DNA of 64,000 bases. Source: Gammaproteobacteria bacterium. Its GTDB lineage: Bacteria > Pseudomonadota > Gammaproteobacteria > Steroidobacterales > Steroidobacteraceae. The stretch covers positions 5,285-69,284 of the forward strand of contig JAABQQ010000238.1 in assembly GCA_011391405.1 (NCBI GenBank), given 5' to 3'. The notes below the pieces were generated by a model, which saw only the letters and a program-made list of their open reading frames with translations, was not told the DNA's origin and made no database searches. Shown one piece after another: positions 1-64,000 of the stretch. Both the position numbers and the translations under genes were made by a program. Positions within the stretch are counted from its first letter, which is position 1. Every line of letters begins with the position of its first letter.

Positions 1-576
1 TCGCTCGCCGGCTTCCTCGTCGGCTGGCTCATCGTCACTCAGGTCGTCTTCAGTCTCGTGCGCCGCCAGCGTGCGATGGACGTGCTGCTGATCGTCATCG
101 CCACCGTACTGGTGGGGCGGACATTCGTCGCGGGCAGCACGCTCGACGTGGCCGAAATCGCGGCCATTGCGCTGCTGCTGCCACTGCTGGTGCCCTTCAG
201 CCGTCTCGACGACGGCGCGCGCTCGACGATCGTCGCGGTGCTGCTCGGCGTCTGGCTGGCGTGGACGTCTGTCCGCATCCTGCTCGACGGCTCGGTCACT
301 GCGTCGGCTGGAATGCCGGAACTGCGCGAGGTGCTGTTGCGCAACGTGCCGCCGCCACCGCTGCTCGCAAACAAATCGTTCAGCTATCTCTCGCTCGGCT
401 GGTTGCTGGCCGGCGCGGGCATCGTGCCGTACGTGGCCGCCGGCATGACTATCCTGTTCGTGCTGCTGCTGACGATACTGCAGCTCGGCGTGTCGTCGCC
501 CGACTATGGCTGGGTCGACCTGTTGATCGCGTGCCTCGCGGGCTGGATCGTGGCGCGTTGGATTCCCCGGAGCTAG
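1..576 (+). CDS. Integral membrane protein of unknown function; 5' end probably lies outside the window
   Basis: Frame 1 is open from base 1, and the listed ORF is 58..576. The translation is very hydrophobic with several predicted TM segments. No family motif recognised. Confidence 0.45.
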   Translation, partial: SLAGFLVGWLIVTQVVFSLVRRQRAMDVLLIVIATVLVGRTFVAGSTLDVAEIAAIALLLPLLVPFSRLDDGARSTIVAVLLGVWLAWTSVRILLDGSVTASAGMPELREVLLRNVPPPPLLANKSFSYLSLGWLLAGAGIVPYVAAGMTILFVLLLTILQLGVSSPDYGWVDLLIACLAGWIVARWIPRS

Positions 577-681
577 CAGGGATCGATGCCAACTTTGCGG
601 CGATCGTCGAAAGCGGTACCGTGCCGGCTGCCAGCGAGGTGACCTGCCATTTTTAGACTTGCCGCCTGCTCCATTGCGCTG

Positions 682-978
682 TTGCTCACAACGGCGGTTC
701 TCAGCGCGCCCGCGCGTGCCGACCTCGACGAGCGTCAGGGCAAACTGCTGTCCTCCAACTGTGTGCAATGCCATGCACGGCCCGAAACCGGTGCACCCCT
801 GATGGGCAACCCGCCGGACTGGAAAGTGCGCAATGAGCAGGGCATGGACCGGCTCCTGGTCAACACGGTGCTCGGCCTGCGCGGCATGCCGCCGCTCGGT
901 TACTGCAGCGCCTGCACCGAACAGGACTTGCGCGAGCTGATCAAGGCGGTCAGCGGCATTGAGGTTGCTGCCGAATGA
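682..978 (+). CDS. Class I c-type cytochrome (cytochrome c5-like), exported
   Basis: Haem-binding CVQCH motif, a downstream GMPPLG methionine-ligand region and a C-terminal CSAC pair typical of the c5 family. The stop overlaps the next gene's start (ATGA at 975-978). The true start is probably upstream at 649 (see findings). Confidence 0.8.
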   Translation: MLTTAVLSAPARADLDERQGKLLSSNCVQCHARPETGAPLMGNPPDWKVRNEQGMDRLLVNTVLGLRGMPPLGYCSACTEQDLRELIKAVSGIEVAAE

Positions 979-2393
979 CCGTGTCACGCAACTCGTTCAG
1001 CCGTCGCCGGTTTCTCGGCACCGCGGCTGCCGGTGCTGCGGCCAGCATCCTCCCGGGTTGCGGGCCTGCGACGACCGACACGCACTCCCTCGTAAGTTTC
1101 AAGCCGGGCGAACCGTTGCCCTGGATCAACTGGGCGGCCAATCAAACGTGTAACCCGGCAGTACGAGCGGCCCCGGCGAGCGAAGCCGAACTGGTCGACG
1201 TTGTCAGGCATGCCAGGGGCGTCGTGCGGGCGGTCGGGGCAGGGCACTCGTTCAGTGCCGTGGTGCCGACTGACGACACGCTGATCTCCACCGACCTGCT
1301 CGCCGGACTGGTCGGGCACGATGCGGAAAAGAATCAGGCCACGGTCCTGGCCGGCACGCGCCTGCACGACCTCGGACCGTTGCTCGCAAGCGTTGGCCAG
1401 GCCTTGCCCAACATGCCCGACATGGACTACCCGGCCCTTGGCGGCGCCATCGCCAGTTCCGTGCACGCCACGGGCACCGGTTTCGGCTCGATGTGTTCGT
1501 ACGTGGCCGGCCTGACGCTGGTGACGCCGGCGGGCGACGTCCTCGAATGCAGTGCCGACCAGAATCGGGAGGTCTTCCAGGCGGCGCGCACGTCCGTTGG
1601 CGCGCTGGGGATCGTCTCGCGCGTGACGCTGCAGAACCAGCCGGCATTCGACCTGACCGAAGTGGCCACCATCGGCAGGACGGAGGACGTGCTCGATGGC
1701 ATCGACGAGCTGTGCGCCAGCAATCGCCACTTCGAGTTCTTTCCGCTGCTGCACTCGAAACTCTGCATCGCCGTCGCCACCAACCCGGCCAGGCCAGGTG
1801 ACGCGACGGTGGGCACCGACGATCCCCAGGCCGTGAATACGCTGCGACGGGTTTTCGACGCGGTGAAATGGCTGCCGGGTGGCAGCGGCATGTACGACAA
1901 GCTGGTCGAACTGGCGCTGGGAGGCGAGGCCGCCACCACGCGCACCGGTCCGTCTTACCAGGTTCTGGCGCACGTGCGCGTGGTGCGCTTCCGCGAGATG
2001 GAATACACGGTGCCTGCCGCAGCTGGCCCGGCCTGCGTACGCGAAATCCTGCGCACCGTGCGTGAGAAGAACCTTCCGGTCTGCTTTCCACTCGAGTACC
2101 GCTACGTGAAATCCGACGACATCTGGCTGTCGATGTTCGAAGGTGGCGACGGCTGCTCGATTTCCGTGCACCAGTACGGTGACGTGGACTACCGGCCTTA
2201 TTTCGCCGAGATCGAGCCGATCTTCTGGAAATACGAGGGCCGGCCGCACTGGGGCAAGGTGCATACGCTGGACGCAAAGCGCCTGTCCGCGCTGTATCCC
2301 CGCCACTGGCAGGACTTCCACGAGGTGCGCGAGGCACTGGATCCGCAGGGCCGCCTGCTCAATGCGCACCTCAAGCACGTCTTCCTGAGCTGA
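975..2393 (+). CDS. Tat-exported FAD-linked oxidoreductase, VAO/PCMH family with a D-arabinono-1,4-lactone oxidase (ALO)-type C-terminal domain
   Basis: N-terminal twin-arginine signal (SRRRFLGTAAAGAAA). GAGHSFS motif, where His is the covalent-FAD site in GLO/ALO/AldO enzymes. C-terminal RPHWGK motif of the ALO domain. Confidence 0.8.
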   Translation: MTVSRNSFSRRRFLGTAAAGAAASILPGCGPATTDTHSLVSFKPGEPLPWINWAANQTCNPAVRAAPASEAELVDVVRHARGVVRAVGAGHSFSAVVPTDDTLISTDLLAGLVGHDAEKNQATVLAGTRLHDLGPLLASVGQALPNMPDMDYPALGGAIASSVHATGTGFGSMCSYVAGLTLVTPAGDVLECSADQNREVFQAARTSVGALGIVSRVTLQNQPAFDLTEVATIGRTEDVLDGIDELCASNRHFEFFPLLHSKLCIAVATNPARPGDATVGTDDPQAVNTLRRVFDAVKWLPGGSGMYDKLVELALGGEAATTRTGPSYQVLAHVRVVRFREMEYTVPAAAGPACVREILRTVREKNLPVCFPLEYRYVKSDDIWLSMFEGGDGCSISVHQYGDVDYRPYFAEIEPIFWKYEGRPHWGKVHTLDAKRLSALYPRHWQDFHEVREALDPQGRLLNAHLKHVFLS

Positions 2394-2395
2394 TC

Positions 2396-3667
2396 ATGCC
2401 GACCCGTCGTTCTTTCATCCTCGGTGGTACCGTCATTGCGGCGGCTGCAGTCGCCGCCAGCAAGCCTGCCGACCGCGGCGGTCCGTACTCCGAGTATTTC
2501 GCCCGCCTCAACCGCACGTTGCGCGCGCATGGCATCGACCGCCCGGTGCTCGTCATCGACCTCGACCGGTTGGATCGCAACATCGACCGGGTTACCAGCT
2601 CGGTTGCCGTCGCACCTGCAAAGACCTATCGCGTCGTGGTGAAGTCGGTGCCGAGTCCGGCCCTGGTCGACTACATCGCCACGCGTGCGAACACCCGAGC
2701 GCTGATGGTCTTTCATCGGCCCTTCCTGCAGGCGATGACCCGGTTGCGCCCCGCCTCGGACATCCTGCTCGGCAAACCCATGCCCATCGCGGCGGTCGCG
2801 ACGTTCTATCGCGAGCACACGGGGCCGTTCGATCCAGGCCGCCAGCTGCAATGGCTGATCGACAGCGACGCGCGCCTGGCGCAGTACCTCGAGTTCGCCA
2901 AGGCGCACAACCAGCGCTTGCGCGTCAACCTCGAACTCGACGTCGGCCTGCGACGGGGCGGCTTCTGGGATGCGGCCTCGCTGCACGCGCCGCTGCAGAC
3001 GATCCACGACCATCGCCAGCATCTCGAATTTGCGGGGTACATGGGCTACGACGCGCACCTGATGGGCCTGCCGGCTTTGATCGAAGCGCGAGAAAAGCCC
3101 AGGGTGCGCGCGCGTTACCAGGCCGCTTTCGACGTGCTCAAGACCCGTTTTCCGGCCCTGTTGCACGACCGTCTCACGTTCAACGGTGCGGGCAGTCCCA
3201 CCTTCCGCCACTACGAAGGCGAAGCCCTGGTCAACGACCTCTCGGCCGGCACCTGCCTGATGAAGCCGACGCACTACGACCTGCCGGTGCTCGCCGATTT
3301 CGAGGCCAGCAGCTTCATCGCCACGCCGGTCCTGAAACGGCTGCAGGGGGGACGGATTCCCACCCTGGAGCCCTTCGCGCCGTTGATTCGCGGCTGGAAC
3401 CCGAACGAGGCCCAGATCTACTTCGGTTACAGCGGCAACTGGCTCGCCGAAAACGAATCGCCGCCGGGCCTGTCGCCGCATTGGGCCTACGTCAGCTCGA
3501 ACCAGCAGGGTTACAGCGCATCGAGTTCGGTCGATATCGATGTCGACGATTTCATTTTCCTGCGTCCGACGCAGTCCGAGGCCGTGCTGCTGCAGTTCGG
3601 CGACCTGGTGGCGGTACGCGGCCAGCAGATCGAAGCGCGCTGGCCGGTGCTGCCGGTGGGCCTGTGA
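2396..3667 (+). CDS. PLP-dependent enzyme of the alanine-racemase fold (DSD1 / D-threonine aldolase / D-serine dehydratase-like) with a Tat-type signal
   Basis: N-terminus is MPTRRSFILGGTVIAAAAVAA, a twin-arginine consensus. The YRVVVKSV lysine region is consistent with the Ala_racemase_N PLP lysine. Length and C-terminal domain are typical of the DSD1 family. The gene starts 2 nt after the upstream stop. Confidence 0.6.
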   Translation: MPTRRSFILGGTVIAAAAVAASKPADRGGPYSEYFARLNRTLRAHGIDRPVLVIDLDRLDRNIDRVTSSVAVAPAKTYRVVVKSVPSPALVDYIATRANTRALMVFHRPFLQAMTRLRPASDILLGKPMPIAAVATFYREHTGPFDPGRQLQWLIDSDARLAQYLEFAKAHNQRLRVNLELDVGLRRGGFWDAASLHAPLQTIHDHRQHLEFAGYMGYDAHLMGLPALIEAREKPRVRARYQAAFDVLKTRFPALLHDRLTFNGAGSPTFRHYEGEALVNDLSAGTCLMKPTHYDLPVLADFEASSFIATPVLKRLQGGRIPTLEPFAPLIRGWNPNEAQIYFGYSGNWLAENESPPGLSPHWAYVSSNQQGYSASSSVDIDVDDFIFLRPTQSEAVLLQFGDLVAVRGQQIEARWPVLPVGL

Positions 3668-3691
3668 ACCTGTAGACTCCGCCACCCTCCG

Positions 3692-5902
3692 ATGGACGTT
3701 TCCCACATTCTTGCGCCGCTGAACGACGCGCAGCGGCAGGCCGTGAGTGCCCCGCTATTGCCAACCCTGGTGCTGGCCGGCGCCGGTAGCGGCAAGACGC
3801 GCGTGCTGACCCACCGCGTCGAATGGCTGGTGCAGGTCGAGGGCGTGTCGCCGCACGGCATCCTCGCCGTGACGTTCACCAACAAGGCCGCGGCCGAGAT
3901 GCGTCACCGCATCGAGACACAGCTCGGCCTGCCTTCCGCGCCGCTCTGGATCGGCACCTTCCACGGCATCTGCCACCGTTTGCTGCGCCTGCACTGGCGC
4001 GAGGCCGGGCTGCCGCAGGGGTTCCAGATCCTCGACGGCGAAGACCAGCAGCGCCTGGTCAAGAAGATCATCCGCGGCCTGAACCTGGACGACACGCGCT
4101 GGGTACCGCGCGAAGTGGCGTGGTTCATCAACGCGCAGAAAGACGAAGGCCTGCGCCCGAAGCAACTGAAGGACGACGGCGACCCGACGCGTCACCAGCT
4201 GATCAAGCTATACGAAACGTACGAGGACACCTGCCGCCGCAATGGCGTCGTCGATTTCGCCGAGCTGCTGCTGCGCTGCTACGAGATCCTGCGCGAGACG
4301 CCGGGCCTGGGCGAACACTACCGCGCGCGCTTCAAGCACGTGCTGGTCGACGAATTTCAGGACACCAACACCATCCAGTACAACTGGATGAAGGCGCTGG
4401 TGGGATCGACCAGCATCCCGTACGTCGTGGGCGACGACGACCAGTCGATCTACCGCTGGCGCGGCGCGCGGGTCGAGAACCTGCAGCAGTACCGCAGGGA
4501 TTTCCACGACGTGCAGCTGTTCCGGCTCGAGCAGAACTACCGCTCGACCGGCAACATCCTCGACGCCGCCAACGCCATCATCGGCAACAACAGCGGCCGC
4601 ATCGGCAAGAAGCTCTGGACCAGCGAAGGCAAGGGCGCGCCGCTGCGCCTCTTCCGCGCCTATAACGAGCGCGACGAGGCCGAGTTCGTCATCGGCAAGA
4701 TCCGCGAGTGGATCGCGCGCGGCGGCAAGCGCGCCGACAACGCCATCCTCTACCGCTCGAACGCACAGTCGCGGGTGTTCGAAGAATACCTGCTCGCCGC
4801 ACGCATTCCGTACCGCGTGTACGGCGGCCTGCGGTTCTTCGAGCGCCAGGAAATCAAGGACGCGCTGGCATACCTGCGCCTGATCTCGAATCGTGACGAC
4901 GATGCTTCGTTCGAGCGCGTCGTGAACCTGCCGACGCGCGGCATCGGGGCGCGCACGCTCGAAGTGCTGCGGGCCCACTCCCGCGAGCACGTGAAGTCGA
5001 TGTGGCAGTCCGCGTTCGAATGCAACGAAGACCTGGGCAGCAAGGCGGTCTCGTGCCTGCAGGCGTTCCTGACGCTCATCGAGAAGCTCGACGCCGAAAC
5101 GCAGGGCCTGCCGCTGCACGAACAGGTCGACCACGTGATCCAGGCGAGCGGCCTGGTCGGGCACTACCAGAAGGATAAGGCCGACAAGGGCGAGGCCCGG
5201 CTCGAGAACCTCGAGGAACTCGTCAGCGCCGCGCGCGGCTTCGAGCCCGAGGACATCGACATGCCGCCGCTGATGGCGTTCCTGTCGCACGCCGTGCTCG
5301 AGTCCGGCGAAGGCCAGGCCGAGGCCTGGGAAGACTGCGTGCAGATGATGACGCTGCACTCGGCCAAGGGTCTCGAGTTCCCGGTCGTGTTCCTGTGCGG
5401 CCTGGAAGACGGCCTGTTCCCGCACCAGCGCTCGATCATGGACGTGCACGGGCTCGAGGAGGAGCGTCGCCTCTGTTACGTAGGCTGCACGCGCGCCATG
5501 CGGCAGCTGTATGTGAGCTATGCCGAGCAGCGCCGCATGCACGGGGTGGACAACTTCGGCGCCCCGTCCCGGTTCCTCGCCGAGATTCCGCTGCAGCTGA
5601 TAGAGGAAGTCCGGCCCAAGGTGCAGGTCTCCCGGCCGATGTATTCCCCCCAGTCGCGCCAGGTTCCACAGCAGGCGACTCGCCCTGTCGGCAGTAACCT
5701 GTCCATGAGCGGACGGCGGTTCCAGGACGAGAATCCGGTAGGGGCATTCAAGCTCGGCCAGCGGGTCCGTCACGCCAAGTTCGGGGACGGGGTGGTCCTG
5801 AGCCTGGAAGGCCAGGGCGCCCACGCCCGCGTACAGGTGGTGTTCGAGCGCCAGGGCACCAAGTGGCTGATGCTGGGGTACGCCAACCTGGAAACGCTCT
5901 GA
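3692..5902 (+). CDS. uvrD: ATP-dependent DNA helicase II UvrD
   Basis: LNDAQRQAV...AGAGSGKT Walker A, VDEFQDTN, QNYRST and TLHSAKGLEF helicase motifs. 736 aa. Confidence 0.93.
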   Translation: MDVSHILAPLNDAQRQAVSAPLLPTLVLAGAGSGKTRVLTHRVEWLVQVEGVSPHGILAVTFTNKAAAEMRHRIETQLGLPSAPLWIGTFHGICHRLLRLHWREAGLPQGFQILDGEDQQRLVKKIIRGLNLDDTRWVPREVAWFINAQKDEGLRPKQLKDDGDPTRHQLIKLYETYEDTCRRNGVVDFAELLLRCYEILRETPGLGEHYRARFKHVLVDEFQDTNTIQYNWMKALVGSTSIPYVVGDDDQSIYRWRGARVENLQQYRRDFHDVQLFRLEQNYRSTGNILDAANAIIGNNSGRIGKKLWTSEGKGAPLRLFRAYNERDEAEFVIGKIREWIARGGKRADNAILYRSNAQSRVFEEYLLAARIPYRVYGGLRFFERQEIKDALAYLRLISNRDDDASFERVVNLPTRGIGARTLEVLRAHSREHVKSMWQSAFECNEDLGSKAVSCLQAFLTLIEKLDAETQGLPLHEQVDHVIQASGLVGHYQKDKADKGEARLENLEELVSAARGFEPEDIDMPPLMAFLSHAVLESGEGQAEAWEDCVQMMTLHSAKGLEFPVVFLCGLEDGLFPHQRSIMDVHGLEEERRLCYVGCTRAMRQLYVSYAEQRRMHGVDNFGAPSRFLAEIPLQLIEEVRPKVQVSRPMYSPQSRQVPQQATRPVGSNLSMSGRRFQDENPVGAFKLGQRVRHAKFGDGVVLSLEGQGAHARVQVVFERQGTKWLMLGYANLETL

Positions 5903-5942
5903 GTCGCGCTAGAATGGCGCGCTGCCCCACAGGTCAAGAAGC

Positions 5943-7331
5943 TTGAAAATCATTATCCTCGGGGCCGGCCAGGTCGGCCGGACAGCGGCGTACCACCTGG
6001 CCCGCGAAGAGGCCAACGACGTGACCGTCGTCGACACCGACGAAGTGTTACTGCGCGACCTGCAGGACCGCATCGACATCCGCACGGTGCAGGGCAACGC
6101 GGCGAGTCCGCGCACGCTCGAGACTGCCGGCGCGCGCGATGCCGACATGCTCGTCGCACTCACGAACAGTGACGAGACCAACATGGTCGCGTGCCACGTG
6201 GCGTGGAGCCTCTTCGGCACCAGGACCAAGATCGCCCGCATCCGCTCGCGTGATTACACGAAGCATCCGGGCCTGTTCGTTTCGACCGAATCCCCCGAGA
6301 CGGCGACCGCGTTGCCGGGATTCGCGATCGACATGTACCTGAGTCCCGAAGAAGCGGTCACCGCGTACATCGAGCGGCTCATCCGCTACCCAGGCGCGTT
6401 GCAGGTGGTGGACTTCGCGGACGGCAAGGTCCGGCTTGTCGGAATCAAGGCGCTCAAGGGCGGCGCGCTCGTCGGCCGCCCGATCCGCGAACTCAAGGGC
6501 CACATGCGCAACAGCGAAGCGCGCGTGGCGGCCATGTACCGCAAGAGCGAGAGCATCGAACCCGAAGGCGACACGGTGATCGAGGACGGCGACGAGGTCT
6601 TCTTCGTTGCGGCGACGCAGGACATCCGCGCCGTCATGAAGGAGATGCAGAAGCTCGAGGACCCGGTCAAGCGCGTCGTCATCGCGGGCGGCGGCAACAT
6701 CGGCTTCCGGCTTGCGCAGACACTCGACGACGAGAACCAGGTCAAGGTAATCGAGCGCGACTCGAAGCGCGCGCGCAAGATTTCGGAACAATTGAACAAC
6801 TCGATCGTGCTGGTGGGCGACGCGGCGGACGAGGAACTGCTGGTCGAGGAGAATATCGACAGCGTCGACGTCTTCTGCTCACTCACCAATTCCGAAGAAG
6901 CCAACATTCTTTCCGCCATGCTGGCCAAGCGCCTCGGCGCGCGACGCGTCATGGCGCTGATCAGCCGACCGGCTTATGCCGACCTCACGGCGATGGGCGA
7001 AATCGACGTTGCCATTTCGCCGCAGACGGTCACGATCGGCTCGCTGCTGGCGTACGTGCGGCGCGGCGACGTCGTGCAGGTTCACTCACTACGCCAGGGT
7101 GCGGCCGAAGCCATGGAAACCATCGCGCACGGCCTGCGCGGCGGCAAGGTCGTTGGCCGCCCCATCGAAAACATCAAGCTCCCCGAGGGCGTGAAGATCG
7201 TGACCCTCGTGCGCGGCGAGCAGGTGATCATGGCGCACCATGACACGGTGATCGAAAACGGCGACCACGTGATCCTCTTCCTTTCGGACAAGCGGCACGT
7301 GGAGCAGGTCGAACGCCTGTTCCAGACCTGA
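5943..7331 (+). CDS. trkA: Trk potassium uptake system NAD-binding protein TrkA
   Basis: MKIIILGAGQVG Rossmann motif and a duplicated TrkA-N/TrkA-C architecture (second GGGNIG). TTG start. Confidence 0.92.
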   Translation: MKIIILGAGQVGRTAAYHLAREEANDVTVVDTDEVLLRDLQDRIDIRTVQGNAASPRTLETAGARDADMLVALTNSDETNMVACHVAWSLFGTRTKIARIRSRDYTKHPGLFVSTESPETATALPGFAIDMYLSPEEAVTAYIERLIRYPGALQVVDFADGKVRLVGIKALKGGALVGRPIRELKGHMRNSEARVAAMYRKSESIEPEGDTVIEDGDEVFFVAATQDIRAVMKEMQKLEDPVKRVVIAGGGNIGFRLAQTLDDENQVKVIERDSKRARKISEQLNNSIVLVGDAADEELLVEENIDSVDVFCSLTNSEEANILSAMLAKRLGARRVMALISRPAYADLTAMGEIDVAISPQTVTIGSLLAYVRRGDVVQVHSLRQGAAEAMETIAHGLRGGKVVGRPIENIKLPEGVKIVTLVRGEQVIMAHHDTVIENGDHVILFLSDKRHVEQVERLFQT

Positions 7332-7358
7332 GCCGGGCCGCCGGATGCAGTCACCCCG

Positions 7359-8807
7359 ATGCTAGCCGTCGTCAACGTCCTCGGGTCAATGCTGATGCTG
7401 TTCAGCGTCACCTACCTGCTGCCGATGGTCACGTCGCTGATCTACCGCGACCGCATGCTGATCGATTTCGTCTATGCCGCGGTGATCTGCATGGCGGTGG
7501 GCGCAGCCATGGTCGGGGCGACCCGGCGACACAAGCGCGAACTGCGCTCGCGGGACGGTTTTCTGCTGGTCACGCTGGCCTGGGTCCTCATGTCGGCCAT
7601 TGCCACGGTGCCGCTGCTGATCGCGTTGCCGGAGCTGACCTTCACCGACGCATTCTTCGAAACCATGTCCGGGCTCAGCACGACCGGCGCCACGGTGCTG
7701 ACCGGACTCGACACCCTGGCCCCGTCGCTGAACATGTGGCGCGCGACGCTGCACTGGTTCGGCGGCATGGGCATCATCGTCCTCGCCGTGGCGATCCTGC
7801 CGCTGCTCGGCGTTGGCGGCATGCAGCTCTACAAGGCCGAGACACCCGGCGCGGTCAAGAACGAAAAGCTGACGCCGCGCATTACCCAGACGGCCAAGGC
7901 GCTGTGGGTCGTCTACCTGCTGATCACCATCGGCGGTGTCGCGGCACTAAAGATCGCCGGCATGAACTGGTACGACGCCGTCTTTCACGCATTCTCGACC
8001 GTCTCGCTGGGCGGATTCTCGAACTACGACGCAAGCATCGGTCACTTCGACTCGCCGGCCATCGAAGCCGTCCTGATCGGGTTCATGCTGCTGGCAGCAG
8101 TGAACTTTTCCCGGCATTTCATTGCGTGGCAGCAGAAAAGCCTCCGCACCTACCTGGTGGATGTCGAAGCCCGCGCAATGCTGCGACTCGTGGCTGTAGC
8201 GATCCTGGGCGTGACGCTGTACGTATGGACCCACCAGGTGTACCTGGATTTCCTGACCTCCTTGCGCCACGTCGCGTTCAACCTGGTCGCGTTCGCGACG
8301 ACCTGTGGCTTCGTGACTCAGGACTACGCCTCCTGGCCGATCTTCGCGCCGATGATCATCATCATGCTCTCCTGCTATACCTGCAGCACGGGCTCGACCG
8401 GCGGCGGCATCAAGATGTTCCGCACGCTGGTGCTCGTCCAGCAGGCGTCGCGCGAGCTGTTTCTGCTCGTGCACCCCCAAGCCGTGACGCCGGTCAAGAT
8501 CCGCAACCAGGTGGTCGCCAACCACGTCGTGTTCGCCGTGCTCGCGTTCGTCGTGCTGTATTTCGGCACCGTCGTCACGCTGACCTTCCTGCTGCTCGCG
8601 AGCGGCATGGACTTCATCAGCTCGTTCACGGCCATCATTGCGACGATCAACAATGCGGGGCCGGGCCTCGGCGTCGTCGGGCCGGCCAGCAATTACCAGG
8701 GACTCACCGACTTCCAGACGTGGGTCTGCTCGCTGGCGATGCTGCTCGGGCGCCTGGAGATCTTCTCGGTGCTGGTGCTGCTGACGCCGACCTTCTGGCG
8801 CAAGTAA
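7359..8807 (+). CDS. trkH: Trk system potassium transporter TrkH
   Basis: Polytopic membrane protein with SGLSTTGATV- and GSTGGGIK-type selectivity-filter repeats. Immediately downstream of trkA. Confidence 0.9.
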   Translation: MLAVVNVLGSMLMLFSVTYLLPMVTSLIYRDRMLIDFVYAAVICMAVGAAMVGATRRHKRELRSRDGFLLVTLAWVLMSAIATVPLLIALPELTFTDAFFETMSGLSTTGATVLTGLDTLAPSLNMWRATLHWFGGMGIIVLAVAILPLLGVGGMQLYKAETPGAVKNEKLTPRITQTAKALWVVYLLITIGGVAALKIAGMNWYDAVFHAFSTVSLGGFSNYDASIGHFDSPAIEAVLIGFMLLAAVNFSRHFIAWQQKSLRTYLVDVEARAMLRLVAVAILGVTLYVWTHQVYLDFLTSLRHVAFNLVAFATTCGFVTQDYASWPIFAPMIIIMLSCYTCSTGSTGGGIKMFRTLVLVQQASRELFLLVHPQAVTPVKIRNQVVANHVVFAVLAFVVLYFGTVVTLTFLLLASGMDFISSFTAIIATINNAGPGLGVVGPASNYQGLTDFQTWVCSLAMLLGRLEIFSVLVLLTPTFWRK

Positions 8808-8816
8808 GCTCCGAAG

Positions 8817-11183
8817 ATGGCCAGGCGCAAACGTAAACCCAGATCCCGGCAGAAGCTGCAGCGCGGCTTCGCCATCATCGCGCTGCTGGCGCTGCTCGCC
8901 GCGATCATTCTCGTCGCCGTGCTCGATCGCCGCGTCACGCAGCAGTTCGAAGGCCGCCGCTGGACCCTGCCCGCGCGTGTGTACGCGCAGCCCCTCGAAC
9001 TCTATTCCGGGCAGAATCTCTCGTCGGCGCGCTTCGCCCAGGAACTCGAGCGCCTCGGTTACATCCCGCAGACCCCGGTGGACCGTCCCGGCACGTTCCG
9101 TCGCAAGGGCGACTCGGTCGACGTCTACGTCCGCGAGTTCCGCTTCTCCGACGAGACGCAACCCGCCCAGAAGCTGCACATCGGTTTCGACGGGGAAGTG
9201 ATCGCGGCGCTGGCCGGTCCCGACGGCGCCGACGTCCCCGTGTTCCGCCTCGATCCGTTGCTGATCGGCAGCATCTTCCCGATTCACGGCGAGGACCGGA
9301 TCATCGTCTCGCCGGCCGAAGTCCCGCCACTGCTGCCGGAAGCGCTGAAGGCCGTGGAGGACCGCAAGTTCGAATCGCACCACGGCGTGAACCCGCTCGC
9401 GATCCTGCGCGCTTTGTTCGTCAACGTCCGGGCGGGACAGGTCGAGCAGGGTGGCAGCACGCTGACGCAGCAGCTCGTGAAAAGCTATTTCCTCGACAGC
9501 CGGCGCACGCTGCGCCGCAAAGGCGAGGAAGCGATCATGGCGTTCCTGCTCGAGTCCCGGTTTGAGAAGGCGGACATCATGAACGCCTACATCAACGAGA
9601 TTTACCTCGGCCAGGACGGCCGCCGCGCGGTGCACGGGTTCGGGCTCGCGAGCCAGTTCTATTTCGGCAAGCCGCTGGCCGAGCTCAACCTGCCGGAGGT
9701 CGCCCTGATGGTCGCGATCGTGCGCGGGCCGTCGTACTACGATCCGCGGCGCCAGCCGGAGCGGGCGCGCGAGCGCCGTAACCTGGTGCTGAAGGTGCTC
9801 GCCGAGCAGGGTGTCGTAAAGCCCGAAGACGCAAAGCGCGCCATGAAGGCGCCGCTCGGCATCACCGACAATGCGGGTCGCTCCGCAAATTATTTCCCGG
9901 CCTTCCTCGACCTCGTGCGGCGCCGGCTGCGCGAGGACTACCAGGAACAGGCGCTCACCGAGACCGGACTCACCGTCTTCAGCACGCTCGATCCCCTGCT
10001 GCAGGAAAAAGCCGAGATCGCGCTGAGCGATGAGCTCGCCCGGCAGGACAAGGGTGGCCGCAAGGCAGCGCGCGGTCTCGAAGGTTCCATGGTCGTGACG
10101 ACACCGCAAACAGGTGAAGTCGTGGCCATGGTCGGCGGGCGTCGCGCGTCGTTCGACGGGTTCAACCGCGCACTCGACATGAAGCGACCGATCGGCTCGC
10201 TCGCCAAGCCGATGGTCTACCTGGCTGCACTGCAGACGGGCCGGTACACGCCGGCATCGGTCGTGATGGACGAACCGATCGAGTACAAGCTCGAAAGCGG
10301 CGACGTCTGGAAGCCCAACAACTACGACAAGAAGGTCCACGGGCCGGTCACGCTCGTGCGCGGACTCACGCAGTCGTACAACCTCGCGACCGTGAACCTG
10401 GGGCTGGACGTGGGTCTCGGGCCGGTCGCGAAGACTTACGTGCAGCTGGGACTCGACGAGGCACCGCCGAAGTACGCGTCGATCCTGCTCGGCACGGCGC
10501 AGCTGAATCCGGTCGAAGTCGCGCAGATGTACAACACGCTGGCCAACGGCGGCTTCCGCTCGCCCTTGCGGGCCGTGCGCGCGGTGATCGACGAACAGGG
10601 CAAGGCGCTCAAGGCGCCGGAGCTCGAGGTCACCGAGGCGGCGCCGGCGGAAGCGGTGTACACGCTCAATCGCATGCTGATCGAGGTCTTCGAGCGCGGA
10701 ACGGCACGGCCCGCGAAGAAGGCGCTGCCGCCGGGCCTCGTCGTAGCGGGCAAGACCGGGACGTCGAACGATTACCGCGACAGCTGGTTCGCCGGCTTCT
10801 CGGGTGGTCACGTGATCGTGGTGTGGATGGGTCACGACGACAACGCTCCCACCGGTCTCACCGGCACGACCGGCGCCTTGCAGGCGTGGACACGCCTGAT
10901 GGCCTCGATCTCGACAACCTCGTTCGACCCGCTGATGCCCGAAGCGGTCGAGGATCGCTGGATCGAGTTCTACTCGGGGTTGGAGACATCGCCGTATTGT
11001 TCCGGCTCGGCCGTCAGAATGCCGTTCGAACTGGGGACGGTGCTGAACCCGAGCCCCACCTGCCCGCCGAGCACCACGTCCGAGGAGGCCGCGCTGATGC
11101 GGCCGCTGCTGCAGGACGCACCGAACGTGGAAGGCGTCACGGTGCCGGCTGACGCAGCACCGCAGACCAGCAATCCTCCTTGA
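8817..11183 (+). CDS. mrcB: Bifunctional penicillin-binding protein 1B (glycosyltransferase/transpeptidase)
   Basis: Basic N-terminus plus a TM segment, a UB2H-like segment, GT51 motifs (EDRKFESHHGV, GGSTLTQQLVK), and transpeptidase SLAK and KTGT motifs. Confidence 0.9.
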   Translation: MARRKRKPRSRQKLQRGFAIIALLALLAAIILVAVLDRRVTQQFEGRRWTLPARVYAQPLELYSGQNLSSARFAQELERLGYIPQTPVDRPGTFRRKGDSVDVYVREFRFSDETQPAQKLHIGFDGEVIAALAGPDGADVPVFRLDPLLIGSIFPIHGEDRIIVSPAEVPPLLPEALKAVEDRKFESHHGVNPLAILRALFVNVRAGQVEQGGSTLTQQLVKSYFLDSRRTLRRKGEEAIMAFLLESRFEKADIMNAYINEIYLGQDGRRAVHGFGLASQFYFGKPLAELNLPEVALMVAIVRGPSYYDPRRQPERARERRNLVLKVLAEQGVVKPEDAKRAMKAPLGITDNAGRSANYFPAFLDLVRRRLREDYQEQALTETGLTVFSTLDPLLQEKAEIALSDELARQDKGGRKAARGLEGSMVVTTPQTGEVVAMVGGRRASFDGFNRALDMKRPIGSLAKPMVYLAALQTGRYTPASVVMDEPIEYKLESGDVWKPNNYDKKVHGPVTLVRGLTQSYNLATVNLGLDVGLGPVAKTYVQLGLDEAPPKYASILLGTAQLNPVEVAQMYNTLANGGFRSPLRAVRAVIDEQGKALKAPELEVTEAAPAEAVYTLNRMLIEVFERGTARPAKKALPPGLVVAGKTGTSNDYRDSWFAGFSGGHVIVVWMGHDDNAPTGLTGTTGALQAWTRLMASISTTSFDPLMPEAVEDRWIEFYSGLETSPYCSGSAVRMPFELGTVLNPSPTCPPSTTSEEAALMRPLLQDAPNVEGVTVPADAAPQTSNPP

Positions 11184-11227
11184 TCTGGTCCGCGCGGGGG
11201 CCGGACAATCGCGGCCGAGGTATCTCA

Positions 11228-11797
11228 ATGCTCCCGCTGTCGCGAACGTTCGTTGCCGTCGCCCTGCTTGCAGCCGCGGGTTGCTCGCTGCAACCCTTCC
11301 ATACGCAGCCACCAGCCTCAACCCGGCCTGCAACCCAGGGCGGCAGCGGGCCGGTGATCTCCGAGCCGCCGACGGTCACTTCCACCATGCCCGCGGAACC
11401 CGTGATCCAGGGGCCGGCACCGTCGATACCGGTGCCTCGCGAGCGCCCGAAAGTGGCGCCGGCCACCCTCAGCCCGGCCAGCAAGGCGTTGGTCTCGCAA
11501 GCGCAGTTACAGCGCAAAAAAGGCGACCTGCCTGGTGCGGCCGGATCGCTCGACCGCGCGCTGCGCATCGAACCCAGCAATCCGCTGCTGTGGGTCGAGA
11601 TGGGCCGGCTGCGGATGGACCAGCGCAACTACGCGCAGGCGGAATCGATGGGCCGCAAGGCGCTGTCGATGGCGGTGGGCGACAGCCACACTCAATCGGC
11701 GGCCTGGCAGCTGATCGCAGACTCGCTGCGGGCCCGCGACAAGAATCCACAGGCACAGGAAGCGCTGGATAAAGCTCAGGAACTCGGCGCGCAGTGA
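11228..11797 (+). CDS. TPR-repeat lipoprotein
   Basis: Lipobox LAAAGC after a signal peptide, a proline-rich linker and C-terminal tetratricopeptide-like repeats. ATG at 11228 chosen within the listed ORF 11180..11797. Confidence 0.6.
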   Translation: MLPLSRTFVAVALLAAAGCSLQPFHTQPPASTRPATQGGSGPVISEPPTVTSTMPAEPVIQGPAPSIPVPRERPKVAPATLSPASKALVSQAQLQRKKGDLPGAAGSLDRALRIEPSNPLLWVEMGRLRMDQRNYAQAESMGRKALSMAVGDSHTQSAAWQLIADSLRARDKNPQAQEALDKAQELGAQ

Positions 11798-11889
11798 TTC
11801 TGGCAGTTAATTTTTTGAAGTTCTGGCCAAATTTTTGTCTTTTCTTCCCACTTCATGGAATTCTTACGATTGATTGTCGATTTTCTGAT

Positions 11890-11929
11890 CGTTTCGAAAA
11901 AAGTGGGATAGATTGGTAGAATAATCTGC
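11890..11929 (+). promoter_or_regulatory. Putative sigma70 promoter of dtd, with a TAGAAT -10 box at 11917-11922
   Basis: AT-rich island in a high-GC genome. TAGAAT ends 7 nt before the dtd ATG, a TTCGAA -35-like hexamer lies 18 nt upstream, and no SD precedes the ATG. Confidence 0.35.
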
Positions 11930-12397
11930 ATGATCTTGCTTATCCAGCGCGTCTCAGAAGCAAATGTTCGCGTCGATGACGATATCGTGGGCCAGATTGG
12001 TCCAGGCCTGCTGGCCTTCGTAGCCGTCGAGCCCGGTGACGACGTCGCGACCGCCCGGCGCCTGGTCGACCGGGCCGTGAGCTACCGCGTGTTTGGCGAC
12101 GATGCCGGGCGCATGAACCTGAGCCTCGCCGACACCGGTGGCGAACTGCTGCTGGTTTCCCAGTTCACGCTCGCGGCCGACACCCGCAAAGGGCTGCGTC
12201 CGAGCTTTGCGGCGGCCGCGCCGCCCGAACTCGGCCGACGACTGTTCGAGCGGGTCGTCGAATACGCCCGTGCAGCGCTGCCCGGCAAGGTGGCCACGGG
12301 CCGCTTTGGTGCCGACATGAAGGTCTCGCTCGTGAACGATGGCCCCGTCACGTTCTGGTTGCGATTTTCCGCAGGCACGGTAACCGAGTCGCTATAG
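11930..12397 (+). CDS. dtd: D-aminoacyl-tRNA deacylase
   Basis: MILLIQRV..., SQFTL and [15 protein letters not shown] motifs. 155 aa. Confidence 0.92.
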
Positions 12398-12447
12398 CGA
12401 TTGTCGTATGATGGTTGCCCCCGTTTTTGCGGGCCCCGGAGAACTCC

Positions 12448-12693
12448 ATGGGTATCGGTTTTCGCGAACTGCTCATCATCCTGGCGATTGCACTGGTCCT
12501 GTTCGGGGCCAAGAAGCTGAAGAACATCGGCTCGGACCTCGGCGGGGCCGTGCGCGGCTTCAAGAAAGCCATGAACGAAGGCGAGGACGAGCAGAACAAA
12601 CAGCTCTCGGACCTGACCGGCGGCGGCACCAAGGACGCCAGCTTCCAGGAACCCACCTCGTCTACGTCCAAGACGGACGGCAAAACGGGCTGA
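12448..12693 (+). CDS. tatA: Sec-independent protein translocase TatA
   Basis: [25 protein letters not shown]-terminus. GGAG SD lies 8 nt upstream of the ATG at 12448. Confidence 0.9.
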
Positions 12694-12702
12694 TCCAGCC
12701 GC

Positions 12703-13083
12703 ATGTTCGAGGTCGGCTTCACCGAGATCGTCCTGATCTTCGGCATTGCGCTGCTCGTGCTCGGGCCGGCGCGGCTGCCGAAGCTCGCTGCTGACATCGG
12801 TCGGTGGGCAGGCCGGGCACGATCGATGGCACGCCAGCTCCGCAGCCAGCTCGAACAGGAAACGCAGTTCGATCCGCTTGCAGACACCAGGCCGGCGGCG
12901 GCTGCGCCATCGAACACAATTCACGCCCCGGCACCCACGCCGGCACCGAACACTGCGCCCGATACGTCGTCCGGCACGTCGAGCGACGAATCCCGCGCCG
13001 CGCCAGCACAGCTCGCGGCGGCGACACCACCCGCCCACTCCTCACCGGCCGAGACGATCGCTGATGAGCCAAAGCCCGGGTGA
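12703..13083 (+). CDS. tatB: Sec-independent protein translocase TatB
   Basis: MFEVGFTEIVLIFGIALLVLGPARLP N-terminus followed by an amphipathic helix and an Ala/Pro-rich tail. Confidence 0.88.
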   Translation: MFEVGFTEIVLIFGIALLVLGPARLPKLAADIGRWAGRARSMARQLRSQLEQETQFDPLADTRPAAAAPSNTIHAPAPTPAPNTAPDTSSGTSSDESRAAPAQLAAATPPAHSSPAETIADEPKPG

Positions 13084-13834
13084 GGGAGAGCCGCTGGCCG
13101 AAGGCACGCTCGTCTCGCACCTCCTCGAGCTGCGGGACAGGTTGCTGCACTCCGTCATTGCCGTCGTCATCTGTTTCGTGCCGCTCGCGTTCTTCCAGAA
13201 CGAACTGTTTACGCTGGTCGCGCGGCCGCTGATTGAAAAGCTGCCGGCCGGCACTTCGCTGATCGCCACGAGCGTGGTGTCGCCCTTCATGGCGCCACTG
13301 AAGCTCTCATTGATCGGCGCGATCTTCCTGGCGATGCCGTACATCCTGTTCCAGATCTGGGGCTTCGTCGCGCCGGGGCTCTACAAGCGCGAGCGGCGCT
13401 TCGCGGCGCCGCTGATCGTCTCGAGCATCGTGCTGTTCTACGTCGGCGTTGCGTTCGCCTATTACGTCGTCTTCCCGCTGATGTTCCAGTTCTTCGCGTC
13501 GACCACGCCGACGGGCGTGAAGATGATGACGGACATCGCGAACTACCTGGACTTCGTGCTGCTGCTGTTCATGGCGTTCGGCATCGCGTTCGAGATGCCG
13601 GTGGCGGTAGTGCTGCTGGTCGTGACGGGACTCGTCAAGCTCGATGTGCTCACGCGCAACCGTGGCTACGTCATCCTCGGCATCTTCATCATCGCCGCGT
13701 TCCTGACGCCGCCGGACGCGGTGTCACAGAGTTTCATGGCCGTGCCGATGTACCTGCTGTATGAACTGGGCATCCTGTTCGCGCGCATGATCCAGAAAAG
13801 CCGGGGCACCCCGGCGACCGCGACCGAAAGCTGA
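13064..13834 (+). CDS. tatC: Sec-independent protein translocase TatC
   Basis: LVSHLLELRDRLLHSV motif and six TM segments. Internal ATG at 13064 chosen within ORF 12746..13834. Overlaps the end of tatB. Confidence 0.9.
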   Translation: MSQSPGEGEPLAEGTLVSHLLELRDRLLHSVIAVVICFVPLAFFQNELFTLVARPLIEKLPAGTSLIATSVVSPFMAPLKLSLIGAIFLAMPYILFQIWGFVAPGLYKRERRFAAPLIVSSIVLFYVGVAFAYYVVFPLMFQFFASTTPTGVKMMTDIANYLDFVLLLFMAFGIAFEMPVAVVLLVVTGLVKLDVLTRNRGYVILGIFIIAAFLTPPDAVSQSFMAVPMYLLYELGILFARMIQKSRGTPATATES

Positions 13835-13842
13835 GCCGCCCA

Positions 13843-15303
13843 GTGCTGGGGGGACATCCGCGCGCGCTGTCGACGCTATTCTTCACGGAGATGTGGGAGC
13901 GCTTCACGTTCTACGGCATGCGCGCCCTGCTCGTGCTGTTCCTGGTCGATGCGGTCGAGAGCGGCGGCTATGGCTTCGACGACAAGACCGCGACTGCGAT
14001 TTACGGTCTCTACACGGCAGCGGTCTTCATGGCGGCGCTGCCGGGCGGCTGGATCGCCGACCGGCTGATCGGCGCGCAACGCGCCGTCATGGTTGGCGGC
14101 GCGCTGATGACGCTCGGCACCCTGATGCTGACGATACCCGGCCCGCAACAGCTCTTCTTCGGCGGGCTCGTGGTGATCATCCTCGGCGTCGGCCTGCTGA
14201 AACCGAACGTCTCCACGCTCGTCGCCGACCTCTACCCCGAAGGCGGCGGCCGGCGTGACGCAGGCTTCACGATCTTCTACATGGGGATCAACCTCGGTGC
14301 GTTCATCGGCCCGTTGATCGCGGGCTGGCTGGCGCAGCGTTACGGCTGGCGCATCGGTTTTCTCGCGGCGGCGATCGGCCTGCCCTTCGGATTGCTGCAA
14401 TTCTGGCTGTCACGCCGTCTGTTCAACGGCGCCGGCGCGCACCCGAACCGCAATGACGGCGGCGCAGGGCTCGCGACTGACTGGCGTCGGCTCTGGGTCG
14501 CGCTGGCCGTGTTCGCCGCGGTTGCGGCCGTGCTGTTCTCAGGGACCGTGCACCTCGACCCGGCACGACTCGCAAAAAGCGCCGCCTACGTGCTGGTCGG
14601 CATGGCCGCGCTGTACTTCCTGTACCTGTTCTTCGGCGCGGGACTCAACCCGGTCGAACGCAAGCGCATGGTTGTCGTGCTCGTGATGTTCCTGGGGGTC
14701 GCGTCGTTCTGGTCGGGCTACGAGCAGGCGGGCTCGTCGCTCAACCTCTTCGCCAAACGCTACATCGATCGCATGGTCGGTGGCTTCGAAATTCCGGCGG
14801 GCTGGTTCCAGTCGGTGCAGCCGGCGTTCGTCATCCTGTTCGCGCCAGTCTTCTCGGCGCTGTGGGTGCAACTCGCGCGACGCCAGATGGATCCTGCTGC
14901 GCCGCTCAAGTTCGCGTTCGGGTTGCTGCTGATGGGCCTGGGGTTCCTGTTCATGGTGTCCGCGGCCAATATCGTGGCCGGTGGCGCCAACGCCCCGGCG
15001 TACCTGCTGATCCTGACCTACCTGCTCACCGTGTTTGGCGAGCTCTGCGTGAGCCCCGTCGGCCTCTCGACCGTGACCAAGCTCGCGCCGGCGCGGCTGG
15101 TCGGGCAGATGATGGGCGTCTGGTTCCTCGGCAGCTCGCTCGGCAAGCTCATGGCCGGCCTCATCGCCGGCGGCTTCGACGCCAACAACCTCGCCGCGAT
15201 GCCTGACCGGTTCATGGGTATCGTGCTCTACGCCTGCGGCATCGGCGTGTTCCTGCTGCTCATCAGCCGCCCACTCGCGCGACTGATGGGCAACGTCCGC
15301 TGA
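13843..15303 (+). CDS. POT/PTR2 family proton-dependent di/tripeptide transporter (paralog 1)
   Basis: GHPRAL..FFTEMWERFTFYGMRALLVLFL (ExxERFxYYG signature) and the FYMGINLGAF motif. GTG start. Confidence 0.88.
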   Translation: MLGGHPRALSTLFFTEMWERFTFYGMRALLVLFLVDAVESGGYGFDDKTATAIYGLYTAAVFMAALPGGWIADRLIGAQRAVMVGGALMTLGTLMLTIPGPQQLFFGGLVVIILGVGLLKPNVSTLVADLYPEGGGRRDAGFTIFYMGINLGAFIGPLIAGWLAQRYGWRIGFLAAAIGLPFGLLQFWLSRRLFNGAGAHPNRNDGGAGLATDWRRLWVALAVFAAVAAVLFSGTVHLDPARLAKSAAYVLVGMAALYFLYLFFGAGLNPVERKRMVVVLVMFLGVASFWSGYEQAGSSLNLFAKRYIDRMVGGFEIPAGWFQSVQPAFVILFAPVFSALWVQLARRQMDPAAPLKFAFGLLLMGLGFLFMVSAANIVAGGANAPAYLLILTYLLTVFGELCVSPVGLSTVTKLAPARLVGQMMGVWFLGSSLGKLMAGLIAGGFDANNLAAMPDRFMGIVLYACGIGVFLLLISRPLARLMGNVR

Positions 15304-15347
15304 GCCTGTACCCGCTTTCATTGCTCGTCCCAAGAACTGGAGTCCTC

Positions 15348-16664
15348 ATGCCTTCGACCCTGTGCCTGTCCGTCCGCCGTGCGTTCGCTGCCGTCGCGGC
15401 GTGCGCAATCCCGACCGTCTTTGCTGCCGATGTGCCGTCCGCTGCGGTCCCCGAACCCATCACGGCGATCAAGGCGGGCAAGCTCATCGACGTGGTGACG
15501 GGCCGGGTGCGCAATGACCAGGTGATCATCGTGCAGGGCGGCAAGATCAGCGCGGTCGGTGCCGCCGGGGTGACGGTGGTACCGCCGGGTGCCACGGTCA
15601 TCGACCTCTCCAGCAAGACGGTGCTGCCGGGACTGATCGACACGCACACGCACGTGACCGGTGACCCGACCACGCCGCCCTACCGTGGCTACGGTATTTC
15701 GATTCCGCGCGAGGCGCTGATGGGTGCGCGCTTTGGCCGCGAGACGCTGCTGTCCGGCGTAACGACGATCCGCAACGTCGGCGCCAGCGGTTACTCGGAC
15801 ATTGCGCTGCGCGATGCCATCAACGCGGGCGACGTCATCGGACCCCGCATCCTGGCGTCGGGCCCGGCACTGGGCATCACGGGCGGCCATTGCGACAGCA
15901 ACATGCTCGCGCCCGAATACAACGAACGCGGTGAGGGCGTGGCTGACGGCGTCGACGCGGTGCGCGCGATGGTGCGCAAGAACGTGAAGTACGGCGCGGA
16001 CGTGATCAAGTATTGCGGCACCGGCGGCGTGTTCTCCAAGGGTACGCGAGTCGGCGCGCAGCAATACACGCCGGAAGAAGTCGCCGCGATCGTCGACGAA
16101 GCCCACATGCACGGCCGCAGGGTCGCAGTGCATGCGCACGGCGCCAATGGCATCAAGGTCGCGCTCAAGGCAGGCGTCGACACGATCGAGCATGCGAGCC
16201 TGATCGACCAGGAAGGGCTCGACCTGGCAAAGAAGACCGGTGCGTACCTGTCGATGGACATTTTCAACACCGAATACACGCAGTCCGAAGGCCCCAAGCG
16301 CAATGAGATGGAGGAGTTCCTGCGCAAGGACCGCGAAGTGGCGCAGGCGCAGCGCGATAATTTCCGCAAGGCCGTGCAGATGGGCATCAAGCTCACCATG
16401 GGCACCGACACCGGTGTGCATCCGCACAAGGACGCGCCGAAGCAGCTCGCGTACATGGTGCAGTACGGGATGACACCGATGCAGGCGATCCAGGCGGCCA
16501 CGAAAGTCGGCGCCGAGGCACTCGGCATCGAAGCCGAGGCCGGACAGATCGCCGCGGGCTACTCGGCTGACATCGTCGCCGTGACACGCGACCCGCTCGC
16601 GGACATCCACGCGCTGGATGCCGTCGAGTTCGTCATGAAACAGGGAACCGTGTACAAGCAGTAA
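15348..16664 (+). CDS. Exported amidohydrolase-superfamily metallohydrolase (probable dipeptidase/prolidase-like, COG1228 type)
   Basis: Signal peptide (AVAACAIPTVFA/AD), LPGLIDTHTHV metal-binding motif and later VHAHG and HAS motifs. GGAG SD lies 6 nt before the ATG at 15348. Confidence 0.75.
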   Translation: MPSTLCLSVRRAFAAVAACAIPTVFAADVPSAAVPEPITAIKAGKLIDVVTGRVRNDQVIIVQGGKISAVGAAGVTVVPPGATVIDLSSKTVLPGLIDTHTHVTGDPTTPPYRGYGISIPREALMGARFGRETLLSGVTTIRNVGASGYSDIALRDAINAGDVIGPRILASGPALGITGGHCDSNMLAPEYNERGEGVADGVDAVRAMVRKNVKYGADVIKYCGTGGVFSKGTRVGAQQYTPEEVAAIVDEAHMHGRRVAVHAHGANGIKVALKAGVDTIEHASLIDQEGLDLAKKTGAYLSMDIFNTEYTQSEGPKRNEMEEFLRKDREVAQAQRDNFRKAVQMGIKLTMGTDTGVHPHKDAPKQLAYMVQYGMTPMQAIQAATKVGAEALGIEAEAGQIAAGYSADIVAVTRDPLADIHALDAVEFVMKQGTVYKQ

Positions 16665-16736
16665 TCCGGTCGGGCAGGGGGGCTCGCCATCAGGGATCAC
16701 TGGTTCGGGCATCCGCGAGGACTCGCCACACTCTTC

Positions 16737-18164
16737 ATGACGGAGATGTGGGAGCGCTTCACCTATTACGGGATGCGCGGGATCCTGATCCTGTTCCTGG
16801 TCGACGCCGTCGCGACCGGCGGCTTCGGGCTCGACGATCGCAAAGCCACCGCGATCTACGGCCTCTACACCACGGCGACGTACCTGATGGCCCTGCCCGG
16901 CGGCTGGCTCGCCGACCGCCTGCTCGGAGCCCAGCGTGCGGTCGTGTGGGGAGCCGCGCTGATTCTCGTCGGCAACACGGCGCTGGCGATTCCGGCAGGA
17001 CCCACGCTCTTCTATACCGGTTGCCTGGTGGTCGTGCTCGGCGTCGGGCTGCTGAAGCCGAACATCAGCGCGATGGTTGCACAGCTGTATCCGCAAGGCG
17101 GCGCCGCGCGTGACGCAGGGTTTACCCTTTTTTACCTGGGCATCAACGTCGGCGCATTGATCGGTTCACTGGCGACGCCCTGGCTCGCGCAGCAGTACGG
17201 TTGGCGCGCAGGATTTGCGGGCGCCGCCGTCGCGATGGCCCTCGGGCTCGCGCAGTTCCTGCTTACTCGCCATCACCTGGGTGACGCTGGAAAACGTGCG
17301 CGTCCCACGCATCCAGCTTTGCTCGCCGCCGACCAACGGCAGTGGCGCGGAGTCGTGGTCGTGCTGGGCGCCGTCGCTGTCATCACGACGCTGATTGCAG
17401 CCGGCATCATCACGCTCGACCCGACGCATGTCGCACGCTGGACCGCCGTTGCGATCCTCGTCGTGACCGTGGGGTATTTCTTCTACCTGCTCACGTTCGC
17501 CGGTCTCGACCGCATCGAGCGCCGACGCGTGCTGGTCGTGCTCGCGCTCTTCGTTTCGTCCGCGCTGTTCTGGGCCGGTTACGAACAGGCGGGCTCGTCG
17601 TTGAACCTGTTCGCGGAACGGTTCACCGATCGCATGGTTGGCGGCTTCGAGATTCCCGCGGGCTGGTTCCAGGCGCCGAGTGCGCTCTATATCCTGCTGT
17701 TCGCGCCGGCGTTCTCCGCACTCTGGATCTACCTCGGCCGGCGCAACCTCGACCCTTCGGCCCCCGCCAAGTTTGCATTCGGCCTGCTGCTGCTCGGCCT
17801 GGGGTTCCTGGTGATGGTGGGTGCAGCCACGGTGGTCGCCAGCGGCCGGCTCGCGGGTCCGCAATGGCTACTGCTGGCCTATCTGCTGCATTGCTTCGGC
17901 GAGTTGTGCCTGAGCCCCGTGGGTCTCAGCTCGGTGACGAAACTCGCACCGCCTCGCTTCGTCGGCCAGATGATGGGACTGTGGTTCCTGGCGACGTCGC
18001 TCGGCCTGTTGCTTGCCGGTCTCGTCGCCGGTGGGTTCGATGCACAGGACGTCGCGTCGATGCCCGGCCAGTACCTGAAGATTGCACTCGTCTCGCTTGG
18101 TGCGGGTGCCGCCCTGCTCCTGATCGCCAGCCGTGTGCAGCGTCTGGCAGGCGGCATCAAATAG
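16737..18164 (+). CDS. POT/PTR2 family peptide transporter (paralog 2); true start probably upstream (ATC at 16689)
   Basis: MTEMWERFTYYGMRGILILFL signature. The conserved WFGHPRGLATLF segment is encoded in frame upstream of the first ATG (see finding). Confidence 0.85.
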   Translation: MTEMWERFTYYGMRGILILFLVDAVATGGFGLDDRKATAIYGLYTTATYLMALPGGWLADRLLGAQRAVVWGAALILVGNTALAIPAGPTLFYTGCLVVVLGVGLLKPNISAMVAQLYPQGGAARDAGFTLFYLGINVGALIGSLATPWLAQQYGWRAGFAGAAVAMALGLAQFLLTRHHLGDAGKRARPTHPALLAADQRQWRGVVVVLGAVAVITTLIAAGIITLDPTHVARWTAVAILVVTVGYFFYLLTFAGLDRIERRRVLVVLALFVSSALFWAGYEQAGSSLNLFAERFTDRMVGGFEIPAGWFQAPSALYILLFAPAFSALWIYLGRRNLDPSAPAKFAFGLLLLGLGFLVMVGAATVVASGRLAGPQWLLLAYLLHCFGELCLSPVGLSSVTKLAPPRFVGQMMGLWFLATSLGLLLAGLVAGGFDAQDVASMPGQYLKIALVSLGAGAALLLIASRVQRLAGGIK

Positions 18165-18212
18165 GGGACGTGCACCGGCAAATAGACTATTTGCCGGTGC
18201 ACGTCCCCTATT
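18160..18212. repeat. 53-bp perfect palindrome (26-bp arms, 1-nt centre) overlapping the stop codon of POT paralog 2; REP-like element or factor-independent terminator hairpin
   Basis: AATAGGGGACGTGCACCGGCAAATAG-A-CTATTTGCCGGTGCACGTCCCCTATT read directly. The stop TAG (18162-18164) lies in the left arm. No clear U-tract follows. Confidence 0.7.
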
Positions 18213-18301
18213 CCTATTCCAGCTTGCTCTCGCACCGCAAAATCCACCAGACTCTGCAGCCTCGCGCCCGTTGGCGCAACCCATTGGAATAGCGAAAAAT
18301 A

Positions 18302-19672
18302 ATGTCCAGCACAGCAGTACCCGGCGTGCCCGACGGCACCTGGCTCGGCCACCCGAAAGGACTGTTCCTGCTCTTCGCGACGGAGATGTGGGAACGCTTC
18401 AGCTACTACGGCATGCGCGCATTGCTGGTGCTGTCGCTCGTGGCAGGCGTCGAGGTTGCGAACCCCGGTTTCGGCTGGACGCAGGCTGAAGCGCTCAAGC
18501 TGTACGGTCTCTTCACCGGCTTCGTCTACTTCACGCCGCTGATTGGCGGCTGGCTCGCCGACAACTACCTCGGCCAGCGCAAGTCAGTGATCATCGGCGG
18601 CCTGGTCATGGCCGCGGGTCAGTTCACGCTGGCAGCCGCGATTCCGGGCAACCTGCAGCTTTTCTACATCGGCCTGATCCTGCTCGTCCTCGGCAACGGC
18701 TTCTTCAAGCCGAACATCTCGACGATGGTCGGCGATCTGTACCCCGAAGGCGACGCCCGTCGCGACGGCGCGTTCACGATCTTCTACATGGGTATCAACG
18801 CGGGCGCGTTCCTGGCGCCGCTCATCTGCTCGACGCTCGGTGAGGATCCTGCCAGGGGTTGGGCGTACGGCTACTTCGCTGCCGGCGTCGGCATGATCCT
18901 GTCCGTCATCATCCAGCTGCTGCTGGCGCGCAAGTACCTCGGCGAGATCGGCGTGGTGCCGGCCGCGCGCCGGGCTGCGGCGCTCGCGGGCGGCGAGAAA
19001 AAACCGCTCACGCCGGACGAAGTCGATCGCCTGCGCGTGATCTTCATGCTGTTCGTGTTCATCGTGCTGTTCTGGGCCGCGTTCGAGCAGGCTGGTGGCC
19101 TCATGAACCTGTACGCCGCGGAGAAGACCGACCGCATGATTGGTACGTTCGAAGTGCCGGCGGGCTGGTTCCAGTCGCTGAACCCGCTCTTCATCGTGCT
19201 GCTGGCGCCGCTGTTCTCGGTTGCCTGGAGCAAGCTCGGCGAGATCGGCCGCAATCCCGCGACGCCGAAGAAAATGACGATGGGCCTGGTGCTGACTGGC
19301 ATCGGCTTTCTCGCGATGGTCGCCGCGGCGCTCGAGTCGCAGGGTGGCGACGCCAAGGCGAGCATGTGGTGGCTCGTGATCGCCTACTTCTTCCACACGA
19401 CAGGCGAACTCTGCATCTCGCCGGTCGGGCTCTCGATGGTCACGAAGCTCGCGCCACTGCGCCTCGCCTCGCTGATGATGGGCGTCTGGTTCCTCATCAA
19501 TTTTGTTGCGAACTGGCTGGCCGGCATCATCGGCTCATACGCCGAATCGCTCGGCGAGCTGTCGATCTTCGGCGGCCTGGCCGGGACGCTGTTCTTCTTT
19601 GCGATCGTGCTCTGGACGCTGTCCGGCACACTCGTGCGGTGGATGCACGGCGCCGAAGACATCAAGCACTGA
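18302..19672 (+). CDS. POT/PTR2 family peptide transporter (paralog 3, DtpT-like)
   Basis: WLGHPKGLFLLFATEMWERFSYYGMRALLVL signature and FYMGINAGAF motif. Confidence 0.88.
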   Translation: MSSTAVPGVPDGTWLGHPKGLFLLFATEMWERFSYYGMRALLVLSLVAGVEVANPGFGWTQAEALKLYGLFTGFVYFTPLIGGWLADNYLGQRKSVIIGGLVMAAGQFTLAAAIPGNLQLFYIGLILLVLGNGFFKPNISTMVGDLYPEGDARRDGAFTIFYMGINAGAFLAPLICSTLGEDPARGWAYGYFAAGVGMILSVIIQLLLARKYLGEIGVVPAARRAAALAGGEKKPLTPDEVDRLRVIFMLFVFIVLFWAAFEQAGGLMNLYAAEKTDRMIGTFEVPAGWFQSLNPLFIVLLAPLFSVAWSKLGEIGRNPATPKKMTMGLVLTGIGFLAMVAAALESQGGDAKASMWWLVIAYFFHTTGELCISPVGLSMVTKLAPLRLASLMMGVWFLINFVANWLAGIIGSYAESLGELSIFGGLAGTLFFFAIVLWTLSGTLVRWMHGAEDIKH

Positions 19673-19697
19673 TGGCACACGGCGGCGGAGCGGCTGC

Positions 19698-20477
19698 ATG
19701 AGACAAACCGAGGGAGCGGCGGCGCTCGCCCTGCTCGACCGGGAGCTGATCGACGCCGAGTCGCCGTCGCCGCTGTATTTCCAGCTGTATACGGTCCTGC
19801 ACGACGCCATTGTGAAGGGCGTGCTGCCGAACGAGTCGCGCATGCCGTCCGAGAAGGAACTCTCGGACGGATTCAACGTCTCGCGCATCACGGCGCGACG
19901 CACGCTGGTCGAGCTCGCCGCCAAAGGCCTCGTGGTCCGGCACCGGGGCAAGGGCACGTTCGTCAGTCACGCAGACCGCCCAGCGCCGATCGTCGCGCCG
20001 CTCGGCTCCAACGCAGAAAGCCTCGGCGACCTCGGCCGCGATACGACGCTCACGGTCCTGTTCAAGCGCATGGCGGTACCGCCGCCGGACCTGCAGACGG
20101 CATTCGGTCTCGGTGCAGGCGTCCGGGTATGTCAGCTCGTGCGGGTGCGCAGCGCCAGTGGCCGGCCATTCGCGCACTACGTCTCCTGGACGCCCAAGTT
20201 CTCGGCGTCGATGCCGAAGAAGGAATTCGAGGGTGCGAGCCGACTGACGCTGTTTGAACGCTACGGGCTCAAGATCGCGCGCATGGAGCGCTTCCTCAGC
20301 GCGGAAGGTGCGGCGCCCGACGTTGCCCGCGCACTCGACGTTCCGAGCGGCAAGCCGCTGCTCAAGCTCGTCCGCTTTTCCTACGACGCGCAAGGCCAGC
20401 TGCAGGATCACCTCGTGGCCCGCTACAACTCGGACCTCTTCAGTTACCGCGTCGAGACGAAGGTCGGCCTGGACTGA
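19698..20477 (+). CDS. GntR/HutC-family transcriptional regulator (winged HTH plus UTRA effector domain)
   Basis: PLYFQLYTVLHDAIVKGVLPNESRMPSEKELSDGFNVSRITARRTLVELAAKGLVVRHRGKGTFV is a canonical GntR HTH. GGAG SD precedes the ATG at 19698. Confidence 0.85.
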   Translation: MRQTEGAAALALLDRELIDAESPSPLYFQLYTVLHDAIVKGVLPNESRMPSEKELSDGFNVSRITARRTLVELAAKGLVVRHRGKGTFVSHADRPAPIVAPLGSNAESLGDLGRDTTLTVLFKRMAVPPPDLQTAFGLGAGVRVCQLVRVRSASGRPFAHYVSWTPKFSASMPKKEFEGASRLTLFERYGLKIARMERFLSAEGAAPDVARALDVPSGKPLLKLVRFSYDAQGQLQDHLVARYNSDLFSYRVETKVGLD

Positions 20478-20500
20478 GTCAGACGTTTCCGGAGACCGCA

Positions 20501-22345
20501 ATGACCTCGACCCGCACCGGTGGCATCGCCCCGCGTTCCCTGCCCTGTAAGCTGCGCAGCCGCCTGGCTGCGGGCGTAGCCATCGCGCTCTGCACGCTCG
20601 CGCCGCTCGGCGTCGCCTCGGCCGAAACCGCCGACGAGTTCGTCGCGCGACTCAACAGGGAATTCGCCGACATCTACCGCGAGCTCAATGCCGCCGGCTG
20701 GACGCAGGCGACCTACATCACGGTCGACACGCAGTGGCTTAGCGCGCGAGCCAACGAGCGCTTCCTCGCCGCCTTCAGCAAGGCGGTCGAGGAATCGAAG
20801 CAGTTCGACGGCAAGCCGATGAGCGCCGCATCGCGCCGCGCCATTGACCTGTTACGGCAGGGAGTGTCTGCGCCGGCGCCGGATGACCCCGCCAAGCGCG
20901 CCGAACTCGCGACGATCATGGCGGGCATGGAGGCGAAGTACGGCGAGGCCAGGTACTGCAAGGATGACGGCAAGGAGTGCCGCGACGAAGTGCAGCTGAA
21001 GACGGTACTCGAGGAAAGCCGCAACTACGACGAGCTGCTCGACGCCTGGAAGGGCTGGCACGACCAGGCCCGCGGGCTGCGCGCTGACTATGTGCGCTTC
21101 ACTGAACTGGCGAACGAAGGCGCGCGCACGCTGGGCCACAAGGACCTGGGCGCAATGTGGCGCTCGGGTTACGACATGCCCGCTGACGACTTCACCAGGG
21201 AAGCTGCACGCCTCTACCGGCAGGTCGAGCCGCTCTACAAGGACCTGCAGTGCTACGCGCGCGGCAAGCTCGCGGCGACGTACGGCGAGGACAAGGTGCC
21301 GGCGGGCAAGCCGATCCCGGCGCACCTGTTCGGCAACATGTGGGCCCAGCAATGGGATGCCGCCTATGACATTTTCGAACCGTATCCCGGCGTGAGCCCG
21401 CTCGACGTGGACTCCGCGCTCGTCGCGCAGAAATACGACTCGGTGCGCATGGCGAAATCAGCCGAGGCGTTCTACCAGTCGATCGCGTTCCCGGCGTTGC
21501 CGGCGACGTTCTGGGAACGCTCGATGCTGTCGCAGCCGCGTGACCGCAACGTGCAATGCCACGCGAGCGCCTGGCACATGGATGGCAAGGACGACGTGCG
21601 CATCAAGATGTGCACGCGACCGACGCTCGAGGAGCTGAAGACCCTCTATCACGAGATGGGTCACGTCTATTACTTCCTCGGGTACAAGGACCAGCCGGTC
21701 ATGTTCCAGAACGGCGCGCATGACGGCTTCCACGAAGCCATCGGCGACACGATCACGCTGTCGATGACGCCCGCGTACCTCGCGCAGATCGGCCTGCTGC
21801 CCGAATCGAAGCCCGGCAAGGAAGCAGTCATCAACCAGCAGATGAAGATGGCGCTGGAGAAGATCGCGTTCCTGCCGTTCGGCAAGATGATCGACGAGTG
21901 GCGCTGGCAGGTGTTCTCGGGCCAGGTGCAGCCGGAGAATTACAATGCAGCGTGGTGGGCGCTGCGCGAGAAGTACCAGGGCATCCGCCCGCCGATCGAG
22001 CGCACCGAAGCCGACTTCGACCCGGGTGCGAAGTACCACATCCCCGGCAATACGCCGTACACGCGCTACTTCCTGTCGTTCATCATGCAGTTCCAGTTCC
22101 AGAAAGCGCTTTGCGCAGCGGCTGGATTCAAGGGCCCGCTGTCGGAGTGCTCGATCTTCGGCGACGAGGAAGCGGGCAGGAAGTTCGGCGCGATGCTCGC
22201 CAAGGGCGCAAGCCAGCCGTGGCAGGACACGCTGTACGAGCTGACGGGCACGCGGCAGATGGACGGCTCGGCGATCATCGAATACTTCAAGCCGTTGCAG
22301 GACTGGCTCAAGCAACAGAACAAGGGTGAGACCTGCGGCTGGTAG
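20501..22345 (+). CDS. Secreted M2-family zinc metallopeptidase (peptidyl-dipeptidase A / angiotensin-converting-enzyme-like)
   Basis: Signal peptide ending ASA/E. HEMGH zinc motif followed about 24 residues later by HEAIGD (the third zinc-ligand Glu), as in the ACE family. 614 aa. Confidence 0.85.
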   Translation: MTSTRTGGIAPRSLPCKLRSRLAAGVAIALCTLAPLGVASAETADEFVARLNREFADIYRELNAAGWTQATYITVDTQWLSARANERFLAAFSKAVEESKQFDGKPMSAASRRAIDLLRQGVSAPAPDDPAKRAELATIMAGMEAKYGEARYCKDDGKECRDEVQLKTVLEESRNYDELLDAWKGWHDQARGLRADYVRFTELANEGARTLGHKDLGAMWRSGYDMPADDFTREAARLYRQVEPLYKDLQCYARGKLAATYGEDKVPAGKPIPAHLFGNMWAQQWDAAYDIFEPYPGVSPLDVDSALVAQKYDSVRMAKSAEAFYQSIAFPALPATFWERSMLSQPRDRNVQCHASAWHMDGKDDVRIKMCTRPTLEELKTLYHEMGHVYYFLGYKDQPVMFQNGAHDGFHEAIGDTITLSMTPAYLAQIGLLPESKPGKEAVINQQMKMALEKIAFLPFGKMIDEWRWQVFSGQVQPENYNAAWWALREKYQGIRPPIERTEADFDPGAKYHIPGNTPYTRYFLSFIMQFQFQKALCAAAGFKGPLSECSIFGDEEAGRKFGAMLAKGASQPWQDTLYELTGTRQMDGSAIIEYFKPLQDWLKQQNKGETCGW

Positions 22346-22482
22346 CAGCCCATCTTCGGCAATTCCACCGCCAGGTAGGCATTTCCGCTGAGGCTGCGGG
22401 GCCGCGGGTTGCGCTTTCTTCCAGTACATTCGATCCAGTTACAGCGACGGAGCAGCTGGACGCGGCACGTCCCTGGCACCGG

Positions 22483-23190
22483 ATGCGGATCGACCGATAC
22501 GTTCACGACGAACGCCTGACGTGGGGCGCCGCGTCGGTATTGCTCGTCGTCACGGCACTGCATGCCGCCGGCATCGGGCGGCTCCTGCTGACCCAGCTCG
22601 AACCCCAGCAGGACGAGTTGCCACCGCCCGTCTTCCAGGTGAGCCTGCTCAAGCTGCCGCCGCCGCGCCTGCCACCCGAAGCGCAGCAGGCGCCGGACAC
22701 CTCGGCCAACGCGGTCAAGCAGGAACGGCCCAGGGTGACGCGCCCGGTGCCGATCCTCGTGGACACGCCCACCACGGATCCGGTCCCGCCCGACACGCAG
22801 GTCAAGCGTTACGAAATGGGTGACGAACTGCTGCCCGGCGAGCCTGGCCCGGCGATGCCCGAGGGAACGGTGGACGGCGACTCGAACGCGGCCGCCCCCG
22901 TCGAGCAGACCCCCGTGTACTGGAAGATGAAGCTGCTCGACATGAAGCCGCCGATCTACCCGCCGCGCTGTCTGCGTATGGGGATCGAAGGCACGGTGCG
23001 CCTGCGGGTGCTCGTCGGTGAGGATGGGCGGCCCCAGGACGCGGCAGTTCGCACCAGCAGCGGCGACGCGGGCCTCGACCAGGCGGCGCTCGATGCCGTG
23101 CGCGAATGGCGGTTCGAGCCGGCGAAGCGCGACGGCGTGCCAATGCGCGCCTGGTGCATCGTCCCCATCACGTTCTCGTTGGACGACTGA
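22483..23190 (+). CDS. tonB: Energy transducer TonB
   Basis: N-terminal TM anchor, a Pro-rich spacer, and a C-terminal TonB domain (YPPRCLRMGIEGTVRLRVLVGEDG...AALDAVREWRFEPA). Confidence 0.85.
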   Translation: MRIDRYVHDERLTWGAASVLLVVTALHAAGIGRLLLTQLEPQQDELPPPVFQVSLLKLPPPRLPPEAQQAPDTSANAVKQERPRVTRPVPILVDTPTTDPVPPDTQVKRYEMGDELLPGEPGPAMPEGTVDGDSNAAAPVEQTPVYWKMKLLDMKPPIYPPRCLRMGIEGTVRLRVLVGEDGRPQDAAVRTSSGDAGLDQAALDAVREWRFEPAKRDGVPMRAWCIVPITFSLDD

Positions 23191-23205
23191 CCACAGGATC
23201 CAGCC

Positions 23206-23949
23206 ATGCATCCCACCGAAGCCCTGACCACGATGAGTTTCGCCAACTTCCTGCAACAGACGGACGCCGTCGGGCTGTTCGTCTTCGGGCTGCTGGTCCT
23301 GATGTCGATCGTCTCGTGGTACTTCATCGTCCTGAAGGCTGCGCGAGTCGTCCGGATCCGCACGCGCTCGCACCACGTCGTGACGACGTTCTGGAAGACG
23401 CCGACCGACCAGGCACTCGGTTTCCTCGAGCAACAGCCCGAGTGGGAGCCGTTCTCCAAGATTGCGCTCGACGGCGAATTCGCCATGGAGCATCACGATC
23501 GCCTCACCGAAGAACGCGTCGCGGGCACGCTGCACCGGGCCGAGTTCCTCGATCGCTCGCTGCGCTCCTCGATCAACCGCGAGACGGAGCGCCTGGAAAC
23601 GGGTCTCACGTTCCTGGCGACCGTCGGCAGCACGGCTCCGTTCATCGGCCTGTTCGGCACGGTGTGGGGCATCTTCCACGCGCTGGTGCGCATCGGCGCG
23701 TCCGGCGAGACCTCGCTCGACCAGGTGGCGGGACCCGTGGGCGAAGCACTGATCATGACTGCGCTCGGCCTCGCCGTCGCGGTGCCCGCAGTGCTCGGCT
23801 ACAACCTGGTGGTGCGCAACAACCGCGTGATCATCGCGAGCTTCCACGCGTTCGCCGAGGACCTGCTCGCCTACCTCACGACCGGCGCGCGCGTTCCCTC
23901 CTCCATGGACCACCATCGCGCTCATCGCCTGCAGCAGCAGGCGACCTGA
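23206..23949 (+). CDS. exbB: MotA/TolQ/ExbB proton-channel protein
   Basis: LATVGSTAPFIGLFGTVWGI and GEALIMTALGLAVAVPAV motifs. Located between tonB and exbD. Confidence 0.88.
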   Translation: MHPTEALTTMSFANFLQQTDAVGLFVFGLLVLMSIVSWYFIVLKAARVVRIRTRSHHVVTTFWKTPTDQALGFLEQQPEWEPFSKIALDGEFAMEHHDRLTEERVAGTLHRAEFLDRSLRSSINRETERLETGLTFLATVGSTAPFIGLFGTVWGIFHALVRIGASGETSLDQVAGPVGEALIMTALGLAVAVPAVLGYNLVVRNNRVIIASFHAFAEDLLAYLTTGARVPSSMDHHRAHRLQQQAT

Positions 23950-23971
23950 CGCTCACCTACGGGAGACGGCC

Positions 23972-24409
<438 letters not shown>

Positions 24410-24429
24410 CGGCCCGCGAGGAGTGACCG

Positions 24430-25002
24430 ATGGCGCTCACCGTGACGCTCGAGTTTACGGAGGAGGAGCTCGACTACTTCCGCTCCCGCATGCATCGCGT
24501 GCGGAATCGGAATGAGCAGCGTCCGCCGCACGGGATCGCCGCCGCAGCCCTGGCTGCAGTGGAGCGTTTGCGCGCGACGGCGCGTTCCCCGTTCATCCGG
24601 CGCCGAATCGACCGCGTCGCACGCCTGGTGGCCATGCTGGACGACCCGGAGTGGCAGTTGCCCGGGCTCGAGCGGGGCCGCGTACTGGACGGCCTTGCCT
24701 ATGTCGCCGACGTCGAGGACCTCGTGCCGGACGATGTGCCGGTGCTTGGCCTCGTCGACGACGCGATCATGCTGGAACTGCTGTTGCGCGAACTGCAGCA
24801 CGAACTCGACGCCTACGAGGAGTTCGATCAGTATCGTTGCGACGAAGCGGCGCGGCGCGACAAACCCGGCGTGCACCGCCCGGTATCGCGCGAGGACTGG
24901 CTCGCGTCACGGCGCGAGGCACTGCACGCAAGGATCCGGGAGCGACGCGATCGCGACCTCGCACGGGACGGCGAGGCGTACCGGTTGATCACGCGCTTCT
25001 AA
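24430..25002 (+). CDS. DUF1232 (YkvA-like) domain protein
   Basis: The LVPDDVPVLGLVDDAIMLELL segment matches the DUF1232 IPD-IP-G-DD pattern. The rest is charged and helical. Confidence 0.5.
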   Translation: MALTVTLEFTEEELDYFRSRMHRVRNRNEQRPPHGIAAAALAAVERLRATARSPFIRRRIDRVARLVAMLDDPEWQLPGLERGRVLDGLAYVADVEDLVPDDVPVLGLVDDAIMLELLLRELQHELDAYEEFDQYRCDEAARRDKPGVHRPVSREDWLASRREALHARIRERRDRDLARDGEAYRLITRF

Positions 25003-25017
25003 CGGCGGGCACCCTCG

Positions 25018-26658
<1,641 letters not shown>

Positions 26659-26888
26659 TCGGACGACGCAGGCCGTCAATTCCGGGTCGGTGAATAGGCC
26701 GCGTCGGCACGACGTCCTCGGCCTGCAACCAGCGATACTTCGCGATGTAACCGTGCCTGCCACGCGACAACACGAGCTCGCGCCGACCCTCTTCCGCCAC
26801 TCGACCCAGCAGCGGGTGATCCGCAAGAACCTCGAATGCCGCCCGTACGCTCGAGAGCTGCGTCAGCGCCCGCGTGGGTCGCGCTGCC

Positions 26889-27674
26889 TCAGATCCGCAT
26901 CATGCGCGCATAGATCGGCGCGACCCAGGAGCCGAACAGCCGCACCGCGTAGTGCGACATCCTGGCGTCGAAACCCACCCGCCAGTGCGCGCGCCGGCCA
27001 TGCACCGCTTTCCACACTATCGCCGCAACGTCTTCCGGTTGCGCCTTGACGCCCATCGTCTCGATCGACGCCGCCTGCCATTCCGCGTTGCGCACCATGC
27101 CGGTGTCGACGTACGCCACGTAGATGCCGCAGACGTTGATGCCCTGCCGGCGATATTCGATGTCGAGCGCCTCGGTATACCCGCGCACGAAGAACTTGGT
27201 GGCGCTGTAGACCGCGTGATGCGGCGAGCCGTACTCGGCCGAGGTCGACGCCATGGCGATCATGTGCGTGCCAGGCGCGGCGCGCCTGAGGTGCGGCAGC
27301 GCCGCGTCGAACGTGTGCAGCACGCCCTTGACGTTGACGTCGACCTGCAGGTCCTTCTGTGCGGGCGTCACCTGTGCATCAGGGGCCATGAAGAGGACGC
27401 CGGCGTTGGCGAAGACGGCACCGAGCTTGCCACCGCAGCGTGCGGCGAAATCATCGATCGCACGCGCGACGGCAGCACGATCTCGCACATCCGCCACGTA
27501 AGGCGTGAAGCGCTCGCGTCCGATCGCGTCCGCCAGCGACTCGATCACCGCCGTGCTCAGGTCGCAGCCACCGACGTGCCAGCCCTTCGAGGCGAAAAGC
27601 CGGGCCGTGGCAGCGCCGATGCCGCCCCCGGCGCCGGTGATGAAGATGGATGCGCTCGCGGTTGGAGAGGTCAT
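26889..27674 (-). CDS. Short-chain dehydrogenase/reductase (classical SDR)
   Basis: IFITGAGGGIGAATA (TGxxxGxG), NAG and the YSATK catalytic motif. Confidence 0.85.
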   Translation of the reverse strand: MTSPTASASIFITGAGGGIGAATARLFASKGWHVGGCDLSTAVIESLADAIGRERFTPYVADVRDRAAVARAIDDFAARCGGKLGAVFANAGVLFMAPDAQVTPAQKDLQVDVNVKGVLHTFDAALPHLRRAAPGTHMIAMASTSAEYGSPHHAVYSATKFFVRGYTEALDIEYRRQGINVCGIYVAYVDTGMVRNAEWQAASIETMGVKAQPEDVAAIVWKAVHGRRAHWRVGFDARMSHYAVRLFGSWVAPIYARMMRI

Positions 27675-27866
27675 GTATCACGCTCGGTGGGGTAACGACG
27701 CGGGAGGCAACAGGGCTGCCCGGACCCGACCATGCGATCGTGCCGGACCTGCCGCATTCCAGCCAGAGCCGCCATCGGAAAATTCGATTCGGCCCGACCC
27801 GATCGCAGCATTGCTTTTGCCGCGGCCGGCCTCTCTAATGCCGCAACTCACCCGCCGGACGCATTC

Positions 27867-29795
27867 ATGATCAACGATCAGGCCCCCGCGCAACTGACGC
27901 CCCGCGCGATCATCCTCGCCATCGTCCTGGCTGTCCTGCTCGCCGCCGCCAACACGTACCTCGGGCTCTTCGCCGGGCTCACCATCGCGTCGGCCATTCC
28001 TGCGGCCGTGGTGTCGATGGCCGTCCTGCGGGTGCTCGGCGGCAGCACCATCCTCGAGAACAACATCGTGCAGACCGGCGCGTCGGCGGGCTCGTCGATC
28101 GCCTCGGGCGTGATCTTCACGATCCCGGCGCTCGTCATCCTCGGGCACTGGACCGATTTCCGTTACACCTGGGTGCTCGCGATCGCCGGTCTCGGCGGCA
28201 TCCTCGGCGTGTTCTTTTCGGTACCGCTGCGGCGCTCGCTGATCGTCGAGCAGAACCTCAGGTTTCCCGAGGGCGTGGCGGCCGCTGAAGTGCTCAAGGC
28301 GGGCGACAACCCGGCGCAAGGCGTGAAACTGCTCGGGCTGGCCGCGCTCGGCGGTGGCCTCGCCAAGCTCGCGGCCGGCAGCGGCCTGCGCATGATCCCC
28401 GATACCGCGGCAGCCAGCGGCTTCTTCGGCAAGTGGCTCGCGTACTTCGGCACCAACCTCTCCCCCGCGCTGCTCGGCGTCGGCTACATCGTGGGCCTCA
28501 ACATCGGCGCGCTCGCCCTCATCGGCGGCATGATTTCGTGGAGCGTCGCGATCCCCATCTACGCCGCCTGGTTCCTGCAGGACAACGCGCCGCTGGCGCA
28601 GCAGCTCGCGGGCGCGGATGCCGAGACGATGGCCAACACCATCTGGTCGGCGCAGGTCCGTTACCTCGGCGTGGGCGCGATGCTCGTCGGCGGCATGTGG
28701 GCGCTGGTGTCGATCCGCAGCTCGCTCGCCTCGGGCATTCGCAGCGGCCTCGAGGCCACGCGGGCCGGCGCGACGCGGGCCGCCTCGCACACCGAGCAGG
28801 ACCTGCCGATGAAGGCGATTCTGATCGGCCTCGTGCTGTTCACGATTCCGCTCTTTGTCCTCTACCAGCTCATCGTCGACAACATCGGCATCAGCCTCGT
28901 GATGACGGTGATCATGATCGTCGCGGGCTTCGTGTTCACGTCGGTCTCGGCGTACATGGCGGGCCTCGTCGGCTCGTCGAACAATCCCGTCTCGGGCATC
29001 ACCATCTGCACGATCCTGTTTGCATCGCTGCTGCTGGTCGTGCTGATGGGGCGCGGCGCGGCGCTCGGGCCCGTGGCCGCAATCATGATCGGCTCGGTCG
29101 TGTGCTGCGCGGCCTGCATCGGCGGCGACAACCTGCAGGACCTGAAGGCCGGACAACTCGTCGGTGCCACGCCCTGGCGGCAACAGGTGATGCTGGCAAT
29201 CGGCGCTGCAAGCTGCGCACTCGTGATGGCGCCCGTCCTCAACCTGCTGCTCAAGGCCTACGGCATCGGCGCGCCCACGGCCGAGCATCCGAACGCGCTC
29301 ATCGCCCCGCAAGCCACGCTGATGGCTTCCGTCGCCAAGGGCATGTTCGGCGGCGAACTGCCGTGGGGCATGATTTCGATCGGCGCGCTGATCGGCGTCG
29401 GCATCATCCTCGTCGACGAATACCTCAAGCGGGTCAAGGCGCCGTTTCGCGCACCCGTGCTCGCCGTGGCGGTGGGCATCTACCTGCCGCTCGAACTCTC
29501 GGTGCCGATCTTCTGCGGCGGCCTGATCGCATACCTCGTCGAGCGCAGGTTAGGGCTCAGCGGCGACTCGCCGCAGGCGGAGCGCGCAAAGCAGAATGGG
29601 ATCCTGTTCGCGGCCGGACTGATCACGGGCGAAGCGTTGATGGGCATCTTCATCGCCATCCCGATCGTGATGTCGGGCCGCGCGGATGTCATGGCTCTCG
29701 GGTCGGGGCTGCAGTTCGGCGAAGGGCTCGGCCTCGCCGTCGTCGCAGGGCTTGCGTTCTGGCTGTACCGCGTCGGCGTCAGTCGAGCCGCATGA
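27867..29795 (+). CDS. OPT-superfamily oligopeptide transporter
   Basis: About 640-aa polytopic protein. N-terminal LTPRAIILAIVLAVLLAAANTYLGLFAGLTIASAIPAAV is typical of bacterial OPT proteins. ATG at 27867 chosen within ORF 27732..29795. Confidence 0.8.
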   Translation: MINDQAPAQLTPRAIILAIVLAVLLAAANTYLGLFAGLTIASAIPAAVVSMAVLRVLGGSTILENNIVQTGASAGSSIASGVIFTIPALVILGHWTDFRYTWVLAIAGLGGILGVFFSVPLRRSLIVEQNLRFPEGVAAAEVLKAGDNPAQGVKLLGLAALGGGLAKLAAGSGLRMIPDTAAASGFFGKWLAYFGTNLSPALLGVGYIVGLNIGALALIGGMISWSVAIPIYAAWFLQDNAPLAQQLAGADAETMANTIWSAQVRYLGVGAMLVGGMWALVSIRSSLASGIRSGLEATRAGATRAASHTEQDLPMKAILIGLVLFTIPLFVLYQLIVDNIGISLVMTVIMIVAGFVFTSVSAYMAGLVGSSNNPVSGITICTILFASLLLVVLMGRGAALGPVAAIMIGSVVCCAACIGGDNLQDLKAGQLVGATPWRQQVMLAIGAASCALVMAPVLNLLLKAYGIGAPTAEHPNALIAPQATLMASVAKGMFGGELPWGMISIGALIGVGIILVDEYLKRVKAPFRAPVLAVAVGIYLPLELSVPIFCGGLIAYLVERRLGLSGDSPQAERAKQNGILFAAGLITGEALMGIFIAIPIVMSGRADVMALGSGLQFGEGLGLAVVAGLAFWLYRVGVSRAA

Positions 29796-29843
29796 ATTCA
29801 CACGGATGGTGAGACGACGCGAAGCCCGGCGACGGCCCGGGCG

Positions 29844-30728
29844 ATGACCGGCTTCAGGGCACGCCTGTACGCGTGCTTCGCGCTCGTTTACCTGGTCTGG
29901 GGTTCGAGCTTCCTGGTGGGCCGCATCGGCGTCATCGACCTGCCGCCCCTGCTGTTCACGTCGTTGCGCTCGCTGATCGCCGGCGTCCTGCTGCTCGGTC
30001 TTGCGCTGTACCGCGGCAACCGCCTGCCGGACTCGCGGCACGAATGGCGACAGATCTTCTTCTTCGCGCTCGTGCTGATCGCGTTCAGCAGTGGTTCGGC
30101 GACTTTCGCGCTCAAGTACATTGCGTCGAACGAAGTGGCGCTGCTCAACGCGAGCATGGCACTCTGGATCGCCGGACTCGGCACCCTCGGTCCGAAAGGC
30201 CAGAAGCTGTCCGTGCCGAGCCTGATCGGCCTGGCGCTCGGCTTCGTCGGGGTTGCGCTGCTGGTCTGGCCCGAAGAAATGCGGCTCACGCCGCACGTTG
30301 GCTGGCAGTTGCTGGTGCTCGCCGCAGCCGCCGTCTGGGCCTCCGGCACGATCGTCTACCGCAACACCGCGCTGCAGCTCGGTCCCATCGCTTTCAATGC
30401 GATGATCATGCTCGTCGGTGGCGTGATGCTCGGCACCGCCGGCATCGTGACCGGGGAGTTGCCGGAGTGGCACTGGGAATGGCGGGGGATGAGCGCGATC
30501 CTGTTCCTCGCCGTGTTCGCCTCCGCGATCACGTACACCGCATTCACGTGGCTGATGAAAAACGCGCGCACGGATCGCGTCGCCACGTTCGCGTACGTGA
30601 ACCCGGCCATCGCGACGGTGCTTGGATGGATCGTGCTGGGTGAAACGCTCACGCCACAGCAGATGCTGGGCATGCTCGTCGTGCTGGGCGGCGTCGTGCT
30701 GGTGACGATGCCGCACCGCTACTTCTAG
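29844..30728 (+). CDS. DMT-superfamily (EamA-like) transporter
   Basis: Ten TM segments in two EamA-like halves. 294 aa. Confidence 0.75.
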   Translation: MTGFRARLYACFALVYLVWGSSFLVGRIGVIDLPPLLFTSLRSLIAGVLLLGLALYRGNRLPDSRHEWRQIFFFALVLIAFSSGSATFALKYIASNEVALLNASMALWIAGLGTLGPKGQKLSVPSLIGLALGFVGVALLVWPEEMRLTPHVGWQLLVLAAAAVWASGTIVYRNTALQLGPIAFNAMIMLVGGVMLGTAGIVTGELPEWHWEWRGMSAILFLAVFASAITYTAFTWLMKNARTDRVATFAYVNPAIATVLGWIVLGETLTPQQMLGMLVVLGGVVLVTMPHRYF

Positions 30729-30738
30729 CGGCTGGACT

Positions 30739-31113
30739 TCAGCGGCTGGACGGGAATTTCTCGAACCTGCCAGACGAGCCGATCAGGCCCGACGCGGCCC
30801 ACGAGACGATGCTGACGATGATCGCAGCGCCCACGGCGGTCCAGAAACCCGAAATCGTGAAGCCTGGGACGACCCAGGCCACCAGCGCGACCATGCCGGC
30901 GTTCAGCACCAGCAGGAACAGGCCGAGCGTCACGATCGTGATCGGCAGCGTGAGGATGAACGCGAGCGGACGCACGAAGGCGTTGACGATGCCGAGCAGC
31001 ACCGCGGCCAGCAGGAGCTTGGACGGCGTCGCGAAGTGCAACCCGTCGAGCAGCTGGCTCGCCACCCACAGGCCCAGCGCGGAAATTGCAGCACGCAGCA
31101 GGAATCCAACCAT
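30739..31113 (-). CDS. Small membrane protein, phage holin family IV / DUF360-like
   Basis: MVGFLLRAAISALGLWVASQLL... with four TM helices. The pattern matches Phage_holin_4_2-type proteins. Internal ATG at 31113 chosen. Confidence 0.6.
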   Translation of the reverse strand: MVGFLLRAAISALGLWVASQLLDGLHFATPSKLLLAAVLLGIVNAFVRPLAFILTLPITIVTLGLFLLVLNAGMVALVAWVVPGFTISGFWTAVGAAIIVSIVSWAASGLIGSSGRFEKFPSSR

Positions 31114-31225
31114 GTCGAGCGCTCCCTTCGTCACGGCGCCTGGCGCCACCGGTTGACCTGCGCGCGATGGTAATGGAATCTGCGGAGCGTCACATCCATC
31201 CCGGCAACCCCGGAATCGAGAAGCC

Positions 31226-31615
31226 ATGGAATTCGTCGCCATCGTCGCCCTGCTAGCCCTCCTGCAGTACATCTATTTTGCGACGCTGGTCGGGCAGGCG
31301 CGCGGGAAGTTCGGCGTGAACGGTCCGGCGGTGACGGGACATCCCGTCTTCGAACGCTATTTCCGCGTGCAGATGAACACGCTCGAGCTGTTGATCGTGC
31401 TGCTGCCGGGACTCTGGCTGTTCGCGTATTACGTGCGCCCGACGTGGGCTGCGCTGCTCGGCGCGGTCTACCTGGTGGGTCGCTTCCTGTACCTGCGCAG
31501 CTACGTGGCAGATCCCGCTAAACGCGGCATGGGCTTCGGGCTCAGCATGCTGCCGATCTTCGCCCTGCTGCTCGGGGCGCTGATCGGCGCTGGTTCAGCG
31601 CTTTTGCGCGGCTGA
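31226..31615 (+). CDS. MAPEG-family membrane protein (microsomal glutathione S-transferase-like)
   Basis: 129 aa with four TM segments. VQMNTLELL and GRFLYLRSY motifs are typical of bacterial MAPEG proteins. Confidence 0.7.
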   Translation: MEFVAIVALLALLQYIYFATLVGQARGKFGVNGPAVTGHPVFERYFRVQMNTLELLIVLLPGLWLFAYYVRPTWAALLGAVYLVGRFLYLRSYVADPAKRGMGFGLSMLPIFALLLGALIGAGSALLRG

Positions 31616-32872
31616 CGTCGTCTTGACCGCAGCGTAGTGCGTGCCGAGCCCACGATCTTTCAGGTACTGCAGGGCCGTGAGCACGGCAGCATCCTTCATC
31701 GGCGCGACCGGCGCGTGCCGCGCCTGGCCGGTTTCCGTCGGACCGATCGCGATGTCGGGTTCGATCCCACGTTCGTGAATCGACGTGCCTGACGGCGTGA
31801 AGTAGAGCGACGTCGTGAGCTTCAGCGCCTGGCCGTCGCGCAACGGGATCACCGTCTGCACGGAGCCCTTGCCGAAGGTGCGCTCGCCCAGCAACGTCGC
31901 GCGGCCGTGATCACGCAGCGCGCCGGCAACGATCTCCGACCCCGACGCCGAACCGCCGTCGACCAGCACGACCAGCGGCTGCCCATCGAGTGCATCACCC
32001 GGCGTCGCGGACATTTCAAAACGGGACTCGGGCGTGCGCCCGTCGGCGCGGACGATCACGCCGGAATCGAGGAAGGCGTCGGCGATGCTCACGGCCGATT
32101 CGAGCACGCCGCCCGGATTGCCACGCAGGTCGAGCACGAGACCGCGCAAAGGGTGGAACGCCGACTTCGGCACCGGGTGCACGAGCGTCGACAGGGCCTG
32201 CACGAGATCGTCCGGCGTGGAGTCACTGAATTGCGTGATGCGAACGTAGCCGAAATCGCCGGGCAGCGGCTCCGCACGCACCGAATGCACGTGCACTTCG
32301 CCGCGCGCGAGCGTGAACAGCAGCGGCTCCGGTTCACCTTTGCGGTCGATTGCCAGCTCGACCTGCGTGCCCGTCACGCCGCGCATGCGGCCGATCGTCT
32401 CGTCGAGTTTGTCGGCGGTGACGGGCTGGTCATTGACGGCAAGCACGATGTCGCCGGCATGCACGCCGGCTTTCGCCGCCGGCGAGCCTTCGATCGGTGT
32501 CACGACCACCACGCGGCCGTCCTGGACCGAAACCTCGATACCCACGCCGGTGTAGCTGCCGGTCGTCGCGGCCCGCATCTCGTCGTATTCGGCGGCGTCG
32601 AGAAAAGCGGAATGCGGATCGAGGTTGGCGACGATGCCCTTGACCGCGGCCTGGTCGAAGGCCAGGTCGGGGACCGGTCGCACGTAATCGCGCCGGATGC
32701 GGCCCACCACTTCGTCGAGCAGCTGATGGCCGGCCACCGGCTTCGCGTTCGCCAAGGCAACGGCGGCCGGGACCGTCCGCGAGGCAGTAAACCACTGCGG
32801 TGCACGGGCGAGGCCGTACCCCAGGGCAATGCCGGCCACGGCGGCCAGCAGGATGTGCGGACGGACAGTCAC
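31595..32872 (-). CDS. S41-family carboxy-terminal processing peptidase
   Basis: PDZ domain followed by GGSASGSEIVAGALRD...TFGKGSVQT (Ser/Lys dyad region). N-terminal anchor. GTG start. Confidence 0.88.
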   Translation of the reverse strand: MTVRPHILLAAVAGIALGYGLARAPQWFTASRTVPAAVALANAKPVAGHQLLDEVVGRIRRDYVRPVPDLAFDQAAVKGIVANLDPHSAFLDAAEYDEMRAATTGSYTGVGIEVSVQDGRVVVVTPIEGSPAAKAGVHAGDIVLAVNDQPVTADKLDETIGRMRGVTGTQVELAIDRKGEPEPLLFTLARGEVHVHSVRAEPLPGDFGYVRITQFSDSTPDDLVQALSTLVHPVPKSAFHPLRGLVLDLRGNPGGVLESAVSIADAFLDSGVIVRADGRTPESRFEMSATPGDALDGQPLVVLVDGGSASGSEIVAGALRDHGRATLLGERTFGKGSVQTVIPLRDGQALKLTTSLYFTPSGTSIHERGIEPDIAIGPTETGQARHAPVAPMKDAAVLTALQYLKDRGLGTHYAAVKTTSAAQKR

Positions 32873-32877
32873 TTGGG

Positions 32878-35142
32878 TCAGGCGGTCTTGGTTCCGGCGG
32901 ATCGCTCCATGTTAGCGCCAACCAGTGCGCCCAGCACCTTCTCGAGCGGCGTGGGCCGTCCGATGGAAAAGCCCTGCCCATATTCGACCCCAAGGGCCCG
33001 GGTCGCCTGCCAGATCGCTTCGCTTTCGACGCATTCCGCGACCGTCTTGAGGTTCATGGCCCGGGCGAGCTGGACGATTGCGCTCAGCATCGCCTGGGAG
33101 CGGTCGTCCGACACGACGTCGCGGACGAAGATGCCGTCGATCTTGAGGTGCGTGACCGGCAGCATTTTCAGGTAACTGAGGGAACTGAGCCCGCGACCGA
33201 AATCGTCGAGCGCGACGTCGCTGCCGAGGTCGCGCAGCCGGCGGATGAGAGCCTCCGCCCGGACAATATTGGCGACGGCCGCTGTTTCGGTGACCTCGAA
33301 CGACAGCAGCCCGCGTGGCAGCTTGCTGTCGCGCAATACGGTGTCCATGAACACGGCGAAGTCCGCGTCGCCGAGGGACTGCCCGGAAATGTTTACCGCG
33401 AAACACGCTTGCATCTCGTGCAGCCGCGCGGCATGGGGCGCCAGCATTTCGATCGTGCGACGCACGACCCAGCGGTCGATTGCCGGTGCGAGCTGGTAGC
33501 GCTCCGCGGCCGACAGGAATTTTTCTGGCGGAACGCTTACGCCCTTCTCGTCGTTCATGCGCAGCAGCAGCTCGAACTTCGGCGTTGCGGGCGCGCCGTT
33601 CAACGGCACGATGGTCTGCGCCTCGAGCCGGAAGCGCTGGTCCAGCAAGGCCGAACGCACCGTACCGATGAGCGTCAGGTCGGTGTAGCGGCGCACGATG
33701 CTCTGGTCGCCGTCGTAATACGTTTCGACCCGGTTGCGGCCGCGGTCTTTCGCGGCCTTGCAGGCGATCTCGGCGGACGCGAGCGCGTGCGAAAGCGGAT
33801 GATTGCCTTCGACGACGTTCGCCACGCCGAAGCTGGCGGTCACCTCAACCTGCTGCCGCTCACCGAGGAACCCGAGCCGCTCAAACGCTTGCCGCAGGTT
33901 ATCGGCGATGTCGTGGGTGGCGTCCACCGACGTCTCGGGCACGAAGATGGCGAAACGGTCGCCCGAAATGCGGGCCGCCAGCATGCGCGGCGAGAGGCTC
34001 TGCCGGATGACCTCGGCGACGCGCACGATCACCGAATCCCCCACGTGCATGCCGAGGTTCTCGTTCAGCACGTGCAGGCGGTCGATGTCAACGTAGATGA
34101 CGCAATTGTCCTTCGGCAGCGTCAGTGGCGTCAGCATGGCGTTGGCGCGCTTCTCGAAGGCAGGCCGCGTCAGCAGACCCGATGTCGGATCGTACGAGTT
34201 CATCAGGATGGAGGCGACGCGGCGCCCGAGAAGTTCGACGATACGCACCTGACGCAGGTCGAAGTCCGGGGATTGCAGGCGCTTGAACAGCACCAGCACG
34301 CCGTGCACGCGCTGGGCGCCGTGCATCACGGGACACGCGAGAATCTTGTACGGAATGTTGGCAAACGGCCCGGAATCGTGCGGAGCGTTCGACGTCATCG
34401 TCTGGCGGTGCAGCTGGGCCCAGCCGAGCACCTGACGATGCGTGCGCGTCAGGACGTCAGCGCCGGCACGCGGCGGTATGTCGGTTGCCGTGCGGCAAAC
34501 AGCGATGTTCTTGTCCGGGATCAGGAGTGCGCCGACGGCGCAGCCCAGATGGTCGACGCAACCCTGGACCAGCTTCGCGAAGTCGTCCGTCGAATTGCTG
34601 GCCTCTGACTCGTCCTGTGCCGCACCGAGCAGCAGTTCGAGGTCGCGATCGCGAACGACCAGGCTGCGCTGCAGGTTACCGATGCTGGACTGCGATGCGA
34701 GCTCGCGCTCGAGGCATTGCAGCGCCGGTCGCAGGAGTCCATGCACCAGCGTGAACGGCCGGGGATCGCGATTCGACTCGCGACTCACCATGCCGACGAC
34801 GCCGAGCATCGCGCCGTCGCCGTTGCGCAACAGGAATACGTAAGCGACTTGCTCGCCCGGCAGCGGCTCCGCGAAGCCTGCACCCAGCGCGCCGGGCTGC
34901 GCGAGTTCGGTGGCCTGGGCGTGCTGCTGCAGGGCCTGCAGCTCGATGTCGTCGTTGTCCTCGCTGGCCCACACCGTCACGCCGAGATCGTCGTAGACGA
35001 CGATCGAATGCGCGCGCGGCAGCAGCATCTTGAGCAGCTGCCCGTACGGGTCGAGCGATGTGCCGTTCAGCGGCGCTGGCGCGTCGGACGGTAGTTCTGC
35101 GGTTGAAGCCATCGATCCCGACCCGTCCCCTGGGCGATACAT
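32878..35142 (-). CDS. Multidomain c-di-GMP signalling protein (GAF-like sensor region, degenerate GGDEF domain, EAL domain)
   Basis: The GGDEF position reads SGDRF (33952-33966). The EAL domain has FELLLR, a DDFGRG-type motif (LDDFGRGLSSLSYL) and KIDGIF motifs. Confidence 0.85.
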   Translation of the reverse strand: MYRPGDGSGSMASTAELPSDAPAPLNGTSLDPYGQLLKMLLPRAHSIVVYDDLGVTVWASEDNDDIELQALQQHAQATELAQPGALGAGFAEPLPGEQVAYVFLLRNGDGAMLGVVGMVSRESNRDPRPFTLVHGLLRPALQCLERELASQSSIGNLQRSLVVRDRDLELLLGAAQDESEASNSTDDFAKLVQGCVDHLGCAVGALLIPDKNIAVCRTATDIPPRAGADVLTRTHRQVLGWAQLHRQTMTSNAPHDSGPFANIPYKILACPVMHGAQRVHGVLVLFKRLQSPDFDLRQVRIVELLGRRVASILMNSYDPTSGLLTRPAFEKRANAMLTPLTLPKDNCVIYVDIDRLHVLNENLGMHVGDSVIVRVAEVIRQSLSPRMLAARISGDRFAIFVPETSVDATHDIADNLRQAFERLGFLGERQQVEVTASFGVANVVEGNHPLSHALASAEIACKAAKDRGRNRVETYYDGDQSIVRRYTDLTLIGTVRSALLDQRFRLEAQTIVPLNGAPATPKFELLLRMNDEKGVSVPPEKFLSAAERYQLAPAIDRWVVRRTIEMLAPHAARLHEMQACFAVNISGQSLGDADFAVFMDTVLRDSKLPRGLLSFEVTETAAVANIVRAEALIRRLRDLGSDVALDDFGRGLSSLSYLKMLPVTHLKIDGIFVRDVVSDDRSQAMLSAIVQLARAMNLKTVAECVESEAIWQATRALGVEYGQGFSIGRPTPLEKVLGALVGANMERSAGTKTA

Positions 35143-35197
35143 TGATCCGGAATCGAATCATCCAGAAAACAGGGGGGGCCAAACCGTGATGCAGAGC

Positions 35198-36466
35198 CTA
35201 TTTCCGGGTGAGCCAGGTCTGCGGGTCGACCGGCGTCTTGCCGCGACGGACCTCGAAATACAGGGCTGGCTGGCTGTGGCCGCCGGAGTCGCCGACGGAG
35301 CCGATGACGTCTCCAGCCACGACGGGCTCGCCGACCTTGCGAAACAGCTCTTCGTTGTGACCATAGAGGCTCATGTAGCCGCCACCATGATCGATGACGA
35401 GCATCAGCCCCATGCCCGGCAGCCAGTCGCCGTACACGACGCGCCCCGCGTAAGGCGCGCGCACCCGGGCGCCGCGTTGCGTCCCGATCAGCATGCCCTG
35501 CCAGCGCATCGAGCCACCCGCGCGCGGCTGACCGAACCTGGCAATGACCTTCCCGTCCTGCACCGGCCACGGCAACTTGCCACGCAGGGGCTCGAACGGA
35601 GCCTGTTGCGCCACGGTGCCCGTCGAACCGCCCTTACGCGCGGGCTGGGCCTGCTGCGAGCGTTCGATGGCCTTGCGCAGCTCGGCGATGAGCCGCTCGA
35701 CTGACTGCGCCTGGGACTGCAGCTGCTTCAGCTCGCCGCCCCGGGTCTTGATCTGCTGGTTGATCGTGCTCACGGCCCGCGCGCGCTTGTCCTGTGACGC
35801 CTTGAGGTCGGCCACTCGCTGCTCGCGTTGTTGCTCGAGCGTCTCGAGCCGGGTCTTCTCGGCCACGATCTTTTCGCGGACCAGTGCCAGGTGCTCGAGC
35901 TGGTCCTGGATGCCGCGGATGCGGTCCGCCCGGGCGCGACCGAAGTAGCCGTAATACGCGAGCATGCGCCCGAAATTCGACGGATCTTCTTGATTTAAAA
36001 GAAGTTTCAGCTGCTCCTCGCGGCCGTTGACATAGGCCGTCCGCAGTTCTCCCGCCAGCTCGGCGCGCTCCCCCTCCAGCTCCTGTACACGGCGCGACTG
36101 TTCCGCTTCGAGCTCGCGCACGCGCGCCTCGACCAACAGTCGCTGCGCCCGGATTTCGTCGAGTTCCTTGCGCGCCGACTGGACGCCGAGTTCTGCCTCG
36201 CGCAGCTGCCCGGACAGCTTGTCCCGCTTCTGCACGTCCTCGTTGACGGTCTTGCGGACCTTGTCGATCCGCTGGTTGAGCTTGCGCAGCTCGGCCTCTT
36301 TCTGCGCCGGCGTCTGTTTCGCGGCAGCCAGGACTGGCCCAGGTGCCAGGACCAGCGCCGCCGCCACCAACCCGGCCAGAACCCGCCCGAACCGCGCGCG
36401 AACCCTCCGCACCGGGGGGTGGACTCGCGACGAACAGCTCGGTGCAGTGGGGAAAAATGCGGGCAT
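35198..36466 (-). CDS. Murein hydrolase activator EnvC-like protein (coiled coil plus M23/LytM domain)
   Basis: Signal peptide, a long coiled coil rich in Q/E/R/L, and a C-terminal LytM domain (VIDHGGGYMSLYGHN...GDSGG). Internal ATG at 36466 chosen. Confidence 0.82.
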   Translation of the reverse strand: MPAFFPTAPSCSSRVHPPVRRVRARFGRVLAGLVAAALVLAPGPVLAAAKQTPAQKEAELRKLNQRIDKVRKTVNEDVQKRDKLSGQLREAELGVQSARKELDEIRAQRLLVEARVRELEAEQSRRVQELEGERAELAGELRTAYVNGREEQLKLLLNQEDPSNFGRMLAYYGYFGRARADRIRGIQDQLEHLALVREKIVAEKTRLETLEQQREQRVADLKASQDKRARAVSTINQQIKTRGGELKQLQSQAQSVERLIAELRKAIERSQQAQPARKGGSTGTVAQQAPFEPLRGKLPWPVQDGKVIARFGQPRAGGSMRWQGMLIGTQRGARVRAPYAGRVVYGDWLPGMGLMLVIDHGGGYMSLYGHNEELFRKVGEPVVAGDVIGSVGDSGGHSQPALYFEVRRGKTPVDPQTWLTRK

Positions 36467-36577
36467 CAGGCGGTGTTTGCAGCGATTTACCGAGGCGGCA
36501 GGAGCGACAGATCCGCACAAGTCTAGCCTGTCGGTGGGGACTGCTATAATTCGCGCCCCTTTTCGCCGGTCTCCCTG

Positions 36578-37036
36578 ATGGATCGTCTTCTCGAATATGC
36601 CGCCCGCCATCCCCTGCTGGTTGGTGGCACGGTGGTCCTCGCGCTGGCCCTCGCAGCGTACGAATTCAGCCGTGCCCGCTCCGGTGGGCAGGCCGTCGGT
36701 CCCACCGAGGCCGTGCGCCTGATGAACCAGGGTGCGGTGCTGGTCGACGTCCGCTCGCAGGCCGAGTTCGACTCCGGCCACATCCTGGATGCCCGGCACG
36801 TGCCGCAGGACCAGATCGCCCAGGCCGCGGAGACGCTCAAGCGCTTCAAGGACAAGGTCGTGATCATGTGCTGCGAAAGCGGCATGCGCTCGAGCGCGGC
36901 AACCCGGGTGCTGCAGGCGCAGGGATTCACCAACGTGGTCAACCTCCGCGGCGGCGTGCAGGCATGGCGCGCCGAGAACCTGCCGCTCGTCAAGGAAGGC
37001 GGCGGCAAGTCCAGGCACAACGGAGGCAAGGCATGA
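36578..37036 (+). CDS. Membrane-anchored rhodanese-domain sulfurtransferase
   Basis: N-terminal TM segment, then a rhodanese active-site loop CCESGMRS, then LRGGVQAW. Confidence 0.8.
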   Translation: MDRLLEYAARHPLLVGGTVVLALALAAYEFSRARSGGQAVGPTEAVRLMNQGAVLVDVRSQAEFDSGHILDARHVPQDQIAQAAETLKRFKDKVVIMCCESGMRSSAATRVLQAQGFTNVVNLRGGVQAWRAENLPLVKEGGGKSRHNGGKA

Positions 37037-37308
37037 ACGATGCCGCTCAGCCGGAAATCACAATGTATTCGACGGGCTGGTGCCCGTACTGCGACCGCGC
37101 GCGTGGCTTGCTCCAGCGCAAGGGCGCCACGTTCAGCGAGGTCAAGGTCGACGAAGACCCCACGCAACGCGACCTGATGCTGAAGCGCAGCGGCGGCCGC
37201 CGCACGGTGCCCCAGATTTTCATCGGCGACCGCCACGTCGGCGGCTTCGACGACCTTTATGCCCTCGACAAGGCCGGCGAGCTCGACCAGCTGCTCGGCC
37301 GCGCCTGA
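37033..37308 (+). CDS. grxC: Glutaredoxin 3
   Basis: CPYC active site, TVPQIFI and GGFDDL motifs. GGAGG SD present. ATGA overlap with the rhodanese gene. Confidence 0.9.
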   Translation: MNDAAQPEITMYSTGWCPYCDRARGLLQRKGATFSEVKVDEDPTQRDLMLKRSGGRRTVPQIFIGDRHVGGFDDLYALDKAGELDQLLGRA

Positions 37309-37336
37309 TCCACGTAGTTACAAGGAATATTCCGCG

Positions 37337-37825
37337 ATGACCGACCAGAACGCCGCAACGCCCGCCGTCGACCCCAATGCCCCGGTGGTGACGCCGCAGG
37401 TCGTTTACCTCAAGGACTGTTCGTTCGAATCCCCGCACGGTCCATTCGTCGGCGGCCTCGAAGGCCAACCCGCGGTGAACCTGAACATCTCCACCCGCGC
37501 AACCGCCCTTGCCCAGGACCTGCATGAAGTCGTCGTGCAGGTGCACCTCGAAGCCAAGGCCGGCGACAAAGTCGTGTGGCTGCTCGAACTGCAGCAGGCT
37601 GGCGCGTTCGTGGTCAAGAACCTGGTCGCAACCGACGTCGCGCAGGTCCTCTCGATCATGGCGCCGAACTACCTGCTCTCGTACGCGCGCTCGACCGTCT
37701 CGGAACTGGTGACGAAGGGCGGTTTCCCGCCGTTTCTGCTGCCGCTCGTGACGTTCGAAGCCCTGCATGCCCGTGCTGCACAGCAGGCGGCTGCACAACA
37801 GCCGAGCGCCACCTCGGTCAACTGA
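37337..37825 (+). CDS. secB: Protein-export chaperone SecB
   Basis: YLKDCSFESPHGP..., typical size, and an acidic/Gln-rich C-terminus. Conserved grxC-secB-gpsA order. Confidence 0.88.
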   Translation: MTDQNAATPAVDPNAPVVTPQVVYLKDCSFESPHGPFVGGLEGQPAVNLNISTRATALAQDLHEVVVQVHLEAKAGDKVVWLLELQQAGAFVVKNLVATDVAQVLSIMAPNYLLSYARSTVSELVTKGGFPPFLLPLVTFEALHARAAQQAAAQQPSATSVN

Positions 37826-37844
37826 GAAGCGCTGCAGTCGCCGC

Positions 37845-38882
37845 GTGACGACCTCGAAGGATGCGGCGGACGAAGCCGTGGCACGTCCAGCGATGGCGGT
37901 GCTCGGCGCCGGCTCGTGGGGCACGGCGCTAGCCGTGCACCTGGCGCGCACCGGACATCCCACGGTGCTCTGGGGTCGCGATCCCGCGCAGATGGCAGCG
38001 CTGGCGGCCGCTCGCTGCAACACGCGTTATCTGCCGATGACGCCGTTTCCCGAATCGCTGCGTGTCGAGTCCGACCTCGCGCGTGCCGTCGCGGCGGCGC
38101 AGGAATTGCTGATCGCCGTGCCGAGCCACGGTTTCCGTGAATGCCTCGTGCACGTCGCCCCGCTGCTGCGCAACGGCATGCGCGTCGCGTGGGCGACCAA
38201 AGGCTTCGAACTTGACTCGGGCAAGTTGCCGCACCAGGTGGCAAACGAAGTCCTGGGCATCGGCGTGCCGAAAGCGGTGTTGTCCGGACCCACCTTCGCG
38301 CGTGAGGTCGGGCTCGGCCTGCCCACCGCCATGACGGTCGCCTCGCGCGACCAGGACTACGCGCTGGCATTGGCACGTGCGCTCTCCGGTCAGCATTTCC
38401 GCGCCTACGCGTCGACCGACGTCATCGGCGTCGAAGTGGGTGGCGCGACCAAGAACGTGCTGGCGATCGGCGCCGGCATATCGGACGGCCTCGGCTTCGG
38501 CGCCAACACTCGCGTCGCGCTCATCACGCGCGGCCTGGCCGAGATGATGCGGCTCGGCGTCGCGCTCGGCGCGGACAAGGACACGTTCATGGGGCTCGCC
38601 GGACTCGGCGATCTCGTGCTCACCTGCACCGACGACCAGTCACGCAACCGGCGCTTCGGGCTTGCGCTCGCGGCGGGCAAGACCACGGCCGAAGCACAGC
38701 GCGAAATCGGGCAAGTGGTCGAAGGCGTGCTCGCGGCGCGGGCCGTCCGCAACGTCGCGGGCAATCACCAGGTCGAGATGCCGATCGCGGAACAGATCTG
38801 CCGCGTCATCTACGAAGGCCTGCCGCCACGTGCAGCCGTGGCCGCACTCATGGGCCGCGCCGTGAAGTCGGAAACGCAGTAG
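37845..38882 (+). CDS. gpsA: NAD(P)H-dependent glycerol-3-phosphate dehydrogenase
   Basis: AVLGAGSWGTALA dinucleotide fold, GPTFAREV and KNVLAIGAGISDGLGFG motifs. Start uncertain: GTG at 37845 or the ATG about 48 nt downstream. Confidence 0.9.
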   Translation: MTTSKDAADEAVARPAMAVLGAGSWGTALAVHLARTGHPTVLWGRDPAQMAALAAARCNTRYLPMTPFPESLRVESDLARAVAAAQELLIAVPSHGFRECLVHVAPLLRNGMRVAWATKGFELDSGKLPHQVANEVLGIGVPKAVLSGPTFAREVGLGLPTAMTVASRDQDYALALARALSGQHFRAYASTDVIGVEVGGATKNVLAIGAGISDGLGFGANTRVALITRGLAEMMRLGVALGADKDTFMGLAGLGDLVLTCTDDQSRNRRFGLALAAGKTTAEAQREIGQVVEGVLAARAVRNVAGNHQVEMPIAEQICRVIYEGLPPRAAVAALMGRAVKSETQ

Positions 38883-38884
38883 TC

Positions 38885-39364
38885 TCAGCGCCATGCCAGT
38901 TGCCGCCAGGCTTCGTAGACGACCACGGCCACGGCGTTCGACAGGTTCAGGCTGCGGGCGCCCGGTCGCATTGGAATCCGGAGGCGCCGCCCGGGCGGAC
39001 AGTCCCCCAGCACCGCCTCCGGCAACCCGCGCGTCTCCGGACCGAACACAACGACATCCCCGGCTGCGTAACTCACCGTGTCGAAGTCAGCCTGCCCTTT
39101 GGTCGTCAGCGCGTACCAGCGCGTTGGATCGCCGTTTTCCCCAGCGGCCGCCAGCGACGTCAGGCAGGACCTGAGGTCCGCATGAACGCGGACCTCGGCC
39201 AGTTCGTGGTAATCGAGGCCGGATCGCCGCACGGATCGTGCATCGAGCCGGAACCCGAGCGGTTGCACGAGGTGCAGGCTGGCACCCGTGTTCGCGCACA
39301 GCCGGATGACGTTGCCGGTGTTGGGCGGGATCTCAGGTTCGAACAGGACGACGTGCAGTGGCAT
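38885..39364 (-). CDS. trmL: tRNA (cytidine/uridine-2'-O)-methyltransferase TrmL (SpoU/TrmH family)
   Basis: VVLFEPEIPPNTGNVIRLCANTG and SLNLSNAVAVVVYEA motifs. 159 aa. Confidence 0.88.
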   Translation of the reverse strand: MPLHVVLFEPEIPPNTGNVIRLCANTGASLHLVQPLGFRLDARSVRRSGLDYHELAEVRVHADLRSCLTSLAAAGENGDPTRWYALTTKGQADFDTVSYAAGDVVVFGPETRGLPEAVLGDCPPGRRLRIPMRPGARSLNLSNAVAVVVYEAWRQLAWR

Positions 39365-39426
39365 AGAATCGGGTGCGACGCTCGCGGGACGGCCTCGCGC
39401 GCAGGAACTGACCGGGGGATTCTCGC

Positions 39427-39855
39427 ATGGTGCAAGTCAAGCAACTGCTCGGACGCAAGGGACATGCCGTCTGGTCGGTGGATGCCGACGAACCGGTGCT
39501 CGAAGCCATCCAGATGATGGCGGACAAGCACGTGGGCGCGCTGCCCGTCACTCGCGGCGGCGAACTCGTCGGGGTGGTTTCCGAGCGCGACTACGCCCGC
39601 AAGGTGATCCTGCTCGGTCGTTCCTCGGCCGAAACACCCGTCTGGCAGATCATGAGTGCACCGGTGGTGACAGCCGCGCCCGACGATGGCGTGCGCCATT
39701 GCATGCAGGTCATGACCGAGAAGCGGATCCGTCACCTGCCGGTCGTGGAGGGCGGACGCATGATCGGCATGATTTCGATCGGCGACCTCGTGCGCGTGGT
39801 GATCGAAGAGCAGGACCAGACGATCGAGCACCTCAACCGCTTCATTGCGGGCTGA
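39427..39855 (+). CDS. CBS-pair domain protein
   Basis: Two CBS repeats (HVGALPV..., IRHLPVVE...GMISIGDLV). 142 aa. Confidence 0.8.
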   Translation: MVQVKQLLGRKGHAVWSVDADEPVLEAIQMMADKHVGALPVTRGGELVGVVSERDYARKVILLGRSSAETPVWQIMSAPVVTAAPDDGVRHCMQVMTEKRIRHLPVVEGGRMIGMISIGDLVRVVIEEQDQTIEHLNRFIAG

Positions 39856-39938
39856 GGTCGCCCGCGACAAGTCGGGGCGGCGTCTGTCCGGCCCACCCCG
39901 CCGTCGGACGATGCGGTGATTTCATTTACAATTCAGGC

Positions 39939-40907
39939 ATGCACGCCCCCCTGAATCCGTCGCTGGCCGTCGATTTCTGCGGTCTGCGGCTCGCTTCTCC
40001 CATCGTCCTCCTGTCCGGGTGCGTCGGTTTCGGCGAGGAGTACACGCGGGTGGAAGGATTCTCGAACCGCGACGTCGGGGCGATCGTGCTGAAGGGCACG
40101 ACGCGCGAGCCGCGACTCGGCAATCCGGCGCATCGCGTCTACGAAACGCCGATGGGGATGCTCAATGCCATCGGCCTGCAGAACCCTGGCGCCGCTTACG
40201 TGATCGACCAGATCCTGCCCACGCTCGACTTCACCGAAACGGCGTTCTTCGCCAACGTCTGCGGCTCGACGATCGAGGACTACGTCGAGGTAACGCGCCG
40301 TTTCGACGAGTCGCCGATCGACGCGATCGAGCTGAACATCTCCTGTCCCAACATCAAGGAAGGCGGCGTGCAGTTCGGCAATTCGCCCGACATGTCGGCC
40401 CGCGTGGTCGAAGCGTGCCGGCGCGTGACGAAGAAGCCGCTCATCACGAAGCTGTCGCCGAACCAGACCGACATCAGGGAAAACGCGCGGCGCTGCATCG
40501 AAGCGGGCAGCGATGCGCTCGCGGTCATCAACACCGTGATGGGCATGGCCATCGACGTGAAGTCGCGCAAGCCGGTCATCGGCAACATCCAGGGCGGCCT
40601 TTCCGGGCCGGCGATCAAGCCGATCGCGCTGCTGAAAGTGATGCAGGTCGCCGAGGTCGCGCGCCCGCACAACGTGCCGATCATCGGCCAGGGCGGCATC
40701 TGCAGCGCGGACGATGCACTCGAGTTCATCATCGCGGGCGCGACGACCGTTGGCGTTGGTACCGCGCTGTTCTACGAGCCGCACAGCTGCAAGCGCATCA
40801 ATGACGGCATCGCTGCGTATCTCGCGGCGAACAACATGGAATCGGTCAGTGCGCTGATCGGTAGCCTCGACGCGCCGACGAAGTCGGTCCAGGCCTGCGC
40901 CTGCTGA
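39939..40907 (+). CDS. pyrD: Class 1 (1B-type catalytic subunit-like) dihydroorotate dehydrogenase family flavoenzyme
   Basis: Close motif-by-motif resemblance to Bacillus-type PyrD: SGCVGFGEEY, MLNAIGLQNPG, ELNISCPN, GGLSGPAIKPIAL, IIGQGGI. No pyrK-like partner is adjacent. Confidence 0.75.
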   Translation: MHAPLNPSLAVDFCGLRLASPIVLLSGCVGFGEEYTRVEGFSNRDVGAIVLKGTTREPRLGNPAHRVYETPMGMLNAIGLQNPGAAYVIDQILPTLDFTETAFFANVCGSTIEDYVEVTRRFDESPIDAIELNISCPNIKEGGVQFGNSPDMSARVVEACRRVTKKPLITKLSPNQTDIRENARRCIEAGSDALAVINTVMGMAIDVKSRKPVIGNIQGGLSGPAIKPIALLKVMQVAEVARPHNVPIIGQGGICSADDALEFIIAGATTVGVGTALFYEPHSCKRINDGIAAYLAANNMESVSALIGSLDAPTKSVQACAC

Positions 40908-40956
40908 CTGTCTCTTACCTCTCCCACCGCAGGGCGAAAAAGCGTCTCTGCCGTGC

Positions 40957-41176
40957 GCGGTGCTGGAGGTGACGGTCTTCTGCCGCGCCCCGAAGTCTCC
41001 CGCGCATCGTGAATCGCGCGGAGGATCCGCACGATTCACGGCGACCCTTGCGCGAGCGGGAGCGAAGCGATGGTGTCAGCGCAGTAGCGACCGGACGACG
41101 GTGCCGCTTCGCTCCTACGCTCGAGCTGCGGCGTCCGACACGGGGCGCGGCAGAAGACCGTCACCTCCAGCACCGC
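40957..41176 (+). repeat. Structured palindromic element, copy A (220 bp: 36-bp perfect terminal inverted repeats plus a 148-bp asymmetric core with two internal hairpins)
   Basis: Arms 40957-40992 and 41141-41176 are exact reverse complements. Inner hairpins are CGTGAATCGCGCGG/CCGCACGATTCACG and GGAGCGAAGCG/CGCTTCGCTCC. The outer 9-bp pairing 40945-40953/41205-41213 extends the stem. Confidence 0.85.
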
Positions 41177-41728
41177 ACGCTCCGTAAGTCCCTTTTTCGC
41201 GTCGCGGCAGAGATGAAGACACCCGCACCCGGCCTCGCGGCCGGACTCTCCCGACCAAGTAGCGTTACGGTGGCTGTCCGCTCATCTCGTCGAGGTCGGT
41301 TCGCAACCTCTGCGCCCAGGCCTGAACGGCGTGGCGAAAATCGGCACTGTTGGCGACCGTGCCCGGGAACTGCAGTGTGCGTATCACGCCAGGCTGCGCT
41401 CCGGTGTGTTCATGTGGAGGCCGGCAAGACCGGGGCTCACGCGGATGGTATCGTCGCCCGGGGATCCGGCCCCAGGGAGCACGTACAGCGCGGCCTCACG
41501 GCGCGCGGATATTCGCGCCCACTCTCGACCCGGCCGCATCGAGCAGCAAGCCGTAATGCCGACAGCGAGAGAGGCGGAAACTAGACGTCGTCCCTGCTTG
41601 CGCCTGTTCAGCAATCTCGCCTCTCCCACCGGTTGTCGCCTCGCCCGAATTAGCGGGATTAGTCGCGCAGAGCACGGTTGAGGGTCTTCTCTGTCCTGCG
41701 TTGCCGGGCTTGCAACGTGCGGTGAGGT

Positions 41729-41954
41729 CGTGCGGTACCGGAGGTGGCGGTCTTCCTCCGCGCCCCGTGTCGGACGCCGCAGCTCGAGCGCAGGAGCGAA
41801 GCGGCACCGTGGCCTGGTCGCTACTGCGCTGACACCATCGCTTCGCTCCCGCTCGAGCAAGGGCCGCCGTTAATCGTGCGGGTCTTCCGCACGATTAACG
41901 AAGCGCGGGAGACTTCGGGGCGCGGAGGAAGACCGCCACCTCCGGTACCGCACG
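41729..41954 (-). repeat. Structured palindromic element, copy B (226 bp: 39-bp perfect terminal inverted repeats plus a 148-bp core), inverted relative to copy A
   Basis: Arms 41729-41767 and 41916-41954 are exact reverse complements. The reverse-complemented core aligns to copy A without indels, with about 12 substitutions in 148 nt by hand alignment. Confidence 0.85.
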
Positions 41955-42051
41955 CGTTCACTTCGTAACGATGGTCCGGTCGCCGAGGAAAAAGAGAGGC
42001 CCTCACCCGCACTTTGCGCAACCACTCCCACTGCCGTGGGAGCGGCGAGAA

Positions 42052-43458
42052 CTAGACGTCGTCCATTCCGAGTTCCTTGAGCTTGCGCGTCAGCGTATTG
42101 CGACCCCAGCCGAGCAGCTTCGCCGCTTCCTGTCGTCCGCCGCGAGTCACTTTGAGCGCTTCACGCAGCAGCGTGCGCTCGAACTCCGGCAGCGCATCTT
42201 CCAGCAGCGGCGTGCCACCGCTCACGAGGCGCACCTGCGCCCAGCTCGCGAGTGCTACCGACCACTCCGTGCCATTGGCCGTCGCCATCGCACCGGCTCC
42301 GCCGAGATCGGCCGGAATGTCGCTTGCCTTGATCTCGCGCCCGGCCGCCAGCACCGTGAGGCGACGACACGCGTTGACGAGCTGCCGTACGTTGCCGGGC
42401 CAGTCGAAGGCCGCAAGTGCGCGCGCCGCGTCCTCGGACAGCACTTTAGGCGCGACGCCGAGTTCGATCGCCGCAACGTCGAGATAGTGCTGCAGCAGCT
42501 CGGGGATGTCCTCGCGGCGATTGCGCAGCGGCGGCACTTCGATGCGAATGACGTTCAGGCGATGCAGCAGGTCTTCGCGAAAGAGATTCACCTTCACGCG
42601 CGATTCGAGATCCTGGTGCGTGGCGGCGATGACGCGCACGTCCACTTTCACCGGCAACTGGCCGCCGACGCGATAGAACTCGCCTTCCGCCAGCACCCGC
42701 AGCAGGCGCGTCTGCAATTGCGGCGACATATCGCCGATTTCGTCGAGGAACAGCGTGCCACCGTCGGCCTGCTCGAAGCGCCCGCGGCGCAGCTCGGTAG
42801 CGCCGGTGAATGCGCCCTTCTCGTGGCCGAAAAGTTCCGACTCCAGCAGGTCGGCCGTGAACGCCGACGTGTTGAGCGCGATGAACGGCTTGGTGGCGCG
42901 CGGACTGTGACGATGCAACGCGCGTGCGACCAGTTCCTTGCCGGTGCCGGACTCGCCGGTGATCAACACCGTCATGCTCGAGCGTGACAACCGCCCGATC
43001 GCGCGGAACATGTCCTGCATCGCCGGGGCGTGCCCGAGCATTTCGGGAATGCGGCGCGACTCGGCGGCCGACTCGACGGACTGCTGCTGCGTGGCTGCGC
43101 GTCGCACCAGCTCGACGGCCTGGTCGATGTCGAACGGCTTCGGCAGGTATTCGAACGCACCGCCCTGGTAGGCCGCGACGGCGCTGTCGAGATCGGAGTG
43201 CGCGGTCATCACGATCACGGGCAGCTGCGGCCGCCGCGTGCGCACGTCGTCCAGCAGTTCGAGCCCGCTCCTGCCGGGCATGCGAATGTCGGTCACCAGC
43301 ACGTCGGGCTCGCCACGGCGCAAGGCGGACATTGCGCTGTCGGCGTCCTCGAACGCAATCGGCGACATGCCCGCCTGTTTCAGTGCCCGCTCGAGCACCC
43401 AGCGGATCGATGCGTCGTCGTCGACGATCCAGACTTCAAGTGCCGGCGGTGGGTTCAT
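42052..43458 (-). CDS. ntrC: Nitrogen regulation protein NR(I), sigma54-dependent response regulator NtrC
   Basis: Receiver domain (VWIVDDD...D), AAA+ sigma54-activator motifs (GESGTGKE, GAFTGA, ESELFGHEKGAFTGA) and a C-terminal Fis-type HTH. Downstream of ntrB and glnA. Confidence 0.93.
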   Translation of the reverse strand: MNPPPALEVWIVDDDASIRWVLERALKQAGMSPIAFEDADSAMSALRRGEPDVLVTDIRMPGRSGLELLDDVRTRRPQLPVIVMTAHSDLDSAVAAYQGGAFEYLPKPFDIDQAVELVRRAATQQQSVESAAESRRIPEMLGHAPAMQDMFRAIGRLSRSSMTVLITGESGTGKELVARALHRHSPRATKPFIALNTSAFTADLLESELFGHEKGAFTGATELRRGRFEQADGGTLFLDEIGDMSPQLQTRLLRVLAEGEFYRVGGQLPVKVDVRVIAATHQDLESRVKVNLFREDLLHRLNVIRIEVPPLRNRREDIPELLQHYLDVAAIELGVAPKVLSEDAARALAAFDWPGNVRQLVNACRRLTVLAAGREIKASDIPADLGGAGAMATANGTEWSVALASWAQVRLVSGGTPLLEDALPEFERTLLREALKVTRGGRQEAAKLLGWGRNTLTRKLKELGMDDV

Positions 43459-44542
43459 TGGCGTCGAAAGGCAGCAGGATCGTGAAGACAGTGCGACCCG
43501 GGCGACTGTCGAATTCGATGAGGCCGTCGTGACGGCCGATCAGGTCTTGCGCGACGGCGAGGCCGAGGCCGGTGCCGGTCTTACGCCCCGTGACCAGTGG
43601 ATAGAACACGGTATCCTTGAGTTCGACCGGCACGCCGGGGCCGTCGTCTTCGACCTGGATGCCGACGACGACACGGTAACGGCGACTGCCGATGCTGGCA
43701 TTGGTGAGCGCGCGGGTACGCAGGACGATGCGGCCATGCTCACCGACGGCCTGGATCGCGTTGCGTCCCAGGTTGAGCAGCGCCTGGATGATCTGGTTGC
43801 GGTCGAGCCGCAGGCGCGGCAGGCTCGGGTCGTAATCGCGCTCGATCTGCACGCCCGTGGGCGCCTCGGCAGCGAGCAGGTGCCCGACGTGCTGCACGAT
43901 CTCGTGGATGTTGACCGGCTCCTTGCGCGGCGGCTGGCCGGGCCCGAGCAGGGCGTCGACGAGCGCCGCCAGCCGATCGGCCTCGGCGATGATTACCGCA
44001 GTATATTCGTGCAGCGCTGGTTCCTTGAGCTGGCGTTCGAGCAGCTGCGCCGCACCGCGCAGTCCACCCAGCGGATTCTTGATCTCGTGCGCGAGCTGGC
44101 GAACCATCGCGCGGCTGCCGCCGAGTTGCGTGAGCAGCGCGTTCTCACGCGTAATGCGCTGGTGGTGCGTGGTGTCGGCGAGCTCGACCAGCACGCCGCC
44201 GACGCGGCCCGGCGGATCGAACGGCGTGACGGTGACATCGAGCGCGCGCAGGGGAGCGCCGGGACCGGCTTCGAACGGAATCTCACGGCGTGAGTACTGC
44301 GCGCCAGCCGCGCGCGCGCGGCTCACGACGCCTTCGAGCTCGACGTTGGACTTCAGCAGATCGCGGACGGCGCGACCCATGGCCTGGTTGCGGCCCAGGC
44401 CGAACAGGTCTTCGGCGGGTTCGTTCAGGTGCACGACGGCACCGTCGCCATCGAGCCAGACGATGGAGGTGGCGATGCCGTCGAGCAGAGCGGTGAGTTC
44501 GGCCGGCGTGGGTCGCGCGACGGCTCGAAGTTCGGCGGCCAC
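43436..44542 (-). CDS. ntrB: Nitrogen regulation sensor histidine kinase NtrB
   Basis: PAS domain, H-box HEIKNPLGG, and N and G boxes. Overlaps the ntrC start. Confidence 0.9.
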   Translation of the reverse strand: MAAELRAVARPTPAELTALLDGIATSIVWLDGDGAVVHLNEPAEDLFGLGRNQAMGRAVRDLLKSNVELEGVVSRARAAGAQYSRREIPFEAGPGAPLRALDVTVTPFDPPGRVGGVLVELADTTHHQRITRENALLTQLGGSRAMVRQLAHEIKNPLGGLRGAAQLLERQLKEPALHEYTAVIIAEADRLAALVDALLGPGQPPRKEPVNIHEIVQHVGHLLAAEAPTGVQIERDYDPSLPRLRLDRNQIIQALLNLGRNAIQAVGEHGRIVLRTRALTNASIGSRRYRVVVGIQVEDDGPGVPVELKDTVFYPLVTGRKTGTGLGLAVAQDLIGRHDGLIEFDSRPGRTVFTILLPFDANEPTAGT

Positions 44543-44584
44543 GTCATGCCCTCCCGGGGAGGCGCGACGCGATCGCGAGCGAGT

Positions 44585-45187
44585 TCAGCCGCCCCTGGGC
44601 GCAGCAGGCGGCCGCGGCATGGGCATGGGTTGCGGCGGTCGGACGGCCGGACCCTGGCTCTGTGGATTGGGCAGCGACGGTTGCCGGATATGAAAGACGA
44701 CCGGCTCGCTGCGGATCAGTTCCCTGCCGTCCCGGTTGACGATCACGCTTGTCACCGAATGCACGCCGCGATCGACATTGGTGAGCGAGTGTTCCGTCGC
44801 GTTCTCGCCTGGCAGCAGTTTGCCGTCCAGATAAGTCAGCAGGCGATGCGTGGGCCCCAGTTCGGGCTCCGCGCGCAGGCGGATGCTGACGACGGCGTCG
44901 GCCTCGAAAAAGCTGGCGCCGCTCTCCGGCGACCAGATCTCGAGCCGGTCGTAGACGACCTCGGTCGCCGCGGGTCGTGCCGGGGTCCTGGCAGCCGCCG
45001 CGGCAGAGCTCGCCGCCGTGCTCGAGGGTGACCCGTTCAAGATGATCCTGCGGGCGCCGGGTGCAGGATAGTCCGAGAAGTGAGTGACGCCGTTGGCGTC
45101 CTTCCATTGCCAGACTTCGCGACGTGACGATTGAGCCGAACTCGCGAAGGCGAGCAGGCACCCGAGCAGAAGGAGCCAGGTTTTCAT
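44585..45187 (-). CDS. Exported DUF4124-domain protein
   Basis: Signal peptide MKTWLLLLGCLLAFASSAQS followed by VWQWKDANGVTHFSDYP (the DUF4124 signature). Located between glnA and ntrB. Confidence 0.65.
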   Translation of the reverse strand: MKTWLLLLGCLLAFASSAQSSRREVWQWKDANGVTHFSDYPAPGARRIILNGSPSSTAASSAAAAARTPARPAATEVVYDRLEIWSPESGASFFEADAVVSIRLRAEPELGPTHRLLTYLDGKLLPGENATEHSLTNVDRGVHSVTSVIVNRDGRELIRSEPVVFHIRQPSLPNPQSQGPAVRPPQPMPMPRPPAAPRGG

Positions 45188-45268
45188 GGTCCCTAAGCAT
45201 AGCGATAAGCGATTCCGCTGACAAAGCGACACCCGCGATCCGCGAAGTGCGTCAAGGACGGGGACCTG

Positions 45269-45296
45269 GCCGGGCGGCCACAGGGGGCCACCCGGC
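45269..45296 (-). terminator. GC-rich hairpin downstream of glnA (partial terminator/attenuator before ntrBC)
   Basis: GCCGGGCGGCC-ACAGGG-GGCCACCCGGC is an 11-bp stem with one G-U pair on the minus-strand RNA. No U-tract follows. Confidence 0.35.
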
Positions 45297-45321
45297 GGGA
45301 ACCAGGCCTGACCAGCCCGCG

Positions 45322-46734
45322 TCAGACGCTGTAATAAAGCTCGAGCTCGACCGGGTGCGTCGACATGCGCAGCCGCGTGACTTCCTGCAGCTTCAGGTTG
45401 ATGTAGGCATCGATGACGTCATCCGTAAACACGCCGCCCTCCTTGAGGAACCCGCGGTCCTGGTCGAGCGCTTCGAGGGCCATGTCGAGCGAATGGCAGA
45501 CGGTCGGGATGTTCTTCGCTTCCTCGGGCTCGAGGTCGTAAAGGTCCTTGTCGGCCGGGTCGCCCGGGTGGATCTTGTTCTTCACGCCGTCGAGACCCGC
45601 CATGAGCATCGCCGCAAAGCAGAGATACGGGTTCGCCGTGCTGTCCGGGAAGCGCACTTCGATGCGGCGGCCCTTCGGGTTGATGACGTGCGGGATGCGG
45701 ATCGAGGCCGAGCGGTTGCGCGCGGAATACGCAAGCATCACTGGCGCTTCGAAGCCCGGCACCAGGCGCTTGTAGCTGTTGGTGCTGGCGTTCGAGATCG
45801 CGTTCAGCGCCTTGGCGTGCTTGATGATGCCGCCGATGTAGTAGATCGCGATTTCGGACAGGCCGCCGTACTTGTCGCCGGCGAAGATGTTCTTGCCATC
45901 CTTCGCGAGCGACTGGTTCACGTGCATGCCGTTGCCGTTGTCGCCGACGAGCGGCTTCGGCATGAAGGTGGCCGTCTTGCCGTACGCCGCCGCCACGTTG
46001 TGGATCGCGTACTTCAGGATCTGCACTTCGTCGGCCTTCTTGACCAGCGTATTGGCCGAGACGTTGATCTCGGCCTGGCCGCCGGTGGCGACTTCGGCGT
46101 GGTGCACCTCGACCTTGAGGCCAAGCTCTTCCATCGCACCGCACATCGCGGTGCGCAGATCCTGGTAGGTGTCGACCGGCGGGACGGGGAAGTAGCCGCC
46201 CTTCACGGTTGGACGGTGACCGAGGTTGCCGCCGTCGAGCTGCGCGCCCGAATTCCACGCGCCCTGCGCGGAATCGACTTCGTAGAAGCAGCCGTTGATC
46301 GAGCTGCCGTGACGCACGTTGTCGAAGATGAAGAATTCGTTTTCGGGGCCCCACAACGAGGCATCGGCGATGCCGGTCGATTTCAGGTAGGCCTCGGCAC
46401 GCTTCGCGAGCGAGCGCGGGTCGCGCTCATAGCCCTGCATCGTCGACGGTTCGACGATGTCGCAGCGCAGGTTGAGCGTCGGTTCTTCGAAGAACGGATC
46501 GACGATGGCGGTGCTCGCATCCGGCATGAGGATCATGTCGGACTCCTGGATGCCTTTCCAGCCGGCGATCGACGAGCCGTCGAAGCCCTTGCCGTCCTCG
46601 AAGAAGGCGTCATCGACCATGCGGGTCGGCACGGTTACGTGCTGTTCCTTGCCCTTCGTGTCGGTGAAACGAAGGTCAACGTACTTGATTCCCTTTTCCT
46701 CGATCAGCTTGAGGACGTCGGCACCGGTGCTCAT
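45322..46734 (-). CDS. glnA: Glutamine synthetase type I
   Basis: [23 protein letters not shown], the NGMHVNQSL-type region, and the adenylylation-loop region NLYDLPPEE-like (DLYDLEPEE). 470 aa from the ATG at 46734. Confidence 0.95.
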
Positions 46735-46825
46735 GGGGTCTCCTGATGAATTCGTGCAGCGAATGGGATGCTCAGGGTCGCTCGCCGCGACGGCCCTGCA
46801 GCGTTGCCTGTGAGCGCATTCGGAA

Positions 46826-46841
46826 TGCACCAATTATGCCA
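46826..46841 (-). promoter_or_regulatory. Putative sigma54 (-24/-12) promoter of glnA
   Basis: The minus strand reads TGGCATAATTGGTGCA, with GG-N10-GC spacing as in the TGGCAC-N5-TTGCA consensus. It lies about 90 nt upstream of the glnA ATG. Confidence 0.55.
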
Positions 46842-46905
46842 TCGCACGAAAATCGCGCAACCTGCGGCAGCAATAACCCGATCAGCTCGATTGATGCTGG
46901 TTACG

Positions 46906-46922
46906 TGCGCATTAATGGTGCA
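46906..46922. promoter_or_regulatory. Putative NtrC enhancer site
   Basis: TGCGCATTAATGGTGCA compared with the consensus TGCACC-N5-GGTGCA. It lies about 75 nt upstream of the sigma54 element. Confidence 0.5.
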
Positions 46923-47172
46923 TTTGCTGAGTTAATCGCTCTAGTTTGGTGCGTACGAGACTGATTGCCTCTTCGCCATGCCACTACCCCGAACGGGTTG
47001 CGCAGCCCGCCGGAGCGCGCGGAATGCCTGCGCCCCACGGAATTCCGCCGGCACCGTGCTACAGTTGGATTCGATTCGGGGGGTGCGGAAATACACGTGA
47101 CTGCTGTCACCAAGTGGCGGCCGGGATCGTGCGTCGATAAAAAAGACCCGCGCCGATGCGGGGGAGGTCCCG

Positions 47173-48957
47173 ATGAAGATTCGCGCCCTGGATCGCCGTT
47201 CGCTGGCGATCGCTCTCGCATTCGGCGTCGCAACGGCGCTTGCCGGTTGCGGCTCGAAGGAAGAGCCCGCAGCCACAACCACAACTCCGCCCGCTGCAAC
47301 ACCCGAAGCTGTGCCTTCAGCTCCGGCGCCAGTCCCCACCCCCGTCAGCGCGACCGACGTCGCCAACGCCACGTGGACCGCTGAAGCGCTCGAGGAACTT
47401 CTCGCGCCGATCGCGCTCTATCCCGATCCGGTGCTGTCGCAGGTGCTGATCGCCGCGACCAATCCGCAGGAAGTGCTCGACGCCGGCAACTGGCTCATTG
47501 CCAACGAGGGTCTCGAAGGGAAGGCGCTCGACGACGGCGCCGCGCAGGCCGGGTTCACCCCGCCGATCCGCGCGCTCGTCCAGTTCCCGCAGACCATCGA
47601 CATGATGTGCATGGAAATGGGCTGGACGACCGAACTGGGCCAGGCGTTCGTTGCCGACCAGGCCGGCGTGCTCGCTGCGGTGCAGCGCCTGCGCAAACAG
47701 GCCATGGACGTCGGCAACCTGAAGTCGTCCGAGGCGATGCTCGTCGAGACGCAGCAGCAGGAAGGCCAGGAAGTGGTCGTGCTGAAGCCGCCGAAGCCGG
47801 AAGTGGTCTACGTGCCGACGTACGACCCGCAAGCCGTCTACGCACCGGCGCCTGCCGCGGCAACCGCGCCCGTTGCGACGACGACCACCACCACGACCGA
47901 GAAGTCGGGCCACAGCACCGGTACGCTGATCACCACGGGCCTGCTCTCGTTCGGCGCCGGCATCCTCGTCAACGAACTCTTCGATGACGACGACGACGAC
48001 TATCGCCACGGCTACTACTACCCGAACTACGGCTATGGCGGCATGCCTTATTACCCGCCGTACCCGTACCGCCCGTCGTACGGCGGCGGCTACTACCCGA
48101 GCAACGGTTACAACCGCCCGCCGAACTACAACAGCGGCTTCCAGAACAACGGCAACATCTACGTCAACACCGGCGGCGGCAACCGCCCCGGCGGCAATAA
48201 CAACAACTACTGGAATAAGTACGACAACAAACCGGGCCTGGGTGCCAACAACGGCGGCTACAACAAGGCGCGCAAGACCAGCAGCCCGATCACGCAGGCG
48301 AAGCCGAACCGGTCCGACCTGAACGACCTCAGCAAGCGCCAGCCGCGCGCCATGCCGGCAGACGTCAAGCGACCTGCGTCCAACGCAACGGCCAGCAACT
48401 GGAAGGGCCAGCAGGGTTATGCAGGCAAGGACAAGCGACCCGCTTCGGCAAAAAGCCCACAGGAGCGGATCAACTCGGCCGCACCGGGCTATTCGAAGCC
48501 TGCCTCGAATGCGCGCCCCGGCGCTCAGAACAAGACGGCGCCGAAGGTGCAGGGATCGTACGCGGGTAAAGACAAGGCGAATCGTCCGTCCACGGGCTCG
48601 ATGCCGGGCACACGTGACATACAGAAGCCCGCGCAGAAGCCGATGCAGAAACCGGCCACGCGCGACATGCCGAAGCCCTCGCAGAAATCCATGCCGAGCG
48701 GCGATCGCGGTTACGGCGCCGGCAATTCGCAGCGGCCGTCGCCGAAACCCTCAGCCAAGCCAGCCCCGATGAACCGCCCGTCACCTGGCATGCAGCAGGG
48801 TGGCAACAAGGCACACAAGGGCACCGCAATGTCGGGCGCGAACAGCAACCGCGGCAGCGCGGGCGCAGCGAGCCAGCGCGGCAAGCAGAGCATGCCGCAG
48901 GGCGCCCGCAGCAAGGGCGGTGGCGGTGGCGGTGGCGGCAAGAAGAAAGCGCGCTGA
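47173..48957 (+). CDS. DUF3300-family lipoprotein with a ~350-aa low-complexity C-terminal region
   Basis: Lipobox LAGC. The DUF3300-type segment LEELLAPIALYPDPVLSQVLIAATNPQEVLDA. Then a Y/G/N/P-rich and K/P/Q-rich tail ending GGGGGGGKKKAR. Strong SD (GGGGAGG). Confidence 0.7.
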   Translation: MKIRALDRRSLAIALAFGVATALAGCGSKEEPAATTTTPPAATPEAVPSAPAPVPTPVSATDVANATWTAEALEELLAPIALYPDPVLSQVLIAATNPQEVLDAGNWLIANEGLEGKALDDGAAQAGFTPPIRALVQFPQTIDMMCMEMGWTTELGQAFVADQAGVLAAVQRLRKQAMDVGNLKSSEAMLVETQQQEGQEVVVLKPPKPEVVYVPTYDPQAVYAPAPAAATAPVATTTTTTTEKSGHSTGTLITTGLLSFGAGILVNELFDDDDDDYRHGYYYPNYGYGGMPYYPPYPYRPSYGGGYYPSNGYNRPPNYNSGFQNNGNIYVNTGGGNRPGGNNNNYWNKYDNKPGLGANNGGYNKARKTSSPITQAKPNRSDLNDLSKRQPRAMPADVKRPASNATASNWKGQQGYAGKDKRPASAKSPQERINSAAPGYSKPASNARPGAQNKTAPKVQGSYAGKDKANRPSTGSMPGTRDIQKPAQKPMQKPATRDMPKPSQKSMPSGDRGYGAGNSQRPSPKPSAKPAPMNRPSPGMQQGGNKAHKGTAMSGANSNRGSAGAASQRGKQSMPQGARSKGGGGGGGGKKKAR

Positions 48958-48966
48958 GCGAGGAGC

Positions 48967-49953
48967 ATGAACATGAAGAACACAGAACGTAAGATCGTTC
49001 GCGCGCGAGCGACCGCATCACTGGTGGCGCTTACATTGCTGGCCACGGGCTGTGCCGGCAAGAAGGATGAAGCGGCCGGCTTCGCAACGCCAGAGGCCGC
49101 CGTCGCAGCGCTCGTCGCAGCGCTGGAAAAAGACGACACCGCGGCGATGGCCAAGCTGCTGGGTCCCGGGACCGAGGATCTGTTGTCTTCGGGCGACCCT
49201 GTGGCCGACAAGACGGACCGTGCTGATTTCCTCGCGTCGTATAAGGCGAAGAACGCACTCGCGGCGGACGGCGACAAGATGCTGCTGACCGTCGGCGACA
49301 ACGAGTGGCCGATGCCGATCCCGCTCGTGCAGCGTGACGGCAAGTGGGTCTGGGACGGCGCGGCCGGCGCGGACGAAGTGATCTACCGGCGAGTGGGTGA
49401 GAACGAGCTGGGCGCCATTGACGTGATGTACGGCTACGTGAACGCGCAGAACGCCTACGCGTCCGAGGGGCGTGATGGCGATCCAGCGGGCATTTACGCG
49501 CTGAAGCTGATCAGCGACGAAGGCATGCACAACGGCTTGTACTGGCCGACCGCCGAGGGTGAGACGCCGAGCCCGTCCGGCCCGTTCGTCGCAGCCGCCG
49601 CGGAGGAGGGGTATGCGGCTGGCGGGCGTACGCCATACCACGGCTATTACTACCGCATGCTGTATGCGCAGGGCACCAATGCGAACGGCGGCGCCCGCGA
49701 ATACTTCAAGGACGGCGTGCTGACCGAAGGTTTCGCGGGAATCGCGTGGCCTGCCGACTATGGCGTCAGCGGCGTGATGACCTTCATCGTCAATCACGAC
49801 GGCGTGGTCTTCCAGCAAGACCTGGGCGAGGACACGGCGACGGTCGTCGAGACGATCCAGAAGTTCGATCCGGATTCGACGTGGACTGCGATTGTCCCGC
49901 CGGAACTCAGCAGCGAAGCGCCGGTAGCGACCGAGGCGGCGCCGGCTTCCTGA
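48967..49953 (+). CDS. DUF2950-family lipoprotein
   Basis: Lipobox ATGC. The motifs YALKLISDEG..GLYWPT and YHGYYYRML are typical of DUF2950. It lies directly downstream of DUF3300, the usual pairing. Confidence 0.65.
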   Translation: MNMKNTERKIVRARATASLVALTLLATGCAGKKDEAAGFATPEAAVAALVAALEKDDTAAMAKLLGPGTEDLLSSGDPVADKTDRADFLASYKAKNALAADGDKMLLTVGDNEWPMPIPLVQRDGKWVWDGAAGADEVIYRRVGENELGAIDVMYGYVNAQNAYASEGRDGDPAGIYALKLISDEGMHNGLYWPTAEGETPSPSGPFVAAAAEEGYAAGGRTPYHGYYYRMLYAQGTNANGGAREYFKDGVLTEGFAGIAWPADYGVSGVMTFIVNHDGVVFQQDLGEDTATVVETIQKFDPDSTWTAIVPPELSSEAPVATEAAPAS

Positions 49954-49978
49954 TCGAACACTGCGAGCGCATCGGATC

Positions 49979-50009
49979 AATGGGCGGCCCTCGGGTCGCC
50001 CATTTTTCT
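49979..50009 (+). terminator. Rho-independent terminator
   Basis: AATGGGCGGCC-CTCG-GGTCGCCCATT (11-bp stem with one G-U pair) followed by TTTCT, the stem's own terminal TT making a run of five T; 25 nt after the DUF2950 stop. Confidence 0.8.
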
Positions 50010-50107
50010 GGTGCGCCAGGAGAACGTGAGTCCGGCAGACTTCGGCAGATCACGATGACGGGGCGAGCGGCCTGCCGGACAATGCGCGCCTGTCGAAGGA
50101 GAATTAC

Positions 50108-51871
50108 GTGAGTGGCAATCCCGGCGCGCAGCGCATGACCCCCTCGGAAGCCCTGGTCGAAACGCTCGCCGCCAACGGCGTTACCGACGTCTTTGGCATC
50201 GTCGGCTCGGCCTACATGGATGCCCTGGACATCTTCCCGGCCGCCGGTATCCGGTTCATTCCGGTGGCGCACGAGCAGGGCGCAGCGCACATGGCCGATG
50301 GCTATGCGCGCGCCTCCGGTCGCCACGGCGTGTGCATCGCCCAGAACGGCCCCGGCATCACGAATTTCGTCACTGCCATTGCCGCCGCCTACTGGGCGCA
50401 CTCACCGGTCGTGTTCATTACGCCGGAGACGGGCTCGATGACGATGGGGCTCGGCGGTTTCCAGGAAACGGAACAGCTGCCGATTTTCTCGAAGATCACC
50501 AGGTTCCAGGGTCACGTCAACAATCCGCGGCGCATGGCCGAAATCGCGGCCCGCTGCTTCGACCGCGCCATGCTGGAGATGGGTCCGGCACAGCTCAACA
50601 TTCCGCGCGACTACTTCTATGGCGAATGCACTGCAGTGATTGCGCCACCCATGCGCATCGGTCGTGGGCCGGGCGATGCCCAGGCGCTGGATGAAGCAGC
50701 TGCCTTGCTCGCAAGGGCGAAATTCCCGGTCATCCTGGCGGGCGGCGGCGTCATCGTCGCCGAGGGCGCCAGGGAAGCGGTGCAGCTCGCCGAACTTCTG
50801 CACGCGCCGGTCTGCAACAGCTACCTGCACAACGATTCGTTCCCGGCCTCGCACCCGCTCTGGTGTGGTCCGCTCGGCTACCAGGGCTCCAAGGCTGCGA
50901 TGAAGCTGATTGCCCAGGCGGATGTCGTACTCGCGCTTGGCACGCGGCTCGGCCCGTTCGGCACGCTGCCGCAACACGGCCTGGATTACTGGCCGGCCAG
51001 TGCGAAGATCATCCAGGTCGACGTCGACGCGAAGATGCTGGGGCTGGTCAAGCCGATCTCGGTGGGCATCAACGGCGATGCGAAAGCCGCGGCGGCGGCG
51101 CTGCTCGAGCGTCTCGCTGGACGCGATCTCGACTGCAGCGCGAACAAGGCCGAGCGCTCGCAGCGGATCGTGGCCGAGAAGTCTGCGTGGGAGCAGGAAC
51201 TCGGCGCATGGACGCACGAGCGCGATCCATTCTCCCTCGAAATCGCCAAGGACTCGAAGTTCATGCATCCCCGCCAGATGCTGCGCGAGCTCGAGCAAGC
51301 CATGCCGCCAGGTGCGATGGTTTCGACGGACATCGGCAACGTCTGCTCAGTCGCGAATTCCTACCTGCGGTTCGAGCAGCCGCGCTCGCTGTTCGCCGCT
51401 ATGAGTTTCGGCAACTGCGGTTATGCTTTTCCCGTGGCGTGCGGCGCAAAGATCGCATCGCCCGAGCGGCCGGCCATTGCGTACGTGGGCGACGGCGCCT
51501 GGGGCATCAGCCTGAACGAGCTGCTCACGTGCGCCCGCGAGAAGATCGGCGTGACAGTGATCGTCTTCAACAACGGCCAGTGGGGCGCCGAGAAAAAGAA
51601 CCACGTCGATTTCTACTCGCAGCGCTTCAATGCCGTCAATCTCGACAGCCCGAGCTGGGCGGCGGTCGCGCAGGCGTTCGGTTGCGAAGGAGTGACGGTC
51701 GACAGGCTGTCGGACGTTGGCCCCGCCTTGCAGGCTTCGGTGCAAGCGCAGGCAGCAGGAAAATGCACGGTCATCGAGATGATGCTGACGCAGGAACTGG
51801 GCGATCCGTTCCGGCGTGATGCGCTGTCGAAGCCAGTGCGCTACCTGGAGAAGTACCAGGCGTACACCTGA
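50108..51871 (+). CDS. xsc: Thiamine-diphosphate enzyme, sulfoacetaldehyde acetyltransferase (Xsc)-like / acetolactate-synthase superfamily
   Basis: From memory, the N-terminus MTPSEALVETLAANGVTDVFGIVGSAYMDALDIFPAAGIRF..HEQGAAHMADGYAR closely resembles Xsc proteins. GDGAWGISLNEL...NNGQWGAEKKN TPP motif. 587 aa. GGAG SD before the GTG start. Confidence 0.5.
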   Translation: MSGNPGAQRMTPSEALVETLAANGVTDVFGIVGSAYMDALDIFPAAGIRFIPVAHEQGAAHMADGYARASGRHGVCIAQNGPGITNFVTAIAAAYWAHSPVVFITPETGSMTMGLGGFQETEQLPIFSKITRFQGHVNNPRRMAEIAARCFDRAMLEMGPAQLNIPRDYFYGECTAVIAPPMRIGRGPGDAQALDEAAALLARAKFPVILAGGGVIVAEGAREAVQLAELLHAPVCNSYLHNDSFPASHPLWCGPLGYQGSKAAMKLIAQADVVLALGTRLGPFGTLPQHGLDYWPASAKIIQVDVDAKMLGLVKPISVGINGDAKAAAAALLERLAGRDLDCSANKAERSQRIVAEKSAWEQELGAWTHERDPFSLEIAKDSKFMHPRQMLRELEQAMPPGAMVSTDIGNVCSVANSYLRFEQPRSLFAAMSFGNCGYAFPVACGAKIASPERPAIAYVGDGAWGISLNELLTCAREKIGVTVIVFNNGQWGAEKKNHVDFYSQRFNAVNLDSPSWAAVAQAFGCEGVTVDRLSDVGPALQASVQAQAAGKCTVIEMMLTQELGDPFRRDALSKPVRYLEKYQAYT

Positions 51872-51947
51872 CGCCGGCCCGCCCCGCGACTTTTCGGTCT
51901 ACGATGCCGGATACCACGGTCATCGCTCTCCAGGTCTCGCTGTCACC

Positions 51948-53270
51948 ATGCCTGTCGACACCCGCCGCAAGAGCGGCGCCGTTCCCACCTCCCGCCTCGG
52001 TCGGGCGTTACGCTTCGGCATGCTGACCGGCGAGCTCGCACTGTCGGCAGCCGTGGGCACGGCGCGGCAACTGTCGAGCGGCAAGCCTGTCGACCTGGCG
52101 GCTTCGCTGCTCACCCCGGGCAATGCGGAAATGCTTGCGCGCAGGCTCGCGGTGCTGCGTGGACCCGCCATGAAACTCGGGCAACTGATCTCGATGTCAG
52201 GTGAAGAACTCGTGCCCGAGGAGTTCCGCCGCGCACTCGACGTGCTGCGTTCACAGGGCTACTCGATGCCCGACAGCCAGCTGCGTCGCGTGCTGGGCCG
52301 CGAATACGGCAAGGGCTGGCAGCAGAAATTCGCGCACTTCGATTTCGATCCGGTCGCGGCGGCCTCGATTGGCCAGATCCACCGTGCGCGCAAGCTCGGC
52401 GGTCGCGAACTCGCGCTCAAGATCCAGTATCCCGGCGTGGCGCGCAGCGTGGACAGCGACGTCGACAACCTCGCCACGCTGCTGCGACGCCTCGACTTCC
52501 TGCCGCTGCAGCTCGACGTGCCCGCGCTAACGCGCGAGGCCAAGCGCCAGCTCAAGCTCGAGACAGACTACGAGAGTGAGGCCCGCCACCTCGAGCGCTA
52601 CCGCAAGCTGGTCACCGTCATGCCCGAAGTCGTCGTGCCGCGCGTCGATCGCACGCTCACCACGCGGCACGTGCTGGCGATGGACTGGATCGAGGGTGAA
52701 CCGCTGGAAGCCCTGACGAGTGAGGCCGTGCCGCAGGCGCGGCGCAACGCCGTCGCCCGCACGCTGTATGAACTGATGTTCCGCGAACTGTTCGAGTTCC
52801 GCTTCGTGCAGACCGACCCCAATTTCGCGAACTACCTCTACCTGCCGGCAACGCAGCAGGTGGCGCTGCTCGACCTGGGCTCCGCCGGTGAGTATCCCGC
52901 CGCGCTCGTTGCCAGCTACCGCGATGCGTGTCGCGCCATGCTCGCTGGCGACGACGCTGCCTTGCGCGAAGCCATGTTCGCGATCGGCTACGCCCACCCG
53001 GACGATCCCGAAGCCATGATCCGCAATGCTGCGGACATCATCCGGCTCGCTTGCGAGCCGCTCGTGCATCACGGGCCTTACGATTTTGCCGCGTCGGGCC
53101 TCGCCGTTCGCGCACGCGACCTCGGCCTCGCCGTCGCTTTCGGCAAGGGCTTGCGCTCGCCACCGCCTGCCACGATTTTCCTGCACCGCAAGCTGATCGG
53201 CACGTTCCTGATCTGCGTCAAGCTGCGGGCGCGTATGAACGTGCACGCCATCATCGAAAAATTTCTCTGA
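51948..53270 (+). CDS. ABC1/UbiB-family atypical protein kinase
   Basis: LRGPAMKLGQLISM, AAASIGQIHRA and ALKIQYPGV motifs of ABC1/AarF kinases. Confidence 0.8.
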   Translation: MPVDTRRKSGAVPTSRLGRALRFGMLTGELALSAAVGTARQLSSGKPVDLAASLLTPGNAEMLARRLAVLRGPAMKLGQLISMSGEELVPEEFRRALDVLRSQGYSMPDSQLRRVLGREYGKGWQQKFAHFDFDPVAAASIGQIHRARKLGGRELALKIQYPGVARSVDSDVDNLATLLRRLDFLPLQLDVPALTREAKRQLKLETDYESEARHLERYRKLVTVMPEVVVPRVDRTLTTRHVLAMDWIEGEPLEALTSEAVPQARRNAVARTLYELMFRELFEFRFVQTDPNFANYLYLPATQQVALLDLGSAGEYPAALVASYRDACRAMLAGDDAALREAMFAIGYAHPDDPEAMIRNAADIIRLACEPLVHHGPYDFAASGLAVRARDLGLAVAFGKGLRSPPPATIFLHRKLIGTFLICVKLRARMNVHAIIEKFL

Positions 53271-53276
53271 CCGCTG

Positions 53277-53921
53277 CTACAGCTCGGCGACCGGCCGGAA
53301 CAGCTTTCTTGCAGTCCGCCCCACCATGCGGCACACCACGGCATCGAACGCGCCGCCGACTACGCCGCCGACGACGGGAATCGCTTTCGGAAACTGCGCG
53401 AGGCCGCGCTGGCCGGCCTTCGTCAGCAACTGCAGGCCGATCCGCTTGTTGAACTCGACCAGGGCGCGACCAGGCACCTGCTTCATCGCCGACTGGGGCA
53501 GCTTCGAGCCCAGGTTGAGGCCAAGGTCCGACATGGCTTGTTTCGCGACGTCGCCGGCAAGACTGAGCAGAATCAGCGTTCGAACACGCTCCTCGGCGAG
53601 GTCGTGCCCGTAGATCCTCGCGATCGCGCCGGCCATGCGCGCCTGGATGAGCCAGGATGCCCCGAGTGCCGATGGCACGCCGACCGGCAATGTGACGATG
53701 CCACCGAGACCGGTGATGAATCCGGTCGTGAAGTTCTTGGTCATCTCCCACTTGATCAGCGCAGCCACGCGCTCGTCGTTGCTGTCGAAGTCACGATCAA
53801 TCAGGTACTCATCGGCCAGGTTCGTGGCGCTCGACAGCGGCGGGAACCCGCCCAGCCCCTTCTCCAGCAGGTACTTCACCAGCTTGCCGGCGGACTCGTC
53901 GTTCGGAAGGGTTGCCGTCAT
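53277..53921 (-). CDS. EcsC-family protein
   Basis: 214 aa. The N-terminal VKYLLEKGLGG...ADEY region and Gly-rich amphipathic segments resemble EcsC (PF12787). Motif-level call only. Confidence 0.5.
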   Translation of the reverse strand: MTATLPNDESAGKLVKYLLEKGLGGFPPLSSATNLADEYLIDRDFDSNDERVAALIKWEMTKNFTTGFITGLGGIVTLPVGVPSALGASWLIQARMAGAIARIYGHDLAEERVRTLILLSLAGDVAKQAMSDLGLNLGSKLPQSAMKQVPGRALVEFNKRIGLQLLTKAGQRGLAQFPKAIPVVGGVVGGAFDAVVCRMVGRTARKLFRPVAEL

Positions 53922-54026
53922 TGGTTATGTCTCTTTGGGCTGTCGACGCGCGTCGTCTGCGGCTGCATGCTAAAACGGAGCGGCCAGTGGTGCTGGCTAT
54001 GATCGCAGGACCCGAGGGGAGGTGGC

Positions 54027-54818
54027 GTGCTCAAGTGGAAATTGATGGTCTCGACCCTGCCGGTCGTATTGACCCTGCTCGGCCTGAAGCTGTTCCTCGA
54101 ACGCGTGCTCGGTTTCGAGGGACTGATCGATTTCTCGGACGTCGGCATCATCCTGACCTCCGGCGTATTCCTGATCGGTTTCCTGCTGGCCGGTACCATG
54201 GCCGATTACAAGGAAGCCGAGAAACTGCCGGCCGACCTGTCCTGCACTCTCGAGACCATCGAGGAGATCTGCGTGCTGGCGGCGACGGACCGACCGGCCC
54301 TCGACCTGGCCGACCTGCGCCATGAACTGCTGGCGCTGACCGACGCGATCCGGGCCTGGTTGATGCGACGCGTCTCCACGCCGGAGGTCTACGCCGCCAT
54401 GACCCGGCTGAGCGAAGTGCTGCGGCAACTCGAACGCACCGGGGCCGGCCCGTACGCCTCGCGCGCCGTGCAGCAACTGCTGATGGTACGGAAATGCGTC
54501 AGCCGCATCGACGTGATCGCGCGCACGGGGTTCCTGCCGCCCGCCTATGCTCTGCTCGAAGTGCTGATCGTGATGATCATCTCGCTGATGATGATCGCGC
54601 GCTTCAAGAGCATGATTGCCGAGTCGCTGCTGGTGCCGTTCGTTGCACTGGTAAACATCTACATGCTGCGACTCATCAAGGACGTCGACAACCCGTTCGA
54701 TTTCAAGGAGGGCGCGCGGGATCAGAGCTCGGGCGAGGTCGCGCTGTTTCCGCTCGACGAGTACCGCGAGCGGCTGGCGGCACGCGTCGGTCAATCATCC
54801 CAGGGGAGACACGCATGA
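54027..54818 (+). CDS. Membrane protein of unknown function (possibly bestrophin/UPF0187-like)
   Basis: Two N-terminal and two C-terminal TM helices flank a helical soluble region. A VDNPFDF motif lies near the end. GGGGAGG SD before the GTG start. Confidence 0.4.
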   Translation: MLKWKLMVSTLPVVLTLLGLKLFLERVLGFEGLIDFSDVGIILTSGVFLIGFLLAGTMADYKEAEKLPADLSCTLETIEEICVLAATDRPALDLADLRHELLALTDAIRAWLMRRVSTPEVYAAMTRLSEVLRQLERTGAGPYASRAVQQLLMVRKCVSRIDVIARTGFLPPAYALLEVLIVMIISLMMIARFKSMIAESLLVPFVALVNIYMLRLIKDVDNPFDFKEGARDQSSGEVALFPLDEYRERLAARVGQSSQGRHA

Positions 54819-55591
54819 CGGCATCCGCATCGTTCAATCTCGCGGGCCGGGTGGCCTTGGTGACTGGCGGCAACCGGGGCATCGGCCGTGGCATTGCTCT
54901 CGGCTTTGCGCAGGCAGGAGCAGCCGTCGCGATCTTCGGACGCAACGCGGAGAAGAATGCCGAGGTGCTGGCGGAACTGAAGGCCACCGGAGCACGCGCG
55001 TTGGCGCTCGCGGTGGACGTCACGGATCGTACCGCGCTCGAACCCGCATTCCGCCGGGTCGAGGTGGAACTGGGTCCGGTGGACATCCTCGTCAACAACG
55101 CCGGTATCGCCAACGTCACCGGCGGCATCCTGCAGGAGACGGCCGAATCCTGGGATGCCGTCATCGAGACGCAGCTGAACGCCGTGTTCCTGCTGTCGAA
55201 AATTGCCGCCGCGTCGATGGCCACCCGCAAGCGCGGCAAGATCATCAACGTCGGCAGCATGTATTCCTATTTTGGTGCCGGACCGATTCCCTCCTACAGC
55301 GCCGCGAAAGGCGCGATCGTGCAACTCACCAGGTCGATGGCCATCGAGCTGGCGCCGCATGGCATCCAGGTCAACGCAATCGCACCGGGCTGGGTCGAGA
55401 CGGACATGACCGCGGTTGTCCGGACCAGGGAATTCAAGACCATGAACGACGAGATTCTGGCACGCACGCCCGCCGGCCGCTGGGGACAGCCCGAGGAGAT
55501 GGCTGGAACGGCGATCTTCCTGGCCTCGAGCGCCGCAGACTTCGTCACCGGCGAAACGATCCGCGTCGACGGCGGCTACGCCATCCGCTGA
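54815..55591 (+). CDS. Short-chain dehydrogenase/reductase (FabG/KduD-like)
   Basis: VTGGNRGIGRGIA, NNAG and YSAAK motifs. ATGA overlap with the upstream gene. Confidence 0.85.
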   Translation: MTASASFNLAGRVALVTGGNRGIGRGIALGFAQAGAAVAIFGRNAEKNAEVLAELKATGARALALAVDVTDRTALEPAFRRVEVELGPVDILVNNAGIANVTGGILQETAESWDAVIETQLNAVFLLSKIAAASMATRKRGKIINVGSMYSYFGAGPIPSYSAAKGAIVQLTRSMAIELAPHGIQVNAIAPGWVETDMTAVVRTREFKTMNDEILARTPAGRWGQPEEMAGTAIFLASSAADFVTGETIRVDGGYAIR

Positions 55592-55635
55592 GGTTGCAGA
55601 ACACCTATACGCGGACCTGACGTGAAGGACAGAGC

Positions 55636-57336
55636 TTGAACCGCTGGACACGGTGGCTGCCCGGACTGCAGACCCTGGGCCGCTACGAAGCCGCCTGGCT
55701 GCCACGCGACCTGATGGCCGGCCTGGTGCTGACGACGATGCTGGTGCCGGTCGGCATCGCTTATGCCGTTGCCTCGGGCGTCCCGGGAATCTACGGCCTG
55801 TATGCCACGATCGTCCCGCTGCTGGCCTACGCACTGTTCGGTCCCAGCCGGATCCTGGTGCTGGGGCCGGACTCCTCCCTCGCCGCGGTGATTCTCGCGG
55901 TCGTGTTGCCGCTCTCGGGCGGCGAGCCGATGCGAGCCGTGGCCCTGGCGAGCATGATGGCGGTCGTCTCCGGGCTGGTGTGCATCCTGATCGGCGTGCT
56001 GCGCCTGGGATTCGTCACCGAGCTGCTGTCCAAGCCGATCCGCTACGGCTACATGAACGGCATCGCGCTCACGGTGCTGATCAGCCAGTTGCCCAAGCTG
56101 TTCGGCTTCTCGATCGACGGTGGCGGTCCGGTACGCGACGTGACGCAGATCGCCACGGCGGTGCTGGACGGCAAGGCCAACTGGGTTGCGTTCGCGGTAG
56201 GCGCCTCGACGCTGGCCGCGATCCTGCTGCTGAAGCGCTTCCACCGGGTGCCGGGCCTCCTGATTGCGGTCGTGGGTGCGACCGTTGCCGTCGGCGTGCT
56301 TGCTCTCGACCAGGACGCTGCAGTGAAGGTGCTTGGTCCACTGCCGCAAGGCCTGCCCTCGTTCACCCTGCCATGGATCGGTCTCGCCGACCTCGGCCAG
56401 GTGGTGATAGGCGGCTGCGCCGTCGCCATGGTCGCGTTCGCCGACACCAGCGTGCTGTCCCGCACCTATGCGGCCAGGACTCGCACCAGGGTTGATCCGA
56501 ACCAGGAGATGATCGGCCTCGGTGTCGCCAACCTCGCCGGCGGGCTGTTTCAGGGGTTTCCGATCAGCAGCAGCTCGTCGCGTACCCCGGTCGCCGAGGC
56601 CGCGGGCGCGCGGACCCAGCTCACAGGAGTGGTCGGCGCCGTGGCCGTCGCGTTGCTGCTGGTGCTGGCACCCGACCTGCTGCAGCACCTGCCTAACAGC
56701 GCGCTGGCGGCAGTCGTGATCGCCTCAGCCTGCGGACTGTTCGAATTCAACGACCTGCGCCGTATCTTTCGCATCCAGCGCTGGGAGTTCTGGCTGTCCG
56801 TCGCCTGCTTCGCCGGCGTCGCCTTGCTGGGAGTGATTCCCGGCATCGGCCTGGCGATCATCATCGCGGTCATTGAATTCCTGTGGGACGGCTGGCGGCC
56901 CCACCATGCCGTGCTGGGCCGGGTCGACGGCATCCGCGGCTACCACGACATCCAGCGCTACCCGGCGGCGCGACTGATCCCCGGCCTGGTGCTGTTCCGC
57001 TGGGATGCGCCGCTGTTTTTCGCCAACGCCGAGCTGTTCCACGCGAGCGTGCTGGAAGCTGTCGCGCAGTCGCCGACGCCGGTGCGGCGCATCGTCGTGT
57101 CCGCCGAGCCGGTCACCAGCGTCGACGTGACATCGGCGGACGTGCTGGCCGAGCTGGCACAAAAGCTGCGCGAAGCGGGCGTCGAACTGCGGTTCGCGGA
57201 AATGAAGGATCCGGTCAAGGACAAGCTGAAACGCTTTGAACTGCTCGAGCGCCTCGGCGCCGCGAGTTTCTACCCCACCCTGGGGGCCGCCGTCGACGCG
57301 TATCTCGATGAGCACGCCGTGGACTGGAAACCTTGA
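55636..57336 (+). CDS. SulP-family anion transporter with a C-terminal STAS domain
   Basis: Polytopic SLC26/SulP core (GIAYAVASGVP...) and a STAS domain with a VTSVDVTSADVL motif. TTG start. Confidence 0.85.
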   Translation: MNRWTRWLPGLQTLGRYEAAWLPRDLMAGLVLTTMLVPVGIAYAVASGVPGIYGLYATIVPLLAYALFGPSRILVLGPDSSLAAVILAVVLPLSGGEPMRAVALASMMAVVSGLVCILIGVLRLGFVTELLSKPIRYGYMNGIALTVLISQLPKLFGFSIDGGGPVRDVTQIATAVLDGKANWVAFAVGASTLAAILLLKRFHRVPGLLIAVVGATVAVGVLALDQDAAVKVLGPLPQGLPSFTLPWIGLADLGQVVIGGCAVAMVAFADTSVLSRTYAARTRTRVDPNQEMIGLGVANLAGGLFQGFPISSSSSRTPVAEAAGARTQLTGVVGAVAVALLLVLAPDLLQHLPNSALAAVVIASACGLFEFNDLRRIFRIQRWEFWLSVACFAGVALLGVIPGIGLAIIIAVIEFLWDGWRPHHAVLGRVDGIRGYHDIQRYPAARLIPGLVLFRWDAPLFFANAELFHASVLEAVAQSPTPVRRIVVSAEPVTSVDVTSADVLAELAQKLREAGVELRFAEMKDPVKDKLKRFELLERLGAASFYPTLGAAVDAYLDEHAVDWKP

Positions 57337-57367
57337 AAGGCTGCCCCGGCGCCAGACAACAGGAAGC

Positions 57368-58867
57368 ATGACCATGACTGTAATCGTTCCTCGGTGGGAG
57401 TGGCGCTGGTTCGGGCCGCGTCTCGGACCTGCAGAATCAAAGCTGGCGGCACTAGCCCCGGTCGGCGTCCAGGAGAGTAGCGAGACCTACCTGCTTTCCG
57501 GGGCCGGCGACAACGTGAAGGTGCGCGACGCACTCATGGACATCAAGGTCCTGCGCGAGGTGGATCGCAACGGCCTGGAGCAATGGACGCCCGTCATGAA
57601 GGCGGGATTCCCGTTGCCGGCGGCCGAGGTGGCCAAGGTGTTCGAGGCGCTTCGCCTCGAACAGCCACCGCTGCGCCGCGAGAGCTACAGCCTGGACGAG
57701 TTCATCCGCGAGCTCGCCGTGCCTAGCGGCCACATTCGCGCCGTCAGCGTGGACAAGCGACGAACGCGCTACACGGTGGGCGGGTGCATGGCCGAGCTTT
57801 CCGAAGTCGTCGCGGACGGCAAGCCGACGCGCACGATCGCCGTCGAATCCGAGGACGCCGCTGCGGTCATCGCCGCCGTCCACAGCCTGGGATTGAGCGG
57901 CTACGTGAACACGAGCTACCCCCGCGGCCTGGCCGCGCTGATCGACGGCGAGCCGTTGCGCTTTGCGGTGATCGACGTCGGCACCAATTCGATCAAGTTC
58001 CACATCGGCGAGCGTGAACGTGACGGCAAGTGGCACGCCGTCGTCGACCGCGCGGAGATGACCCGCCTGGGTGAGGGACTCGAGCAGCACGGCGTCATCG
58101 CCGACGCCGCGCTCGAACGGACAGCTGCCGCGATTGCAGGCATGGTCGATGAAGCAAAGCGACACAAGATACTGGCGACCGCAGCGGTGGGCACCGCTGG
58201 CCTGCGCATCGCGTCCAACCGCGACGTAGTCCTCGCCGCGATCGAGGCGCGCACGGGCGTGCGCATCGCAGTGATCTCGGGCGAAGAAGAGGGTCGGCTG
58301 GCGTACGTGGCAGCCAGGTCGGGACTCGGCTTGAGCACGGGCTCGCTCGTGGCGTTCGACACCGGCGGTGGCAGTACGCAGTTCACCTTCGGGCACGAGT
58401 CGAGCGTGGACGAGCGCTTCAGCGTCGACGTCGGTGCGGTGCGTTACACCGAGCGCTTCAAGCTGGACGGCATCGTCTCAGCCGAGGTCTTGCGCGGGGC
58501 CATGGCAGCCATTGCGGCAGACCTGTCACGCATCGACGGTCGCCCGGTTCCTGCCGCACTGGTGGCGATGGGTGGCGCGGTGACCAACATCACCGCCGTC
58601 AAGCACGGACTTGCGCGCTACGATCCAACGATCGTCCAGGGCACAGTGCTCGACCGCGCCGAAATCGACCGGCAGATCGAGCTTTACCGGTCGCGGGATG
58701 CCGACGGCCGTCGTACCATCGTCGGGCTGCAGCCGAAACGGGCGGAAGTCATTCTCGCCGGTGCGTGCATCGTCCGGACCGTCATGGAGAAACTGGGCAA
58801 GGAGACGCTGACGGTGAGCGATCGCGGCCTGCGCCACGGGGTGCTGGCCGAACGATTTGGTCCATGA
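57368..58867 (+). CDS. Fusion protein: N-terminal CYTH-like (triphosphate-tunnel) domain plus a C-terminal Ppx/GppA phosphatase domain
   Basis: The C-terminal ~310 aa begin FAVIDVGTNSIKFHIGE (ASKHA-fold Ppx/GppA) with a later FDTGGGSTQF. The N-terminal ~190 aa show an alternating charged beta-strand pattern (EWRWF, VKVRD, VDKRRTRY, MAELSEV). Confidence 0.7.
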   Translation: MTMTVIVPRWEWRWFGPRLGPAESKLAALAPVGVQESSETYLLSGAGDNVKVRDALMDIKVLREVDRNGLEQWTPVMKAGFPLPAAEVAKVFEALRLEQPPLRRESYSLDEFIRELAVPSGHIRAVSVDKRRTRYTVGGCMAELSEVVADGKPTRTIAVESEDAAAVIAAVHSLGLSGYVNTSYPRGLAALIDGEPLRFAVIDVGTNSIKFHIGERERDGKWHAVVDRAEMTRLGEGLEQHGVIADAALERTAAAIAGMVDEAKRHKILATAAVGTAGLRIASNRDVVLAAIEARTGVRIAVISGEEEGRLAYVAARSGLGLSTGSLVAFDTGGGSTQFTFGHESSVDERFSVDVGAVRYTERFKLDGIVSAEVLRGAMAAIAADLSRIDGRPVPAALVAMGGAVTNITAVKHGLARYDPTIVQGTVLDRAEIDRQIELYRSRDADGRRTIVGLQPKRAEVILAGACIVRTVMEKLGKETLTVSDRGLRHGVLAERFGP

Positions 58868-58882
58868 ATTACGGAGCAGACC

Positions 58883-59746
58883 ATGACGGCCAGGAAGACA
58901 GTGAAAGCCAGGAAGACAATCAAGTCCCGCAAGGCCACGAAATCCCGCAAGGCCAGGACAACCACGCCGGCCGGTTCAGTGGTGGCACTGTCGAACGAAC
59001 AAGTGACCAGGGTGCTCAAGCTCCTCAAAGGGGCGAACAGCGTCGAACTGAAGTTCGTCGTGCCGGCCACAGGCCATCGTGCGACGATCGCTGGCATCGG
59101 ACTGGATCCGGTCGAGGCGCAGCCGCGGCAGGCCTTTTTCTTCGATACTCCCGGCCTGGACCTGAACAAGGCTGGACTGATTGTCCGAGCCCGGCGCATC
59201 CAGGGTGGGCGTGCCGATACCGTCGTGAAATTGCGACCGGTGGATCCAGCCACGATCGACCCAGGCCTTCGTCGCTCAGGCAGCTTCAAAGTCGAACTGG
59301 ACGCGATGCCGGGCGGATTCGTGTGCTCGGCGTCGCTGAAGGGAACCTGCACCGCCCAGGAAGTGCTGGACGTGACCACGGGCACCAAGCCGCTGCGGTC
59401 ACTGTTCTCCAAAGAGCAGCTGGCGTTCTACGATGCACACGCTCCTGCGGGCATCGGGATGGACTCGCTGGTCACGCTGGGCCCAACCTTTTTGCTCAAG
59501 GCCAAGCACAACCCGAAGAACTTCGACCGCCGCGTCATCGTGGAAATGTGGCTGTATCCCGATGGCTCTCGGATCCTCGAGGTTTCGACCAAGTCCCTGC
59601 CGGAAGAAGGCTTCCAGGTCGCCGCCGCGTTCAAAGCTTATCTGGCCGAAAGTGGAATCACGCTGACCGTCAGCGGGGAAACGAAAACGAAGGCGGCAAT
59701 GGAGTTCTTCGCGCGCAGACTCAAGGCGGAGCGGGTGACCCGTTGA
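58883..59746 (+). CDS. CYTH-like domain protein with a lysine/arginine hexapeptide-repeat N-terminal tail
   Basis: The tail is ARKTVK-ARKTIK-SRKATK-SRKART. Strand motifs VELKF, IVRARR, VVKLR, KVELD, IVEMW and ILEVSTK resemble the TTM/CYTH tunnel pattern. GGAG SD. Confidence 0.55.
   Translation: MTARKTVKARKTIKSRKATKSRKARTTTPAGSVVALSNEQVTRVLKLLKGANSVELKFVVPATGHRATIAGIGLDPVEAQPRQAFFFDTPGLDLNKAGLIVRARRIQGGRADTVVKLRPVDPATIDPGLRRSGSFKVELDAMPGGFVCSASLKGTCTAQEVLDVTTGTKPLRSLFSKEQLAFYDAHAPAGIGMDSLVTLGPTFLLKAKHNPKNFDRRVIVEMWLYPDGSRILEVSTKSLPEEGFQVAAAFKAYLAESGITLTVSGETKTKAAMEFFARRLKAERVTR
58889..58960 (+). repeat. 4 x 18-bp tandem coding repeat (hexapeptide repeats)
   Basis: GCCAGGAAGACAGTGAAA / GCCAGGAAGACAATCAAG / TCCCGCAAGGCCACGAAA / TCCCGCAAGGCCAGGACA. 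Confidence 0.85.
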
Positions 59747-59937
59747 TCGGCGGCAACACCATGGCGACAACGGTTCGGCAGGTCACGATCCTTGCTTAAT
59801 TGGAAGTGAATAATTACTCCGCTGACGAGTCAATAGCCAGATAACTGTCAGTACTTGATTGACAATCGTTCGACACGGACAGAGCCGGCGCGGTTGCTAT
59901 ACTGCCGCTCTTTGCGCGAGCAGTGAGCCTCCTCCCC

Positions 59938-60948
59938 ATGCCCAAAGTGGCCCAGCCTCCCCGCACCTTCCAGGACCTCCTGCTCACGCTGCAACGCTAT
60001 TGGGCCGAGCGGGGTTGCGTGATCCTGCAGCCCTACGACATGGAGGTCGGTGCGGGTACTTTCCACACCGCCACCTTCCTGCGTGCGGTCGGACCCGAGC
60101 CCTGGAGCGCCGCGTACGTGCAGCCCTCGCGCCGGCCGACCGACGGCCGCTACGGCGACAACCCGTTCCGGCTGCAGCACTACTACCAGTACCAGGTGGC
60201 GATCAAACCGTCGCCGCCGGACATGATCGAGCTGTACCTCGGTTCGCTGCGCGCCGTCGGCATCGACCCGCTCGTGCACGACGTCCGGCTGGTCGAAGAC
60301 AACTGGGAATCGCCAACGCTCGGCGCCTGGGGCCTCGGCTGGGAGATCTGGCTGAACGGCATGGAGGTCACGCAGTTCACGTACTTCCAGCAGGTGGGTG
60401 GCCTCGACTGCCGGCCCGTCATGGGCGAGATCACCTACGGCCTCGAGCGGCTCGCGATGTACCTGCAGGGTGTCGAGAGCGTGTTCGATCTGGTCTGGAC
60501 CGACGGGCCGCTCGGCCGCGTCACGTACGGCGACGTCTACCACCAGAACGAGGTCGAGCAGTCGAAGTACAACTTCGAATACGCGGACGTCGACGAGCTG
60601 TTCCGGCAGTTCGACGCTCATGAAAAAGAGTGCCTGCGGATGCTCGAGGTCAAGCTAGCGCTGCCGGCCTACGAGCGCATGCTCAAGACCTCGCACACGT
60701 TCAACTTGCTCGACGCGCGCAAGGCGATCTCGGTGACCGAGCGTCAGCGTTACATCCTGCGAGTGCGCACGCTGGCCCGCGGTGTGGCCGAGGCGTACTA
60801 CGCCAGCCGCGAGGCGCTCGGGTTCCCGATGCTGCAAAATAGGGGAGCCTCCCCTATTTTGCATGTCGATCCGCCGCTGCCGGAGAGGGGAGCCTCCCCA
60901 ATTTCCAATGGAAATTGGGGAGGCTCCCCTACCGGAGGCCTGGCATGA
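59938..60948 (+). CDS. glyQ: Glycine--tRNA ligase alpha subunit, with a repeat-encoded C-terminal extension
   Basis: [18 protein letters not shown]..., [17 protein letters not shown] and [10 protein letters not shown] motifs. Start is either the ATG at 59938 or the GTG at 59923. The conserved end EALGFPM is followed by 38 extra residues. Confidence 0.92.
60834..60862. repeat. REP-like hairpin inside the glyQ 3' end
   Basis: GCAAAATAGGGGA-GCC-TCCCCTATTTTGC (13-bp stem, 3-nt loop). Confidence 0.85.
60886..60929. repeat. 44-bp perfect palindrome, each arm containing a GGGGA-GCC-TCCCC mini-hairpin, inside the glyQ 3' end
   Basis: A-GGGGAGCCTCCCCAATTTCCA|TGGAAATTGGGGAGGCTCCCC-T. Confidence 0.85.
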
Positions 60949-63074
60949 GCGCCTCCCGCGATTTCCTGGTCGAGATCGGCACCGAAGAGTTGCCGCCCAA
61001 GTCGCTGCTCAACCTGAGCGCAGCGTTTGCCGAAGGGGTGGCCAAGGGACTCAAGGACGACGGCATCGCTTACAAGTCGCTTGAGGCATTCGCGACCCCG
61101 CGCCGGCTGGCCGTGCGCGTCAGGAAACTGATCGAACAACAGCCGGACCGTCCGCTCGAAAAGCGCGGCCCGCCCGTGAAAGCCGCTTTTGATGTGAACG
61201 GTGCTCCAACGCAGGCAGCCGTTGCTTTTGCGCGTGGCTGCGGCGTCGACGTCTCGGCGCTCGAGAAGATCGAGACGCCCAAGGGTGAGTGGCTCGTCTT
61301 CCGTGGCACCGAGACGGGTGCGCGCACCGTGAACCTGCTCCCCGCCATCGTCACGGCATCGCTCGATGCGTTGCCGATCGCCAAACGCATGCGCTGGGGC
61401 GCCGGCGAAGCACTGTTCGTGCGCCCGGTGCACTGGGTGCTGATGCTGTGGGGCAACGATGTAGTAGAGACGGAGATCCTCGGCCAGAAGGCAGGCAACG
61501 TCACCTACGGTCACCGCTTCATGGCACCGAAGGCGCTCCGGGTCTCGAGCCCGGCATCCTACGTTGGTACTCTGCTCAAGCGCGGCAAAGTCATGGCCGA
61601 CGTGAATGCACGCCGCGACAGCATTCGAGCCGGCGTCACCGCCGTCGCCGAGAAGCTGGATGGCATCGCCGTCATCGACGGCGCGCTGCTCGACGAGGTC
61701 ACGGGCCTGGTCGAATGGCCGGTCCCGCTGGCGGGACGATTCGACCCGCAATTCCTCGAACTGCCGGCCGAAGTGCTGATCGCCACGATGCAGGAGCACC
61801 AGCGGTATTTCCCTGTGCGCGATGCGCAGGGAAAGCTGATGCCCTGGTTCATCACGGTTTCCAACATCGAGAGCCGTGACCCGTCACAGGTGATCGCCGG
61901 CAACGAGCGAGTCGTGCGCCCGCGCCTGACCGATGCTGCGTTCTTTTACAAGACCGATCGCCAGCACCCGCTCGAGACGCAAGTGGATGCGCTCAAGCGC
62001 GTGACCTTCCAGACGCAGCTCGGCTCGCAGCACGACAAGTCGGAGCGCGTGCGCGCCCTGGTGAAATCGATTGCTGCGACCATCGGCGGCGACCCGGCCC
62101 TGGCCGATCGTGCCGCAGTGCTCAGCAAGTGCGACCTGCTCACCCACATGGTGGGGGAGTTCCCTGAACTGCAGGGCCTGATGGGCAGGTATTACGCGTT
62201 GCACGATCACGAACCGGCCGACGTCGCCGAGGCGCTGCGCGAGCAGTACCTGCCCCGCTTTGCGGGCGATGCCTTGCCGGTCACGCGCACGGGCATGGCG
62301 CTCTCGATTGCGGACAAGCTCGACACGATTGCGGGCATCTACGCAACGGGCCAGAAGCCGACCGGCACGCGCGATCCGTTCGGCCTGCGCCGTGCGGCAC
62401 TCGGCCTGTTGCGCACGTCGATCGAGCACGGGCTCGACCTCGACCTGCAGCAGCTGATCGGTCAGGCCGTCGCCGCCGCGCGAGACGACATGGCGCGCGT
62501 CGCGACCGGGCAGGGCAAGTCGTTGGGCGCGATCGATGCTGAAAAGCTTGCGGTCGAGGTCTACGACTACGTGCTCGAACGCCTGCGTGCGTATTACGTG
62601 GAAGGAACCGCCGATATCACTGTTTCGGTCGAAGCGTTCGACGCCGTGCTGGCGACTCGCCCCGCGTCGGCGCTCGATTTCGATGCCCGGCTGCGCGCAC
62701 TGGTGCGGTTCCTGCAGTTGCCGGACGCAGCCAGCCTCGCGGCGGCCAACAAGCGCATTGCCAACATCCTGAAAAAGGTGGCGGAGCCCGTGGGCGAAAC
62801 GGTCAATGAATCGCAGCTCATCGACCCCGCGGAGCAAGTGCTGGCCGAGCAGGTGGTGGCGATTGCGCGCGAGGTCGAGCCGATGTTCGCGGCACGCGAC
62901 TACGCCCCTGCGCTGCAGCAGCTCGCGGCCTTGCGCAAGGCGGTCGATGATTTCTTCGACTCCGTGATGGTCAATGCGGACGATCCGGCCCTGCGTGCGA
63001 ACCGACTGGCGTTGCTGAATCGCATGCGCGGTTTGTTCATGCGGGTGGCCGACCTGTCGCGGTTGCCGGGCTGA
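60945..63074 (+). CDS. glyS: Glycine--tRNA ligase beta subunit
   Basis: [20 protein letters not shown]-terminus, and RFAPSPTG-type and anticodon-binding regions. ATGA overlap with the glyQ stop. Confidence 0.93.
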
Positions 63075-63079
63075 GACAG

Positions 63080-63817
63080 ATGCTGCAGTGGCTCCGCTCG
63101 GTGATCTACACCGTGCTGTTGTTCCTGGGCACGGGGTTTTTCGGTGTCATCGTGCTGCTGTCGGCGCTGCTGCCGCTCAGCATCGAGCAGCGTTACGTGA
63201 TCCCGCGGGCCTGGGGCCTGTCCCTGACGTGGCTGGCCAAAGTCGTTTGCGGCCTGGGGTACGTCATCGAAGGGCAGGAGAACCTGCCGTCGCGCCCGTT
63301 CATCTCCCTGTGGAAACATTCGTCGGTGTGGGAAACGCTGGCACAGATGTTTGTCGTGCCGCCGGCTTCCTGGTCCCTCAAGCGTGAGGTCATCTGGATC
63401 CCGATCGTTGGCTGGGCAGTGAGCACCTTCAAGCCGATCGCCATCAATCGCCGGGCGGGTCACTCCGCCGTCAACCAGGTCGTGCAGCAGGGACGTGAAC
63501 GGCTGGCTGCAGGCATGGGTGTAATCGTGTATCCCGAGGGGACGCGCGTTGCGCCGGGGCAGACGCGGAAGTACGGCATCAGCGGTGCCTTGCTGGCCTG
63601 CGATACCGGCGCACCGGTGGTGCCGATCGCGCACAACTCCGGGTATTTCTGGCGCCGACGCAGCCTGCTGAAGAAGGCCGGCACGATCCGCGTCGTGATC
63701 GGCCCACCGATCGACCCGACCGGGCTGACGCCCCGCGAAGTGAACGAGCGCGCACAGCAGTGGATCGAGGCGAAGGTCGCCGAGATCGTGGCGCAGCCGG
63801 GCGGCCAGCCGCGCTGA
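63080..63817 (+). CDS. plsC: Lysophospholipid (1-acyl-sn-glycerol-3-phosphate) acyltransferase
   Basis: N-terminal TM segment, the H-box region WKHSSVWET and the VYPEGTR motif. Confidence 0.75.
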   Translation: MLQWLRSVIYTVLLFLGTGFFGVIVLLSALLPLSIEQRYVIPRAWGLSLTWLAKVVCGLGYVIEGQENLPSRPFISLWKHSSVWETLAQMFVVPPASWSLKREVIWIPIVGWAVSTFKPIAINRRAGHSAVNQVVQQGRERLAAGMGVIVYPEGTRVAPGQTRKYGISGALLACDTGAPVVPIAHNSGYFWRRRSLLKKAGTIRVVIGPPIDPTGLTPREVNERAQQWIEAKVAEIVAQPGGQPR

Positions 63818-63878
63818 GCGCTCGACCCTTGCGCTGCTGACTCAGTTTACGCCAGACGTCATCGACGTGGCCGCATGG

Positions 63879-64000
63879 TCAAGGTGCAGGCAGTTCGAGC
63901 CGGAGTTCCCCACCGGACACCGTGCCGCGCGGCTGCCAACCCAGCGCGAGGTAAAAACGTTCGGCGCGTGTACCCGGGCTCGTCGTCAGCCACAGGCGCG
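63879..64000 (-). CDS. GNAT-family N-acetyltransferase, C-terminal fragment (5' end outside the window)
   Basis: The minus-strand frame reads ...RLWLTTSPGTRAERFYLALGWQPRGTVSGGELRLELPAP*. The A--FY---G(W/F) pattern is typical of the GNAT C-terminus. Confidence 0.5.
   Translation of the reverse strand, partial: RLWLTTSPGTRAERFYLALGWQPRGTVSGGELRLELPAP

Follow-up and report, generated by a model that had tools for sequence, protein, structure and literature searches.

An apparently undescribed family of intergenic palindromic elements with a conserved, strand-specific core in Steroidobacteraceae-like Gammaproteobacteria

The convergent pyrD and ntrC genes of a Steroidobacteraceae genome are separated by a gap of more than 1.1 kb, which raises the question of what occupies this gap and how it is maintained there. 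The gap lies within a 64-kb stretch of DNA (64,000 nt of contig JAABQQ010000238.1, hereafter the window) and holds two units of about 220 bp, A and B, each consisting of an asymmetric core enclosed by long complementary arms. Small palindromic intergenic repeats such as REP, ERIC, NEMIS and bcr1 are known, and the reason for their retention in genomes is still argued. The family described here separates two things that are usually confounded, namely a near-neutral stem that is seemingly kept perfect by recombination and a selected core that is strand-specific. It offers a testable case of one repeat that recombines as a DNA palindrome and is at once under selection as a single-stranded structure.

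Contents of the pyrD-ntrC gap

Features of the gap and of the genes on either side are listed below, in window coordinates.

39936-40907, + strand: pyrD (dihydroorotate dehydrogenase), left convergent gene; stop codon 40905-40907, start coordinate estimated by a GC3-based gene caller; Pfam DHO_dh, E=4.9e-77; synteny with loci L074-L077
40927-40953: copy A, left half of the outer flank stems; 40927-40947 pairs with 41187-41207 at 76%, and 40945-40953 with 41205-41213 exactly
40957-40992: copy A, left arm of the 36-bp perfect closing stem (repeat finder, 100% complementary)
40993-41140, - strand (folded strand): copy A, 148-nt conserved core with hairpin 1 (41008-41040) and long hairpin P2 (41050-41127), from covariance model, wobble asymmetry and covariation
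41141-41176: copy A, right arm of the closing stem (repeat finder)
41187-41213: copy A, right half of the outer flank stems, pairing imperfectly with the left half
41265-41375, - strand: orphan-ORF remnant (last 36 codons and stop) in the spacer between copies A and B
41569-41593: 25-nt copy of the ntrC stop-codon region 42040-42064, as a direct repeat (22/25 identical)
41717-41727: copy B, left half of the outer flank stem
41729-41767: copy B, left arm of the 39-bp perfect closing stem; the stem continues to 41722 at 93%
41768-41915, + strand (folded strand): copy B, 148-nt conserved core with P2 (41782-41858) and hairpin 1 (41868-41900), on the same evidence as in copy A
41916-41954: copy B, right arm of the closing stem, which continues to 41961 at 93%
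42001-42012: copy B, right half of the outer flank stem, pairing with 41717-41727
42052-43458, - strand: ntrC (glnG), right convergent gene; stop codon 42052-42054; Pfam Response_reg, Sigma54_activat and HTH_8

Homologues of the ntrC product carry the names GlnG or NR(I) and come from Steroidobacteraceae, while a look-up of the exact window protein gave no record; ntrB was also identified among the genes flanking the gap. The initial annotation described the gap as lacking any credible ORF. This holds insofar as no ORF inside it matched Pfam, and the short ORFs of the core, inspected by eye, show no conservation of frame because element subtypes differ by 2-3 nt in P2; coding potential was thus rejected. 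However, the gap is not featureless. The orphan-ORF remnant corresponds to a 91-aa ORF that is intact at the syntenic locus L009, has no Pfam match and retrieved only itself in a homologue search. The 25-nt duplicate of sequence at the ntrC stop scored 35 in local alignment, where shuffles reached 29 at most. It is the footprint of a local duplication or rearrangement, and the resulting direct repeat brackets the segment that contains copy B. A larger duplicated unit around A and B, with flanks as direct repeats, was also considered; a 12-nt REP-like motif was all that the flanks had in common, which was unconvincing.

The perfect closing stems first noted by inspection in copies A (40957-41176) and B (41729-41954) were recovered by a repeat finder, which extended the arms of copy B to 46 nt at 93% (41722-41767 and 41916-41961, with the inner 39 bp perfect) and aligned the two units as a 228-nt inverted pair at 89%. 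Matches to a covariance model of the family cover 40977-41156 on the - strand in copy A (200.9 bits) and 41752-41931 on the + strand in copy B (207.1 bits). The opposite orientation claimed for the two copies can be stated for the asymmetric core only and is undefined for the arms, because these are palindromic. The remaining pairwise claims were borne out: the gap-free alignment of the 148-nt cores shows 12 substitutions, each 36-nt arm has 5 differences, all of them mirrored in the partner arm, and hairpin 1 covaries (CGTGAATCG/CGATTCACG in copy A, CGTTAATCG/CGATTAACG in copy B). As for the outer flank stems, the 9-bp pairing of copy A is exact, and that of copy B requires a 1-nt bulge. Folding energy was -190 kcal/mol, compared with -126 +/- 5 in shuffles (z about -12.5 on either strand), which sets the fold apart from chance.

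A family with a core folded on one strand

Family members were sought with a 20-mer scan of MAGs and a 22-mer scan of metagenomes, followed by covariance model R1. The scans yielded 10 MAG loci and 63 metagenome loci, and the model identified 72 full-length copies scoring 134-211 bits. These occupy at least 20 distinct flanking-gene contexts in Steroidobacteraceae-like MAGs and metagenomes, so conservation of the core extends to many genomes beyond the source strain. Copy number is low, with two copies in the 64-kb window and none in 85 kb of four relatives; weak model matches elsewhere in the window (62340, 11550 and 8917) are not accompanied by inverted repeats and were dismissed as noise. 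A permissive E-value scan of the gap against Rfam 15 returned only spurious long-hairpin matches to plant miRNA precursors (42-44 bits versus a gathering score of 168), and six other loci gave zero matches at gathering scores. Searches of plasmids, phages and viral contigs gave no match, nor did blastn against 5,426 E. coli genomes. Judged from these comparisons, the elements appear to constitute an undescribed and uncatalogued low-copy family of about 220 bp in Steroidobacteraceae-like Gammaproteobacteria.

All members share the same basic architecture. The closing helix is 30-45 bp long and near-perfect, and its sequence is conserved in the inner 10-16 bp only. Within it, the 148-nt core folds on one specific strand (the R strand; - in copy A, + in copy B) into a three-way junction that carries two covarying hairpins, P2 and hairpin 1. 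The junction comprises three short invariant helices, with small internal loops between them that are conserved and rich in purines (GRA opposite nGA). Hairpin 1 tolerates wholesale replacement and extensions of 40-50 nt.

Pairing is maintained throughout the family. In the model alignment, 98.9% of pair cells are paired, and double-sided changes occur in 32 of 56 pairs (446 cells). None of 500 shuffles reached the observed values, and slid controls were 33-49% paired. In the closing stem, 1958 of 2044 cells are Watson-Crick, so that no uncompensated arm differences emerged in other copies. The compensated differences and the low conservation of the outer arm ends agree with the proposal that pairing, rather than a protein-binding TIR sequence, is what is maintained. 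A search for further covarying column pairs or pseudoknots returned only subtype-driven noise.

The folded strand was identified from wobble pairs. On the R strand, G.U exceeded A.C by 185 to 14 in the inner helices and inner stem, and by 29 to 2 (p=5e-7) when each arm group was represented by one copy and the invariant G.U was excluded. The RNAalifold consensus energy points the same way (-75.4 kcal/mol on the R strand, -57.9 on the other). In the closing stem, the asymmetry of 44 to 19 across all copies fell to 15 to 9, which is not significant, with one copy per arm group, and the argument is therefore confined to the inner helices.

Constraint, location and turnover

Orthologues of the pyrD-ntrC gap differ at 20-34% of ntrC 4-fold sites, 8-28% of arm positions and 2-9% of core positions. 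The core thus evolves 2-5 times more slowly than 4-fold sites, and the arms are near-neutral. A second locus, the TypA site, holds two paralogous copies that are 23-32% apart, while for either copy, orthologues that share a form of hairpin 1 are no more than 4-9% apart. This pattern reflects purifying selection on each copy and not concerted evolution.

Information content in the arms is 1-1.9 bits over the inner 10 nt and drops to 0.1-0.6 bits at the outer ends. No part of the element is less conserved than its termini, so the arms are not transposase TIRs. Between sites, the outer halves of the arms show no relationship; arms are site-specific and common to orthologues, so transposition has not been recent. 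The orientation of the core varies among orthologues at four sites with collinear flanks, a flipping that is seen between lineages only, with both orientations not observed in any one population.

Selection for pairing and hairpin-templated correction had been offered as alternative causes of the compensated changes; both seem to be true, of different parts. Arms that are near-neutral, perfect and free of significant strand bias, around a core that flips, point to arm-to-arm recombination, and strand-specific wobble intermediates in the inner hairpins point to selection on a single-stranded fold. The long arms would be kept identical mainly by DNA-level recombination between them, which would also flip the core, and the inner helices would be maintained through selection on the single-stranded fold.

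Convergent gaps hold 43 of 49 copies, at a distance of 4-125 nt from a stop codon. Housekeeping genes flank the elements, and no functional theme unites these genes. In the window, the element is found at one of six convergent junctions, and four of the other five have gaps of <=10 nt. Two arrangements were considered for orientation relative to the neighbouring genes. In co-directional gaps, the folded strand is sense three times and antisense three times. Where a gap holds a pair of copies, each copy's folded strand runs in the direction of the distal gene and not the proximal one; this arrangement was dropped as evidence on orientation, since no more than 3-4 independent sites underlie the 14 gaps of this kind.

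Gain and loss are both observed. The pyrD-ntrC gap is 3 nt (L077) or 19 nt (L075) in relatives without the element and 310-1144 nt in the window's clade, which carries it. At the PntB site, five relatives sampled blind comprised one full copy, three with only a deleted or decayed copy, and one rearranged locus without a copy. Hairpins that have lost their core are still present in L001 and L082, and one deletion junction is shared by two unrelated sites. In the past, the family has spread to new convergent gaps, that of pyrD and ntrC included, and copies have also been lost by deletion. Insertion into a pre-existing hairpin was considered as well, as GCGGTGCC occurs both in the empty 19-nt gap of L075 and at the start of the arm; a single 8-mer was not taken as evidence. 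The initial annotation had put forward an ncRNA family, a MITE-like element and an insulating hairpin as candidates, and all of its refuting conditions that the sequence data could address turned out in favour of its reading. Restriction to convergent gaps, core flipping and the dynamics of gain and decay all went beyond what it had expected.

Structured RNA, mobile element or DNA switch

The best reading, which we hold tentatively and at a little under an even chance, is a structured RNA module carried on read-through transcripts, with arm-to-arm DNA recombination keeping its stem perfect. The folded strand would then be RNA rather than single-stranded DNA, and it would be transcribed, processed and functional. 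The long helix could serve as a 3'-end barrier or as a processing stem for a double-strand-specific (RNase III-type) enzyme, and the conserved junction could be the bound or active part of the element. Transcription from outside would fit the absence of sigma-70 and terminator consensus matches in the element and of any terminator-like site in 40700-42300; a sigma-54 promoter was also rejected, as the TGGCAC-like motifs of the core, examined by hand, are wrongly spaced. Several observations weigh against this reading. Strand-specific wobble alone does not part RNA from single-stranded DNA; DNA hairpins, too, tolerate G.T better than any other mismatch. The element is not constrained in its orientation to genes and is dispensable, as seen from the single occupied junction among six in the window, the empty sites and the losses at the PntB site. 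A barrier function accounts for the stem and not for the conserved core. A fuller version of the structured-RNA reading is doubtful, and we give it a rather low probability: a new class of bacterial structured RNA without its own promoter would reside in convergent gaps, be transcribed by read-through, and be excised or capped via a 30-45-bp helix of free sequence. As DNA, that helix would recombine arm to arm, stay perfect and flip the RNA gene between two transcription units, and a protein-binding site or catalytic core might lie in the conserved three-way junction and its purine-rich internal loop.

A selfish, non-autonomous element (MITE- or REPIN-like) with no host function is the main rival, unlikely on balance and still of appreciable weight. 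It would pass through a strand-specific hairpin intermediate of single-stranded DNA whose core is read by a trans-encoded enzyme, and would survive mainly in convergent gaps since insertions are harmless there. Dispersal over at least 20 sites, orthologous sites both filled and empty (the latter, at the pyrD-ntrC gap, a sign of past mobility), decayed and core-deleted copies with a recurrent deletion junction, small nested palindromes of other kinds hosted by hairpin 1, and the lack of a functional theme among flanking genes all fit this explanation, and strand-specific G.T tolerance suits single-stranded DNA as well as RNA. A preference for convergent gaps is also known in REPs and SPRITE, and YPAL inserts beside dyad symmetries with duplications of 3-26 bp (PMC3184786, PMC2229807); here, a 25-nt direct repeat encloses the segment with copy B. 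Against it, no consistent TSD was found: at 58 stem ends the length distribution of direct repeats was the same as in a shifted control, a test that a short, decayed TSD may escape given old copies with fuzzy ends. The poorly conserved termini offer no TIRs that would match a parent IS, and a parent IS is present at no locus; the features by which the initial annotation would have counted it an ordinary MITE are thus lacking. No copy is adjoined by a transposase, RAYT, RT or integrase, and copy number is low. Neutral residents would also not be expected to have cores preserved 2-5 times better than 4-fold sites, with paralogues each retaining their own subtype.

Two further explanations concern the DNA switch and the terminator. 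An inverton, in which the 148-bp segment flips between inverted repeats and alters transcription into the convergent genes, is highly improbable. Core orientation does differ among close orthologues, and the inner 10-16 bp of the repeats are conserved in the manner of a recombinase site. Homologous recombination needs a minimum repeat length shorter than 30-45 bp, and the perfect arms exceed it. However, both orientations are found between lineages and not within one population, the core has no promoter consensus in the sigma-70 scan, the neighbouring genes are housekeeping and include no recombinase, and invertons usually sit upstream of the genes that they control rather than between 3' ends. 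A double-stranded switch would also have no need of inner hairpins that covary with strand-specific wobble. The least probable reading is a simple, strong, bidirectional terminator or insulator hairpin with the core as a passenger. It would account for the convergent-gap positions, the stability of the helix on both strands and the persistence of core-deleted hairpins in L001 and L082. Against it, none of 58 stems is followed on either strand by TTTT within 12 nt (T content 0.14-0.16 versus a background of 0.17), the stems far exceed the length of terminator stems, the element is missing from the remaining five convergent junctions of the window, and conservation is highest in the core.

Comparison with known systems bears on the structured-RNA reading as well. 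REP, ERIC, NEMIS and bcr1 are transcribed palindromic elements of 3'-UTRs, with effects on termination, the stability of mRNA or its cleavage by RNase III (PMC3184786, PMC2229807, bioRxiv 10.64898/2026.03.23.713779). ERIC/IRU and YPAL (of enterobacteria and Yersinia) and bcr1 of Bacillus resemble the new family as non-coding palindromic units of 120-170 bp in transcribed intergenic DNA, occurring in either orientation, with long RNA stem-loops and filled and empty sites; bcr1 also shows compensatory changes, and YPAL is likewise not AT-rich, lacks a terminal TA and inserts beside dyad symmetries (PMC2229807, PMC3184786). In contrast to these, the new family has no sequence similarity to them (blastn, E. 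coli genomes as above), a conserved 148-nt asymmetric core with its own three-way junction, a perfect, sequence-free stem of 30-45 bp, no TSD and a low copy number. REP, BIME and REPIN sequences are similarly GC-rich extragenic palindromes that prefer convergent gaps, form hairpins in single-stranded DNA or mRNA with compensatory changes, and serve in 3'-UTRs as stabilisers and partial terminators (PMC3116915, PMC3184786, bioRxiv 10.64898/2026.03.23.713779). REPINs keep their two arms (REP 16-mers) and vary the spacer, whereas here the core is conserved and the arms vary; they also number hundreds per genome, clustered by RAYT gene, as opposed to two copies in the window with no adjoining RAYT.

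The Correia/NEMIS elements of Neisseria are bounded by TIRs, measure about 100-155 bp and are co-transcribed with their neighbours, with RNA hairpins that are RNase III substrates (PMC2229807). They are the nearest precedent for a processing stem. Their conserved 24-26-bp TIRs, TA duplication, AT-richness and hundreds of copies do not apply to the new family. Bacterial 16S and 23S rRNAs are flanked by RNase III processing stems, in which the 5' and 3' flanks of a conserved RNA form a long helix. There, too, the helix sequence is free and covaries, with only its innermost part retained and conserved. The likeness is one of analogy only, and the new element differs in being dispensable, multi-site and without its own promoter. 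Invertons share the short segment between inverted repeats in both orientations among relatives; the new element is unlike them in lacking a nearby recombinase or promoter consensus, in lying between gene 3' ends and in its strand-specific internal covariation. Retron ncRNA (msr-msd) is closed by inverted repeats (a1/a2) as well, and differs in having a reverse transcriptase gene directly downstream; an RT-like gene adjoins none of the sites of the new family. A template/variable pair of the DGR type was rejected, as the differences between copies A and B, inspected by eye in the alignment, are not adenine-specific.

If the core is a functional RNA, it would represent a new family with very strong covariation support in a lineage of soils and sediments that has received little study. 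A core that instead served an unknown system of single-strand transposition as its recognition module would be new as well. Elements of this kind also break short-read assemblies, with about 15 of the 63 metagenome matches sitting at contig ends, and they enlarge intergenic gaps that are left blank in annotation.

Copies A and B between pyrD and ntrC

The gap at 40908-42051 is flanked by convergent pyrD (DHO_dh) and ntrC, with ntrB beyond. The initial annotation had described here two inverted-repeat copies with perfect arms of 36 and 39 bp and cores of 148 nt, and the arm coordinates bear this out. The strand listed is that on which the core folds (the R strand).

Copy A: arms 40957-40992 and 41141-41176; R strand "-"; 36 bp, 100% complementary, enclosing 148 nt
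Copy B: arms 41729-41767 and 41916-41954; R strand "+"; 39 bp, perfect, with pairing reaching 46 bp at 93%, enclosing 148 nt

The two units form a 228-nt inverted pair with 89% identity. The gap-free alignment of the cores shows 12 substitutions over 148 positions, as had been estimated by hand. On each side the arms have 5 differences in 36 positions, each mirrored in the partner arm, in agreement with the claim that all five were compensated. The statement that B lies opposite to A can be made only for the core, because the arms are palindromic. Outer stems formed by the flanks are present on both copies as reported, with that around B requiring a bulge. Folding energy is approximately -190 kcal/mol on either strand, versus -126 +/- 5 for shuffled sequences. 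In the 64-kb window, a covariance model of the family (R1, built on 52 copies) recovers only these two copies, scored at 207 and 201 bits; all further matches (<=22 bits) are partial self-matches or noise.

Several minor features are found in or next to the gap (L-numbers denote loci fetched from MAGs, metagenomes and relatives).

39288-40907: listed as a 539-aa ORF; by synteny with L074-L077 and codon-position GC not a single gene but two: a CBS-domain gene of 142 aa in another frame (39427-39855), then pyrD from ~39936
41265-41375 (-), between A and B: remnant (C-terminal part) of an orphan ORF of 91 aa, intact in L009 (507-782, -), with no Pfam match and no homologue but itself among 5.8 billion proteins
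41569-41593 and 42040-42064: 25-nt direct repeat, 22/25 identical, spanning the ntrC stop and last four codons and enclosing a 446-nt segment that holds copy B; it could be a duplication footprint or, as described for YPAL, a long target duplication
40919-40930, 41621-41632, 42000-42008 and 42025-42042: short REP-like motifs (CTCTCCCAC(C)...GTGGGAGAG mini-hairpins and GGGTGAGGGC/GCCCTCACCC), which recur in flanks in L004, L008, L012, L051 and L062
~10 nt beyond the ntrC stop: one such mini-hairpin, CTCCCAC TGCC GTGGGAG

A covarying structure that folds on one strand

The proposal that substitutions preserve pairing extends to the whole family. Standard pairs make up 98.9% of the 4005 pair cells in the R1 alignment, and 32 of 56 pairs show both-sided changes (446 cells). 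In 500 shuffles none of these values was reached, and with the partners slid out of register 33-49% of cells were paired. Double changes are distributed among the helices as follows, P2 and hairpin 1 being the two inner hairpins of a three-way junction.

Closing stem: 13 of 15 modelled pairs
Hairpin 1: 12 of 14 pairs
P2, distal part: 6 of 10 pairs
Three short junction helices and P2 base: sequence-invariant, and thus uninformative on pairing either way

Full closing stems, typically 30-45 bp long, are Watson-Crick paired in 1958 of 2044 cells (59 unique copies). The arms carry 1-1.9 bits of sequence information over their inner 10 nt and 0.1-0.6 bits at their outer ends, a gradient that is the reverse of transposase-bound TIRs. 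Hairpin 1 can be swapped for an unrelated short hairpin or lengthened by 40-50 nt through a nested palindrome. Such inserts occur at unrelated sites (L014 1100-1323, L065 2427-2652, L016 1113-1335, L051 129-353, L072 1990-2216, L013 206-417 and L028 205-415), one type having GGAAATAGG...CCTATTTCC arms and a second being that of L013 and L028; they represent either a second small mobile palindrome aiming at hairpin loops or a stem of variable length.

Wobble pairs indicate which strand folds. Read on the R strand, the inner helices together with the inner stem contain 185 G.U against 14 A.C; de-replication to one representative per arm-similarity group and exclusion of one invariant predicted G.U leave 29 against 2 (8 vs 2 columns, p=5e-7). 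For example, one hairpin-1 pair is U.G in 38 copies, U-A in 12, C-G in 10 and A-U in 9, and would be a conserved C.A mismatch on the opposite strand. For the 52 sequences behind R1, RNAalifold gives a consensus energy of -75.4 kcal/mol when the R strand is folded and -57.9 for the opposite strand. In the closing stem the asymmetry is weak (44 vs 19 in all copies; 15 vs 9, not significant, once de-replicated).

Distribution, turnover and conservation

A core 20-mer search returned 10 loci in Gammaproteobacteria/Steroidobacteraceae MAGs, and a 3'-junction 22-mer search returned 63 metagenome contigs; NtrC homologues assign the window itself to Steroidobacteraceae. Over 421 kb of fetched loci, R1 found 72 full-length copies in well over 20 distinct genomic contexts (by flanking-protein clustering), many of them seen in several related contigs. 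No match occurs in Rfam 15, plasmids, phages, viral contigs or E. coli genomes; the initial annotation had likewise not recognised a named family. About 15 of the 63 metagenome matches lie within ~150 nt of a contig end (L022, L029, L037-L040, L043, L047, L049, L060, L061, L064, L069), which points to the repeated core as a likely break point of short-read assemblies.

Among the 49 copies whose two neighbours could both be called, 43 sit in convergent gaps, usually at 10-125 nt from either stop; the family is largely confined to such gaps, and its copies have been gained and lost over time. The neighbours, named by eye from translations, are ordinary housekeeping genes such as TypA, MscL, PntB, UvrA, malate synthase, GspF and MlaA, among others. 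In the window, one of six convergent junctions holds the element; at four of the remaining five the gap is <=10 nt. Of the copies in co-directional gaps, three have the R strand in sense and three in antisense orientation. Paired copies always have outward R strands (14 gaps, only 3-4 independent sites); this is given no weight, since inverting one of the two would leave direct repeats, which delete easily.

Among orthologues with collinear flanks, the core occurs in both orientations at four sites: PntB (3 vs 3), malate synthase (1 vs 2), a TypA-adjacent site, and the ntrC/pyrD gap, where L003 and L070 combine B-type flanks with a core that is flipped compared with the window. L001, too, differs from the window, in having the spacer that separates its two copies inverted. 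The pyrD-ntrC gap is only 3 nt (L077) or 19 nt (L075) in relatives with 85-88% NtrC identity, and at 90% identity (L074 11411-11528) it holds a different palindrome of ~118 nt; an R1 scan of these relatives' 85 kb found no copy. In the L074 palindrome, a GC-rich hairpin is surrounded by many GTGACTAGT/ACTAGTCAC repeats.

Five relatives chosen without regard to the element show, at the PntB site, a full copy, a hairpin with the core precisely deleted, a partial remnant (69 bits), an outer hairpin only, and a rearranged locus with no copy. An identical core deletion with arms kept is observed at two unrelated sites, L082 11490-11570 and the pyrD-side copy of L001 (~4000-4090). Its junction, CGCGCTTCG|ACACGG (loop GTCTCnCGCGCTTCG|ACACGG), is found where the three-way junction has its base, with TTCG/TCCG microhomologies on either side, and the deletion probably arose by structure-promoted slippage. 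A 208-aa HNH/HNH_5 endonuclease gene is conserved in L078-L082 (~7640-8270, -), ~1.7 kb upstream of pntB and just upstream of pntA; it is present in 5/5 PntB loci with or without the element, and has no apparent link to it.

Among orthologues of the pyrD-ntrC gap (window, L001, L003, L009, L023, L070), divergence is 20-34% at ntrC 4-fold sites, 8-28% in the arms and 2-9% in the core. At the TypA site, two subtypes lie side by side, 23-32% apart, and each differs by 4-9% between orthologues of the same hairpin-1 form, versus 15-20% at TypA 4-fold sites. Each copy is therefore conserved in its own right, and concerted evolution of paralogues cannot account for the conserved core. The arms change at a near-neutral rate, yet remain perfect, which is hard to achieve by waiting for compensatory double mutants and easy by arm-to-arm conversion.

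Possible roles and relation to known repeats

The family is uncatalogued. Its core is under purifying selection and folds on one strand, and the inverted repeat that closes it is long, near-perfect, free in sequence and subject to recombination. The favoured reading, held tentatively, is a structured RNA: the R strand would act as RNA produced by read-through, from which tolerance of either orientation in convergent gaps would follow. The long helix may serve as a 3'-end barrier or a double-strand processing stem, by analogy with stem roles proposed or shown for NEMIS, ERIC and REP (PMC2229807; bioRxiv 10.64898/2026.03.23.713779), and activity or binding would reside in the invariant junction.

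The main rival, a selfish element whose mobile form is strand-specific single-stranded DNA, would fit the dynamics of gain, decay and nesting, but appears less likely given the low copy number, the absence of recent copies, the conservation of old resident cores copy by copy, and the lack of an enzyme near the copies (no transposase, reverse transcriptase or recombinase among the neighbours). Minor alternatives are an inverton-like switch and a plain terminator. No T-run follows any stem, and the gap has no promoter or terminator consensus.

In genomic behaviour, the element groups with the small palindromic intergenic repeats ERIC, YPAL, bcr1, REP/REPIN and NEMIS (PMC3184786, PMC2229807, PMC3116915), with none of which it shares sequence. 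It was rejected as a MITE, having neither conserved TIRs nor target-site duplications above chance, and it departs from the REPIN pattern of conserved arms and a variable spacer. The general class is familiar and any function putative; the covariation support is unusually strong. Its architecture is new among small palindromic repeats, combining a conserved asymmetric three-way-junction core, a long stem of free sequence, core flipping and low copy number.

Follow-up and report, generated by a model that had tools for sequence, protein, structure and literature searches.

The window, by which we mean the whole 64,000-nucleotide (64 kb) stretch of DNA analyzed, carries the genes for both subunits of glycyl-tRNA synthetase (GlyRS), and all features given below lie on its + strand unless stated otherwise. 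The alpha subunit gene glyQ spans 59938..60948 in the open reading frame (ORF) list and consists of 336 codons and a TGA; the ATG at 59938 is the most likely start, with a GTG at 59923 as the alternative. The beta subunit gene glyS follows at 60945..63074 (Pfam PF02092, E = 5e-203, and DALR_1). Residues 11-292 of the 336 in GlyQ correspond to Pfam PF02091 (tRNA-synt_2e, GlyRS-alpha, E = 1e-146), and an alignment to the solved E. coli alpha subunit (PDB 7eiv_A, E = 7e-159) stops at residue 299, near which the canonical domain ends. With its catalytic domain matched in full and glyS next to it, the protein is a GlyRS alpha subunit, and an exact look-up found no identical protein on record. The two genes overlap in an ATGA at 60945..60948, where the glyS ATG takes 60945-60947 and the glyQ TGA 60946-60948, and the overlap is ATGA or GTGA in nearly all relatives of the clade. 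A Shine-Dalgarno sequence for glyS, GGAGG, can be read from the sequence at 60934..60938, 6 nt 5' of the ATG, and is encoded inside the conserved GGLA end of the GlyQ tail, with minor substitutions across the junctions of the clade.

Beyond its conserved ...GFPM end, the glyQ frame runs on for another 38 codons (60832..60945), as a sequence-only reading of the locus had claimed together with the preserved ATGA overlap, and the layout of this tail matches that of an independent contig (L307). The tail holds two perfect palindromes, which that reading had recognized with slightly small coordinates. Site A (60833..60863) is a single hairpin module, TGCAAAATAGGGGAG-C-CTCCCCTATTTTGCA, built as 15+1+15 nt with 100% complementary arms, and its codons read as QNRGASPIL. 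Site B (60886..60930) is an inverted dimer of the module, built as 22+1+22 nt and likewise 100% complementary. Between them, the codons HVDPPLPE (60862..60885) form a non-repeat scaffold, which is kept in the clade with or without palindromes; VDPPL(PE) recurs in protein hits P0003-P0023 and in L016/L098. The tail had been described as almost entirely palindromic, yet only 76 of its 114 bases, around two-thirds, are palindrome. The opposing description, a conserved non-repeat protein segment, fits about one-third of the tail, VDPPLPE(K/R)G...GGLA, while the remainder is repeat. This non-repeat part (HVDPPLPE...TGGLA) is an older tail common to the clade, with the glyS Shine-Dalgarno sequence in its final codons.

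The repeated peptide RGASPI had been read as a mirror of the repeated DNA module, and the analysis supports this. The absence of a stop codon through the repeats is also true but less remarkable than claimed, since the module can be read through in two frames out of three and only the AAA-TAG register yields a stop. The core GGGGAG[C/G]CTCCCC occurs three times, always in the glyQ tail and nowhere else in the 64 kb window, compared with 0.14 matches in shuffled sequence when one mismatch is allowed. The strong RNA structure postulated at the junction is borne out as well, with a fold of -98.7 kcal/mol for 60815-60975 against -62.7 +/- 4.9 for shuffles (z = -7.4). The observation made in the sequence-only reading is confirmed with small corrections, and its interpretation is partly supported.

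The closest module-bearing relatives were recovered by an exact 19-mer DNA-pattern scan of 185,579 species-representative genomes. At least seven related metagenomic genomes (L004, L006, L007, L009, L012, L095, and L307) carry the window-type module in their glyQ tails; the GlyQ tails of these genomes are 37-53 aa long, and module number and arrangement vary. Scans for related loci gave at least 600 matches each, and the closest module-bearing genomes are absent among the matches listed by the genome scan. The insertion is not strain-specific, a point that had been raised for checking, but common to a small clade whose members differ in module number. L307, an independent JGI contig, has the exact arrangement of the window at 94% identity, with no indels and in frame with ATGA, and its palindrome flanks are decaying. 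In L004, L006, L007, L009, L012, and L095, site A is an inverted dimer of the window module, while site B is a single degenerate module in L004 and L006 and contains none in L007, where it reads EKGLTT. Inverted module dimers are also seen across L003-L007 and L095, and related in-frame arrangements occur in L095, L004, L006, and L007 and in many independent protein records.

The same codon position accommodates at least five other palindrome sequences (L015, L033, L177, L178, and L179), all read in frame, although L177-L179 are biased toward open frames because they were found via in-frame protein hits. The palindromes of L015 and L177 are perfect over 64 bp and 62 bp, respectively. A dispersed family of the L015 type was considered and rejected, as only one other locus was found, in another genome (L176). 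Relatives commonly have GlyQ tails, 1-53 aa long, and L096, L097, and L180 have no palindromes in the glyQ tail, though they are equally close. The relatives form a natural series of one essential-gene terminus, from an empty site to one, two, or several hairpins with at least six distinct sequences, and the series shows palindromic repeats being absorbed into a protein without breaking the overlapping stop and start.

The frame and the ATGA overlap are kept in the window and in L004, L006, L007, L095, L307, L015, L033, L177, and L178. The question of whether the module is always in frame, raised along with the insertion itself, is answered positively for all relatives except two: L009 and L012 are frameshifted by single-base deletions at G/C runs. 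Both are Nanopore-only MAGs, and their frameshifts, if real, weaken the argument for selection. The junction lengths of the in-frame variants (182, 185, 185, 215, and 230) are all 2 mod 3, and module spacings inside glyQ are multiples of three in 12 of 12 cases, a figure that overstates independence because common descent accounts for many of these spacings. At the non-coding rplT-pheS site, the module spacings are 36, 31, 28, and 28, and the spacer lengths fall into all three mod-3 classes. The frame constraint is visible directly here, as the coding copy is spaced in threes, whereas the non-coding copy of the same repeat is not.

The rplT-pheS site answers whether the module has other genomic copies, on which the sequence-only reading had depended: it occurs in the rplT-pheS spacer of related genomes (L003, L005, L008, and L013). 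Across the 185,579 genomes, the clade loci matched by the exact scan are glyQ and rplT-pheS only, about two per genome, a count that would miss diverged copies and covers the source genome within the window only. Matches in other phyla (L001, L002, L010, L011, and L014) were set aside as chance matches of the first pattern scan, for which we calculate around 17 chance matches in 596 Gb. A single genome can carry the same 21-25 nt module at two unlinked loci, and at rplT-pheS it occupies a position taken by a classical terminator in relatives that lack it. Divergence in the module core is 3-5% per site between any copies, compared to 20-27% at four-fold degenerate glyQ sites. This conservation is equal between the glyQ and rplT-pheS loci and lies at the nucleotide, not the peptide, level.

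The glyQ module has a single locus in the 64 kb window, plus a related element at 18160..18212. This second hairpin is a 53-bp perfect palindrome with AATAGGGGAC...GTCCCCTATT termini as in the glyQ modules, and its TAG at 18162-18164 is the stop codon of a POT transporter gene (16737-18164, Pfam PTR2). All six window matches to AAWWGGGGA fall at the glyQ tail and 18160 loci, with 0.46 expected. The TAG of the element likewise supplies the stop codon in L176, L008, and L179. Elements with the same termini stand at stop codons in L176, L193, L258, and L239, and modules lie directly 3' of stops in L193, L258, L239, and L234. Copies within ORFs are found in glyQ only, plus the rplT tails of some relatives. 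A looser pattern, AAAWWGGGGANNNTCCCCWWTTT, gives at least 120 matches in many unrelated phyla, which shows that the bare hairpin architecture is generic across many phyla.

The modules had been called REP-like, and they do resemble REP, BIME, and REPIN elements in several respects. They are G+C-rich stem-loops of ~25-31 nt with perfect stems, within the 20-40 bp range of REPs, and their inverted dimers fold into a longer hairpin (60886-60930; L003-L007, L095). They are sited just 3' of genes and sometimes inside ORFs, including tRNA synthetase genes, their termini supply TAG stop codons, and the family sequence is conserved beyond neutral expectation. Di Nocera et al. (2013) described REPs inside ORFs and in tRNA synthetase genes, TAG stops derived from REP termini, and REP clusters encoding tens of residues (PMC3733652). 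However, REPs are defined by a terminal GTAG (or CGTC) tetranucleotide outside base pairing (PMC3733652), and the modules, at most putative REPs in the strict sense, have no unpaired GTAG but AATAG/AATTG followed by GGGGA, paired with the opposite flank. Their arms pair perfectly, unlike those of most REPs, and they occupy about two exact-match loci per genome, whereas REPs number tens to hundreds (some families 20-100 or fewer). For a mobile repeat, this copy number is very low, a counterpoint to the explanation preferred below. REPs are mobilized by RAYTs, IS200/IS605-like Y1 transposases whose genes usually have REPs at their flanks; the search for these that the sequence-only reading had suggested found no RAYT, Y1_Tnp, or other transposase among the ~48 proteins of the window, in which no IS elements were found either.

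Rickettsia palindromic elements (RPEs) and other intragenic MITEs (ERIC, BOX) are also in-frame palindromes in housekeeping genes that add a peptide while function is kept (PMC10969869), and the glyQ case shares the in-frame ORF insertion with an intact host protein. Yet RPEs are CGTC-tagged, alphaproteobacterial elements of ~100-150 bp with a family-specific conserved peptide and are present in dozens of ORFs per genome, whereas the glyQ units measure 25-30 bp and occupy very few loci, within ORFs as a C-terminal tail only. MITEs combine terminal inverted repeats with a target-site duplication and have a related autonomous IS; here, the element is itself a palindrome, and TGCA flanks site A on both sides but belongs to the stem; no target-site (direct-repeat) duplication was recognized when filled and empty sites were compared. 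The G+C-rich stem between an A run and a T run has the bidirectional layout of intrinsic (rho-independent) terminators and of terminator-like mobile repeats such as the SPRITE of Streptococcus pneumoniae. The module takes the place of the rplT terminator in module-bearing genomes, and the generic hairpin pattern often follows stop codons across many phyla. In contrast to the T7-8 of the classical terminators in the clade, the T tract of the module is short and interrupted (TATTTT), and a terminator consensus scan flagged only the minus-strand copy at 60929-60917, the plus-strand tract being TATTTTG. Inside glyQ, the hairpin would not normally form, because it is translated. Finally, the coding palindromes of Nematomorpha mitochondria are long perfect inverted repeats with both arms translated, but according to the accessible text of PMC6649704 they are mitochondrial and eukaryotic, reach 284 bp, affect many genes, and are presented there with no link to operon junctions.

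Given the observed repeat identity, distribution, turnover, frame conservation, and core nucleotide conservation, the probable explanation is that a low-copy, REP/REPIN-like, terminator-like hairpin family colonized a permissive GlyQ tail, in which the frame was kept through glyQ-glyS coupling. The repeat unit would consist of an A/T run, GGGGAG, one central base, CTCCCC, and an A/T run, often paired as inverted dimers, and would represent a small, low-copy, lineage-specific element resembling both REP/REPIN elements and bidirectional intrinsic terminators. Such hairpins appear to settle at the extreme 3' ends of genes in an uncultured gammaproteobacterial clade near Steroidobacteraceae, to which they may have spread by transposition or gene conversion. 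GlyQ would already have ended in a dispensable tail of ~20 aa, whose final codons contain the glyS ribosome-binding site and ATGA. Modules presumably entered this tail at two points and have turned over since through gain, loss, duplication, and collapse. Tolerance of the added residues is suggested by the position of the tail outside the structured domain and by naturally occurring alpha-beta fusions, and the tail peptide may be a disordered passenger. As glyQ and glyS are translationally coupled, only variants with the glyQ frame open to ATGA would survive: a glyQ stop further upstream would leave a very stable, terminator-like hairpin untranslated before the essential glyS, while ribosomes on glyQ would melt the hairpins and reach the glyS start. 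Maintenance of the frame would thus reflect selection against polarity on glyS.

It could also be speculated, though we regard it as unlikely, that the hairpins are a selected cis-regulatory RNA (a translation-dependent terminator, an attenuator, or an RNase target) at glyQ|glyS and rplT|pheS, so that expression of the downstream aaRS would depend on upstream translation or tRNA charging. At both loci alike, conservation of the module core far exceeds that of neutral sites; these two loci, the only ones that an unbiased genome scan found, are both junctions before an alpha/beta-type aaRS gene, and the rplT-pheS module sits where relatives have their classical terminator. The structure is very stable, and its type of perfect stem, 22-32 bp long, would suit RNase III-type enzymes as a substrate. 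However, the modules come and go among relatives of similar GlyQ divergence (L096, L097, L180) and vary in number and arrangement, the palindrome flanks of L307 are decaying, and the bare architecture is generic. Moreover, no Rfam family matched the window at gathering thresholds (a local search gave generic miRNA-hairpin noise only), and a simple terminator scan flags the minus-strand copy only. Masking of the Shine-Dalgarno sequence and AUG by the palindromes was rejected, as predicted mean unpaired probabilities (0.05-0.40 in filled versus 0.23-0.45 in empty sites) give no clean separation; the MFE structure pairs CCGG at 60880-83 with 60932-35. The earlier suggestion that the palindromes set the alpha:beta stoichiometry finds no support, given this overlap and the close relatives without palindromes. 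Attenuation through glycine codons was discarded too, since these follow automatically from the GGGG runs, and they are equally numerous in both open frames. More doubtful still is the specific proposal that the modules are a functional, sequence-specific cis element at exactly two junctions, linking expression of the downstream aaRS subunit with translation upstream or with a common factor that binds or cleaves RNA. If true, an ancestral rplT|pheS terminator or attenuator would have been displaced, the glycine-rich GlyQ tail would be a by-product of a terminator-like hairpin inside the frame, and two heterotetrameric aminoacyl-tRNA synthetases would be affected.

An account as unlikely as the general cis-regulatory one dispenses with mobile insertion and has the palindromes arise in place through template-switch (quasi-palindrome) mutation and local duplication, which would also keep them perfect, the glyQ tail being simply tolerant. 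Arms that are 100% complementary over 15-32 nt, despite 20-27% neutral divergence between relatives, are consistent with this, as are the very low copy number of each sequence type, the different palindromes at one site in different lineages, and the resemblance of the single L004 site B module (ERGTSP) to a reworked empty site (EKGLTT). According to the accessible text of PMC5941160, template switching has been considered as an origin of perfect inverted repeats in Proteobacteria. Nonetheless, some genomes have the same module at two unlinked loci, and termini with an A/T run and GGGGA recur at unrelated gene ends, so copying between loci is required. A mixed model, in which dispersal is followed by local homogenization of the arms, is compatible with colonization of the tail by a hairpin family. 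Palindromes are hard to sequence, and the two frameshifted Nanopore MAGs might suggest that hairpin misassembly created the palindromes or removed a stop. We give this almost no credence: the L307 contig has the same arrangement without indels, and L095, L004, L006, L007, and many independent protein records have in-frame arrangements, so that independent assemblies effectively refute an artefact.

In-frame hairpin repeats in GlyQ are a clear, recurrent case of a known phenomenon; because REPs inside ORFs are already documented, they add to a known kind and bring no new mechanism. One and the same module is paired with two aminoacyl-tRNA synthetase operons. Annotators of MAGs should be aware that translated repeats can underlie long low-complexity C-terminal extensions of housekeeping proteins and that Nanopore indels at such hairpins can produce spurious gene fusions.

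The glyQ gene of the window runs on the forward strand from ATG 59938 to TGA 60946-60948, with an alternative start at GTG 59923, and in the ORF list its stop codon overlaps the glyS start on the same strand (ATG 60945) as ATGA. The Pfam GlyRS-alpha domain covers residues 11-292 of the 336-residue GlyQ, and alignment to the solved E. coli alpha subunit (7eiv_A, 303 aa) stops at residue 299, leaving 38 codons up to the stop. This tail contains two perfect forward-strand palindromes, site A (60833-60863; 15+1+15) and site B (60886-60930; 22+1+22), and each arm of the latter carries a 13-nt mini-hairpin, GGGGAG[C/G]CTCCCC, which within the 64 kb is confined to the glyQ tail, in three copies (0.14 expected). 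The sequence-only reading had described REP-like palindromes that are translated while glyQ-glyS ATGA coupling is kept, and this holds in the DNA, in the ORFs, and in L307, an independent JGI contig with the same palindrome arrangement, in frame, at 94% identity and with 0 indels. The strong junction mRNA structure it proposed is likewise predicted (-98.7 kcal/mol; z = -7.4 versus shuffles). Because an independent contig has the identical arrangement, the palindromes are no assembly artefact, an explanation that independent assemblies rule out. Immediately 5' of glyQ, a 287-aa ORF (58883-59746) starts with a repetitive Lys/Thr-rich region (MTARKTVKARKTIKSRKATKSRKARTTT...) and lacks a Pfam match.

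Searching with the 100 C-terminal GlyQ residues brought up numerous fragments of GlyQ from uncultured relatives, which share a scaffold of ...GFPM-L, a variable segment, (H/L)VDPPLPE(K/R)G, LTT or an insert, and GGLA. Insert-free tails, e.g., MINLMDPPLPEKGLTTRGLA, occur among the matches, and the DNA of this tail (L180) has no palindrome and folds weakly; a relative further away, L016/L098 (84% identical), likewise has VDPPL. The end codons of glyQ (ACC GGA GGC CTG GCA TGA) include both the glyS Shine-Dalgarno GGAGG (60934-60938) and ATGA, and GGLA is therefore conserved. Judged from these comparisons, about one-third of the window's tail, which had been taken as almost wholly palindromic, is an older non-repeat scaffold common to relatives, with palindromes at two insertion points, A and B. 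Tail length ranges from 1 to 53 residues among the gammaproteobacterial relatives listed, and natural alpha-beta GlyRS fusions are found in the PDB (7lu4, 7xjy); the GlyQ C-terminus is therefore a permissive place. In a distant relative (L144), the glyQ frame continues into glyS without a stop, forming a natural alpha-beta fusion.

Among 185,579 species-representative genomes, ATWGGGGAGCCTCCCCWAT has exact matches at 14 loci, five in unrelated phyla, consistent with chance matches, and nine in a few uncultured gammaproteobacterial MAGs. All nine lie at just two places, the glyQ tail (L004, L006, L007, L009, L012) and the rplT-pheS spacer (L003, L005, L008, L013), and a JGI metagenome contig (L095) adds a further glyQ example. 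The spacer loci bear out the expectation of other genomic copies, and the question, raised from the sequence alone, of whether the insertion is strain-specific is answered in the negative by the presence of the module at the five glyQ loci, L095, and L307. Its arrangement varies: the window and L307 have a single module at site A and a dimer at site B (tail 38 aa), L004 a dimer and a single degenerate module (38 aa), L007 a dimer and none (37 aa), L006 a partial + dimer + partial array and a single module (48 aa), and L095 two dimers (53 aa). Relatives at comparable GlyQ divergence have no palindrome, as in L096 and L097 with tails of 10 and 5 aa, or another one, as in L015. L004 and L012 are both on one 77-kb Nanopore contig (CAVVKQ010000025.1) as two differing glyQ-glyS junctions, one in frame and the other with a 1-nt deletion and an extra 15-nt partial module, which points to strain collapse or duplication in the assembly.

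In other clade members, quite different palindromes, each verified in the DNA, occupy the same point of the tail. L015 has a perfect 64-bp palindrome (GGAAAAACCGGGGACATTCTCCGATTTTCCGG and its complement) unrelated in sequence to the window module, L177 a perfect 62-bp one (GGAAATGGGGACGGAGCCCTATTTCCGGGC and its complement), L179 and L178 arms of 27 and 18 bp, respectively, and L033 an in-frame palindrome. At ~440-480 of L179, a partial module (TAGGAATG) contributes the stop codon of glyQ as well as the start codon of glyS, replacing the ancestral VDPPLPE...GGLA scaffold and ATGA overlap. Further tails among the protein matches, e.g., ENGDIPVF and KGSVPFSGEKGTDP, look hairpin-derived. All are built alike: GGGGA and TCCCC, separated by a short centre, lie between a leading A/T run (often GGAAA-) and a closing one, mostly as inverted dimers. 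L033 also has a 45-bp inverted dimer (AGGGGACGCTCCCCTTTACGG...CCGTAAAGGGGAGCGTCCCCT; 2877-2921) ~80 nt 5' of glyQ.

From AYYAS... to the glyS DFLVE motif, the in-frame variants measure 182, 185, 185, 215, and 230 nt, all 2 mod 3, and within glyQ all module-to-module spacings (12/12) are multiples of three (30, 45, 54, 60). In the non-coding rplT-pheS spacer, the module spacings are 36, 31, 28, and 28, and the spacer lengths of 64, 96, 29, and 113 nt represent all three mod-3 classes. The idea that the insertion is always in frame thus stands for these five junctions and not for L009 and L012, which are frameshifted (both 199 nt); L012 has one C fewer than L004 in GGGGAACCTCCCC, and L009 one base fewer than L006 in a G/C run. 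Both come from Nanopore-only MFD MAGs (PMC12313526), and Nanopore sequencing is known to leave residual errors in the form of homopolymer indels (PMC9262707); the two frameshifts are probable sequencing errors. The frame evidence is supportive and carries no formal statistic, because many 30-nt spacings are inherited by common descent. Moreover, two of the three module frames are open, and stop-free reading-through is therefore not in itself improbable.

Similar elements lie at other gene ends. In the window, a 53-bp perfect palindrome (18160-18212) has the termini AATAGGGGA...TCCCCTATT as in the glyQ module, and its TAG ends a POT transporter gene (16737-18164), which a second POT gene follows at 18302. 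In L176, an L015-type half-element between convergent genes likewise supplies a TAG stop, and in three Steroidobacteraceae MAGs (L193, L258, L239) and a Usitatibacteraceae MAG (L234), similar modules, often inverted pairs, lie immediately 3' of stop codons. The rplT-pheS spacer of module-free L303-L306 contains a classical intrinsic terminator (GGCCGG...CCGGCC + T7-8) ~30-40 nt 5' of pheS and is roughly 110-165 nt long in module-free relatives. The spacers of module-bearing L003, L005, L008, and L013 (29-113 nt) are nearly all modules, with neither a classical terminator nor a recognisable Shine-Dalgarno 5' of pheS, and neither group showed a pheM-like leader peptide. In P0122 (...LPAAEQGNRGGSPISQ), P0169 (L301), and P0168 (L302), the rplT frame continues into GGGGA-type hairpins, giving ribosomal protein L20 variants of 132-165 aa with a translated-hairpin C-terminal extension; the rplT gene of L301 overlaps the start of pheS. 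Long-read assemblies are the source of two of these proteins, which may include indel errors. A loop-agnostic pattern matched many phyla among the matches listed, and the bare hairpin architecture is generic.

Compared with the other genomes that bear modules, the window differs at 0.4-1.8% of GlyQ residues and at 20-27% of four-fold degenerate glyQ sites. Divergence of the 13-nt module core is only 3-5% per site for any pair of copies, alike within a locus, between genomes, and between glyQ and rplT-pheS; L307 retains the core, with uncompensated decay of its A/T flanks. As module third codon positions have not drifted, the constraint is on DNA or RNA and not on the peptide. This fits selection acting on the hairpin or a recognition sequence, and it fits concerted evolution, i.e., continued copying between sites with arm-to-arm correction, equally well.

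Much of this has precedents in REPs, for which Di Nocera et al. 2013 described TAG stop codons supplied by REP termini, REPs wholly within ORFs (tRNA synthetase genes included), clusters coding for 43-82 residues, and head-to-head and tail-to-tail dimers (PMC3733652), and in-frame insertion is classically known from Rickettsia palindromic elements (PMC10969869). Strict REP membership of the glyQ module is opposed by the lack of an unpaired GTAG tag, a very low copy number by exact match, and the absence of a RAYT among the ~48 window proteins; no Rfam family matches the module. Among such cases, the glyQ tail is well resolved and offers an uncommonly rich natural series, together with a link of the module to two aminoacyl-tRNA synthetase operons.

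The best account, which we regard as probable, is that the 3' ends of genes in this lineage are colonised by a family of low-copy hairpins resembling REP/REPINs and terminators, with the permissive GlyQ tail as a landing place. Variants would be filtered by the need for glyQ translation to reach ATGA, as an upstream stop would leave an untranslated terminator-like hairpin (roughly -40 to -60 kcal/mol by our estimate) ahead of the essential glyS, and the tail peptide would be a passenger; we infer both the mode of spread and the selective reason for frame keeping. A dedicated regulatory device at both synthetase junctions would agree with the conserved core, the two-locus distribution, and the terminator position of the module, yet it is unlikely given the presence/absence polymorphism and a negative accessibility test. 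No regulatory role is demonstrated, including the one in alpha:beta stoichiometry or mRNA stability once suggested as possible for the junction. We give a similarly low probability to a local origin of the palindromes by template switching, to which the perfect arms and low copy number would point, but which as sole process does not account for the same module at unlinked loci.

Two copies of a ~228-nt element (40952-41179 and 41729-41956, about 89% identical) are located in non-coding DNA that separates a dihydroorotate dehydrogenase gene from an ntrC-like sigma-54 regulator. Each has terminal inverted repeats of 36-46 nt, with a 33-nt hairpin nearby (41008-41040; 41868-41900); Rfam gave only generic hairpin matches, and the element looks MITE-like. 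Finally, at 13843-19672 and 20501-22345, an amidohydrolase gene lies among three genes for POT-family peptide transporters; next come a GntR/UTRA regulator and a gene for a full-length, angiotensin-converting-enzyme-like Peptidase_M2 (E = 4e-218), and together these look like a peptide-uptake and degradation cluster.
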